64,000 nucleotides of DNA, from positions 54,312,001-54,376,000 of the forward strand of contig OZ024741.1 of the NCBI GenBank assembly GCA_964016885.1, in the 5' to 3' direction. The DNA comes from Eledone cirrhosa. Its lineage: Eukaryota. Numbering within the stretch: position 1 is the stretch's first letter; each line of letters opens with the position of its first letter. Under the pieces are notes generated by a model that made no database searches, was not told the DNA's origin, and saw only the letters and a program-made list of their open reading frames with translations. The translations under genes and the position numbers were made by a program. Below are positions 1 to 64,000 of this stretch, piece after piece.

Positions 1-725
1 TGTCTATGTGTTTTCTCGAGATTGACCACGCAGGTCACTAATTTGTGATCCGTGTAGCCAACCGTGCGCATTTCTGGACAGCTTAATATGTCCCTATCCT
101 TACTTCTAACTAAGAATCTATCTAAGTACGATCTAGATTGACCACTGTGGTTTCTCCAAGTCCAGGTAGGCACAGTTGGAAAATCTAGTCGATATCTATC
201 GACCAAGTTAAAACGGTCGAGTAACCCCTTGAGGCTGTTACACCCCCCTCTATTAGGACATGCTCCTGCATAGTCCCAACGTGCATCCATGATGTCATTC
301 CAATCCCCCGCTAGAAGCAGGGAACGCGACGTTCCCAGAAAAGTCTCCAAACGCTGGAAGAAGTCGGGCCGTTCAGCTCCGAAAGGGGAGTAGACGGCGA
401 CCAGTCTCAAGGCCGCACTTTCACTACTGCCAACGTCTAGCACCAACAAACGACCCTCCGGGTCCGAGTGCACAACCTGTACGGCAAGACCCAGGTGTTT
501 TTGCAGCAGTACGACAACCCCACCCCCACCTCCAGGTTGACAGAGAGATGCATGCACCTCAAAGTCATCGAAGGTGGGGGCCAGCTGCCGCACGACGCTG
601 ATTCGAGTCTCACAGATAACCATTACATTTATACTACATGACCTGAGGTCATTTAGAAGCTTTGCTTGCTTCCAAGTTGAGCCCAGGCCACGTGCATTCA
701 AACATCCTACTCTTAACACATCCAT
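1..725 (-). CDS. L1/Tx1-clade LINE ORF2, N-terminal APE endonuclease domain; runs off the window edge
   Basis: Manual translation from ATG at 725 gives MDVLRVGCLNARGL...ICETR...GGGVVVL...EGRLL...AVYSP...LAGDWN...TWTW...SYLDRF...GYTDHKLV. These are the canonical APE motifs, and I saw no stop before position 1. Confidence 0.92.
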   Translation of the reverse strand, partial: MDVLRVGCLNARGLGSTWKQAKLLNDLRSCSINVMVICETRISVVRQLAPTFDDFEVHASLCQPGGGGGVVVLLQKHLGLAVQVVHSDPEGRLLVLDVGSSESAALRLVAVYSPFGAERPDFFQRLETFLGTSRSLLLAGDWNDIMDARWDYAGACPNRGGCNSLKGLLDRFNLVDRYRLDFPTVPTWTWRNHSGQSRSYLDRFLVRSKDRDILSCPEMRTVGYTDHKLVTCVVNLEKTHR

Positions 726-758
726 GTGGGCGGCAGAGCCAAAGGAGAGTGTAGAGAC

Positions 759-2662
759 CTACCTTTCCGCTTCCCGGGGTTCGGGTTGCACGACTTCCAT
801 GGGATCGGGGGTGTTGGGTGAAGGGGTGTCTTGTGGTGGTGTGGGGTCGTCAGTGTGTGGTGGGGTTGGGGTGTTTGGAGTTGTGTTGGGGAGGGGAAGG
901 GGAGGGGGAAAGCTTTTTAGTAGGACGCGGTTTATGGGTTTGACAGAGGGTGGTCCTACGTCCTCCTTAAAATCCTTTTTTAGTTTTTGGTAGAGGTTCA
1001 TTGGGATTTTTATTAGTTTTAAATGTGGGTGGTTTTCTGACGAAACAAAGTTTACACCTTCGGTTTGTACCGAAGGATTATTGTATATGAGTTCATTTAA
1101 TTTATTGTTGTTTCTGTTGATGTAAGTATAGTGTAATGTCTTTTTTTCCGATGGTGTGAGTGTTTCGAAGAGGGGAGGGGCAGGTTTGGTTTTGTTTGTT
1201 GCTGGAGGGGTGTTTTCTGTTTTGTTGGATTGTGTTGCGATTTGGGTGGGGGTTGTTTGTCCTTGTGTGTTTTGCACATGTTTTCTTTTTTTCCTTTTAA
1301 TCTGTCTGAAGGACTCCGTTTCTTCCTCCGAATTCGTTGGGTTATCTTCAGTGTTGGAGGGAAGAGGTATGTTTGCTGGTAATGTTTCCGTGTTGGTTTT
1401 CTTTGTGGGGGAGATGGATGTCACTATGTTAGACTGTGTTGTGTGTTGTGTCTGCGGTGGTTGTGTTGTTTTATTGAGTGAGAGGTTGGGTGGGCCTGTA
1501 TTTTGTTTTGGGGTAATGTGTTGTGACTGTTTGTGTTGTGGTGGTGTTGTGGTTTTACTGAGGGACGGGTTGGGTGGGGCTGAGTTTTGTTGTTTGTTTA
1601 TCTGTTGTGGTGGTGGTGGTGGAGCTGGTGTTGGTAGCAGGGTTTTCTTTTTGTTGAGTTGGGGACAAGCGGCCTTCAGGTGCCCTCTGCCTGCACAGAT
1701 ATGGTAGGACGGCCTTCTCCCCTCCACGCTAATGTTTATATACCCGTGGTCCTCTAATAGGATTCTGTCGGGTATTTGGGCGATGCGTTCAGGCTTCATT
1801 TGTACTACCAGCTCTATACCTGTTCCACTGAACGCATTGCCTGTGGTTTTCCCAATGGAAATCACGTTGTTATTTACTGGATCGATGAAACCAGCTATGA
1901 GCCAGCAGTAGTCCACATCTGGCATCATAGCATCCAGCCATATGCGTTGAGTTCTTTTCCCCATATAAGATGGATAAAAGGTGAAATTTTTCGAACGAAT
2001 CGGTGACAAAGCACATTTTTTTTGCCGCCGATTCGTTCTTCATGATAATTGCTAGGCTTCCATACAGTCTGTCTTTTCTTATGAAAGTTGTTTCATTCAG
2101 TACTTCTGTGAGTACTGTTTTGATATCTGCTTGAGAAGGCTGTTCAGGTTTTTTTGTACTGTTGTTGATGGTCCGAAACTTGACCGTTCGGCTTTCAATG
2201 TCTTTCGTGAATTCTTGAAACATTTTTACCGATAAAATACCATTCTCACCGTCACTTATGTATTGTTTGGCGTCCGTGATCCTTCGTACCACATCTGAAA
2301 TGTTTTCCGCTATATAAGTCAAAGATTTCTTTGTTTTCTGTGCAAATGAAATCTTGTCGTCTGCTTTGTTTTCTGATATGGTGTTATTTTCAACTGTTAT
2401 TTTTTTGTTTGTTGTGTCTTTGTTTGTGTTATTAGTATTGTCATGCAATTTTTCAAATTTTTTTTTTTTCGTTGTTGGAATCCAAGTCCAGATTTATGTT
2501 TTCGTCATTTAATTTTTTCTCCGCAGATTCGTCCGTTTTTATTTTAATTTTTCCTTCCTTCTCTATGACGTTAGTTGGGAAGGAAGGGAGGACTAAAGCG
2601 TGCGAGCTTACAACTCTTACCGCTGTCCCCCCACCACTATTTTCGTTCGCTGCGTTTAACAT
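759..2662 (-). CDS. L1/Tx1 LINE ORF1 (gag-like, zinc knuckle), split across three frames
   Basis: ORFs 2453-2662, 1870-2448 and 759-2009 join at poly-T runs near 2450-2469 and 2015-2023. The motif YHICAGRGHLKAAC is a CX2CX4HX4C knuckle with the first C changed to Y. A P/T/Q-rich linker follows, and the ORF ends 33 nt before ORF2. Confidence 0.8.
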
Positions 2663-2911
2663 TTCTGTTAGACGATTGAAATTTTTTACACAAAATTTTT
2701 TAAAACAGGTTTTTCACCTCTAGGAGGGGTAAAGATGAGCTGACCCACCGCCTGACAGTTCAGACGGAGGGTCAAGCTACACAATTGTATCAAAATTAAG
2801 TTTGAACTCACAAAATTTCCTCAATAAATTTGAACAAAATTTCCTCAATAAATTTGAACAAAACTTCTGTGCGAAGTGAATGACATCCACACTGTAGAAC
2901 AGACGACAGCT

Positions 2912-2993
<82 letters not shown>

Positions 2994-3138
2994 CAAGTGG
3001 GACAAGTATTTCCGATTAGTCGAAGACATGGACAGTTCCCGCTCATCAGCTGAACTGGTATCGATATAATTTCGGATGTCCTCTCTTTCTCTCTCTGTAT
3101 ATATATATATACATATATATACACATACACACACACGC

Positions 3139-3176
<38 letters not shown>

Positions 3177-3223
3177 ACACATACACACACACACACACGA
3201 ACACACACACATATATATATATA

Positions 3224-3298
<75 letters not shown>

Positions 3299-3344
3299 TA
3301 TATTTGGTATGGATCGTAGTTGCCATATAGCAGGTACTAATCGA

Positions 3345-3830
3345 GTTTTCTTTTTATTCCTCTTTCTTTGATTCGTCAAAGTGGCATTATTGAAAAAATG
3401 AGAGGGACAATTCTTTAAAAAAAAGAGTTTTATAATATATGTAAAGTATATAAACTATTACCGGTTTTGATGTATTCGTAAAATTGATCTTAGTAGCAGA
3501 TTTTCAATATGAAGAAATACAACCATCAACACTACTGCTGCTACTACCACCTCACTCTATATACACAAGAGTTAATTTTACAGTCTCCTTCTCAACAAGG
3601 AAGATGAAAAACTTACCTCAATAGTTCTTTTTAAATTTTTAATTTTTTTTATCCCTATTAATTCTTGTTAATTGTAATACTCAACAATTGATAAGATGAA
3701 TTTTACTAATACATCGAAACCGCTAATACGTTACAGACAATATAAAACACTTTTTTTAAAAAGAATTGTCCCTCTCATGTTTTCAATAATATCACTTTGA
3801 CGAATCAAAGAAAGGGAAAAAAAACAAAAA
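3345..3830. repeat. Old foldback cassette with decayed HHR motifs
   Basis: 3361-3425 is the reverse complement of 3751-3816, and about 3452-3492 matches about 3693-3732. The right arm reads TTGATAA-GATG..CATC-GAAA-CCGC-TA. It is flanked by (TA)n and (CT)n(TA)n. Confidence 0.7.
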
Positions 3831-3873
3831 AAAACTGACCCTTAAATATATTTTCAGTGCTATTTCCAATCGC

Positions 3874-3970
<97 letters not shown>

Positions 3971-4142
3971 TTGCAATAATACACAATGTTTGTCTATATT
4001 TCCATTCATTGTTGTAATTCCCTTTTATTATTATCGTTTTTATATTGCTTATGCGATTTTATTATAAACCCTCACTGTCCCTGTCTATTGTATTATCCCC
4101 TTTACCTTGGCCCTTGAGTCGAATAAAGAAATTATTATTATT

Positions 4143-4527
4143 GGATTTGCAGTATCGACAGAGGATCGGACGCCATGCTTTCTAGCATCGTTACGTCCCT
4201 TTATGTTCTGAGTTCAAATCCCGCCGAGGTTAACTTTGCCTTTCATCCTTACGGGGTCGATAAAATAAAGTTCCAGTAATGTACTGGGTAATTGCTGGCC
4301 TTGTGCCTAAAGTAGAAACAATTATTATAGAATAGACCGCTGGACAAAAGGTTTTTCAGCATTTGTTTCCATCTTTACAGTCTGAGTTTAAATGCCACGA
4401 AGATCAACTCAGCCTTTCATGATTTTGGAATCGATACAATGATGTACCAGTCATGTACTGTAGTTGATTTAATCGACTTTCCCCTCCCCCTATCTACTGG
4501 CCTTGTGCCTAAATTAGAAATCATTAC
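4143..4527 (+). mobile_element. Two tandem tRNA-derived SINE copies (octopus-type family)
   Basis: B-box-like GAGTTCAAATCC, core GCCTTTCATCCTTACGGGGTCGATAAA and tail GGCCTTGTGCCTAAAGTAGAAACAATTATTA. The same family recurs about 10 times in the window. Confidence 0.85.
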
Positions 4528-4544
4528 TAGAATTATTCCAAGTT

Positions 4545-4800
4545 TTATCAGTTCTTAGACTGGTCATATTTAATCTCCCAATCAAGACAAATGACCTCAG
4601 ACTGAAAGCACTTTGTGCGGAATCTTTGCAGTTCCCAATAAAGCAGATTTTCGCAAAGTAGATAGTTATATTTGGTGAAATGCCAATATCCTTGAAATAA
4701 CACTTTAAGATTTTAGTGACCGTTTCTAACGCTCCTATCGCTATTGGTATCGTTTTCGTGTTTTCGTCCCACACTATAGCAATTTCAACTCTCAATTCAA
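4545..4800 (-). mobile_element. 3' fragment of an R4/Dong-like restriction-endonuclease LINE
   Basis: ORF EIAIVWDENTKTIPIAIGALETVTKIL resembles the EIxxxW...VPIxIGALG C-terminus of RLE LINEs. Confidence 0.6.
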
Positions 4801-4889
4801 AGAAGTTGTTATTTTTTTATTTTTCCCCCCTTTAATAAAATCAGTTGTCCAAAGAGTTAATGATGATGTTGGCGTTTGTCATCTGTGGT

Positions 4890-5690
4890 CTGGTAGGGGA
4901 AGTGCAATCATGCGTCATGCCGAACTTTCACCTCATGCGATAGGGTGATTAAGGAAACTGGCAGGAGTGAGGCCATATCAACTTAGATCTATCGAAAACT
5001 TTCGATAGACTCGATAATCGGTACTTGGTGGTAGTCCTCAGAGAAGCTGTCTTCATACCCTTTTTCAGAGGTTGGATCACTGCAATGCTCAGTATCTTCT
5101 ACCATGTGGTCAGGGTCAAATGTCTCCTCTTTGAATCATTCAACATCATGCGCGTGGTCCACCAAGATTGTCCCCTCTCATCCCTATTATATGTATTTAC
5201 TCTCGAGTAAATATATATAATACAAGTTCAAATCCCGCAGAGGTTAACTTTGTCTTTCATCCTTACGGGGTCGATAAAATAAAGTACCAGTAATACACTG
5301 GGTAATTGCTGGCCTTGTGCCAAAAGTAGAAACAATTATATGTATTTACTCTCGGATCAATACTAGAGAAATTAGAGACGATAAGTGGCGTCCCACAGGA
5401 ACTATAATGTAATAGTCACGTGTCAGCACATGCCGACGGCGTCATCGTAATGGTGTCCGAGATCAGACACATTGACATATTCGGCACCGCACTCAAGGAG
5501 TACGGTGTTGAAGCATGAGTAAAGGTTAACCAGGAAAAGTCAAAGGGCCTGCAGCTTATCACCTGGCGAGGCACGTCCAAGCCCCCTAGCACATCCAGCG
5601 TCATCTGATGCTGGACGGACGGACAGCTTAAATTGCTCGGAGTTTGGTTTGGGCCAGACCTCCAGATAGACAAAACATTGGAGATGGTGT
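4890..5690 (+). pseudogene. Decayed Tx1-type RT fragment interrupted by a SINE
   Basis: DLSKTFDR near 4986, VHQDCPLSSLLYVFTLE (from VRQGCPLSPLLY), HADG (from YADD) and VNQEKS. Confidence 0.7.
5206..5340 (+). mobile_element. 5'-truncated SINE with a 20-bp target-site duplication
   Basis: ATTATATGTATTTACTCTCG at 5186-5205 and 5335-5354 flanks the SINE core and tail. Confidence 0.85.
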
Positions 5691-6559
5691 GTACTGTTGA
5701 TGTTGTTAATGATGTTTTCGACGCCACTGGTCTGGTCTCATCCCATCCTCGTTGTTGAGGTTTGCTAATCTATAATAAGCAGCATGCCCATAATTCTCAT
5801 CGAGAAATAAGTGACGTCGGTTAGTCCCGAGTCTTCGTCCACCCATTATACGGATGATGGCTACCTAGCCAGAGCTCATCTGACTTCATCACTAGGATGA
5901 AGACATCGGCCTCTTTAAAGGGTAACTGAGGAAACCTATTTACCCTGGTTTTGAAATGAGACTCATCCTTCTCCTAGACAAACTAACAACAAAGCTCTGT
6001 CTACTCGTTTGTCTTTTACACAATATTGGATAGTTGTTGATTCTCCTGAGTTCCTTCACGCCGTGAATGCTTTTGTTTTTTTATCTCGCAATGTATCCAA
6101 ACATCCCTTTCTTCACAAAGCAATTTGGTGGTGTTGCCAGTTTGGTTACCGACAACTCGAATATGTAAGAGGTTGCACTGAGTTACATGTAAGTAGAGTT
6201 GAAGAACGACCTGTCATTCGTAGCGATGCTGCAAATCACTTTATATGGGTGTTTACTAAATGATTTTGTTGTTTGTTATTTGGTCGGTTTGTTTGATCTT
6301 TTTTAGTGGGTGGTGGTTGAATTCATTTGATATATACGTTATTTGTCTGTTTTATTGCGTTTTTATTACTTTTCTTTTTATATTTAAATTTTATTTATTT
6401 TGGAGAGCAGGAAGAGATCAGTTAAATATACATATTTATCCGTTTTATTGTTTTTCTACTACTTCTATTATTTATATTTTACGTTAGACAAAATGCTTCG
6501 AAGGCAGTGGATTGACACAATTAATAAAGTATTGGACAAAATATGTTAAACACAGTGAA

Positions 6560-7085
6560 TTGATAGAAACTGTAAAGTGTCAGTCAAAATAACGTACAGT
6601 ATTTAATTGTGTGTCTTGATGCTCTGATCTCAAATCCCAACGTGAGACTTTGCCTTTCATACTGGGCTAATAATAGACTATCACCTTTCTCGAAAATATG
6701 TACCCTTGTGCGTATGATAGAAATAATAATTGTTTCTTCTCTTCATACAAGGTCAGTATTCTGAAGAGGGAAGTCTATTAAATCGATCCCAGTACGTTAC
6801 TGCTGCCTTACTTTATTGACATCACCGTGATTTAAACTTAGAGCTATATGTTGCGAAGCATGTTTCCGACATTCTACAGATATTTCCAATTCCCCACCCT
6901 AAGGCTGGAAATAATAATGGTTTCTGATCTAGGCACAAGGCTAACAATTTTGTAGGAAGGGTGCTTTATTTTATTGATCCCGGAAGGATGAAATCCCGGT
7001 GGGATTTGAACTCAGAACTTAAAGGGTCGTAACACTATGCCACAAAACATGTTGGTCGACACTCAGTTTCCTGAGGCTAGAAATA
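6560..7085. mobile_element. Cluster of decayed SINE fragments in both orientations
   Basis: ACTTTGCCTTTCAT...CCTTGTGC on + near 6647-6730. GGCACAAGGC...GGGATTTGAACTCAGAAC on - near 6930-7020. Confidence 0.55.
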
Positions 7086-8225
7086 ATATTTTGAATTTAC
7101 AGCCATATAGATTGCGACAGATTGCTGAATTAAACCACCACGTGTTTATTTGTTTGAACGATCACACTTTGGATCTGGAGCTATTGATCTTATTGTATCA
7201 GCTTATTTATTGATGAATTATCGATCGCTATTATTGATAAGTATCGTCGGTTGAAAGAAAATCACCTTTTTCGAAAAGCTGTCCAGTACGTATGAGTTTC
7301 ATTAAATTGAAAGAAAAGAAAACAAAATAAAATACCAACCGTAGAATCATTAGATTAAATATTTTGGTCATGATACGAGCAAAAATGTCTCTTCGATTTC
7401 ATCGTACAAGATTTAACTCCAATCAATGTTAATGGCTGCAACGTCATATTTCAGAGGACATGCACCTAAATACTTATTTAACTCTTACTTCTTTGCACGG
7501 AATTGATGAGTAAATGCTGAAAGCGTGTAATGAATAAAGTCAATATGCATTAAATCTCGCTTATGCAAATAGATTTGACCAAATGTGCCAATGTCGGCTT
7601 GGCATGTTGAAAGAAATCGGTTATAAACCCTGATTCACCTGCAAATTGTTGATTACCAGCCATTATATAGACACAGGGTGGTGAGTGCTGTAGTGCTAGT
7701 GATAAACTCTAAGTATTTCGTGACCGTCCATCATCCTTTCTATACTTGATTGAAGGCAATTCAGTGAATAGGTGGATAACATTGTCAAATTTGTCTCTTA
7801 AATGCTTGGATTCATTCTTCCGGCCCAGAAAACAAATACTTCAGCTTTAATCGGTTGCTGAAATTCTACGAACATTTTAATGTTTCTAATCGCATCAAAG
7901 TACTGCACACCAGCTCCATTCATGCCCCTCTCTACTATCATCACCTATAGTCCTTAAATCTCCGTCAAATCTCACCCGATGGTAGCAATTCCTGACGAGG
8001 AGTTCGCAAATGTAAGACTCCGTGTCGTAAGCTACATTCGAAACTCCGTGTACTTTGATGAAATATATGCTCACAGTTATGTCTTATATTATAGATAGAT
8101 CTACATTATCCGGTATGTACTTCCTTGTTAAGAAAAATACTGTATAATAAGATGATATTTAACTAAGATTTTCTATATTTGTCAGATTTCTATTCCTATT
8201 TATATAACTATCTATCTATTTACCT

Positions 8226-8790
8226 ATGTGTGCGGCCTTGCAGCGGCACTTTGCTCAACTGTTCGGGCAGGGCGGTGCGCCGGGAGGAGCTATGGATTTC
8301 GGTCCACACCTCGACGGCCTACCGCGACTCTCGGACAGCGAGGCGAAGTTCTCCGAAAAGCCGATTTCGGCAGCTGAGATAGGGGACGCGCTGAGCCAAT
8401 GCGGCAAACGCAAATCTCCAGGTCTCGACGGTCTACCCTACGAATTTTACGTAGCAATGCCGGACTTATTCTCCGGTCTCCTGGAAGCGGTCTACTACAA
8501 CTGGCAGCAGAACGGGAGAATTCCCAGTTCTGTGATCGGGAGCGTAGTCACACTAATCAGGAAGGACGAGCATAAGGGGGATAACATAGGCAACTTCCGC
8601 ATAACTCTGCTCAACACAGCGTTACAGATTTTGGCCAAGGTGTTGGCAAAGAGGCTGGCGCTTGTCCTCGAGAACCTGGTGAGAGAAGCGCAGACATGCG
8701 CAATCACAACCAGGTCCATACACGACAACCTCCCCCTCATGCAATACATCATAGAGAGGGTAGGGTGTAAACCCGGCTTCGGGTTTACAC
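8226..8790 (+). pseudogene. Tx1/L1 RT N-terminal fragment
   Basis: AEIGDALSQCGKRKSPGLDGLPYEFY...VTLIRK...NFRITLLN...ILAKVLAKRL...RSIHDNL. Truncated at both ends. Confidence 0.9.
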
Positions 8791-8868
8791 CCTACCCTAC
8801 AACTGATGCTTTTTTCTTATTCTTATTTGTAAGCATATATATACATATATATATACATACATATATAA

Positions 8869-8937
<69 letters not shown>

Positions 8938-9157
8938 ATTAAGTTAAAAATGTACATCCACATATGTATACTGAAATACTAGTATGCATATGAATACACA
9001 CACGTATATATATGTAGATGTACCAAGTCTTTCACTGGTCACTTTACTGTGAGTGGCCAGCTATTCTGTATGTAAACACACAGACAAACCTGTTTTTAGA
9101 GTCATACTGGTTTTTGAGGAAACACCTTTCCTCTATTCTCCAGAAAGCCAGACGAGG

Positions 9158-9202
9158 AATATTGAACTAGTTTCGTTGTTGTTACAACTCATCAGCAATA
9201 TT
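9158..9202 (-). ncRNA. Minimal type-I hammerhead ribozyme
   Basis: Minus strand: AATATTG-CTGATGA-GTTG taacaa CAAC-GAAA-CTAG-TT-CAATATT. Stem I is 7 bp, stem II is 4 bp, and stem III has a palindromic loop. Confidence 0.88.
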
Positions 9203-9623
9203 TACCTATCTACCGGCCCTTCTGGAGAATCGTAAAAGCACATATCGTTATATGCTTTTTCTATGAAAATTAGTAGTGGGCAGACTAATTTGCATAGAGT
9301 GTGAGTACGTACCGGTTCAACGGAGACGATAAAAACAAATAACGAAACGAAATTAAATTTCGTTTCGTTTGTAACTCACTTTTGTATGACTGACGCTTAA
9401 ACAATTAAGTTAAAAATGTACATCCACATATGTATACTGAAATACTAGTATGCATATGAATACACACACGTATACATATGTAGATGTACCAAGTCTTTCA
9501 CTGGTCACTTTACTGTGAGTGGCCAGCTATTCTGTATGTAAACACACAGACAAACCGGTTTTTAGAGTCATACTGGTTTTTGAGGAAACACCTTTCCTCT
9601 ATTCTCCAGAAAGCCAGACAAGG

Positions 9624-9668
9624 AATATCGAACTAGTTTCGTTGTTGTTACAACTCATCAGCAATATT
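9624..9668 (-). ncRNA. Minimal type-I hammerhead ribozyme, second tandem copy
   Basis: Same as 9158-9202 except for one stem I change that leaves a G-U pair. Confidence 0.86.
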
Positions 9669-9697
9669 TACCTATCTACCGGCCCTTCTGGAGAATC

Positions 9698-9771
<74 letters not shown>

Positions 9772-9916
9772 AAACATTCGTCTCATTCTGACGTCACCAG
9801 CCCTGTTTTTCCACATGTGCGTTTTATTTTCATAATCACGCATGATGTTAAACTAGCCTGCTTTTAAATTCCCTTTTTGGCATATTAATCAGTGAGACCT
9901 TGGTTACCATGTTGAA

Positions 9917-9996
9917 CTCTGCTGATGAACGAAATCCAACAGTGACCATCCCCACTGAATGTTTTCGTGAAATAGTCTTTTCAAGACTATACAGAG
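9917..9996 (+). ncRNA. Type-I hammerhead ribozyme with a full stem III
   Basis: CTCTG-CTGATGA-ACGAAA..CAGTG..CACTG..TTTCGT-GAAA-TAGTCTT ttc AAGACTA-TA-CAGAG. All three stems pair. Confidence 0.85.
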
Positions 9997-10399
9997 CATT
10001 TGAAGTTGTCCCAAATTGAAGGATGAGTACTTTAGACTTTGTTTTATCATGAGTTAAGGCTTCATTGATTTTTCCCTGAATTTCTCTAAATTATGTTGGA
10101 TAAATCTATATCCTGATTCTTTTTAAATTGAGTTTGAATTATTTTTCCCATCTTTTATGTTAACTATTTTCCCGTTTTGACGTTATAGTCACTTATATAT
10201 TATGGAATACTGTTAGCTTCTCGCTACAACAATTTCTATACTTTTCATTTATATATATGTATATATGTGTGTATGTGTGTGTGTGGCTGTGGAGGGGGGT
10301 TGTATGCATATATATATATATACATATGTATGTATGTATATATACATATATATATGTTGCAACTTAATAAATACTTTTCTTTCTCCCTCTCTCCTTCCA

Positions 10400-10436
<37 letters not shown>

Positions 10437-10445
10437 CACTCTCCC

Positions 10446-10482
<37 letters not shown>

Positions 10483-10633
10483 GTCACATACACACTCTCT
10501 CTCAGTTTCTCTCATCTGTTATTTCATAAGCATCTTTCTCTATATACATTTCTAATTCTCGTTCACTCACATCAAAACGCTTCTGATTGCCTTGTTTGAC
10601 AATTCAATTTACAAGATATTGATCTTATTCGGG

Positions 10634-11181
<548 letters not shown>

Positions 11182-11295
11182 TATATATATATATGTGTGT
11201 GTGTGTGTATATATATATGTATATATATATATATATGTGTGTGTATGTATATATATGTATATATATATATATATGTGTGTATATGTGTATATATG

Positions 11296-11327
<32 letters not shown>

Positions 11328-11355
11328 GATAGATAGATAGATAGATACATATATG

Positions 11356-11401
<46 letters not shown>

Positions 11402-11415
11402 TAGATACATATATG

Positions 11416-11457
<42 letters not shown>

Positions 11458-11589
11458 TACATATATGTATATATATACATATATATATATATATCATTTA
11501 TATTACTTATATATATATATATTATATATTATATATATATATGTTAATACACATACATATATATATATACATATATATACACACGCACG

Positions 11590-11666
<77 letters not shown>

Positions 11667-12120
11667 GCGTATATATATACACAAATACACACTTAGATGT
11701 AGGTATACTTACACTACATACAGACAGGCATATTTATATGTGTGTGTGTGTGCCCGTGTAGGTGTATGCGTATGTATGTGTCTATGTATATATGTGTATA
11801 TATATTCGTGTGTTTACAAACCTACTGTCAATTGTAGGTAAAGTAATACAATCACGACGAGAATTAAGTAAAATCTCCATTAAAAGTTTAGATAAGTTAA
11901 GTAAGTAGATTACCTAAATGTAACTTTACTAATAAAATATTATTAAGAAGTCGAAAAAGCCCCGGGAGAGTGAAGGTTCGATAGCGATAGAGAAGGCGAA
12001 CTTAAATTCATTGCTTTAAATGCATAGCTACTTTCTACCCTGTTCATGTCTGGATTTGATTTCTACAATTGCTGCGGTAACACTTTATTCTCTCGGGTAA
12101 CACTTTATTCTCTCTCTCTA

Positions 12121-12198
<78 letters not shown>

Positions 12199-12366
12199 GT
12201 TTATTGTTGTTTTTATTGTACTTTCTCTTGTTGTTTTGGTAGTTTAACCCCTGGTCAACCATTCTTCGGAAAAAGATCGCTTTATTAATTATCTAGGATT
12301 GTATGTATGTATGTATGTATGTATGTATGTATGTATGTATGTATCTCTTAAGTGCTACTGGTAACA

Positions 12367-12456
12367 TTCAAATCTGCCTATGTTCTTTTAAGGGGTGGGG
12401 AAGTTGCAAGAGCTTGCAACTTCCCCACCCCTTAAAAGAACATAGGCAGATTTGAA
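12367..12456. repeat. Perfect 44-bp hairpin with a 2-nt spacer
   Basis: TTCAAATCTGCC...GTTGCAAG ag CTTGCAAC...GGCAGATTTGAA. Confidence 0.95.
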
Positions 12457-12578
12457 GCAAAGAATTTATAACACCATCACTAAGATACTCGCCTTCAGAC
12501 ACGTAAGCACTAAGCAGGTTTCGAGGAAAATAATCTAGAAACATCTAAGTTTCTGTATGTGAAACATATATATATATA

Positions 12579-12623
<45 letters not shown>

Positions 12624-13231
12624 GTGTGTGTGTGTGTGTGTATGTGTGTGTGTGTGTTTGTGTATGTGTGTGTTTGTGTGTGTGCGTGTTTGTGTATGTG
12701 TGTGTTTGTATGAGTTTGTGTGTGTGTATATACATATATATATGCATTTTTGTTTTACAAAGGGCGGAAGAACTCATAGGGGTAAACGACCAACCCAAAG
12801 TGTGTAAATATGTATATACACATGTACATCTGTGTGTATATGTGTATATGCATGGGTGCATGTGTATGTATATGCGCCGGGACATATAAATAGTCGGGCT
12901 GGACACCCGATCGCGCGGTTAAACCACTGGGAGTGAAGGACCCCTGGCCTTTCTCAGGGCATTCTTCTAGGAGAAAGCAACTCAGGAAACTGGGATAACT
13001 CCGATATAAAACCTGCGGCTCAGTAGTTACCGATGATGTTGATCTTTTGTTCTTTTCGTGTTATAGCTACTGTCGCTCAGAGTGTGGGATTGGCTCAGTG
13101 CACAGTCTTTCATCACTTTCAAAAATATCTTCACGCACAGGCATTGCACGATAGAATTAATTAATTATTATTAATAATGGTATATCGTGTAATGGCCATA
13201 CTCGATAACGTGGGGGCAGCCATCATGTATA

Positions 13232-13270
<39 letters not shown>

Positions 13271-13342
13271 TGATATCGAAAATCTCGATTTGGGAAGATA
13301 TAAGCTAGACCGACTAAAATAAATCAATTTACACGTATAGTT

Positions 13343-13441
13343 ACCCAACCATGCTTTCTGCAATCAGGAAACAATATCAATTATTCCAAAAGGCTGGAAT
13401 AATCAATATTGGAAGAATTACAATTCCATCATCAGGATTAG
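13343..13441 (-). ncRNA. Decayed HHR with long stem II
   Basis: Minus strand: CTGATGA-TGGAAT...CAATATTGATTATTCCA/TGGAATAATTGATATTG hairpin...ATTGCA-GAAA-GCATGG-TT. Stem I is weak. Confidence 0.45.
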
Positions 13442-13738
13442 AGTTCTTTTGAATAAGAGAAGTTAAATATATAGCATACATACCATGTTGTTGCTTAACT
13501 GCATGGTGTCCAACACATTGCTTCCTTGAATTACTATATCAAAATATATCCCACTCAATGTATTAGGACAATGCCACGGGCTTCGAGTGACGCTAGAAAT
13601 AGCAGCAAAAACCGTCAACACTGATGAAGCAGTTAAGTTTAATATGGTTAATTACTTCTTTGAGTAGATAATTTACTAATATATCTTATCCTCTCGTTGA
13701 AATCTCTAAGTATTAGAGACAGATATCTTTAAAAATTG

Positions 13739-13816
<78 letters not shown>

Positions 13817-14185
13817 TGCGTATGTGTGTGAGATTCTAGATAAATACAAGCAGAAATAAATATTTAGACTCACGCACACGAAACACACACACATGTGTAC
13901 ATTGTACATATATAATGTGTGTGTGTATTTTGTCGTATGTAAAAGCGGTGTGAATATTATCTGATGCACGCGTGGAAGAATATTTAAGTTTATATTCGAC
14001 CATATGTATGTAGATTATATCTACTGAAGTATTAAATATCCAACAAATGAAACATCTGTATACATACCGGATCAAATTAAGCATACAATAAGTACTATAA
14101 GTGTTATGAGTGTCATAAGTGTTATGAGTGCTATTTCTAATTTCTTAAAGATACACACAAACACACACATATATAAAATGAATAC

Positions 14186-14236
<51 letters not shown>

Positions 14237-14251
14237 CTTGTGTGTGTGTGC

Positions 14252-14319
<68 letters not shown>

Positions 14320-14822
14320 TTGTGTGTTTGTGTGTATTTGTAGCGCTTTGTTGTTCATTTTATTAGAGCTAAATAGTAAGTCTTATTACTCTGGAGTTTC
14401 GCCTCTTTACGATAGAATCATCAGAACCCCATATTCAATAAAATGAATATTAACACTATACTTCGATACTGAGTACTTTTTTCTCTCAGAGAGAGATTAT
14501 AGTAGTAACCGGTTTTCGTTAGAGGAAATCGAAGACTGTGTCAACATGTGAATCTCTTATCGTAGTGTGTCCGTGGTGAAGGTAATTCCTGGTCTATTTA
14601 TATATGATATAATATATCATATGAATGCACGATTTTCGCATTTGAAGGATTAACATTTATTACATAACTGTCACGTGTTTCGTCAATAAGTAGGTGAGCA
14701 TATCTAGAATCGCTAATCCGATAGGTTTTTATCTGAAAAATCGATTTCCAATACTATGCGTCAGCACTGTGGCAAATCGACTCCTCGGAGTTTAACAATG
14801 TTTTCATCTCTACAGGACATCG

Positions 14823-14890
<68 letters not shown>

Positions 14891-15049
14891 GACGAATCCA
14901 GGTTGTATAAAATTATAGTAGTATTGAAATGTATTGAGAGATAAGGCGACGTGTCCTCAGACTCTGAGAGATTAGACATAATACAAAGGGAGTGTAACTC
15001 CATAGGTATTTTGTTTATGTACATCAGGAAACTAGACTTTTATGTAATA

Positions 15050-18000
15050 AATATATATAACCCCTAAAATGACCGGTGACAATAACAAAAAAAATGAAGA
15101 CTTCCTAGATACATCTAATCCACAAAGCAAAATGCCAATTTAAGGGTCTTCAATACACACCATCCATTCGGGAATACTAACATCAGGAAAGACTATAAAA
15201 GAAGGAGAATATCTCTTAGAGGTTATGAATAAACACAACATTATTCTACATACAGTACCAGACTATCCTACGTACAGACATATTAACAACAGAACCTCAA
15301 CAATAGGCCATTAGTGGTCTTCACTCCCAGCTTCTCAGTTTATAGAAAACTGGGAATTAAGCCACAATATGGATATAGGGTCGGACCAAGCCACCAACAC
15401 TTTTAATATTGCAATTCCTATAACCAACGAAAACCTGAGCTATTGTCAAAGACACCAAATAAAGCTTAAAGTAGGAAAATATCAATTTTACAAAACTGAC
15501 TGGATTAAGTTTACTAAATACTTAGAAGCAGAACTATCACCCCACAACACATTTTACAATATCCAATCAGCTGAAGTGCTAAAAACAAGTATACAAATAT
15601 TTATCGACAAAATACAGGATAAATTACGCATTTCGATCAAAATAAAAATAACATTAATAAGGATAACAACTACAATAAGGCATGGTGGAGTGAATAACTA
15701 AAACAACTAAGAAGGGAAATAACTCAGTCATTAAAAAAAGTGGAAATACCTTCTACAGATTCCAATTATAAAAAATACAAAGAACTAAAGAAAAAGTTGA
15801 AAAGGCTAATAAAACAAGCACAAAATGATTTCTGGGCTATCAAACCTAACCTTGAGTCCATGGGTGATATATGGAGCATATACAATTCAATAATGACTGA
15901 ACGAAAATCAAGAGCTATTGATGCATAACTGCAATGGTGAGGTAATCTCAGACAATTCCAAACTCTCTTCGCTATTTGCAGAATCGTTATTTGGCAATGC
16001 TTCATTTACAGAATCAACTACCCATTGCAAAGCTACTGATCCTCTCAATCCAAACGTAGATTTTCCCCCTATTACTGAACAAGAACTACTCGCAATTAAA
16101 GATGAGTTGAAAATGGAAACGGCCACAGGTGCCGATTGTATATCCATGTTAATCCTCAATTAAGCATGGAGTGTAAATCATGAAATAGTGCTAAACTTAT
16201 TTAATAGTATAATAAAATTCCAACGCCATCCAGATATATAAAACTTTATTCATACATTAGTAATTCCAAAACCAAATAAGGATAACTACCACGCTACCAG
16301 AGCATACCCTCTAATAGCCTTACTAAGCAATCTTTCTAAAATGCAAGAAAAGAATATAGGCAATAGATTATCTTAGGAGAGTCAATGGACATTTTTCCCA
16401 AATCCCAGATCGGTTTTCGAGTGAATAAAAACACTGAGAATTGTGCACATGAAATAGCCACATTCATCAAAAACTCAAAACTCATGACAAAATCGACCAG
16501 CTTGATCTCACTAAAGATAAGTGGGGCTCTAGTCATAAAACTACACCAATTTGAAATCCCCAAATATCTTTGTAGCTGGGTTGAAAGCTTTCTCACTCAT
16601 CGTAGTACAAGTTTGATTCTTGGAAACGAGGAAAGCAAAACACTTTACATTTTAAAAGGCCTCCTACAGGGTTCACCAGACTCACCCATTCTATTTCCAT
16701 ATTGCACAACAGACTTGTTTACATCTCTAAATAAAATTGTAGAAGTATCAGATTTTGAAGATGATATCAACTTATATACTTCCTCTAGTACCATCAACAA
16801 CAACAAAACCAAATTATGCACAGCCCTATCAACTGCAACAGAATGGGCAAAAGAAAATGGCCAACAATTTGATCCCTCTAAACCACAACTGGTTCATTTC
16901 CATAATCCTGAACCCATCAATTATCAATGTGATGAAATATATATGTTGTATAAACTGCTGATACCACAAAAATCCATCAAAATACTAGGCATTTGGTTAC
17001 AATCTGACTTGAAATGGAAAATTCATCTCAAAAACGTACTGAAGACAATGGTTTCAACATGGCATGCAATTAAAGTAAACTCAAAGAAATTCCCCCGCCT
17101 AACATACAATCATTTGACACTGTATAAACAGGTACTACCTATCTTCGAGCTACTGATGGATTCCGTACCCAAATTGGTAAATCTATATTGGGATGTCTAA
17201 GATAGCGATTTTCATGAAGCAGAGTTAACCCCTACTTACTTGTTCATAGAAGAGTCAAGGAAACATAAATTACTAACTGCTCAGTTTAAATACAAAAGAA
17301 AATAGCGTGATACTTGACTTCCTCCATGTGTAGAACAATTAAAATCGTTTAAAAACACAAAATAGGAAGCAAAATAACTCCATAACATTATCACACAGTC
17401 AATCTCTTTTAGCAGCTGGGTCTGCTACACAGACGGGGCACATTCAGACAAGGGAGTTGGTTGTGGAGCTACTTGATCTTTCAAAAATAATTATAGAGAT
17501 ATGAAAATCAGATTACTTCGAGATTACACAATATTTGATGCAAAATGGTGGGGAATTACATTATCCATAGATTCAGCTAAGGTATTGCCTTGGAAAATGG
17601 TTTTCTATTTACTGATTGTCTATCGAGCCTAGAACTGCTGCAGTCAAGAATGCTCTGCTGAAAATAGATAATTACCTCTCAGAAAATAATAAAGAAATAA
17701 TAGTGGTTTAGAAGCCTGGCCATACAGATGTTTGAAAAAATAGGAAAGCAGACGAATGAGCAAAGGAAGGAGCACAAACGGAAATAATAGATACAGACTA
17801 CATCCCAAATAGGTACAGGTAAAATCATTTAGCAAACATATAATTAGTCAAAGGGGGGAAATATTTTGGAACGAATCCAGGGATAAGATCACAAATTTCA
17901 ATCCCCCAAATTTTCAACCAGATTGATAACACTTAGAACCTATGGATCATTGAGTAATGCAAATAAAATAGGGCTATACTCTCGTCGAACTGGACATATA

Positions 18001-18250
18001 CCTTGAACAACAATCTATCAAGATTCACCTCTGTGTTCTTGTGGTTACTCTCCAGAACCTCTTTGGCACTATTTGTTTCAATGTAGAAACTATCAGTCTG
18101 AGAGAGAGGCCATATTGAAACTGATCTTTAAAAACTACCAAGATTGGAAGTTCAATATATGGTTAAATGTCTGCCAAATATAAACAAAACCTTTGAGTAC
18201 ATGGAAGCTACAAAAAGATTCAGCAACAGAAACAGTTTTACAGTTTCCCT
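15050..18250 (+). pseudogene. Decayed I/Tad1-like LINE with APE, RT, RNase H and CCHC domains
   Basis: GSDQ (from SDH), KTDW, ATGADCI, QIGFR, QGSPDSPILF and FEDD (from YADD). RNase H motif WVCYTDG near 17417 and NRKADE. CSCG...HYLFQC near 18033. Many stops and frameshifts. Confidence 0.8.
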
Positions 18251-18299
18251 TGCTTCCTATTTTCCTTTTCTTTTTCATTTTCTAATACATAATCTACCT

Positions 18300-18505
18300 C
18301 CCACTGGCCTCGTAGGACACCATGCTTCGCAGCGTAGAGTTATGGTCTTTTACGATCTGAGTTCAAATCTTGCCGAAGTTAGCTTTGCCTTTCATTCTTA
18401 CGGGGTCGATAAAATAAAGCAACAGTAATGCACTGGGGTTGATTTAATCGACTTTCCCCGCCCCTTCAAATTGCTGACCTTGTGCCTAAAGAAGAAACAA
18501 TTATT
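18300..18505 (+). mobile_element. tRNA-derived SINE
   Basis: Family core and tail as at 4143. Confidence 0.85.
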
Positions 18506-18779
18506 TGAAACTTTTATTTTAATTTTATTTTATTTCTGTTTTTTTCTTCTTTTTTTAATCTATCATTTTTTTATTTCTTGTCTCACTAGCTTTTTTGATT
18601 ATAAACCGTAAGGAGGACTCGATATTTACCGTAGTCTGTCATGGCTTCCTAGCTCTATATGGACGTTTAAATTGATTAAATAAATAAACAAGAACAAAAA
18701 TAACGAAAAACAATGACATGTAAAAACTGATTTAAGTTATATTTCAGTCGATGGGTTTGACGGAAGGTTATGCCGGAAA

Positions 18780-19440
18780 AAGAGGTTTTTTTTTTTTAGT
18801 GCTTACAAATCATTTTGCCCTCTAATTTGAGGGTGGTGGGGTTGTATTTGAATTTGATGATTTCTGTGGATTCCGCCTTAGAGAGGCCACATTGTCGTTC
18901 GCTCACGGAATAGGGTGCAGCTCGTTTGAGAATGCTTTTAAACATCGAGTTGTTGTCCTTAAAGTTCCAAATTAGGACAACTTACCCCATGCTTGAATGT
19001 TTGTTCCTGAGATTGAAGAAATTGGTGTGGTTATATAATCGGGACTTAAACGTTGTGAACGTGACCCCGATATAAATACACCTGTTTTTTTATGCGCCAC
19101 CACGTCTCATTGGTACACGATGTTTTTAACCAGGCAATTGTTTCATACTGGGCATTCATTACTCTTTCGGCAATTCCATCTTTGGGCAGCCATAAGCCCT
19201 GTGGGTTGTGCGTTGTCATTGTTGGTGTGTTCCATATCGATATTTTAGTTTGTTACAGCGGCATTGATTTGCTTTGAACTATAAAGTGTTATATCATGTC
19301 GGTGTGACTTGTCAACTATTGATCTGTTTGTGTTGATGTACGCTTTCATTTTTGCACTATTTATAGATGCTATACTGTCGGCTAGGTTGGGTGTAGTTGA
19401 AAACGAGAAATGTTACGATTTGTCTGCTAAAAAGTCTAAG
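18780..19440 (-). pseudogene. Decayed PLE GIY-YIG C-terminus
   Basis: Minus-strand translation shows SFSTTPNL, YIGVT..TFKSRLYNH, IWNFK and a terminal CKH. Same subgroup as 26790-27650. Confidence 0.65.
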
Positions 19441-19589
19441 GTACCTATATGAGATGGAGGGGGGTTTTGTAGAGCCCTGAAGAAAATGCCGGGGATAGTG
19501 ATACTAACATGTCTTGAGTAAAGTGCATTGAAACATATCACGTGTCATCTACACACCCGGAAATGTCTTCTGTGGTTATTATCACCGAA

Positions 19590-19812
19590 GGGCGGTAGAT
19601 TGGCAGTATCTTTAGAGAGTCGGACACCATGCTTTGCAGCATAGAGTTACGGTCCTTTACGGTCTGAGTTCAAATCCCGCCGAGGTTAACTTTGCCCTTC
19701 ATCCTTATGGGGTCGATACAATAAAGATCCAGTAACGTACTGGGGTCAATTTAATCGACTTTCACCTCCCCACAAATTACTGGTCTTGTGCCTATATTAG
19801 AAATAATTATTA
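19590..19812 (+). mobile_element. tRNA-derived SINE, near full length
   Basis: GGGCGGTAGATTGGCAG head, GAGTTCAAATCC, family core and ATTATTA tail. Confidence 0.88.
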
Positions 19813-20246
19813 CCGAAGCTTTTGCTACAAATGTTACAATTGTTCTCGGTATTGTAGTTTCCATTATTATGGTCGGTGTTTCTCCATCACAATAATTATT
19901 ATAATCTCTCTTGTAATATTTTGTATATCACAACTGTTGTGCTTGATTATAGTACTACTATCGGCTCTCAGGTGGACACGTTTAATCTTGATGTAATTGT
20001 CCCCACCGTTACCTCCTCAAAGTCCGTTACCTTTTTTTGTATCTATGGGCCTTACTATTATGTCTATATCTGGTATTTTAAGCTATGTTATCTATGTTCC
20101 AGCACCTTCTGTCAGAAATGGGAAAGGTTATGTTACCATTATTGTTAATATGGTTAAATTTCGAATAAGTTGAAAATACAACAGTTTATACGCCCAAGAA
20201 AATTTAAAGCTCAAATGATTTTATAGTCCACAATATGAAAGGTAAT

Positions 20247-20348
<102 letters not shown>

Positions 20349-20349
20349 G

Positions 20350-20396
<47 letters not shown>

Positions 20397-20770
20397 CTGT
20401 GTGTATGTATGTAATGTGTGTGTATGTGTTTGTTATGCCTATATGTTTTCCACGTTGTATCTGTAAGTGTGTGGCAAGTAAATTTCTCAATGTGTGTGAA
20501 GCTGCGATGAAAGAGAAGGAGATGGGAAAGGCTTCCATAGATTTCTGACCGTAAACTATGGTAGATCAATAACGCCAATTTCATTCCACAGCTACCTTTC
20601 AAATGAAATATCGAAAGCATTCCATTAAAAGACCATTCAACTGTCAAATCTCTCTCTCACTCTCTTTTTTTTTCTTACTCTTTAGACACTCTCTCTCTTT
20701 CTCTCTCTTAATCTTCCCACCACTTTTCAACTCTTTCGCGTTTGGTATCACGCACGCACGCAAATATATA

Positions 20771-20884
<114 letters not shown>

Positions 20885-20885
20885 C

Positions 20886-20984
<99 letters not shown>

Positions 20985-22187
20985 TATATATTTATCTATA
21001 TCTATCTATGTATACTCACACACACATATATGTGCTTTTTTGTGTGTGTATATATATTATATATAATTTATGCATGTATGAATGAAACATAAGGGCAGGC
21101 ATGGCTGTATTGTTAAGAAAATCGCTTTGCACCCACATGATTTTTTTATGTGATCCCACCACGGGATCCTATATATGCATATTGTGTGTGTGTGCGTCAT
21201 GTGGATGTTTGCATGTAGATACACACACCTATACACACATATATAATGATATACATGTGCATATATATTTGTATGTGTGCTTGTATATATGTATATATGA
21301 ATGGACGTGTGTCTCTTTGTAAGTATGAACGTGTGTATGTATACAAGATTTACTAATCTATCCAGGTATATGTAACTACGTGTCGCAGCATGTTTGTACG
21401 TGTATATAAACGTCTCCCTACAGAGGTTTCCCCTTGTCATCACCACCACCATCACCATCATAACCACCAAATCCCCAACAACAACTACAACAACAACACA
21501 AAGATCAACACAACTACAACCACCACTACCAGCACTACCGCTCCACCACAACTACCACACAACAACCATCAACACAACTACCACGACCATCAGCACTACC
21601 CCCACCACCACCACAACTACAACCATCAACACAACCACCACCACTACCTCCAACATCACCACCACAACCATCATATATTGTGGGTTTCTCAATATACATA
21701 TATATACATACATATGCATCAATCTATTTATCATTTTCTCTCTCATCCTCTCTCTCTCTCTCTCATCATCATTCTCTCTGATTCTCTTTTCTCCCACACT
21801 GACTCTCAGCCTCCCCCTCTCCCTTCCCTCTCTCTCTTTCTCTCTCTCCTCCCTCTCCCCCCTTCACTTTCTGCATCTTTCTTCCTCCCCTTTTCTCTCT
21901 TCTTCTCCCACCGTCTCTTAATCTCTTTGTTTCAATTTTCTTTATAGCAACCATACTTTTTCAACCCAATTCGTGATGTTTCAAAATATATTTTACTTTG
22001 CCAACCTCAGTGAATACGTTAGATTGTCTTTTACCACAGTTGAGAGGTGCAAACAAAATTATATGTTATACTTCACTGAAATATCAGATTTATTCAATAA
22101 TCAGCTATATTTCCTTAGCCTCACCACCACCATCACTACCAACATCACGCCATCATCGTTATCATCATAATCATAGTCATAATAATA

Positions 22188-22375
22188 ATAATTGTTTCTA
22201 CTTTTGGCACAAGGCCAGCAATTATTCCAGTACATTACTGGTACTTTATTTTATCGACCCTGTAAGAATGAAAGGCAAAGTTGTCCTTGGCGGGATTTGA
22301 ACTCAGAATGGAAAGGGCCGTAATTCTATGCGTCAAAGCATGACGTCCGACCCTCTACCGATACTGCCAATCCAA
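22188..22375 (-). mobile_element. tRNA-derived SINE
   Basis: Reverse complement of the family. Confidence 0.85.
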
Positions 22376-22385
22376 ATATATTAAT

Positions 22386-22416
<31 letters not shown>

Positions 22417-23378
22417 GTCATTATCATAATTAATATCGTCATTACCATCATCATTATCATGGTCATGGTCATCATCATCATCATCATCGCCCTTCCCTTT
22501 TCCTCCATCCTCTCCCTCTTCTTCAGCTCCTTTTCGACTTCCTCCTCCTCCACATCATCATCATCATTAACGTCAGCATCACCAACATCACCACTGTCAC
22601 CACCACCATCATTATCACCATCATTATCATCACATACATCATCAACACCAGCACCCACCACCACCACCACTACCACTATCATCGACATTAATCGTCATCA
22701 TCATCAACATCATTATCATCAGCATCACCACAAACACGACCACTTTTCTAATCAACATCAACAACAACATTAACATCCACATCAGCATCAGCATCTTATC
22801 ATCATAACCACCAACACCACCTCCTTCTTCATGAGCATCATCATCATTGTTATATTTGTGTGTATTGATGTCATGTAAGAAATCATCCTCAGCTTTTATT
22901 TATTTTTATATTTAGTATTTTGTAAGGTTTTATCTTCAGTCATTTTATATTATTTTATTTGTTTTATTGTTCTTTGAATTGTGTTAAAACTTATTTTTTC
23001 TGTCTTTTATTCAATTCTTTCTTCCTTTCTTACGTTCTTTCTTCATATTTCCAACATAGACCTTCACTGCTTGACGTATCTTCAAGCCACTTCCCTTCCT
23101 CCCTGTTTATTGCCATTGTTGTCCACTTATACTTACTTTCATCGCCTTCCTGTATATCTATCGAGTCGTTCACTCTATCTCCTCTTCTGACTTTCGTCTT
23201 CCTCTCCAACTCCGTTCATCTCATGGAATCCACCCCACTACCATTCATTAAGTCCATTCATTGTCCCCTGTTCTTCCTAAATGTCCGCACTACTTCTACT
23301 AAGTGCTTTTGGTATTTTTCGACCTTTTGTCTTCGTTCTTAGCTCCACACACCGAATTTTGTCTTTCAACGTGGTACT

Positions 23379-23528
<150 letters not shown>

Positions 23529-23849
23529 TTAATTAAATTAGTAACTTTGCCGTATTTTTTTACTACAGAAAATATTCTAATAACAAAATACCGTATAAGC
23601 TCCTGGAAGGGAAAACAAAAATGACCATTAGCATGCGCGAGAATCAAACCCTCTCTTCTTTGCGATAAGTGTGCTCGCCGATTACACCGACATACACCGT
23701 TTTTCATTGTTAAATTTAGAGATTCCAATGTAAGTAGCGATATATTTATAAACATCAAGTGAATAGAAGATGGCGGTGGAATTTAAAAATGGTAGAAAGG
23801 GAATCAGGGCCAGAGATCAATAATTGATATTTTTACTGTCTCTGATCTC

Positions 23850-24345
23850 TTCGATTCTGTGCTGGATGTTCGTGTTAAGAGGGAATGGGGTTGAGCTGCC
23901 AAGTTATCAATATCTAGTTATCTACCATTTGAGACTACATAAAGCCAAAGAAGCCCACAAAATTGGCCTGTCCAGGGCGACCTACAGGATAAAGTGGGAA
24001 GCGTTGGTGGATCAGGAAGTCAGGACCAGGTATGCAGATACAATTGCATTGAAATTCAGAGCATTCCCTGAGTAAACTGTGGACGTTAAGAGAGTGAAGA
24101 TTGTTCAGTTTCTGCTTCCGATGTTAAATGCTGTGGGCGAAAGAGGCTTGGTGTGGTGCCAGGTGTCAGGATGGTTCAATCAAGAGGTCAACAATACCAC
24201 CTCAGCAAAGAAAGCTTGGTTGTAAATAAGTCCTCGTTCTTGCATTGCGGTACAAGCAGGCACGAAAAATCGCAGCAGAGGAGGTAAAGATGTCTAAAGT
24301 TGAGGCATGGGAGAACTTCGTAATATGAAGTCCTCTTTCCACACC
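23850..24345 (+). pseudogene. RTE-like LINE ORF fragment (post-endonuclease region)
   Basis: LVIYHLRL, RIKWEAL, WFNQEV and YKQARKIAAEEVKMSKVEAWENF. Confidence 0.55.
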
Positions 24346-24533
24346 TGCTATCAGGAACGTGTCTGGGGTTCTCCTCTCTTCGGAGAGGTGTATCCTCGCG
24401 AGAATACTTTGTTGATCTTTGAAACCCGATCGCAACAGTTGCTTTTGGTGTTGGGAGAAGTGATTAAAGAGGGGAGGTTGAAAGCAAAGGATGGCTGAAT
24501 AGAGAAGGATGTGGTAAGGTAGGCAATGGAGTG

Positions 24534-25040
24534 AGAAGAAGAAGAAGAAGAAGAAGAAGAAGAAGAAGAAGAAGAAGAAGAAGAAGAAGAAGAAGAAGAA
24601 GAAGAAGAAGAAGAAGAAGAAGAAGAAGAAGAAGAAGAAGAAGAAGAGAGCTTTAGGAAAGAAGGGTAGGAGAAGGCTAGACATAAAGAGCTATGTGATC
24701 GGATAAGAATTTATATCCACCCAATGACAGTTCTGTAATACACCACGTGATAAAGTTATATGAAGAAGATTGGAGTAGAAGTCATAGCTTCTAGAACCTA
24801 CTAGAAAGTACTAACAGACGTTCTTGGTAAATCTCTCTGACTATTGGCACGGATTGAGTAAATTCCTCGAGGAATTTTTAATTTCCTTAGTTGAGAGATG
24901 TTTCTATGGTGGTGGTGGTGGTGGTGGTGGTTGGTGGCGGTGGTGTTGGTGATGGTGGTGGTGGTGTTGGTGGTGGTGGTGGTGGAGTTGGTGGTGGTCG
25001 TGGTGGTGTTAGTGGTGCTTGGTGGTGGTTGTGTTGGTGG
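24534..25040. repeat. Copy 1 of an inverted duplication (partner at 47115-47587)
   Basis: (GAA)n, about 260 bp of unique sequence and a (GGT)n tract are all reverse-complemented at 47115-47587. Confidence 0.9.
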
Positions 25041-25767
25041 TGGTGGTGGTAGTGGTGAAATCTGGTATATGACAGATGCAGGTGATCCTAGCAGTTGATT
25101 CTGTCCATTTTTTTACATGCCCCCAGGAGTATAATATCCATCCTAATCAAATAAATCAACTAATTATTTATAGTTCATTTTGCAACGTTGAAGCTATATA
25201 TATATATATAAATGTAATCTGAGTTCTTCGAATATTAATAATAATATTCAATTCGTTTGTAATTATGCAAACAGCCTCTTTTATAAGCAATGTCAGTAGA
25301 ATGAGCCCCTTATTCTCGCTCTTGTGTTGGCATGCAAACAGACCTGCAGAGACTAATGTTTCTGAGTGATTAACCTTCATCAGTGAAGTTTACTGCTTCC
25401 CTGCCAAATCTTAGATCTAGTGAAAATATATGATTTTTTCCGAAATATATAGTGACTGATCGGCCTGATTTGCATATTAGCAGACTGGCTGATCAGTCAT
25501 ATCTGCATATTAGCAGACCCACTGACTAGCCAGATTTGCATGTCAGCAGATAGGTCAGTCAGTTTCATGTATACGAGCGATTAATGGCCGGCTTTGCCAT
25601 ATTCAAATAACTAACAACTAGTTATCGCTCTACATGGCTGAATACAATAAATACAATCTGAGTTTTTCGATTCGTTTCCAATTATGCAAACAGCCTATTT
25701 TATAAGCCATGTCAGTTAATTAAGCCTCTCATTATCGCATTCAGCCATGTAGAGCGATAACTAGTTG

Positions 25768-28158
<2,391 letters not shown>

Positions 28159-28213
28159 GAGAGGTTTTTTTTACAAAATGAAAAATAACCGAGGTGTCCT
28201 ACACGAGTGAAAG

Positions 28214-28512
28214 TATAAAGAAAAAGAGATGAAATCGAAAATGCAACTGGAGTCTTATTTCTTTTTTTAAATATATATATTTATTTGGTTCCTTTACCGG
28301 TTTTGCAGTTCTTCTGCTTTTCAAAAGGTGAGTTGAGATGGAGGGTCTGTGGTTTTTCTCAGATGTGAGAAAAACCACAGACCCTCCATCTCAACTCACC
28401 TTTTGAAAAGCAGAAGAACTGCGAAACCGGTAAAGGAACCAAATAAATATATATATTTTAAAAAAAAATAAGACTCCAGTTGCATTTTCGATTTCATCTC
28501 TTTTTCTTTATA
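28214..28512. repeat. Foldback cassette with about 148-bp arms and a 4-nt spacer
   Basis: Centre TTTTTCTCA gatg TGAGAAAAA at 28362-28365. Flanked by (TA)n. A related single arm lies at about 55985-56160. Confidence 0.95.
28399..28436 (+). ncRNA. Minimal HHR with U3-A8 core variant
   Basis: CCTT-TTGAAAA-GCAG aagaa CTGC-GAAA-CCGG-TA-AAGG. The mirror copy at 28291-28328 has G12 changed to A. Confidence 0.75.
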
Positions 28513-28747
28513 TATATATATATATATATATTTCGTTTCTCAATTTGTTTAGTAAGATTCTTTATCTGAAAACGTGTGTTGAAACCGATATTGTTATACT
28601 TTGGGAGGGTCATGTTGCCAATAAGAAACATACGCACCAGCTGCTATCACTTCAATTTATTATAAATTAAATTTATAAATTTAAGTATTTATAAATTTGC
28701 TGTTGGTTGGTTGGTTGGTTCCACAACCGGACGGTTGTTCATATATT

Positions 28748-28790
28748 GTCAAAGTTCTTTCATCACACATTCTGTGACCTCTTCAGTGAC
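28748..28790 (-). ncRNA. Minimal HHR in the inverted pLTR
   Basis: Minus strand: GTCA-CTGAAGA-g-GTCACA gaatg TGTGAT-GAAA-GAAC-TT-TGAC. Confidence 0.7.
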
Positions 28791-29521
28791 TGGGGATTCT
28801 TCTCTTTGTTTTGTGCCTCTCCTTTGTTCTGTCCCACGCCTTCTTGTTTTTGTGTGTGTTGTGTGCTTAGTTTGCGTATGTGTTACATCCGGGTGTCTGT
28901 GTGTGTTTTTATTTGTTTATTTATTTGTTTATTTACATGTTACTGGTTGGATGTTTGTTCTATGTGTGTATGTGTGTGTGTAACTAAATAGTTAACTTAA
29001 ACTAAATATTAAGATAGTAGAAAGACCCGGTACCTCCATAAAAACACTTATTAGTAATAAATACCCTTTTCAAAGACCTCTCTGTATAGATAAGAAATGC
29101 ATAATCTGTAACCTAAGCCCCCATATTAACTGTAAAACTAGAAACATAGTATATAGCATAAGATGTACTGAAGGACAATGTAAAGATAAGAATATAGTGT
29201 ACATAGGTGAGACAGCTCGTAGTATAGGAGAACGATTAAATGAACACTAGCGAGAGCTTCAAGATAGAAAAGATTCATCAGTACTCCACCAACATGCTAA
29301 AATAGAACATAAGGGCAAATTAGAGAACATAGAAATAAAAATAAAATCTACATACAGAAAAGACGCAATGTTTAGACAAATCACAGAGGCAATAAACATG
29401 AATGAACTCCAACCAAAATTAAATAGAAAACATGAATGGAATAGCAACATCACAACTTACAATTAAGGAAAAAATGAAAGAGGCACACATGAGAGGCACA
29501 AAACAAAAAAAAGAACCCCCA

Positions 29522-29564
29522 GTCATTGAAGAGGTCACAGAATGTGTGACGAAAGAACTTTGAC
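29522..29564 (+). ncRNA. Minimal HHR in the 3' pLTR (C3 changed to U, probably inactive)
   Basis: GTCA-TTGAAGA-g-GTCACA gaatg TGTGAC-GAAA-GAAC-TT-TGAC. Confidence 0.62.
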
Positions 29565-30343
29565 ACTATATGAACAACCGTGGGAGGGAGGGATAGAGAG
29601 GGGGAGAGAGGGGGGGGAGATATAAAGAGATAAATATAAATATATATATGTATAAAAAATAAAGATAAAGATAAAAATGACAAAAATAAAAGCAAAGAAG
29701 GGGGTGAGAAAGAGGAAAAGAAAAGATAGCCAAGAAAGGGAGGGAAGGAAGGAAGAAAACGAAGAAATAGAAGAGGGGGATATATGTATTGGTTTTGTGG
29801 GTAATTAAAAGGGTTTAGATACAACAAGAGGGTATAAACTCTAAGTATATGCAGTTTGTCAGTTGGTAGTAAGAGGTTAAGGGTTCGATTTGTAGTGCGA
29901 ACACTTCTCTTTGAGTCTATGGTTACAATAAAACAATGAAACATTCCCAGTTATGTAACTACCCTTGCAAACAAGACCTGGCAACTGAGGGAAAGTAACC
30001 ATCAATACACCCTGAAGTTGAAAACATTATCGAACGCGCCCCCATATCGGAGTGGTATGAGATGCTATCGATTTTGCGACCTTGAGCTGTTCCACATCTT
30101 GAGTTCGAAGAATAAGTTACTCAAAAATAAAATCGAAAGATCAATTTATTGTAACCATAGACTCAAAGATTAGTAAATTCTTAAATTTATAAATTTAATT
30201 TATAATAAATTGAAGTGAAAGTAACTGGTGCGTGTGTTTCTTATTGGCAACATGACCCTCCCAAAGTATAACAATATATATATATATACGTGGAAAAGTA
30301 AGAAATCGGAGAATAGACCGTTAAAACATGTTTATTTAAAACA

Positions 30344-30384
30344 GCACCTACGTACGTTTCGCCCAGTTGGGCTCTTCAAGGGCA
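30344..30384 (-). ncRNA. HHR motif, slightly decayed
   Basis: Minus strand: TGCCC-TTGAAGA-GCCC aact GGGC-GAAA-CGTACG-TA-GGTGC. Confidence 0.62.
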
Positions 30385-30699
30385 TAAATAACCAAAAGTG
30401 TTCCTTACATTGCTCGGAAAGAGTTTTTGGGGTAAAATTCACGTCACGGTTCATTGCTAGCAAAAATAGCTTGTTTTGATTATGCAGCAGGTGTTAGGGC
30501 AGACTTTCCCGGACAAATTTTTATCCGTTACAAGATGAGGTTACAACCTTACCATTGTCGATACGCACAGGCTCATGTAACCAACGCTTATTTTGAGACG
30601 TTTGTTTTTCCGCACCTGTTTGTCTGGGTCATTTGAGGCTGGGTCTGGTATGCATGGTTAGTTTCCTGGGTGTTACTTTGCAGCGCATGCCCGCCGGGT

Positions 30700-31060
30700 G
30701 TTAAAACTTGTTGCAGGGAGATCCGGTGCACGGTTTCACTCCTCATCCTTAACTCATCTGAAGAAGGATATTTTTAAGTGATGTGTACAACTTATCGCTG
30801 TTTCAGCTCTGCTGTTGATGAGATCGTGGGATGCAGTTATGATGTGGTAGAGCTCCATGAGGCAAATATCGCACTTCCTCTTGAAGTTGTACGGTGGAGC
30901 CCTGCTGACAATATCCCAGTGCGTGGAGAAGCTGATGTTTAAGTCCTTTAGTGATGTGATGTAGTCCGCGAGCGAAGTGGAGTGTCTTAGATTTTTATCT
31001 GTGAAAGAGTGGAGATGTGTTCGAAACCAAATTTTGAACGGGCCGGAGGTATCCCCTATA
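30700..31060 (-). pseudogene. Probable decayed PLE RT N-terminal fragment
   Basis: Minus strand TDKNLR (from the DKNLG-type motif) and KLYTS (from SLYT). It lies upstream of the HHR at 30344. Confidence 0.4.
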
Positions 31061-31439
31061 TAATGTTTAACGGTATTGTGGCTAGTTACAGTGCATCTAT
31101 ATATAACCCTATCAGCCTATCAGTCAACTCTAAGGGGGCAGCGTCCTCTGTCGCGGCAGTTGCAATTTCTGTCGCGGTTCCATCTATTTCCCACGGTAAG
31201 GCTATCATTGTTGCTGCCTACGTTGTTACTTACGCTCCCGCAGCTGTCGTTAGCACCATTACAACTCACAGCAAGCGGGGTGGTACGATTGTTATTCCGC
31301 ACGTCATGTCCTGCATGTTCCCCAATCATTTCGCAGTTATGCTGGTTGCGTCTGCGGAGGCCGTTGCCAGCACTATTTGACGCTGCTAGGGAGTTGTTAA
31401 GGCCGAAGGGAAAAGCATATAGGAATGAAAAATGGCGTG

Positions 31440-32492
31440 CTGTGACCTGTCTTTTTCTCTTCCCTTACTGCTATCCTCTTTCTCTTTCCCCCTTCTCTCT
31501 CCTTCTCCCTTTTACTTTCATTCACCCCCTCTGCTAGTCACCCTCTCTCGGCTGCCTCTTCCTCACACTTTCACTCACTCCCTGCTACTCACCCCCTCTC
31601 TCACTTCCTCCATCGTCCCACACCGTGCGAAATTCTTTCCTCGCTTACCTTCGCATGGTTGGAATGTGTCTCTCGTCTTCTCGTCAATATTCTCAAGTTC
31701 TTATGTTCAAATGAATCATTGACTTGATTTTCTCATTTATTCCTCTCTTTTCGTTACCTCACCATTCACGTTTGTTTACCTGTCGCTCTTTCTCCACCCA
31801 ATTCTTTTTATCCCAATAACTTATTTTAGTTATTGCTCGCGCTAGCCTGAGGTACCTGATCTTTAATGCAAAGAAATACGTATGATGGCTAGTAGACCAC
31901 TATTGATGGATAGTCTTGGTTTCTATTTCTTATCTGTTGTATATCACATATGCAACAACACAGCACGACATTTTTCATTCCTATATGCTTTCCCCTTCCC
32001 TGTGACCTGTCTTATTCTCTTCCCTTACTGCTATCCTCTTTCTCTCTCTCCCTATCTTTCCTTCTCCCTCTTACTTTCATTCACACCCTCTGCTAGTCAC
32101 CCTCTCTCGGCTAGCCTCTTCCTCACACTTTGACTCACTCACTCTCTGCTACTCACCCTCTCTCTCACTTCCTCCATCGTCCCACACCGTGCGAAATTCT
32201 TTCCTCGCTTACCTTCGCTTGGTTGGAATGTGTCTCTCGTCTTCTCGTCAATATTCTCAAGTTCATATGTTCAAATGAATCATTGACTTGATTTTTTCAT
32301 TTATTCCTCTCTTTACGTTACCTCACCATTCATGTTTGTATACCTGTCTCTCTTTCTCCACCCAATTCTTTTTATCCCAATAACTTATTTTAGTTATTTT
32401 TCGCGCTAGCCTGAGATATCTGGTCTTTAATGCGAAGAAATAACTATGATGGCTAGTAGACCACTGTTGATGGATTGTCCTGGCTTCTATTT
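31440..32492 (+). repeat. About 560-bp tandem duplication, probably paired pLTRs with eroded HHRs
   Basis: 31440-31930 is repeated at 32000-32492. Each copy has CTAGC-CTGAG..GAAATA..-GCTAG (31841-31892 and 32405-32456). Confidence 0.8.
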
Positions 32493-32511
32493 CTAATTCT
32501 TCATTTTAATT

Positions 32512-32576
<65 letters not shown>

Positions 32577-32751
32577 GTGTCCACGGTAAGTTGTGGGGGT
32601 CTACTCTGCATGAAATACTCGATGTAATCCATATGTTGAAAATGTTGTAGGTTAAGATAAATCTCGGAAAACAATAAAACATTAAAGGGAAAACAGAGTC
32701 ATGATATAAGTTAAAACAATGAAATAAAAAATCAAGTTATTAAAGATATAC

Positions 32752-32972
32752 TTCACTGCTTTACTATCGTTTCTAGATGATAATAATACATTGTAGCTAT
32801 ACACCGTTATTGATCTGTGTAAGGTTAGTTACAAAATATCAGATAAAGAGAATATTTACTTACATGCATATCACCAGCTGTTTTCAAAAGCAATAACTAA
32901 CCTTACATAGATCAAAAACGGAGTATAGCTACAATGTATTATCATCATCTAGAAACGATCGTAAAGCAGTTA
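32752..32972. repeat. Foldback cassette with HHR 3' halves
   Basis: 32752-32831 is inverted at 32894-32972. The arms end in TAGAAACGATCGTA, as in the 25990 HHR family. Confidence 0.85.
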
Positions 32973-32976
32973 TATG

Positions 32977-33106
<130 letters not shown>

Positions 33107-33604
33107 TTTCCACATTCCCGAATATTTTTCGCGGATATAGAGGTTATCTCCCTTGCTGGATTCCATGTGCGTTTTCAGCTAGGGTTGGCTTTTTTATTCG
33201 TCTGGACAAAGCTCGTTGATAAAGTATTTCCTGTCCGCCGCTCTCTAGAAGTCTTATATATTTTTATGTGGGCTGATAGTGGGCGGTTTAAGGATTTACA
33301 GAAACCCAAGAAGCTAGATTTACCATCTTTCTAGTGGGTCCGGGTAAGCTTTTTACATTCACATGATTTATTGATTTATTGATATTTTATCTGAGTAACC
33401 CGAATCTTCCTGATCGTAATTTTTCGGTCGTATGGTTGATTTTAGACATGATCTATGTGTGTTGGTATTTTAACGATAGTTATAGCTCTGATTTATCTGA
33501 ATTATTGAGCCCTCTGCCACTCATGTCGAATTTTGTTTATCGTGAACTCGTGCGCCGATTTTTCGATACTCGATTATTCTACTATATATATATATATACA
33601 TATA

Positions 33605-35332
33605 ACTTTGATAGGTTTCGGCCAGTATTGGCCCAGGCCATGTCTAACTTAATAGTACCACCTGGCGAAGTCTTACAAATCAGTGTTTGGGCAACATGGG
33701 CCACTCGAGCAGAGAGTTATTGTTTACGGAGGCATATCCGGGTGTAGGAGGCTTATCCGGGATTTCTTGAAGGAATTTATCCAAAGACTTCTTGAACTTG
33801 ATGGGGTCTGTCTCTGCTTTGATGTGATTTGGTGTAATGTTAAAGAGTGCAGGGCCAATTGAGGTGAAATAATTGTACCGTATTGTTGTTATATGATGCG
33901 AGTGGGATTTTTGTCGTGGGTGGATAGGACGGGGCCCAAGCCTTGCGTGTACACTAAAGATGATGTAGCGGTCACGACGAAGTTGAAGAGAATAAAGTTT
34001 GAGCTTTTCTAATCGACCCCAATAGTCAAGGTCTGTCATGCCAACTATCTTTTTTGTAATTGACCTTTGGGGTGCTTCAACTTTCATGATACTTTGTTTC
34101 GTGTGGGGTGACCACAGTGGACAATAGTATTCAAGGTGGGGTCGGGCAAAAGTGGAGAAGAAAAGGAGATAGTGTGGATATCTCTCGACTGGAACGTTCT
34201 GAGAATCCAGGAACACATTCTGCGGGCCATATCAACTTTGCTGTTTATATGCGTGGCCCAGCTTATATTGTTGTCCACAATTACTCCCAGGTCTCTGATG
34301 TTATTGGAAGCCACCAGAGTTTCACCCGAAGGAAGAGAGTATGGTAGTTTCAGAGCATCCTTTTTTCCAAAGTGGATTAGTTCAAATTTATCCTCATTCA
34401 ACAGCATATTATTCATCTCTGCCCATTGGATAACAGCCAGTAGGTCTGACTGAAGGCAAGTCCGGTCACCCACCTCATTGATGACCCTTTGGAGCTTGGA
34501 ATCATCTGCGAAGATTCTGATGTTACTGTGTTTGATGATGTCAGTAATGTCATTAATGTAGATGATGAAAAGAAGTGGGCCCAACACAGTGCTTTGTGGG
34601 ACGCCACTGCGGACTTTGGCAGGGCTTGATTCTACTCCTTCGATTACACATGCTGGGTTCTGCCTGTCAGGAAACATTTGATCCACTGTAGTAACCTTCC
34701 AGAGACACCAACATTGGATAGTTTTTTAGAGTAGAATCTTATGATCAACCCTGTCGAAGGCCTTGCTGAAATCAAGGTAGATGACATCAGTGTTGGAGCC
34801 CTCTCCCAAGGCTCTCAAAACATCGTCAAAGTGATGCAGGAGCTGCGTTAGGCAGTCCCTTCCATTACGGAACCCATGTTGGTTGGAGTTCAGTAGGCTG
34901 TTGCTTTCAAGAAACTGGGTTATTCGTGATCTCACCACCCTCTCAAATACCTTGATAATATGAGAGGTGAGTGAGATCGGACGGTAGTTCACTGCAAGGG
35001 ACTTATTTCCCTTTTTAAAGACTGGGACAACGGACTGGGACAGAGAGTTTTCAGGAATATAGCCAGTGTCCAGTGAGTTCCTCCATAGATTAGCAAGAGG
35101 AGTTGCAAGTTGGTGTCGACAAACCTTCAGGACACAAGCAAGGAAACTGTCGAGGCCTACTGCTGAATTGTGTTTAATTTCGTTTATTGCCGCTAAGACA
35201 TCAGGGGCGCCAAACGTTATGTCTGATATAGTGTGTTGGGGGTTAATATCACTTATACGGCCCAGATCGACCATATCAGGGTTACTGAAAACAGAGCAGT
35301 ATTGTTTCTGTAGTATCTCGCCCATGGTTTTG
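33605..35332 (-). mobile_element. 5'-truncated CR1-type LINE (RT and 3' end)
   Basis: NYRPISLTS, QHGFR, YLDFSKAFDRVDH, SGVPQSTVLGPLLF, IFADDSK and RPHLEY. The 3' UTR has a GGCCA-atac-TGGCC hairpin. Confidence 0.92.
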
Positions 35333-38224
35333 GCAATGCACGTAGTCTATGCAATAAGATTCATCTTTTTGACTCCTACGTCAAAAGTATCAACCCTGAC
35401 TTCATTACAGTCACGGAAACTTGGGCACATCCCTTACTCTGTGATGGGGTTTTCAGCATGACTGGCTACAACCTGTTTCGTAAAGACCGCATTAATCGTG
35501 GTGGTGGTGGTGTAATGGTCTACGTTCGGTCAAATCTGTCGGCAATTCCTTGTGTTGATTTGAACCAATCACAGCAGGAAGTTTTTTTCTGCGATATACG
35601 TATGACCATGTCAACACTGCTACTTGGAGTCGTTTACCGTTCCCCAAATTACCATCAGGACACTCAACTTCGTGATATCCTCAGAGCTGCTGTCAGGAGG
35701 ACAGCCACTTATGTTTTCATTGCAGGAGACTTCAATCACCCTGAGATTGACTGGGAAACCTTTTGTTGGCCTCAAGTGCAAATGACTTCCTTGAGCTAGT
35801 GCTGGACTCGAGTTGGTCCCAAGTGGTCACCTCTCCAACAAGAGGTGACAACACTTTGGACCTACTCTTCACCGCTATTCCTGATACGGTTATTAGTGTT
35901 ACTGCTGAGGAACGTTTAGGTGACTCTGATCATGCTATGATCATTGCCAATCTATCCCTCATGGGCAGTAACAAGAACCACAACCATCTCCAAACTGCTC
36001 ACTTTGACTGGAATAAGGCAGACTGGAACTGTTACTGCACCGAGTTACAACGGCCAAACTGGCTTGAGTTCTACGACACTGGAGATGTCAACACTGTACT
36101 CCAGAACATCCTGAGCTCAATATGGACAGCATGTGCAGCATTGGTGCCACGTAAGCGGAAAAAACATCCCAACAGTGCAATTTGGAAGACTACAGCAGTC
36201 CGTCTTGCCAGAAAAGAACGGCACAATGCTGAATGCGAGTACAAACTGCATAAATCAGACATTAATAGGAAGAGGCGAAATAGATCGGCCAACCACCTCA
36301 AACAGGTGACAAAAATAGGCAGTGCTTCAATTTGAGCAGCGCATAGCAACCAGCCCTGACAGTAAGGTGTTCTGGAAGTATGTTCACTCAAAGCAGAGGC
36401 CTCACTCTCCAGTTGGTCCTCTTCGCAATCCCCACACAAGCCAGGTTACTGACGACCCCAAGGAATGCGCAGAGCTCATTGCTGAATGCTATGCAGGCAT
36501 TTTCACTATTGAAGAACAGAGTGTACCATCTCCACCACCTATGACACCGGACTCTATTACAACCATGGAATTTATACCTGCAATGCTGCGACGTCACCTA
36601 AAAAATAAACGCAACTATGCCTCTGCTGGTCTTGATGGTGTTACGTATCTGCTTCTTAAACGTGGTGGGTACTTCGTTCTGCACCAGTTATCACGCTTCT
36701 TCCAATTCTGTCTGAACAACAGTGCTACTCCAGAACAGTGGAAAACTGCCAGTGTCATTCCTCTGTTCAAAAAGGGTGACCGCAAATCACCTGTGAACTA
36801 TCGTCCAGTCAGTTTTACTAGTTGCATCGCCAAACTGATGGAATCCTGTGTCAGAGGAACACTTTGGAACTTCTGGAGCTCTCACAGTCTTATCCGGCCC
36901 TAGCAATTTGGATTTATCCCAAACTCCATCTGCTGTGATCAACTTATAGAGTTTCTTGAGTACATCACCCGGATCACTGATGGCGGCTCATTGGTGGATG
37001 TTGTTTACCTTGACTTTGCGAAAGCCTTCAATTCTGTGCCACACAAAAGGCTCATGACAAAACTCTCTGCAATGGGTGTGAAGGATGATCTTTTTAACTG
37101 GTTGAAGTCCTTCATTCTCAGTCGAAGAGAGGTAGTCACGGTTCTGGGACAGCATTCCTCACCATATGAGATGTCATCTGGTGTACCACAGGGATCTGTT
37201 CTTGGCCCCCTTTTGTTTGTGGCATATATTAATGACATAGATGCCAACTCAAAGAATGCCACGTAGATGATATCAAGCTGTACCTTGAGATAAAAAGGAC
37301 AGATCCTGAACACTATAGATCTTGCTTGCAGTGTGACCTGGACACAATGCAACAATGGATCTCAGACTGGCAACTCAAGCTAGCTGTGGACAAGTGCACC
37401 ACCATGCATTTTGGAAGTAAAAACCCAGTGTCCACATACTCCCTCCACAGCACTAATATGAAGAAGTCTTCTTATGAACGTGACCTGGGCATTACGGTCA
37501 GCAGCGATTTGCGTTGGACGAAGCACGTCTCTAAAATTGTCAAGAGGGCCGAGGGTGTCTTAGCATCACTCAGCAAGACGTTTGTCAGCCGCTCTCCAGA
37601 TATCTATTTAAGGCTATACATGGCTATGGTGCGGCCAGACTTAGAATTTGCATCACCAGTCTGGTACCCCTATCTTGCTCAGAACATTGACAGCCTGGAA
37701 ATTGTTCAGAGACGTGCAACCCAGCGAATACCTTCCATCAGGCATCTACCATACTCTGAGCGCCTTGCTTCCCTGGGCTTGGATACATTGAAGCTCCGAC
37801 GCCTGGCAACTGACTTGGTAAACACCCACAAAATTGTTAACCATCTTGCCAACAACAACCCTGAGTACCTTTTTGATTTTTATGTGTCTAACACACATGG
37901 ACATGCCCACAAATTCATAAAACAGCACAGTTCCCATGACTTTCGGAAACATATTTTCACGCTCAGAGTTGCTGAAGCATGGAACAAACTACCTGCATCA
38001 GTTGTTGGCTGTCGAGACACTGCATCCTTTAAGGCCTCCATGCTTCCCGAGATCCGCCAACACTACAACTAATGTTCCCCCTCCATACACATACACATAT
38101 GTATACCATGACTCATACACTATTCACTTCCCTGACATTTGTGTATTGTTCTATGTACTATACATACACCTTTGACGAGTTGTAGTGCACCGGAGCACTT
38201 TACACAATAATTTCATTATTATTT
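35328..38224 (+). mobile_element. CR1-type LINE, near-complete ORF2 (APE and RT) with a few lesions
   Basis: NARSLCNK, VTETW, GDFNHPEIDW, TLDLLF, SDH, YLDFAKAF, SGVPQGSVLGPLLF and RPDLEFAS. Stops at 36333 and 36901 plus frameshifts. Ends in an ATT-rich tail. Confidence 0.93.
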
Positions 38225-38300
38225 AAATAGATACATATATTCACATACACACACACATACATATATATATATACACATACACATACATAAATACACATAT

Positions 38301-38349
<49 letters not shown>

Positions 38350-38594
38350 TACACACATATATACACACATATATACATACATATACACAAACATACACAT
38401 ACATACATATATACATAAATATATATACGCACATATATACACACACATATACAAACACACATATATATATATATATAAATATATATATAAAAATAAATAC
38501 ATACATACACAGATATATACATATATACATATATACACATACATACATATACACATACACATATACATACATATATATATACATACATATATAT

Positions 38595-38638
<44 letters not shown>

Positions 38639-38648
38639 CTATATATAT

Positions 38649-38713
<65 letters not shown>

Positions 38714-39079
38714 TATACTTACACACACACACACACACACACACAGACACATATATATATATATATATACACTCACATATACATACATATACACACATAT
38801 GCATATATATATATATACAAATAAATACTCATAAATATACGCATATACACAGGCACATAAAAACAGCTCTACAGGCAGAAAATGCAGATAGGTAAGAGGT
38901 ACTCACATAACCATAGTGGCCGTATTTCAGGTTGAGGAGGGGTGGGTGGGGTGGGAAGGAGTTAGAGGGGCTAAAAGGGGGAAGTCGTTTTTAGTATACA
39001 TATAATAGAGGTACTTCCATCCAACAATTGAATATGATTGCTTTTGCATCCACGCCACAGAGGACACTGCCTCTTCGCC

Positions 39080-39560
39080 TCTGCCTCACCACAGACCTGA
39101 TACCCTACTCTAATCCTACCTAAACTTCTGCCACCTCACTTCAACGGACCATTTATCTATGGAAATTATGTTTCACCTGATTTCACTCTACCATTTACAA
39201 TATTTATGAATACCCTCCCCGACAGCAATATGCTTAAGCTTCTAGTGTATAATTTATTTTTCCTTCGCTGCACCGATCCTAAATATTTTGCTTCCTAACA
39301 CCAATATTGTCTAATTGATGTCCCTTAAATCAGAATATCACTAGCATACACATTCCGAACTCATCTCTTCTTGCCTCTGAATTTCTTCAATCACACTGCT
39401 AAGAAAATCATTTACTGTATAGAATACCAATTCTGCAGTTTATGAATATTACAAAATCAGGTGATTAACAGATTGTTGTAGAGAACACATTTTAGACTTC
39501 CATTGCATCAATTATCCTGATCACATCTGTCTTCATTTGCAGTGTTGTTTTACAAGGCGG
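39080..39560 (+). pseudogene. Highly decayed PLE GIY-YIG fragment
   Basis: KIIYCIEYQFC...REH resembles NVIYxIxCxxC...REH. Confidence 0.4.
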
Positions 39561-39648
39561 ATGTCATGTCTCAGTATTTATTACTTAGTGTAAAACAATT
39601 TATTTTCACTAAAATAGTGTCTGTTCGGTTGGGAAATATTATCTAGTG

Positions 39649-39960
39649 TGGGCGCAGCATGGCTCCATGGTTAGAGGATCGCTTCGCAATCATGATGTAC
39701 CCGGTTCGATCCCACTGCATGGCATATTGGGCTTGTGAAATTGTACATAGCCTCGTGTCGAGTCATATCCTGTTGGTGCAGCCTGGTAAACGAAAGCCCG
39801 TCGGATGAACTGTATCCAAATCAAATATCCACCCTTATTACACACTATGTCACACCGAATATACCTCAGAATTATGTTATGGCTTCAACGTTAATTTCTC
39901 GAGCAGGCAGTTTAGTTGATCGAACACCTGAAACATTCATCCTCGAAACCGATGTTGGTC
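39649..39960 (+). mobile_element. tRNA-derived SINE of a second family
   Basis: A-box TGGCTCCATGG and B-box GGTTCGATCCC, followed by a non-tRNA body. Confidence 0.7.
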
Positions 39961-40859
39961 TGTCATGCGCGTCATCGCTTTGTCTGTAGTCAATATATGG
40001 GGATGGTTTTGCTCTACGATCTCCAATTATAATTACGATTCATAATTGTGTTACCAACCCTCAGAAAACAAAACATTTGAACTACGTTCAAGACCCTTAA
40101 TTGATAAAAGAATCGTGTTTTGGTCATTGTCACCGGGCAGTAATCTATATACCAAATTCTGGTTGCTACGTATGACTACGAGGACTGGTTGACTATTGGC
40201 AGTTTTCTTCATGAGAACTGTACAGGGTTTAATACCTTAATTGCTGTTCCTATAAGTACACTACTAGTTCCTGTTAACCCTTTCATAGCAAACAGCCTGA
40301 AACTGCACCAGCTGCACATTAATCTATTTGTTTTTAAATCTTTGTATTTATCTAAAAACAAAAACGTCCGCCATAAATTTAATTATTGTTTTGTTCGGTC
40401 CCTTGTTAACAGCAACAACTGCAACAACAATCAACCAACTTTACACTTACGAAATAAGGAGCTTCTACCTGAACAATCTACCTGATGGAAACAACAACCA
40501 AATCCACTTCAAATCAAAAACCTACTGCATTAAAAGCAAGAGTGGTCCGTTTAATAAAGTAGTCATACGTAAAGTAAAACTGACAAACTGATACGGTCAG
40601 AGTTGGAACGAAATCGACCATATTTCGCTCATGACATTATCGCTAACCTCCAGCATCCATACCAACAACTTTTCTGTAAATACCTACAAAGATTAGATGG
40701 ACAATATATTGTCAAAGATCTACCTAATCTGAAGTAGATCTTTCGTTACAAGGAAACTACAATAAGATTCAACAACAGAAACATTACACGTCAGATATAT
40801 ATATATTTCGTTGACGTAGCTTGATGGAACATACAACTACTGATATACTCATGTTTATA

Positions 40860-40906
40860 AGCTCTGAAGATCCCTGCCATGGTGTATGGATGAAACACTG
40901 TTAGCT
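40860..40906 (+). ncRNA. Minimal HHR at the end of a decayed PLE (about 40020-40930)
   Basis: AGCT-CTGAAGA-TCC..GGAT-GAAA-CACTG-TT-AGCT, followed by AATAAA and (TA)n. Confidence 0.62.
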
Positions 40907-40970
40907 AATAAAACTATGTATTTCTAAGCACTCTATGGTTATTCCTATAACTATATATATATATATATAT

Positions 40971-41136
<166 letters not shown>

Positions 41137-41332
41137 ATATCTTGAAGCTGATTATTAAAAACTAGAAAACTACAACGATTCAACAATAGTAACGTTTATA
41201 GTCCCTGTGTTAAATTTTATAAATCAATTGTATGCCTCCTATTGTCGTCATTTTTCTGTTTCTTTTTCATTTTCTCTCATTTTCACTTTTGCTTGTGTTC
41301 CCTAACTGGTGTATTTCATGGATGGTGTATTT

Positions 41333-44300
41333 TATACCACCCCTAATGTTCCATAACCAGATGGTGTACTAGGTACCACCCCTAGTGTTCCATTACTAGA
41401 TGGTGTACTAGGTACAACCCCTAGTGTTCCATAACTAGATGGTGTACTAGGTACAACCCCTAGTGTTCCATAACCAGATAGTGTACTAGGTACAACCCCT
41501 AGTGTTCCATAACTGGATGGTGTACTAGATATAAGCCCTAATGTTCCATAACTAGATGGTGTACTAGGTACAATCCCTAATGTTCCATAACTGGAGGGTG
41601 TACTAGATACAACCCCTAGTGTTCCATAACTGGATGGTATACTAGGTACAACCCCTAGTGTTCCATAACTAGATGGTGTACTAGGTACAACCCCTAATGT
41701 TCCATAACTAGATGGTGTACTAGGCACAACCCCTAGTGTTCCATAACTGGATGGTGTACTAGGTACAACCCCTAGTGTTTCATAACTGGATGGTGTACTA
41801 GGTACAACCCCTAGTGTTCCATAACTAGATGGTGTACTAGGTAAAACCCCTAATGTTCCTTTACTGGATGGTGTACTAGGTACAACCCCTAGTGTTCCAT
41901 AACTGGATGGTGTACTAGGTACAACCCCTAATGCTCCAAAACTAGATGGTGTACTAGATACCACCCCTAATGTTCCATAACTGGATGGTGTACTAGGTAC
42001 AACCCCTAAAGTTCCATAACTGGATGGTGTACTAGGTACCACCCCTAGTGTTCCATAACGAGATGGTGTACTAGGTACAACCCCTAGTGTTCCATAACTA
42101 GATGGTGTACTAGGTACAACTCCTAATGTTCCATAACTGAATGGTGTACTAGGTACAACCCCTAGTGTTCCATAACTAGATGGTGTACTAGGTACCACCC
42201 TAATGTTCCATAACTAGATGGTGTAGTAGGTACAACCACTAGTGTTCCATAACTACATGGTGTACTAGGTACCACCCCTAGTGTTTCATAACTAGATGGT
42301 GTACTAGGTACAAACCGTAATTTTCCATAACTAGATGGTGTACTAGGTACAACCCCTAATGTTCCATAACTAGATGGTGTACTAGAAACAACCCCTAATG
42401 TTCCATAATTAGATGGTGTACTAGGTACAACCCCTAGTGTTCCATAACTGGATGGTGTACTAGGTACAACCCCTAATGTTCCATAACTAGATGGTGTACT
42501 AGGTACCACCCCTAATGTTCCATAACTAGATGGTGTACTAGGTACAACCCCTAATGTTCCATAACTAGATGGTGTACTAGAAACAACCCCTAATGTTCCA
42601 TAATTAGATGGTGTACTAGGTACAACCCCTAATGTTCCATAACTGGATGGTGTACTAGGTACAACCCCTAGTGTTCCATAACTGGATGGTGTACTAGGTA
42701 CAACCCCTAGCGTTCCATAACTGGATGGTGTACTAGGTACAACCCCTAATGGTCCATAACTGGATGGTGTACTAGGTACAACCCCTAGTATTCCATAACT
42801 GGATGGTGTACTAGGTACAACCCCTAATGTTCCATAACTAGATGGTGTACTAGGTACCACCCCTAATGTACCATAACTGGATGGTGTACTAAGTACAACC
42901 CCTACTGTTCATAACTAGATGGTGTACTAGGTACCACGCCTAATGTACCATAACTGGATGGTGTACTAGGTACAACCCCTACTGTTCATAACTAGATGGT
43001 GTACTAGGTACAACCCCTAATGTTCCATAACTGGATGGTGTACTAGGTACAACCCCTAGTGTTCCATAACTAGATGGTGTACTAGGTACAACCCCTAGTG
43101 TTCCATAACAGGATGGTGTACTAGGTACAACCCCTAATGTTCCAAAACTGGATGGTGTACTAGGTACAACCCCTAATGTTCCATAACTAGATGGTGTACT
43201 AGGTACAACCCCTAATGTTTCTTTACTGAATGGTGTACTAGGTACAACCCCTAGTGTTCCATAACTGGATGGTGTACTAGGTACAACCCCTAATGTTCCA
43301 TAACTGGATGGTTTAGTAGATACCACCCCTAATGTTCCATAACTAGATGGTGTACTAGATATCACCCCTAGTGTTCCATAACTAGATGGTGTACTAGGTA
43401 CAACCCCTAGTGTTCCATAACTGGATGGTGTACTAGGTACAACCCCTAGTGTTCCATAACTGGATGGTGTACTAGGTACAACCCCTAGTGTTCCATAACT
43501 AGATGGTGTACTAGGTACAACCCCTAGTGTTCCATAACTGGATGGTGTACTAGGTACAACCCCTAATGTTCCATAACTGGATGGTGTACTAGGTACAACC
43601 CCTAGTGTTCCATAACTAGATGGTGTACTAGGTACCACCCCTAGTGTTCCATAACTGGATGGTGTACTAGATACAACCCCTAATGTTCCATAACTGGATG
43701 GTGTACTAGGTACAACCCCTAGTGTTCCATAACTAGATGGTGTCCTAGGTACCACCCCTAGTGTTCCATAACTGGATGGTGTACTAGGTACAACCCCTAG
43801 TGTTCCATAACTATATGGCGTACTAGGTACAACCCGTAATGTTCCATAACTAGATGATGTACTAGATACTACCCCTAATGTTCCATAACTGGATGGTGTA
43901 TTAGGTACAACCCCTAATGTTCCATAACTAGATGGTGTATTAGGTACAACCCCTAATGTTCCATAACTGCATGGTGTACTAGATACAACCCCTAATGTTC
44001 CATAACTGGATGGTTTAGTATATACAACCCCTAGTGTTCCATAACTGGATGGTGTACTAGGTACAACCCCTAATGTTCCATAACTGGCTGGTGTACTAGG
44101 GACAATCCCTAGTGTTCCATAACTAGATGGTGTACTAGATACCACCGCTAATGTTCCATAACTAGATGGTGTACTAGGTACAACCCCTAGTGTTCCATAG
44201 CTGGATGGTGTACTAGGGACAATCCCTAGTGTTCCATAACTAGATGGTGTACTAGGGACAATCCCTAGTGTTCCATAACTGGATGGTGTACTGGGGACAA

Positions 44301-44580
44301 TCCCTAGTGTTCTATAACTAGATGGTGTACTAGATACCACCCCTAATGTTCCATAACTAGATGGTGTACTAGGTACAACCCCTAGTGTTCCATAACTGGA
44401 TGGTGTACTAGGTACAACTCCTAGTGTTCCATAACTAGATGGTGTACTAGGTACCTCCCCTAGTGTTCCATAACTAGATGGTGTACTAGGGACAATCCCT
44501 AGTGTTCCATAACTAGATGGTGTACTAGATACCACCCCTAATGTTCCATAACTAGATGGTGTACTAAGTACCATCCCTAG
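41333..44580 (-). repeat. 39-bp minisatellite, about 83 units, reading (STPSSYGTLGVVP)n on the minus strand
   Basis: Plus-strand unit GGTACAACCCCTAGTGTTCCATAACTAGATGGTGTACTA. Confidence 0.97.
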
Positions 44581-44634
44581 TCAATCATGGCGTTGTAGCT
44601 CTATGTAGAGGTTTAAAATGATTAAATAAATTAA

Positions 44635-44815
44635 TTGTCTCTACATTTGGCACAAGGCCAGCAATTACCCAGTGCATTTCTTGTACTTTATTTAATCGAC
44701 CCCGTAAGGATGAAAGGTAAAGTTAACCTCGGCGGGATTTGAACTCAGAATGGCAAGGGCCGTAACTCTGTGTGTCAAGCATGGTGTCCGACACTCTACC
44801 GATACTGCCAATCCA
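44635..44815 (-). mobile_element. tRNA-derived SINE
   Basis: Reverse complement of the family. Confidence 0.85.
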
Positions 44816-44914
44816 CAATAAATTAACTACATCCCAAAATAACACCAACAATAGAGCTACAGCCATTGAGATAAAGACGACGGGCAGCAACCCCACCGCT
44901 ATAAACTTTATCTA

Positions 44915-46400
44915 CATCATCACTATCATCACCATCATCACCACCATCATCTCCATCACCACCACCTACATGACTATCATCACTATCATCACCATCATCA
45001 CCACCATCATCTCCATCACCACCACCTACATGACTATCATCACTATCATCACTATCATCTCCACCATCATCTCCATCACCACCACCTACATGACTATCAA
45101 CACTATCATCAACATCACCACCACCGTCATCTCAATCACCACCACCTACATGAATATCACCACCACCAACATGACATCATCATCACCATCATCACCATCG
45201 CCACCACCAACATGACTATCATCACCATCATCACCATCGCCACCACCAACATGACTATCATCACCATCATCATCATCGCCACCACCAACATGACTATCAT
45301 CACCATCATCGCCATCGCCGCCACCAACCTGACTACCACCACCATCACTATCACCGCCGCCACCAACCTGACTACCACCACCATCACCATCACCGCCGCC
45401 ACCAACCTGACTACCACCACCATCACCATCACCGCCGCCACCAACCTGACTACCACCAACATCACCATCACCGCCGCCACCAACCTGACTACCACCACCA
45501 TCACCATCACCGCCGCCACCAACCTGACTACCACCCCCATCACTATCACCGCCGCCACCAACCTGACTACCACCACCATCACCATCACCGCCGCCACCAA
45601 CCTGACTACCACCACCATCACCATCACCGCCGCCACCAACCTGACTACCACCAACATCACCATCACCGCCGCCACCAACCTGACTACCACCACCATCACC
45701 ATCACCGCCGCCACCAACCTGACTACCACCCCCATCACTATCACCGCCGCCACCAACCTGACTACCACCACCATCACCATCACCGCCGCCACCAACCTGA
45801 CTACCACCACCATCACCATCACCGCCGCCACCAACCTGACTACCACCACCATCACCATCACCGCCGCCACCAACCTGACTACCACCAACATCACCATCAC
45901 CGCCGCCACCAACCTGACTACCACCACCATCACCATCACCGCCGCCACCAACCTGACTACCACCCCCATCACTATCACCGCCGCCACCAACCTGACTACC
46001 ACCACCATCACCATCACCGCCGCCACCAACCTGACTACCACCACCATCACCATCACCGCCGCCACCAACCTGACTACCACCCCCATCACCATCACCGCCG
46101 CCACCAACCTGACTACCACCACCATCACCATCACCGCCGCCACCAACCTGACTACCACCACCATCACCATCACCGCCGCCACCAACCTGACTACCACCAA
46201 CATCACCATCACCGCCGCCACCAACCTGACTACCACCCCCATCACTATCACCGCCGCCACCAACCTGACTACCACCACCATCACCATCACCGCCGCCACC
46301 AACCTGACTACCACCACCATCACCATCACCGCCGCCACCAACCTGACTACCACCACCATCACCATCACCGCCGCCACCAACCTGACTACCACCACCATCA
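44915..46400. repeat. CAC/CAT-derived minisatellites: a 60-bp unit, then a 39-bp unit (about 28 copies)
   Basis: Period 60 at 44915-45170. Unit ACCAACCTGACTACCACCACCATCACCATCACCGCCGCC at 45323-46400. Confidence 0.95.
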
Positions 46401-46437
46401 ATACCACAGACACTCACAATATCTTCATTATTACCAA

Positions 46438-46640
46438 CAGGGCGGTGAATTGACAGTATCGGTAGAGGGTCGGACGCCATGCTTTGCATCATAGAGTTAC
46501 GCCCCTTTACGGTCTGAGTTCAAATCCCACCAAGGTTAACTTTGTCTTTCATCCTTACGGAGTCGGGTCGATAAAATAAAGTACCAGTAATGCACTGGTA
46601 TAATTGCTGACCTTGTGCCAAAAAGTAGAAACAATTATTA
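46438..46640 (+). mobile_element. tRNA-derived SINE
   Basis: Full head, core and tail. Confidence 0.88.
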
Positions 46641-47114
46641 CCACCACCACCACCATACCACCACCACCGCCATTACAACCACTACACCGACCAACTCCGC
46701 CACCACCACCGCCGCCGCCATTACAACCACTACACAAACTACCACCACCACCGGCGCCATTACAACCACTACACCAACACCACCACCACCGCCATTACAA
46801 CCATTACCCCAACTACTCCCACCCCCAACACCAACACCACCAACACCAACCACCACCAACATCACCACCACCAACACCCCCACCATCACCAACACCACCA
46901 CCACCAACACCAACACCACCACCACCAACACCACCACCACCAACTCCGCCACCACCAACACCACCACCCACCACCACCACAACCTCCACCGCCGCCCCCT
47001 CCCCCGCCACCTACACCACCACCGCGATTACAACCACTACCTCAACCACCCCCACCCCCAACACCACCAACACCAACCACCACCAACATCACCACCACCA
47101 ACACCACCACCACC

Positions 47115-47587
47115 ACACCACCACCACCAAGCACCACTAACACCACCACCACCACGACCACCACCAACACCACCACCACCAACCACCACCACCACCACCA
47201 CCACCAACACCACCACCACCACCACCACCACCAACACCACCACCACCACCACCACCACCACCATAGAAACATCTCTCAACTAAGGAAATTAAAAATTCCT
47301 CGAGGAATTTACTCAATCCGTGCCAATAGTCAGAGAGATTTACCAAGAACGTCTGTTAGTACTTTCTAGTAGGTTCTAGAAGCTATGACTTCTACTCCAA
47401 TCTTCTTCATATAACTTTATCACGTGGTGTATAACAGAACTGTCATTGGGTGGATATAACTTCATATCCGATCACATAGCTCTTTATGTCTAGCCTTCTC
47501 CTACCCTTCTTTCCTAAAACTCTCTTCTTCTTCTTCTTCTTCTTCTTCTTCTTCTTCTTCTTCTTCTTCTTCTTCTTCTTCTTCTTC
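47115..47587. repeat. Copy 2 of the inverted duplication (partner at 24534-25040)
   Basis: The ORF track shows the same peptides on opposite strands (MSSLLLPFFPK, MFLWWW). Confidence 0.9.
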
Positions 47588-48003
47588 TCTCTCTCTCTAT
47601 CTATCTCACTCTGTCTGTCTCTCTCTCTCTCTCACTCTCTCTCTCGCTCTGTCTTTCCCCCACTCTCACCATCACTCCTTCCGTTTCCTTTCCTGTTTTC
47701 GTCTCTTTTTGTATCAACAAAGAAATTAAATTTCGTGCTTAGATTTCTGGCAGAATGCGCAAATAATTTTGTGTGCCTGTGTGTATGCATGTGTGTGCGT
47801 GTGGGTGGGTGTGTATATATATGTGTGTGTGTGTGTGTTTGTGTGCGTATGTGGGTGGGTAGGTAGGTGAGCGTGTGTGCGCGTGTCTATGTGTGTGAGC
47901 GTGTATGTGTGTGTGTGTGTGTGTGCATATATTATTTATACAATACTGTCCAGCACTTCTACGAATCAGTAGATTTTTAAATATTACTTTCTTCACAGGG
48001 ACG

Positions 48004-48048
<45 letters not shown>

Positions 48049-48169
48049 CGTATGTATGTGTGTATATGTGTGTGCACAAGTGTGTGTGTGTGTGTGTGTG
48101 TTAAAAAAATAAAAATAATTAATAGAGGACCTCAAACCGTTGTGATTCCTAAATAGAAAGCTAATCAGA

Positions 48170-48590
48170 CCTATGATGACAGACACCACAGCTTGAGGTC
48201 CACTATTCCATCTTTCGTTCTTCTATATGTCCTGTTTCTTTTATGACACGCATCAATCCAGCAGACGGATTAATTTTAAAATGGTACTCTCAATTGAATC
48301 GTCCGAAACCATTTTGCTGGTTTGAGAGCTGCTGAGGTTGAAAATATGTATGCGCAATCTTGTCTTGTACGTCACTTTTCCCTATTTTCTTCTGCCAGCC
48401 ATTTCTGTCTGCCAACACACTTCACCTTGTCTTCCTCCTCTTTCAATCTTTTCTATATTTCATCTGCCAGTGACCCATCTTGTGGATTGTCTCTCTGTTG
48501 ACCACTGGCCGTTGGTCGCTGTCCTCTGATGCATCTTTGCTCATCGATGTCTTTGACAGCATTTAACTGTTTTAACGGCTGTTCTAGCAA
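48170..48590 (-). pseudogene. Decayed RTE-type LINE 3' end
   Basis: Minus strand shows TRWV, RGGRQ, WLAEE and RWID motifs. Confidence 0.4.
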
Positions 48591-48604
48591 TGAATGAGTG
48601 TTTC

Positions 48605-48800
<196 letters not shown>

Positions 48801-49049
48801 GACGGAGAAATGAAACGAAATTTCATTTCCCACTCTTAGTACGGCTGTTACTTAAATATAAGTATGTACACGTACATACATATATGTATACAGACGTACA
48901 GTAGTATGTATATATATATATACATACATGCACACATATATATATGTACGTATGGATTCGCCGAACATTTATTATAATGCTCGGTGTGTTTGTAAACAAA
49001 CATCCCGTATTAAGCCGTAGTGTCTAGCAACCATCGTTGCTCGTTTGTT

Positions 49050-49104
<55 letters not shown>

Positions 49105-49768
49105 AGAGAGAGAGCATGGTATATGTATGTATATATATATATCAAAACCGCACCGTTCTATGTGGTATTTTTTCACTGAGACACACCACTTGTTGGCATG
49201 ATATGTGAGATAATGACCTGTCCAGAAACTGAATGAGTACTGAAGCAGTATCATGATCTGAGTATGACTCTCTTCTCATGGTCTTGATCCTATTGCTTCT
49301 CATATATTTTAGTGAAGCTATTCATATCAAAACGAAAAAAAAAATGATTATGTCTATGCCACGCTCTAACCATTTCTTACAAATAATCACTGGAACGAAA
49401 TCGAGCTTGACATTAAGTATCAAATTTCAACAATCTAAAAGATTTCTAATCTCAACGACCTATAGAAGGTAAACTAAAAATCGTGGGGAAAATGCTCATA
49501 TTTTGGTGACAATGCCCGAATGAATGCCGCCGAAATGTTCGAAATTAAATATAAGCCAACCGTATATTATATACGAAATAAATATATATGTTTGAGTATG
49601 TGAGCGTGTGTATAAATATAAATATATATGCATATAAACAACCTTGTCCAGACTTGTGCCTCGGAGGGGAACTTTCTTGGTACAAATCCCATGGTCATTC
49701 GTGACCGAAGGAGGACATCTTTTCATTTGTATATACTGTGTATATATACTGTATAAATATATATATAT

Positions 49769-49813
<45 letters not shown>

Positions 49814-49817
<4 letters not shown>

Positions 49818-50183
49818 GATATTAACAAATGGAAACAATATTTATAAAACCATATTTATATCATTATACATATTTCAAGGACACCAAGTTAAATTATGGT
49901 TTGCTTTCATCAGATAAAATATAATATAGAGCAGTTTTATAAATAAATATTGACATACCCTTAAAGAATGCAACCATTACTGTTGGAAGCTCCCGGATAG
50001 TTCGGGAGCTTCCAACAGTAATGGTTGCATTCTTTAAAGGTATGTCAATATTTATTTATAAAACTGCTCTATATTATATTTTATCTGATGAAAGCAAACC
50101 ATAATTTAACTTGGTGTCCTTGAAATATGTATAATGAAATAAATATGGTTTTATAAATATAGTTTCCATTTGTTAATATCGTA
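49814..50183. repeat. Foldback cassette with about 181-bp arms and back-to-back HHRs
   Basis: Centre GCTCCCG gatagtt CGGGAGC at 49996-50002. Confidence 0.95.
50077..50141 (+). ncRNA. Type-I HHR (mirror copy at 49857-49921 on minus)
   Basis: TATTTTAT-CTGATGA-AAGCAAACCA..TGGTGTCCTT-GAAA-TATGTA-TA-ATGAAATA. Confidence 0.75.
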
Positions 50184-50355
50184 TTTTTACTTCAATTATT
50201 TGTTGAGTGCTTTATATCAGTTATAAAAATATTTGCTTGTTGTATCCCAACAATTTAAATAGAACTTTTACATATATATATATATATTTATATATATGTT
50301 ATTGAGTAAAATGACAGGAGGCTGGACTGGTGAAATTCCTTAAAGGTATATTATA

Positions 50356-50415
50356 AACACTATGCACGTTTCAATGACCGGGCTCTGCAAGGACCCGGTG
50401 ACATCATCAGATGTT
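50356..50415 (-). ncRNA. Type-I HHR
   Basis: Minus strand: AACAT-CTGATGA-..ACCGGG..CCCGGT..-GAAA-CGTGCA-TA-GTGTT. Confidence 0.7.
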
Positions 50416-50674
50416 ACTAAATTTATCTAATAAAGGAATATAATAATGGTAGACACAATCCAAGGGGCTGAAAAGTAGAGAGAAATGTTTAAGAACCGAA
50501 GGCGGCCAGAGCCAGCAGTTGCCAGCCTGGGTGACCGCCCTCAAGTGACTATGGTTGACTATACGAAATGACTGGTTCTATCCAGTGGTGAACCAACAAA
50601 CCTAAATGAATATATATATATATATATATAAATAAATTCAAAATATTAACAAAATAGATATTCTTGTGATGAAG

Positions 50675-50944
50675 TATATTTTATTATACATATTTCAGAG
50701 GTACTGAATTAACTTCGACAGTACGTCCTCATCAGATAAAATAAGATGATGCATTTCATACCCCGACATAGTAGATGGTTAAGATTCAGTCATGGTAGTA
50801 GATTAAATTAAGATTCAGTCATGGTAGACTACCATGACTGAATCTTAACCATCTACTATGTCAGGGTATGTCATGCATCATCTTATTTTATCTGATGAGG
50901 ACGTACTGTTAAAGTTAACTCAGTACCTCTGAAATATGTATAAT

Positions 50945-50952
<8 letters not shown>
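50675..50952. repeat. Foldback cassette with back-to-back HHRs
   Basis: Arms 50675-50798 and 50828-50952, with a 19-bp duplication at the centre. Confidence 0.93.
50884..50950 (+). ncRNA. Type-I HHR (mirror copy at 50677-50743 on minus)
   Basis: TATTTTAT-CTGATGA-GG..GTACTG..CAGTAC..CT-GAAA-TATGTA-TA-ATAAAATA. Confidence 0.8.
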
Positions 50953-50976
<24 letters not shown>

Positions 50977-50978
<2 letters not shown>

Positions 50979-51167
50979 AAAATCTATAATCCCGACAGCA
51001 GAGCTCAAGTCGTTTCGACAGCTATTTCTGAGTCCATAAATAGCCGTTGAAACGGCTTGAGATCTGCCGCCGGGGCTATACATTTTCCTATTACACACTC
51101 TACTACCCTAAGTATTGAGTACCCTGGTGCGTTATGGTCCATCATCTTCGTTACCACACCTCATTCG

Positions 51168-51168
<1 letters not shown>
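50977..51168 (+). mobile_element. Palindromic short element, copy A (B at 55171-55355, C at 55708-55930)
   Basis: A hairpin around GAAACGGCTTGAG followed by the shared tail CACTCTACTACCCTAAGTATTGAGTAC. Confidence 0.85.
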
Positions 51169-51216
<48 letters not shown>

Positions 51217-51298
51217 GTAGGAGGTGAGTTTTATTGTAGTACAATAAAGCAATGCAGATATCGGATAAGAAGCACTCTACAGTTTGTAGGACTGGAGT

Positions 51299-51636
51299 AT
51301 ATATAATATAAGATCAAAAGATGGTTAAAGGAGTTCTATGTATTTTATTATGCGCATTTCAAAAACAAACATCATCATGCAATAATATTTGTGTTTTCAT
51401 CAGATAAAACAGGAGAACATGATATGAAGGCTAAAAAACACTTGTGGATAGTGCAGTTGATTTGTGGATAATGCATATGTTGATTTAAAACTGCACTATC
51501 CACAAGTGTTTTTTAGCCTTCATATCATGTTCTCCTGTTTTATCTGATGAAAACACAAATATTATTGCATGATGATGTTTGTTTTTGAAATGCGCATAAT
51601 AAAATACATGGAACTCCTTTAACCATCTTTTGATCT

Positions 51637-51646
<10 letters not shown>
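51299..51646. repeat. Foldback cassette with about 160-bp arms and back-to-back HHRs
   Basis: 51299-51458 is the reverse complement of 51489-51646. Confidence 0.95.
51536..51606 (+). ncRNA. Type-I HHR (mirror copy at 51341-51411 on minus)
   Basis: TGTTTTAT-CTGATGA-AAACACAAATATTAT..ATGTTTGTTTTT-GAAA-TGCGCA-TA-ATAAAATA. Confidence 0.85.
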
Positions 51647-51676
<30 letters not shown>

Positions 51677-51687
51677 GATATTAAATT

Positions 51688-51758
51688 TTCCTTCTGATGA
51701 ACGACTTCAGACGTGTCTGTTGGGGTCGCCTGTCTTCGTGAAACCTTGGGTAATTGAA
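51688..51758 (+). ncRNA. HHR with eroded stem I, isolated between (TA)n tracts
   Basis: CTGATGA-ACGA..TCGT-GAAA-CCTTGGG-TA. It shares the stem II base with the 9917 motif. Confidence 0.6.
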
Positions 51759-52097
51759 TAATTGTATTGTGTTGTTTATTCCATAATTATATATATATAT
51801 ATATATATATATTGTTATACTTTGGGAGGGTCGTGCTGCCAATATGAAACAAAAGAAATCTCTCAAAATAAATTCAAAAGCAAATTATATATATATTAAC
51901 GCATTGAATCCCTTATCCAACCGTGGTTTATCCGATCCCCTCTGAAATCAATCCTTAATGATACTTGTATTTCGACAGCAACGATTAAAATTTGAACAAT
52001 AATTAAGCCACCCGCCGTTATTTTTACTATAGAATATAATTTAGAAACTGGGCATATAAGACCGGAAAAGGGAACACAAATGGAAACCAGGAAAAAA

Positions 52098-52265
52098 GGA
52101 GGCTGGCTAGTCTAAACGGCTAGCACATTTATCCGGACAAGATGTGTGGGTTCGATTCCCACGCGTGATGATGTCCATTTCTTTAGTACTAGAGTCACAT
52201 ATGACATGGTATTAGACTAATTTCTTTAGTGAAAATCACAGCAAAAGCGATTAATCGAATTCTCC
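52098..52265 (+). mobile_element. Short tRNA-derived SINE-like element
   Basis: TAGTCTAAACGG A-box-like and GGTTCGATTCC B-box. Confidence 0.5.
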
Positions 52266-52277
52266 AATATATATATA

Positions 52278-53136
52278 CGAGGTGTGTCAGAAAAGTTCCA
52301 GGACTGATGTCACAAAAGATTTATTTCAAACCCAAACTTCACACTAAGAGTTTTCTCCTTCAAAGTAATCCCCCTGTAGTCTAATGCACTTTTCCATCCT
52401 TTTCTGCCACGCTTGCATGCACTCCTGGAAGGATTCTTCCGGGATCCTCCGCAGTTCCGTCGTCACGGCCTTTTTGATGTCGTCCACGTCTTCAAAACGG
52501 GTCCCCTCCGGGTCGTTCTCGAAGATCTATGACTCATCACTGGTGATGACTGGTTCGGTTTCAAGACGCTCGAGGATGTCCTGGCACACTTGCATGAGTC
52601 GACCCTTCTGGTCATCGTTCAGCAGTTTTGGCACCATCTTCGCGCAGACTTTCCGCATGTCCAAATCTTCAGTTAGAATCTTTCAGACGCTGTCCCGATT
52701 CATGCCCAGCTCATTTGCCATCAGTCGAACAGTCAGCTGACGATCGCTACGCACCATCTGTCTGACGCGCTCAACGTTGATCTCAGTCCTGGTTGTTGAG
52801 GGCCTTCCGCTCCTGGCGTCATCATCCACGTCCTCGCGTGACATCGTCTCATCTCCATACACTTGCTGCAGGAATCCCAGTGCTTCTGACGGAGTTTTCC
52901 CCAACCGTACCAGAAACTTCAAGTTTTTTCGTTGCTCTGTGCTAATTGCTTGACGACCTGAAACAGAGGACATGTATATAAAATTATGAAGAAAAAAGTT
53001 TGATCGCTGCAGAGAGCTAAGATTACAGTTACATACTCCAGGGGGATTACTTTGAAGGAGAAAACTCGTAGTGTGAAGTTTGGGTTTGAAATAAATCTTT
53101 TGTGACATCAGTTCTGGAACTTTTCTGACACACCTC

Positions 53137-53137
<1 letters not shown>
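52278..53137 (-). mobile_element. Internally deleted mariner with about 97-bp inverted ends and a TA target duplication
   Basis: TA-CGAGGTGTGTCAGAAAAG...CTTTTCTGACACACCTCG-TA. Transposase pieces include EQRKNLKF, DDARSGRPST, KMVPKLL and GDYFEG. Confidence 0.93.
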
Positions 53138-53205
<68 letters not shown>

Positions 53206-53212
53206 TATATAG

Positions 53213-53375
53213 GGCGGGTAAAATTCCCGAGATCTATGGACTAGATCTCTCCAATGGTCTTTGTCCCTTATCATCGATGACATGTCCTGCGTCTCCAAGA
53301 CCAGTATCTGTCCTTAGGCCATCAACATATGTCAACCTTCGTCTCCCTATTCTGGTGTGTCTATTCAGGGGTTCC
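53213..53375 (-). pseudogene. RTE-type LINE C-terminal fragment
   Basis: LTYVDGLR..ETQDMSSMIRDKDHWRDLV. Confidence 0.6.
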
Positions 53376-53377
53376 CA

Positions 53378-55050
53378 CAGTGTAGAATTTGGGCTCTCTC
53401 GTCTATAGTGTTAATCCAGAGTTCTGTGTCTAATACAGGTAGTCTATTGTTAGGGTGTTTGTAAGGGTAGTCGATAGTTACAGTTATACTCTGGTGTATG
53501 GAATTAGCTATCTGCTGGATGCTTTCCATTGTGCTACGTTCTAAATCAAACTTGTTAGTGCTCTCTTGTGGGGGTGTTCTTATTACTATATTGATATCGT
53601 CCACTCACACTATGCTAAACCCATGGCCTCCAAATACCTGATACTCAAAAACTCAGCAATGTCCAGTAGTGCTAAGTTTAATATTCTGATCGCAGACATG
53701 GTACGAGTGATGAAGAACGTGTCCCGCATGTGCGACCCAACAGAAATGGAAAGACACATCCAACACTTCATCAACCGCATGCAGTTCTCTGGCTACAACC
53801 AAAGAGACAGAATCAGAGTATACGAAGGAGCCACGGAGAAGTATAAGACCCTCATAGAACTGGAATTGAAAGGAATTTGCCCATTATACAGGAACAAATC
53901 ATGGAATAGCTTAGATAGGGCTAGACATAAGATAAGGAAAGCCACCTCATCGTACGACAACCAGAGATATCAGAGTGTCATGTTTGTGGATGCTACCCCT
54001 GGAGGGGAATTAGCTAACCAGTGTAGAAAGGCCCTGAGAAAGACCCACTTAAAGATTAAGGTGGTAGAAAAGCCAGGAACCACCATCAAATCCCTGATCA
54101 GCAAAACCTACCCTTTTAAGAAAACCCACTGTACTAATAGGAAATGTATCATATGTAAAGTAAACCCCCGGATAAACTGTAAAACTAGAAACATAGTCTA
54201 TAACATAAGATGTACAGAGGGTACTTGCAGAAACATGACAACAACATACATAGGCGAGACAGCTCATAGCATAGGTGAAAGGATAGACCAACACTGGGGC
54301 GAACTAAAAGGACGAAAAAATGGTTCAGTACTATACGAACATGCCAGACAACAACACGACGGTAAGATAGACAACATAGAAATTAGAATAATATCTAAAC
54401 ATAGAAATGACCCAGAAGATAGGCAAATCAGAGAGGCCAGTGAAATAGAACTTAGAAGGCCAAGGCTAAACAGAAAAAATGAATGGAATAACAACAACAC
54501 CCAAACAAACAACACTGACCTAAGAGAAGTATAAATGAATAAATAAATAAATAAATAGATAAATAAATAAATACATACACAAGCCCAATAATAACAAACA
54601 CATATAAACACACACTAGTAAAGATAGAATACATTAACCAATACACAGTCACCCAAACACGAACACACATCAAACAAAACACGATACACACACCGCAAAC
54701 GCATGCGCAAAGAAGACAAAAAAATAAACAAATGAATAAATATATAAAAAGACTAAATAAAGATGGCGTAGACATACAATGCAAAGGGAGGAAACAATAG
54801 CACCACTGACGATGTTGCAGATGTGCAACGAAAGAACTTTGATAGACTATATGTATGTGTTTGTGTCTATATTGTATCTGTATTTTTTACCGTTGGTCAG
54901 TCAATGGCAACATTGAGGACCGAATAAATTAAATTAACCGATATAAAAGACACAGAAGCGAAAAGCGAAAACCAACCAAACAGTGAGTGTGTTCTGTTAT
55001 TAATTCTGGCAATATTACACAAATATGACCCTCCCCAAGTATAACAATAT
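53378..55050 (+). mobile_element. PLE with inverted 5' RT segment, open thumb and GIY-YIG region, and 3' pLTR
   Basis: Minus 53378-53604: DDINIV..TIDYP..LPVLD. Plus 53601-54534: HYAKPMAS..RMQFSGY..CIIC..NIVYNIRC..YIGETAHSIGERIDQH..RQIREA..LNRKNEW. The pLTR ends in GACCCTCCCCAAGTATAACAA, as at 30253-30276. Confidence 0.92.
54801..54845 (+). ncRNA. Minimal HHR in the PLE 3' pLTR
   Basis: CA-CTGACGA-t-GTTGCA gatg TGCAAC-GAAA-GAAC-TT-TG. Stem II differs from 29522 by compensatory changes. Confidence 0.7.
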
Positions 55051-55114
55051 TTGTTTCGACACACGATTTCATATCAAAAACCTCGCAAAACTATATATAT
55101 ATATACATATATAA

Positions 55115-55170
<56 letters not shown>

Positions 55171-55175
<5 letters not shown>

Positions 55176-55355
55176 ATGACCACGACGGCAGAGCTCAAGG
55201 CGTTTCGACGGCTATCTTTGGACTGAAATAGCCGTCGAAACGGCTTGAGCTCTGCCGTCGGGGTCATACTTTTTCCTATTTCCCACTCTACTACCCTAAG
55301 TATTGAGTACTCTGGTGCGTTATGGTCCATCTGGTTCCTTACCACAATTCTTTTG
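55171..55355 (+). mobile_element. Palindromic short element, copy B
   Basis: AAAGTATGAC...GTCATACTTT hairpin at 55171-55272 plus the shared tail. Confidence 0.88.
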
Positions 55356-55460
55356 TTTTTTTTATATATATATATATATAGTAAAAAATGGAACGGGAAC
55401 AAAACAGAGAGGCAGTACGAACAAAGGTTTATTAGTTTCACGCTCTTGAGAGTGGGGGGG

Positions 55461-55497
55461 AGGGGACGTTTCGGGCATAAACCTTTCTTCAGGCGAA
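55461..55497 (-). ncRNA. Decayed minimal HHR
   Basis: Minus strand: CTGAAGA-AAGG tttatg CCC-GAAA-CG-TC. Stem I is lost. Confidence 0.5.
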
Positions 55498-55682
55498 AAG
55501 TGTGTGGGAAGAGAGTTCCAAGGGTGCGTAGGGGAGTGGGGGAGAGACATTTAGAAAAATGGGGGGAGAGGAAACGGTGGAAGGGGTACAAATGAAAATA
55601 AATATTAAAAAATAATAAAAATAAAAATAAACATGAAGAAAATATATATATACACACACGCATACGGGGTTATACTTTTTCC

Positions 55683-55707
<25 letters not shown>

Positions 55708-55713
<6 letters not shown>

Positions 55714-55929
55714 AAAAGTATGACCTTGACGGCAGAGCTCAAGCCGTTTCGACGGCTATTTCTGGACTCAAGTAAGAGTCAAGGACTCAAGGAGTCCAGA
55801 AATAGCTGTCGAAACGGCTTAAGCTCTGCCGTCGGGGTCATACTTTCTCCTATTACCCACTCTACTACCCTAAGTATTGAGTACTCTGGTGCGTTATGAT
55901 CCATCTGGTTCCTTACCACAACTCCTTCG

Positions 55930-55930
<1 letters not shown>
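55708..55930 (+). mobile_element. Palindromic short element, copy C
   Basis: Arms 55708-55769 and 55792-55853 plus the shared tail. Confidence 0.88.
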
Positions 55931-55984
<54 letters not shown>

Positions 55985-56088
55985 AAAATGATTTTTCTAA
56001 ATAAAAAAAAAGATGTCCTACACAGGTGAAAGTATAAGGAAAAGAAATCGAAAATGCAACTGAAGTTTTTTAAGAATATTTATTTATT

Positions 56089-56127
56089 TCCTTTACCGGT
56101 TTCATATTTCTTATGTTTTTCAAAAGT
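56089..56127 (-). ncRNA. HHR with U3-A8 core, diverged relative of 28399
   Basis: Minus strand: CTT-TTGAAAA-ACATA agaaa TAT-GAAA-CCGG-TA-AAGG. Confidence 0.55.
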
Positions 56128-56379
56128 ACAATTGAGATGGAAGGTTTGTGGTTTGTCTGGCATCTGGTTCTTGTTCGAATGTTCTTTCTGCTTTATGTGA
56201 AAAGAGTGGCCCGAATTGTTGTCGTTTTTTTTTTGTTTTTTTTTTATGTAATTTGGTTGTTTGATGACTGTCACGTGAATAAGTACAATAAATTTCGCGC
56301 CAGTTCGAGTTCCAAACTTCTTATTGCTTTAAGAAATGCGGCTCAAATTGTTGTTTTTTTTATGAGTGTAATTTGGTGT

Positions 56380-56790
56380 AAATATTTATTGCCATTTTAC
56401 AGAAGCATACAACATCATTCATGAGAACATCTCACTATTGAAACAAGACCCAAGAATGAAAAAAGCATTTGAAACACAAAATAATCAAAAGCAAAAGACA
56501 ACTTAAAAATCACTAAAAACATTACTCACCAATGCCAAATTACCCACAACAAACCCCAAACCATGTGGTCGCTTTAATTGCGGAAGTTGCACTCACCTCA
56601 TTGATGGCGCAATGTATACATTTCAATCAGGAGTTTTCTAAAAACAAACTACTAATTTTTCTATTTCAAAAATCAGGGTATCCTTATATTTTCCTTTTGT
56701 CGTTGAAGTTCCGAAGCTATATTCGTGATGTGTACAGCTTTCACGTTTGCAATCGGAATTATATATCACATTTGTCAGTAGAAGTTCGCT
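56380..56790 (+). pseudogene. Decayed PLE fragment with a zinc finger before GIY-YIG (Neptune-like)
   Basis: LKQDPRMKKAF, IKSKRQ and KPCGRFNCGSC. Confidence 0.55.
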
Positions 56791-57680
56791 GGATTACTGG
56801 TTTATGGTATTTTACTGAAAAAGGTTATTTCCTTTTAAAGTTCTTTCTCCTATATTGTTAGGTGTTAGGTTATGTTTTGGAGTAATGTGTTTTCTTTTTC
56901 TTTGACAAAAACATAACCCCTAACAATACACAGACTGTACTTCTAGGCTTGAATATTCAGATGGAAAATATCAGAAACATCACGTTTCGTTGCACCAAAT
57001 AAATGCTTGTATTTACATGGAAGCAGCAAATATCATCTCGAATAGAAAATCCCAGTGGCATCATTCCTACGCAAAGAAATCTACATAAAACCAAGTACTA
57101 CATACATATATATTCAAAATAAAACAAACGTTAATCAACATCGTATATACAAACGAATCAATAGACCAAGTAATAGAACAATATAACCACAAATGTAAAA
57201 CACCAAATAAATCAGACCCAACACATACAAAATAGAAACAAACCACGCACAAGTGTATTATATGCATCAGATTTACAATAACATATATACATATATACAC
57301 TTAATAGATTAGTGTAGAGTAGGTAAACACAATACCAAAAGCCCTCATGTAACAGGTTTCATTGTATCAAGCTTTAAAATTTCACGAATGTCATGCCGTG
57401 CCAGGAATCTATAATAACTCCTGTTGGATTCGTAAGGGCACCGTGGTGACATGACATGTTTAGGGCATTTAAACCAGGCGGAACCCTTGCTTCTCCAAGT
57501 TTGAACACAACCGATTCCTTCCAGAGAAAGGATGAAATTGAGACGGAGATATAGTGGGGTGAAAACCTGCATCAATACTAAACTGGTATTTTATTTATCA
57601 ACTTCGAAATGACGCTATTTTAACTAAAAGCGCATAAAGACGAAATATTCTATCGGACATTCTAAAGAATCTGACAATTC

Positions 57681-57857
57681 TAGACCAGTCAATCTCTAAA
57701 AACCTAAACAGAGACTACCACAAAAAAAGTGCCCCAAAACGAGGAGAAATGAGGCAAAATGGGGAGATTTTATATAATGAAAGCTATACCCATTTTTGCA
57801 AAAGAAGACATCTCTCACCCACCCGAAAGTTGGACGGAGATCTCCTCGTCGGACGTT
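57681..57857 (-). mobile_element. Truncated inverted copy of the MITE at 58362
   Basis: Reverse complement of 58381-58556. Confidence 0.75.
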
Positions 57858-58361
57858 CTAACGACTCTGACAATTCGCCGTCATAAACTATCACGAATAA
57901 TGTATTAAAAAACATATATATTGATTTTTCTTTTTGACTACAGGCTAGCAAATTTGAGTGAAGGGCAAAGTTGATTACAACGATCATTTTATTGACCTGG
58001 AAGGATAAATGTCAAATTAAACTTCGGCCGGATTTGAACTCAGAGCGCAGCATAACGCCGAAGCAAATATCCCGAATTATTCTATCTAAAGTTCTAACGA
58101 AAAGACAATGACGGCAGCTAGACACGCGTGGTACTGAGCAATTTGCAAGGGGGTTATCGAGTTAAATATAATTATATAGAAACGCTAATATAGCTAGTTA
58201 GGAACATACATAAAATCCTGCCCATATGTACATATATCTATACCGCGAAATATTGCGAATTATTCTATCCAACCTTCTATTGATTCTGCCAATTTGCTGC
58301 CATGAAACACCAAGAGTATTGTATTTCAAAAAGGCATTTATTTAATGAACAGATAGATTAC

Positions 58362-58556
58362 CAGACCTGTCAACTCTCCCCGTCCGACGAGGAGATTTCC
58401 CACCCACTCTTGGATGGGTGAGAGATGTCTTCTCTTGTGAAAATGGGTATAGCTTTCATTATGTAAAATCTCCCCATTTTACCTCATTTCTCCTCGATTT
58501 GGGACACTGTTTTTCATGATACACCCCGTTTGGGTATTTAGAGTTTGGCAGGTCTG
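58362..58556 (+). mobile_element. About 195-bp hAT-like MITE
   Basis: Termini CAGACCTGTCAA...TTGGCAGGTCTG. No clear target-site duplication remains. Confidence 0.7.
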
Positions 58557-58716
58557 GATCATATCAATAAATATCACATTCAAGATTATTCGTACAGTTA
58601 CCAACTAATTCTGCTTCTACTAGAACCAACACCACCGCTCCTGCAATCAGCACTAACACCAACACCACCGCCGCCGCCGCCACCACCACCACCACCAACA
58701 TCATCATCATCACACC

Positions 58717-58792
<76 letters not shown>

Positions 58793-58937
58793 CCATCATC
58801 ACCATCATCATTATCATCATCATCATCATCATCATCATCATCTCCCACCATCATCATCACACCTAATTCTATGACGACAACGATTATCGTTACCACAATC
58901 GCCACCGCTGCTGCTGTTGCTGCAGCTGCTGCTGGTG

Positions 58938-58989
<52 letters not shown>

Positions 58990-59260
58990 AGCTGCTGCTG
59001 CACCTGCCCCTGCGACTACTACTTATTTACAATGATTCGACGTTATTCAATATTGCTTAGAGCGTATGTTTTAAAGTCGATAAATATAAAGTAACTTCTA
59101 CATCTTAAGATGTCTAAAATATTTTTCTACGGGTTTCTTTTCCAGTAAACCGCCACCCAGCCCCACCCACACTCATTCTATGTCTCATTGTTGCATTAAC
59201 ACAGAGCAATCATTTAGGTCTTTCTTTCTTGTTTATACATACTTACACACACACACACAG

Positions 59261-59297
<37 letters not shown>

Positions 59298-59321
59298 CAC
59301 AATATATATATATATATATAC

Positions 59322-59385
<64 letters not shown>

Positions 59386-59739
59386 TAGATATGGCTTCCT
59401 CCCTGAAAGTCCTTTTATGTGCGTGTGTGTGTATCTTTATGTGTTTATGTGCCTGTATGTGCGTATCTTTATGTGTACATGTGTGGGTTTTTTCGTGTCA
59501 GACTTTAGTTTGCAACTGTTACTTCCCACACACACACCCGTACTCGAACACTATCACAGGCACATACACGTCCACCACACAGGTATATGAGGTGGATGGT
59601 ATATTTCTACAATACCAGTCATTACTCCCCGTACAGCGAGTACACATAAAATACTAAATCAAGGAAAGGTCAAAGAAGTGGATAAGTCCGACGCATACCT
59701 ACTAAATATTAACAAGATTAAAATGTCTTAAGTCATGTA

Positions 59740-59890
59740 ATTGTTTCTACTTTTGGCCAGCAAATACCCCAGTGCATAACTGGTGCTTTATTTTATCGAC
59801 CCAGTAACGATGAAAGGCAAAATTAACCTCAGGGGGATTGGAACTCAGAACGCAAAGGGCCATAACTTTATGCTGCAAAACATGGTGTCT
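59740..59890 (-). mobile_element. tRNA-derived SINE
   Basis: Reverse complement of the family. Confidence 0.75.
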
Positions 59891-60027
59891 AACAAAAGTG
59901 TTTCTCACATGACATCGACGACATTAAAACATCAGATAATGCTCCATTATTCTGACCAAATCAGAAACGTATAGCATGGGGACAGAATCGTCTATGATCA
60001 GTTACTTATAGCCTTACCAGTAATTAC

Positions 60028-60605
60028 ATGAAAGCCAAGCTAAATACACACGACAGCATATTATGTGTAAAGATGACTGACCTAAACGGATCCGTCGACG
60101 TGAGCATGAACCCGCTTGACGGAGTGGACGTATGCGATTTGGTTGGACTATATATATTGAATACACTAGGTTCCCTGTATCTATCCGTGCACGTCGGTCT
60201 ATATAAAAATGACGCTCTTGCAGTAACTTGCAATAGACATGGACACACATTAGATAGATTAAAGAAGGGTATTATACAAACTTCAACATCGTTTGGCTTA
60301 AACACAGATACTAATCTATTCCCTGTCAACTTCCAGGAGATAACACTAGATATACAGAATAGCCAATACAGATCATATAGAAGGCAAAATGATAGATTGT
60401 CCTACATAAACGTAGGATCCTGTCAGCCCCAATAGTATTTTGAAAATGTTGACAGAAGAATTTACAACCTCATGTATTAAAAAGGTTTTTGACTAAGTAG
60501 CCCCACCTACAACGTTAGAGGCAAGTGGGTATATTGATGAAATTAGTAATAGCCCTAGCAAAGCCGCTAAAGACCAGAGACCGAAAAACAATCTGGTTTG
60601 TGAAC
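60028..60605 (+). pseudogene. Decayed PLE RT core
   Basis: VDVSMNPLDGVDVCDLVGLYIL (from FDVTMGSxDGAEVCELVGLYIL), GLYKNDAL (from GLYRDDGL), VNFQEITL and KTIWF. Confidence 0.8.
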
Positions 60606-61229
60606 TTTACATAATCTTTCGGCAGTACTGAGCACAGAGTGAGGGTGTTAATTTGTAAATTGAGGATGGAGGTACTGAATGTGCCATGTCACGATGTGTG
60701 CTGTCGGGTCTTATCGTTATCCTTATGTTGTTTTGGTTTGAACAGGAAGTGGTTTGTCGGGTTGGCGTATCACATCGGTCCGCCTATACAAGCTTGTTTA
60801 GCGACAGCATGCCTAGTATATCCTTGGGTTATAAGATGAGTTTTCAAGGGTTGTGCATGCATCCTGTGGTAGCAATGTGGTTGCGTGCTTTGATCAAGTT
60901 ATAAAGTTCGTAAGATCTGTAAAGTGAACCACCAGACATAGCGCGTGAATTTGAGAGGGCTCGGTTACACTGGCTTTATACCAGGTGACGCCCAATTGCA
61001 ATGGGCCGACTCCTCATTAAATGATCCCTCACAGTTATCCGCTTCTCTCTAATGTGAGCCAATTGGTGTAGGTGTGTTGTGTACCGAAGGGAGCAACTGA
61101 AAATATATTTTGACCCTCAATTTCGTTTAACAAAAATAATAATGCTTACGGAAGCAAGTTAAATTTTAACAGTTCGGTGGGAAAATGTTGTTCTGAGGGG
61201 TGTAAATGTGATATGATTGTGGATGAAAG

Positions 61230-61585
61230 GACATTTAGACATTACGTCACGGGTAAGGATTTTATAGTGGATAGCGGTTTGAAGCTTGACTACAAGTCTA
61301 GATATGTCATATACGACATTCAGTGTGGTAGGTCAGTTTGTAATATTTAGGACAGACGGCTCAGTCATTACACTGGTTACTCAATGGGCATAGACATACA
61401 TTTTATTCGGACAAATACGTATATTTATATGAACATGTTAGGCGGCATATGGAGGGTTTCAGTCATGGTAGGGTCCAGATCATTGAGCAAGCTGGGGCGG
61501 AAGGACCTATGCCCAAACAGGAATTATACTGGATAAATGTCATGTGCAGTGTTAACCCGCTAGGGTTGAATGATAGAATAGCGGG
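61230..61585 (+). pseudogene. Decayed Neptune-like GIY-YIG domain
   Basis: SRYVIYDIQC..YLGQTAQSL..NGHR..QELYWINVMCSVNPLGLND. 61254-61380 is inverted at 61915-62042. Confidence 0.75.
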
Positions 61586-62483
61586 CTCTGGTATAATATC
61601 TAAGAAGGAAGGTAAGGATAGCGACACCCGTTTTCTCAGTCTGTGCTAAAAAGTAAAAATACCACGGTAACAGAAATTTCAGAAAAATAAGGAGAAGGGA
61701 ATATGATACAGAAAATGGGTGGAAGAAACTGGTCGAACTTTATAGATTGCGGAGTTTTTACCAATGTTTTGTGTTGCTTAAACCATGTTCGAAGTACAAA
61801 CTAACGAATTTGATGAGAAGTTGCGAAGAAAGAGTATTCGAGGTTAGTTTTCTGATAGTTAGTTTCTACAGCAGATTACTTAAGGATGGAATGGATAAGG
61901 ATAGAAAGGTTAAAGTAACCAGTGTAATGACTGAGCCGTCTGTCCTACATATTACAAACTGACCTACCACACTGAATGGCGTATATGACATATCTAGTCT
62001 TGTAGTCAAGCTTCAAACCGCTATCCACTATAAAACCCTTACGATAGAAAATCCATTCGATAGAAAACACTACATAGGTTGGGTTTGAATTCGATTTTTT
62101 AGCAATAGGAATGTACAAGGATGACTACCGATTAGATGATGGACAGTAGGAGTTGCGTCAGCCAAATTATACGTTACGGTAGGATAAGTAGCAAGATGAA
62201 TGTTTTTACGGAGAAATGACAAAAAACTCCGATACGGCATATCTGTCGGTGCCTTGGTGTTGAAAGGGGGATTCTAATAAAATTCTGCGTTATTTCAATT
62301 TTACAAATAAATTACACCGGCGTAGCATATACCCATCCCAGAATAGGTTGACGAGCGATGCAATTATAACATCAGATTCTATCGGGAAACTCCGAGTACG
62401 TTGGAAGGTATATATCAGTTTTCCATGCGTTTTATATAATCTAATATATATATATATATATGTGTGTGTATGTGTGTGTATGA

Positions 62484-62556
<73 letters not shown>

Positions 62557-62939
62557 CCCTATTTTACATTGAGTTTGTAGAAGTTTAGCGTATTTAAGGA
62601 GAAGTCTAAGGAAATCTGGGATTAATTCAACCTTTCAATAGAAAAGTGTATGGCTATGAAATTAATTCTATTAACATTGAGGTCTAAACAAATTTATCAT
62701 ATTTGCTTTGAAAGAGTAAATATAAATGGATGTATAATTTGGGTTACATCAGGTTTTAGAAATTTAGCTTATTCACGTTGAAGTACTAATTTAAAGGGAC
62801 ATTGTTGCTGCCAATATTTGGCCGATATTTGACCTACTTAGAAGAAATTTAGCATTTTTATTTTGAAGAAATAAATTTTAATGCGATTCTTTTTACTGAT
62901 TTTGGCAGATATTTGACCAAAATGACCTGAGTGAAAATA

Positions 62940-63008
62940 GTTGTTTCTACTATTGGCACAAGGCCAGCAATCACCCCAGTGCATTACTGGTACTTTATTT
63001 TATCGACC
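62940..63008 (-). mobile_element. SINE 3' fragment
   Basis: TTGTTTCTAC..GGCACAAGGCCAGC..TTATCGACC. Confidence 0.75.
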
Positions 63009-63152
63009 GCCGATTCGGTTTGCGGAATTTAGGGGATGGGTCGTGGGACGGTTTAGCAGGATTCATGAGTCCAAGATGGCGTTCCGTTTAGGGTGTTTTC
63101 TAAGTATTTGTAGACTGATTGGAACAATAACGTTCTTATTTACATTTATATA

Positions 63153-63266
<114 letters not shown>

Positions 63267-63493
63267 TAAAATAACAGATTAAACATTAATAAATATTTGC
63301 TCTACGGTTTTTATATATATTTATATATATATAATCCTTATTGAGCCCTCTTCGGATTTAGTCTTCACATTTTTCTTTTCTTAATAAATTCACCCCCAGG
63401 AACGTGGCCGCTCAAAATTAAACTCAAGAGAAAGAGACTATATACACACACACACACAGATACATACATACATCATATATACATACATAATTT

Positions 63494-63580
<87 letters not shown>

Positions 63581-63671
63581 GCATAATACATACATAATAC
63601 ATACATACATAAATCATACATACATATACACATAGTAACATAAATCATATATACATACATGCATGCATAAT

Positions 63672-63721
<50 letters not shown>

Positions 63722-63775
63722 ATTGCATACATATTTACATACATGCATAATACATACATAATACGTACATATATA

Positions 63776-63809
<34 letters not shown>

Positions 63810-64000
63810 CGTACATACATATAAACGTACATGCATACATATATACGTACATACATACATACACACGCACACATACATACATACATGCATACATATATAC
63901 ATACATTCATAAGTACATACATACATATGCAACGAATTTGAAGTGTGGGCATCGCAGCTAAAAATCCTATATAAAATTAACAGAATGGAATGTTGATTCA

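Follow-up and report, generated by a model that had tools for sequence, protein, structure and literature searches.

Three palindromic cassettes are flanked by (TA)n tracts and carry hammerhead ribozymes

Within the window, by which we mean the whole 64,000-nucleotide stretch of Eledone cirrhosa DNA that was analysed, three palindromes lie where the original prediction had placed them, each formed by a pair of inverted arms: 49809-49995 and 50003-50189 in cassette 1 (97% complementary), 50675-50799 and 50828-50952 in cassette 2 (95%), and 51298-51458 and 51489-51649 in cassette 3 (99%). The same prediction had each palindrome bounded directly by (TA)n, which did not hold for cassettes 1 and 3 at the borders given for them, where one of the two arms extends ~88 nt further before reaching (TA)n and an element-derived tail thus intervenes on one side (50185-50272 and 51215-51302, respectively). 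In the following list of features, E1 and E2 denote the two insertion ends, and the tail is the segment from E1 to E2.

49814-50272: cassette 1, family 1, head-to-head pLTR arms with a right-hand tail, in (TA)n
49814-50001, minus strand: tail-less arm of cassette 1, from the family's fixed 5' A (50001) to E1 in (TA)n
50003-50184, plus strand: tailed arm of cassette 1 up to E1, its 5' start 6 nt downstream of the fixed 5' end
50185-50272, plus strand: family-1 tail, E1 to E2
50189-50212, plus strand: RCTC..GAGYGCTT-type element in the family-1 tail, the first half of this copy being ACTT
50630-50952: cassette 2, family 2, tail-less (exception to the one-tail rule)
50800-50827: centre of cassette 2, filler and a re-copied piece of the left arm
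51215-51644: cassette 3, family 3, left arm tailed, right arm tail-less, in (TA)n
51215-51302, minus strand: family-3 tail, E1 to E2
51270-51298, minus strand: ACTC..GAGTGCTT element in the family-3 tail
51303-51458, minus strand: tailed arm of cassette 3, its 5' start 14 nt downstream of the fixed 5' end
51459-51474: centre of cassette 3, a 16-nt filler made largely of short pieces re-copied from both arms
51475-51644, plus strand: tail-less arm of cassette 3, from the fixed A (51475, the putative transcription start) to E1

In cassette 2 both arms start at the fixed A (50799 and 50828); the left arm reaches E1 (~50630, ~44 nt further), and the right arm ends ~44 nt before it.

As predicted, a type-I hammerhead with an intact core is present on both arms of every palindrome. 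These six ribozymes share CUGAUGA, GAAA, UA^ and a self-complementary helix III (ATATGTAT or ATGCGCAT), and stem I comprises 8 bp, as against 4 bp in the mutated left arm of cassette 1.

49857-49921, minus strand: hammerhead of cassette 1, a single change breaking stem I; predicted cut after 49865
50077-50141, plus strand: hammerhead of cassette 1, helix III ATATGTAT; predicted cut after 50133
50677-50743, minus strand: hammerhead of cassette 2; predicted cut after 50685
50884-50950, plus strand: hammerhead of cassette 2; predicted cut after 50942
51341-51411, minus strand: hammerhead of cassette 3, helix III ATGCGCAT; predicted cut after 51349
51536-51606, plus strand: hammerhead of cassette 3; predicted cut after 51598

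Using a hammerhead descriptor, we obtained nine matches in the window, six of them in the cassettes, compared with a mean of 0.1 and a maximum of 2 in 100 local dinucleotide shuffles, so that the motif is not at the frequency of shuffled controls. The 150 Rfam matches listed, out of 186, included none of the six and were dominated by microRNA hairpin noise. The expectation that a transcript would carry a ribozyme together with its own antisense agrees with the predicted folding of the whole-palindrome RNA, in which the ribozyme core would be sequestered (predicted unpaired probability at most 0.001).

The arms are the pLTRs of autonomous Penelope-like elements

The arms are the pLTRs of three ORF-bearing, autonomous Penelope-like (RT + GIY-YIG) families. 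Long members of family 3 contain an 821-aa open frame (L031) with a YRDD RT motif and, at the C terminus, a GIY-YIG-like LIY..YFG, and families 1 and 2 continue into an ORF related to it (L238 and all 15 fetched family-1 loci). The 821-aa ORF carries RWT at position 58, DKT at 144, CNCRIKNKC (CxCx5C) at 680, CNLC (CxxC) at 780 and CLH (CxH) at 808, and a motif search found neither DKG nor Cx2-5CxxC in it. Insertion into (TA)n, a criterion for the Hydra clade, was seen at the family loci examined; together with the motif signature it would place the three families in the Hydra clade of EN+ PLEs. In the window itself, a fragment related to the parent ORF gave a weak Pfam GIY-YIG match (E 0.027, under the cut-off), and Pfam returned no confident PLE match for seven window ORFs. 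Of the description of the cassettes as ORF-less, ribozyme-only PLE derivatives, the PLE origin was thus upheld, while a separate ribozyme-only class was not.

Genome counts were taken from exact 24-26-nt arm patterns in the 3.0-Gb genome, with the reversed patterns as control. The patterns matched 12,029 times for cassette 3, 4,159 times for cassette 2 and 26 times for cassette 1, and the reversed controls gave no match. The head-to-head polarity reported for the cassettes was recovered on this scale: among the first 100 family-3 matches, 33 of the 36 neighbours no more than 6 kb apart are divergent, at spacings of 133 to 5,018 bp, as are 12 of 16 neighbours in family 2. Since divergent spacing extends to ~5 kb and long members bear the ORF, the palindromes are the shortest insertions of the autonomous families, that is, the short end of a continuum. 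Partial-tandem pLTR junctions occur at L036, L037, L112, L113 and L238, and inverted copies and a tail are present too. At L036:1248-1807, we also noted a 111-bp unit of which the downstream tandem unit has about five copies in its 3' UTR and the upstream unit a single copy.

Two other identities for the cassettes were rejected. A MITE or foldback DNA element does not suit asymmetric ends, variable centres and lengths continuous with those of ORF-bearing copies, and a retrozyme identity, which calls for head-to-tail hammerhead units, was abandoned because the cassettes are head-to-head pairs and the neighbours are, in 33 of 36 cases, divergent.

Most two-ended insertions have two different ends and, probably, separately templated arms

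In family 3 the end of an insertion is either E1 (reference 3639-3642) or E2 (3730). The insertions sampled lie for the most part at the beginning of contig C1. One E1 end is paired with one E2 end, ~90 nt apart, in 80 of the 84 that are two-ended, so that only one arm is tailed. For family 3, a tally by hand of 65 insertions from the first 100 matches comprised 12 single-ended, one ambiguous and 52 two-ended cases, and 50 of these 52 pair E1 with E2 (binomial p 6e-13). The pairing was seen in 16 of 16 family-2 insertions with both ends detected, two of which may be one duplication (among 36 loci), and in 14 of 16 family-1 insertions (among 23 loci). The exceptions are E1/E1 at L035, at L082 and once in L089, and E2/E2 at L125 and in a neighbour within L049 that lay outside the query set; cassette 2 of the window, which has no tail, is a further exception beyond the 16 of 16.

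The arms of one insertion often do not contain one another. In at least 24 of 50 E1/E2 insertions of family 3 the tailed arm is more than 15 nt shorter on its 5' side, and at L108, L111, L119, L124 and L139 the short inverted arm consists of tail only. Cassettes 1 and 3 are themselves non-nested; in cassette 3 the left arm has the tail and the right arm an additional 14 nt at its 5' side. An arm made by snap-back must be a sub-sequence of the first arm, and as at least 24 of 50 insertions break this containment, the two arms were most likely templated separately. The snap-back during insertion that the original prediction had put forward is therefore not the general mechanism. Both arms of an insertion are from the same subfamily: in 39 of 41 pairs of opposed arms we counted 0-1 differences over 18 variant columns, compared with a between-locus mean of 6.4, and one outlier proved to be two separate insertions. 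Such near-identity is explained equally well by a single RNA, by two RNAs from one source or by gene conversion at a later stage.

Short arms begin at a fixed A that is often preceded by an extra G

Short arms of each family begin at one fixed, Inr-like A. In family 3, the base directly 5' of this A differs from the reference in 4,262 of 11,147 exact arm matches, whereas the same count is 39 at the ribozyme cut site and 34 at a control site; among 60 loci with a non-reference base before the A, none was a read-through copy with a point change. The ribozyme cut was accordingly rejected as the main 5' end, being ~100-fold rarer. Fold junctions of family 3 showed the same preference, 1,939 being centred on the fixed A, one on the control and 89 near helix III. 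In short-read contigs, which are family-level rather than locus-specific and may derive from a run on the assembly's own sample, 13 of the 15 joints listed fall on 51474-51475, from many different left positions. In family 2, TATAAAT lies 31 nt upstream of TCACT; a clear TATA box at -30 is missing from family 3.

The base before the fixed A is G in 2,111 matches as against A in ~410 (19 of the 100 listed). An untemplated G was found at 7 of 13 start-site arms and at 8 of 56 other arms (p 0.005), some of these calls being uncertain at BLAST boundaries, and all seven one-base centres among the first 50 fold junctions are a G-C pair, which could also be a templated C at -1. In other retroelements the cap can be copied as a G by reverse transcription. 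From the fixed A and the G preceding it we infer that reverse transcription likely ran off the capped end of a transcript that was sense and uncleaved, with start site and cap both deduced from the genomic copies. A slight excess at the cut site, where 18 of 30 5' ends were true as compared with 5 of 30 at a single control site (p 0.001), hints that a minority of templates were ribozyme-cut.

In tandem copies at L036, L112, L320 and L322-L324, the upstream units run 5' past the putative start site. Since they extend beyond it, their templates were not start-site monomers; tandem read-through or a circular RNA would fit as template for such copies.

A repeated element lies just downstream of both ends

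In all three families, both E1 and E2 sit just 5' of an RCTC..GAGYGCTT element. The E1 copy has ACTC ~4-12 nt 3' of E1, followed 12-17 nt on by GAGTGCTT, and the E2 copy has GCTC, followed 10 nt on by GAGCGCTT; the halves read ACTC/GAGT after E1 and GCTC/GAGC after E2 throughout the three families, so that the first pair changes from A-U to G-C. The E2 copy of family 1 was predicted from families 2 and 3 and then found (42 matches, control 0), and all 15 of its fetched loci continue into the ORF. In two of four family-3 tandem copies the E2 element has GAAC rather than GAGC, and the repeated element did not form a stable hairpin when longer contexts were folded by MFE. The element may serve as a landing pad for the RT, by analogy with PAc, whose internal starts depend on RNA lying 3' of them.

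Other loci in the window

Five further loci had been credited with the same arm polarity. Only 28214-28512 passes the hammerhead descriptor, as a U3-A8 variant on one arm. The locus at 25805-28046 holds ORF remnants and so is not ORF-less; 28591-30276 includes a 450-nt stretch with 71% similarity to part of the ORF at 53545-54534; and 3345-3830 and 32752-32972 are decayed palindromes (82% and 78%) with no hammerhead passing the descriptor.

Several side observations belong here. The 28214-28512 locus, together with L032, L108, L109, L138, L310 and others, represents a fourth high-copy family with the core UUGAAAA (U3-A8, not C3-G8) and helix III ACCGGT; this core is found in most of 28 arms examined, often as palindromes. 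The 25805-28046 locus is a longer Hydra-like copy of another family, with a hammerhead stem II of ~100 nt by eye and a tail containing ATTC..GAGTTCTT, which resembles the repeated element. At 8937-9700, two head-to-tail units 466 bp apart lie between (TA)n tracts, and both contain a type-I hammerhead (Rfam match to HH9 at E about 1e-5, under the gathering score); they are retrozyme-like or a PLE tandem. Solo hammerheads of a different build, with a long stable helix III, are present at 9910-10005, which passes the descriptor, and at 51690-51760, which is without stem I. The palindrome at 10634-11181 (274-nt arms, 97%) has at its centre a (TA)n tract bordered by (CT)n/(AG)n, the reverse of the cassette layout. 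The 329-aa frame at 53545-54534 resembles, with its Cys-rich linker and YIGET, the C-terminal half of a PLE from a different clade and has no Pfam match, and 52267-53240 holds a mariner-like transposase fragment (HTH_48, E 0.002) with a 114-nt inverted pair (97%).

Probable two-ended priming, and the alternatives to it

We consider it probable that the palindromes are stubs that arise at a cut (TA)n tract, each of its two DNA ends priming separately on sense RNA and the resulting cDNAs being joined head to head. The GIY-YIG endonuclease would nick both strands of the self-complementary (TA)n tract, after which one 3'-OH would prime at E1 and the other at E2, assisted by a TA microhomology of a few nucleotides, each RT start being set by the element that closely follows it downstream. 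Where the 5'-most pLTR is the priming site and the transcript is capped and uncleaved, run-off arms of ~170 and ~260 nt would result; priming in a downstream pLTR would give the long copies. The run-off cDNA would sometimes end with the cap copied as G, and the cDNA ends would anneal through a short self-complementary sequence (ATAT, ATGCGCAT) or be joined by filler; the centres of the first 50 fold junctions are ATAT in 21 cases, AT in six and one G-C pair in seven, or filler. The stubs are likely dead ends, since they are without the upstream TATA box (family 2) and without the E2 element, and their ribozyme is predicted to be self-paired in the whole-palindrome RNA.

A more far-reaching version, which we offer tentatively and regard as possible rather than probable, is that in Hydra-clade PLEs a duplicated RNA landing pad sets two RT starts ~90 nt apart and an RT dimer extends both double-strand-cut ends on one RNA. 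Since on this reading no insertion extends as far as the last landing pad, the products of linear capped transcripts would for the most part be palindromic stubs that are dead; the template for productive copies would have to be a tandem or be circularised by the hammerhead. If this were true, a single scheme would explain the tail and the inverted pLTR as well as why the ribozyme is retained.

The original prediction had suggested a recurrent non-autonomous class, and recurrence was borne out by the 1,939 palindromes of one family. Mobilisation in trans of short pLTR-only transcripts or of the palindromes themselves, in the manner of a SINE or retrozyme, would account for ~1,900 stubs with a fixed 5' end in a single family and for the promoter kept in many truncated copies; pLTRs alone were enough for trans mobilisation in a rotifer (PMC3846280), and retrozymes are reported as pLTR-derived (bioRxiv 10.64898/2026.07.22.740005). 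However, when 97 short and 66 read-through arms of family 3 are compared, short arms have no private variant at any of 20 common variant columns, the alleles in the table of these 163 arms being common to both groups, with frequencies that differ at some columns. Moreover, centres vary between copies, and the single recurrent centre was found in two subfamilies; spacing runs from 133 bp to 5 kb; and genomic copies end at or before E2, hence without the element downstream of E2. A self-propagating non-autonomous family, for which the family-3 arms were examined, was therefore rejected, and we regard trans mobilisation of this kind as unlikely.

Within the same two-ended priming, the fixed 5' end might instead be a strong RT pause or an RNA processing site. 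The lack of a clear TATA box at -30 in family 3 would suit such a site, and the fixed end lies on a CATATG palindrome that could favour joining. We nevertheless hold it to be rather improbable, because all three families have the Inr-like A, family 2 has its TATA at -31, the G excess is confined to the fixed 5' site, and arms joined to unrelated positions still start at the fixed A.

Snap-back or self-priming, in which one cDNA or antisense template folds on a short palindrome and copies itself back, has been argued for from such palindromes (PMC3846280), and it would explain why the arms are near-identical and why self-complementary centres are favoured (ATAT in 21 of 50, and many ATGCGCAT centres). 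Taken one by one, the stubs that are symmetric about a perfect ATAT (21 of the first 50) are compatible with snap-back from the tailed arm. As a general route, however, it is refuted by the non-nested arms, some of which share no sequence at all; in addition, some centres have a separate G on each arm, and the fixed end with its extra G suits a sense, capped template. We thus judge it to have little chance of accounting for the palindromes as a whole, the symmetric subset remaining compatible with it.

An assembly artefact from fold-back long reads, or a later rearrangement, is highly improbable, since the arms are 95-99% alike, asymmetric and end at element-specific sites, and inverted joints onto the same base are present in short-read contigs, although the inverted duplication in which the E1/E1 locus L136 lies is more than 3.3 kb long and takes in the flanks as well. 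That locus (G000:C1:35310000-35319900), a family-3 copy with two E1 ends, has duplicated halves that are 99% alike, and its inverted duplication is a later fold-back or an assembly error.

Two-ended priming bears on how PLEs insert, as thousands of young copies give a countable answer, namely two separately primed arms, likely made on a capped sense RNA, and the short RNA elements named here can be mutated in an assay like the PAc one. For annotation, ~1,900 palindromes of a single family that look like MITEs are to be assigned to a PLE rather than to a DNA transposon or a novel class of ribozyme.

Comparison with known systems

In twin priming of L1, two DNA 3' ends prime on the RNA and give an inverted 5' part; the 3' end is not duplicated in the products, and the second primer site is opportunistic. 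In the stubs, by contrast, both priming sites are fixed and the arms overlap.

Among EN+ PLE insertions, partial tandems, an adjacent inverted 5'-truncated copy, a tail at one end and targeting of (TA)n have been published, and the origin of inverted pLTRs with a one-sided tail was named there as an open question (PMC8557442). Head-to-head PLE repeats have been ascribed to self-priming on an antisense template, the choice between sense and antisense template being left open (PMC3846280); our data argue against that 2013 antisense self-priming reading. The elements of these two reports share with ours the head-to-head pLTRs, the tail at one end, the pLTR hammerhead and the (TA)n target, but the tail is ~88-90 nt here and 30-40 nt in theirs. 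Inverted pLTRs, tails and (TA)n targeting are thus already published, and what is added here is the counted one-tail rule, the fixed, putatively cap-type end and the repeated element. In literature titles and abstract openings we found no statement for PLEs of a counted one-tail rule, two-ended priming, the cap-G or the repeated element, and subscription papers on Penelope tails and promoters, or supplementary figures, may hold such statements.

With the Hydra clade (PMC8557442) our families share RW(K/T), DKT, the CxCx5C linker, CxxC, CxH, a canonical hammerhead and (TA)n, and they differ in a family-3 unit of ~3.7 kb, compared with 'generally <3 kb', and in having RWT rather than RWK. Dimer-type hammerheads with a short palindromic helix III have been described for PLE pLTRs (PMC4209133), and the cassette hammerheads match that architecture. 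A TATA box with a TCACT-type initiator, described for the rotifer pLTR of Pen2a_Av (PMC3846280), is likewise found in family 2. Non-LTR retrozymes (PMC7229834; bioRxiv 10.64898/2026.07.22.740005) resemble the stubs in being ORF-less and PLE-derived with a type-I hammerhead; they form head-to-tail tandems, however, whereas the stubs are head-to-head (33 of 36 divergent) and have no lineage of their own.

For the Poseidon element PAc, both strands were cut and extended in vitro, and two internal RT starts define the tail; uncleaved RNA was the main template, and RNA 3' of the start was required (PMC11167929). Two-strand cutting and extension, and RT starts that bracket the tail, fit the scheme proposed here, but PAc belongs to another clade, and the use of the two starts by opposite strands in one insertion is our proposal.
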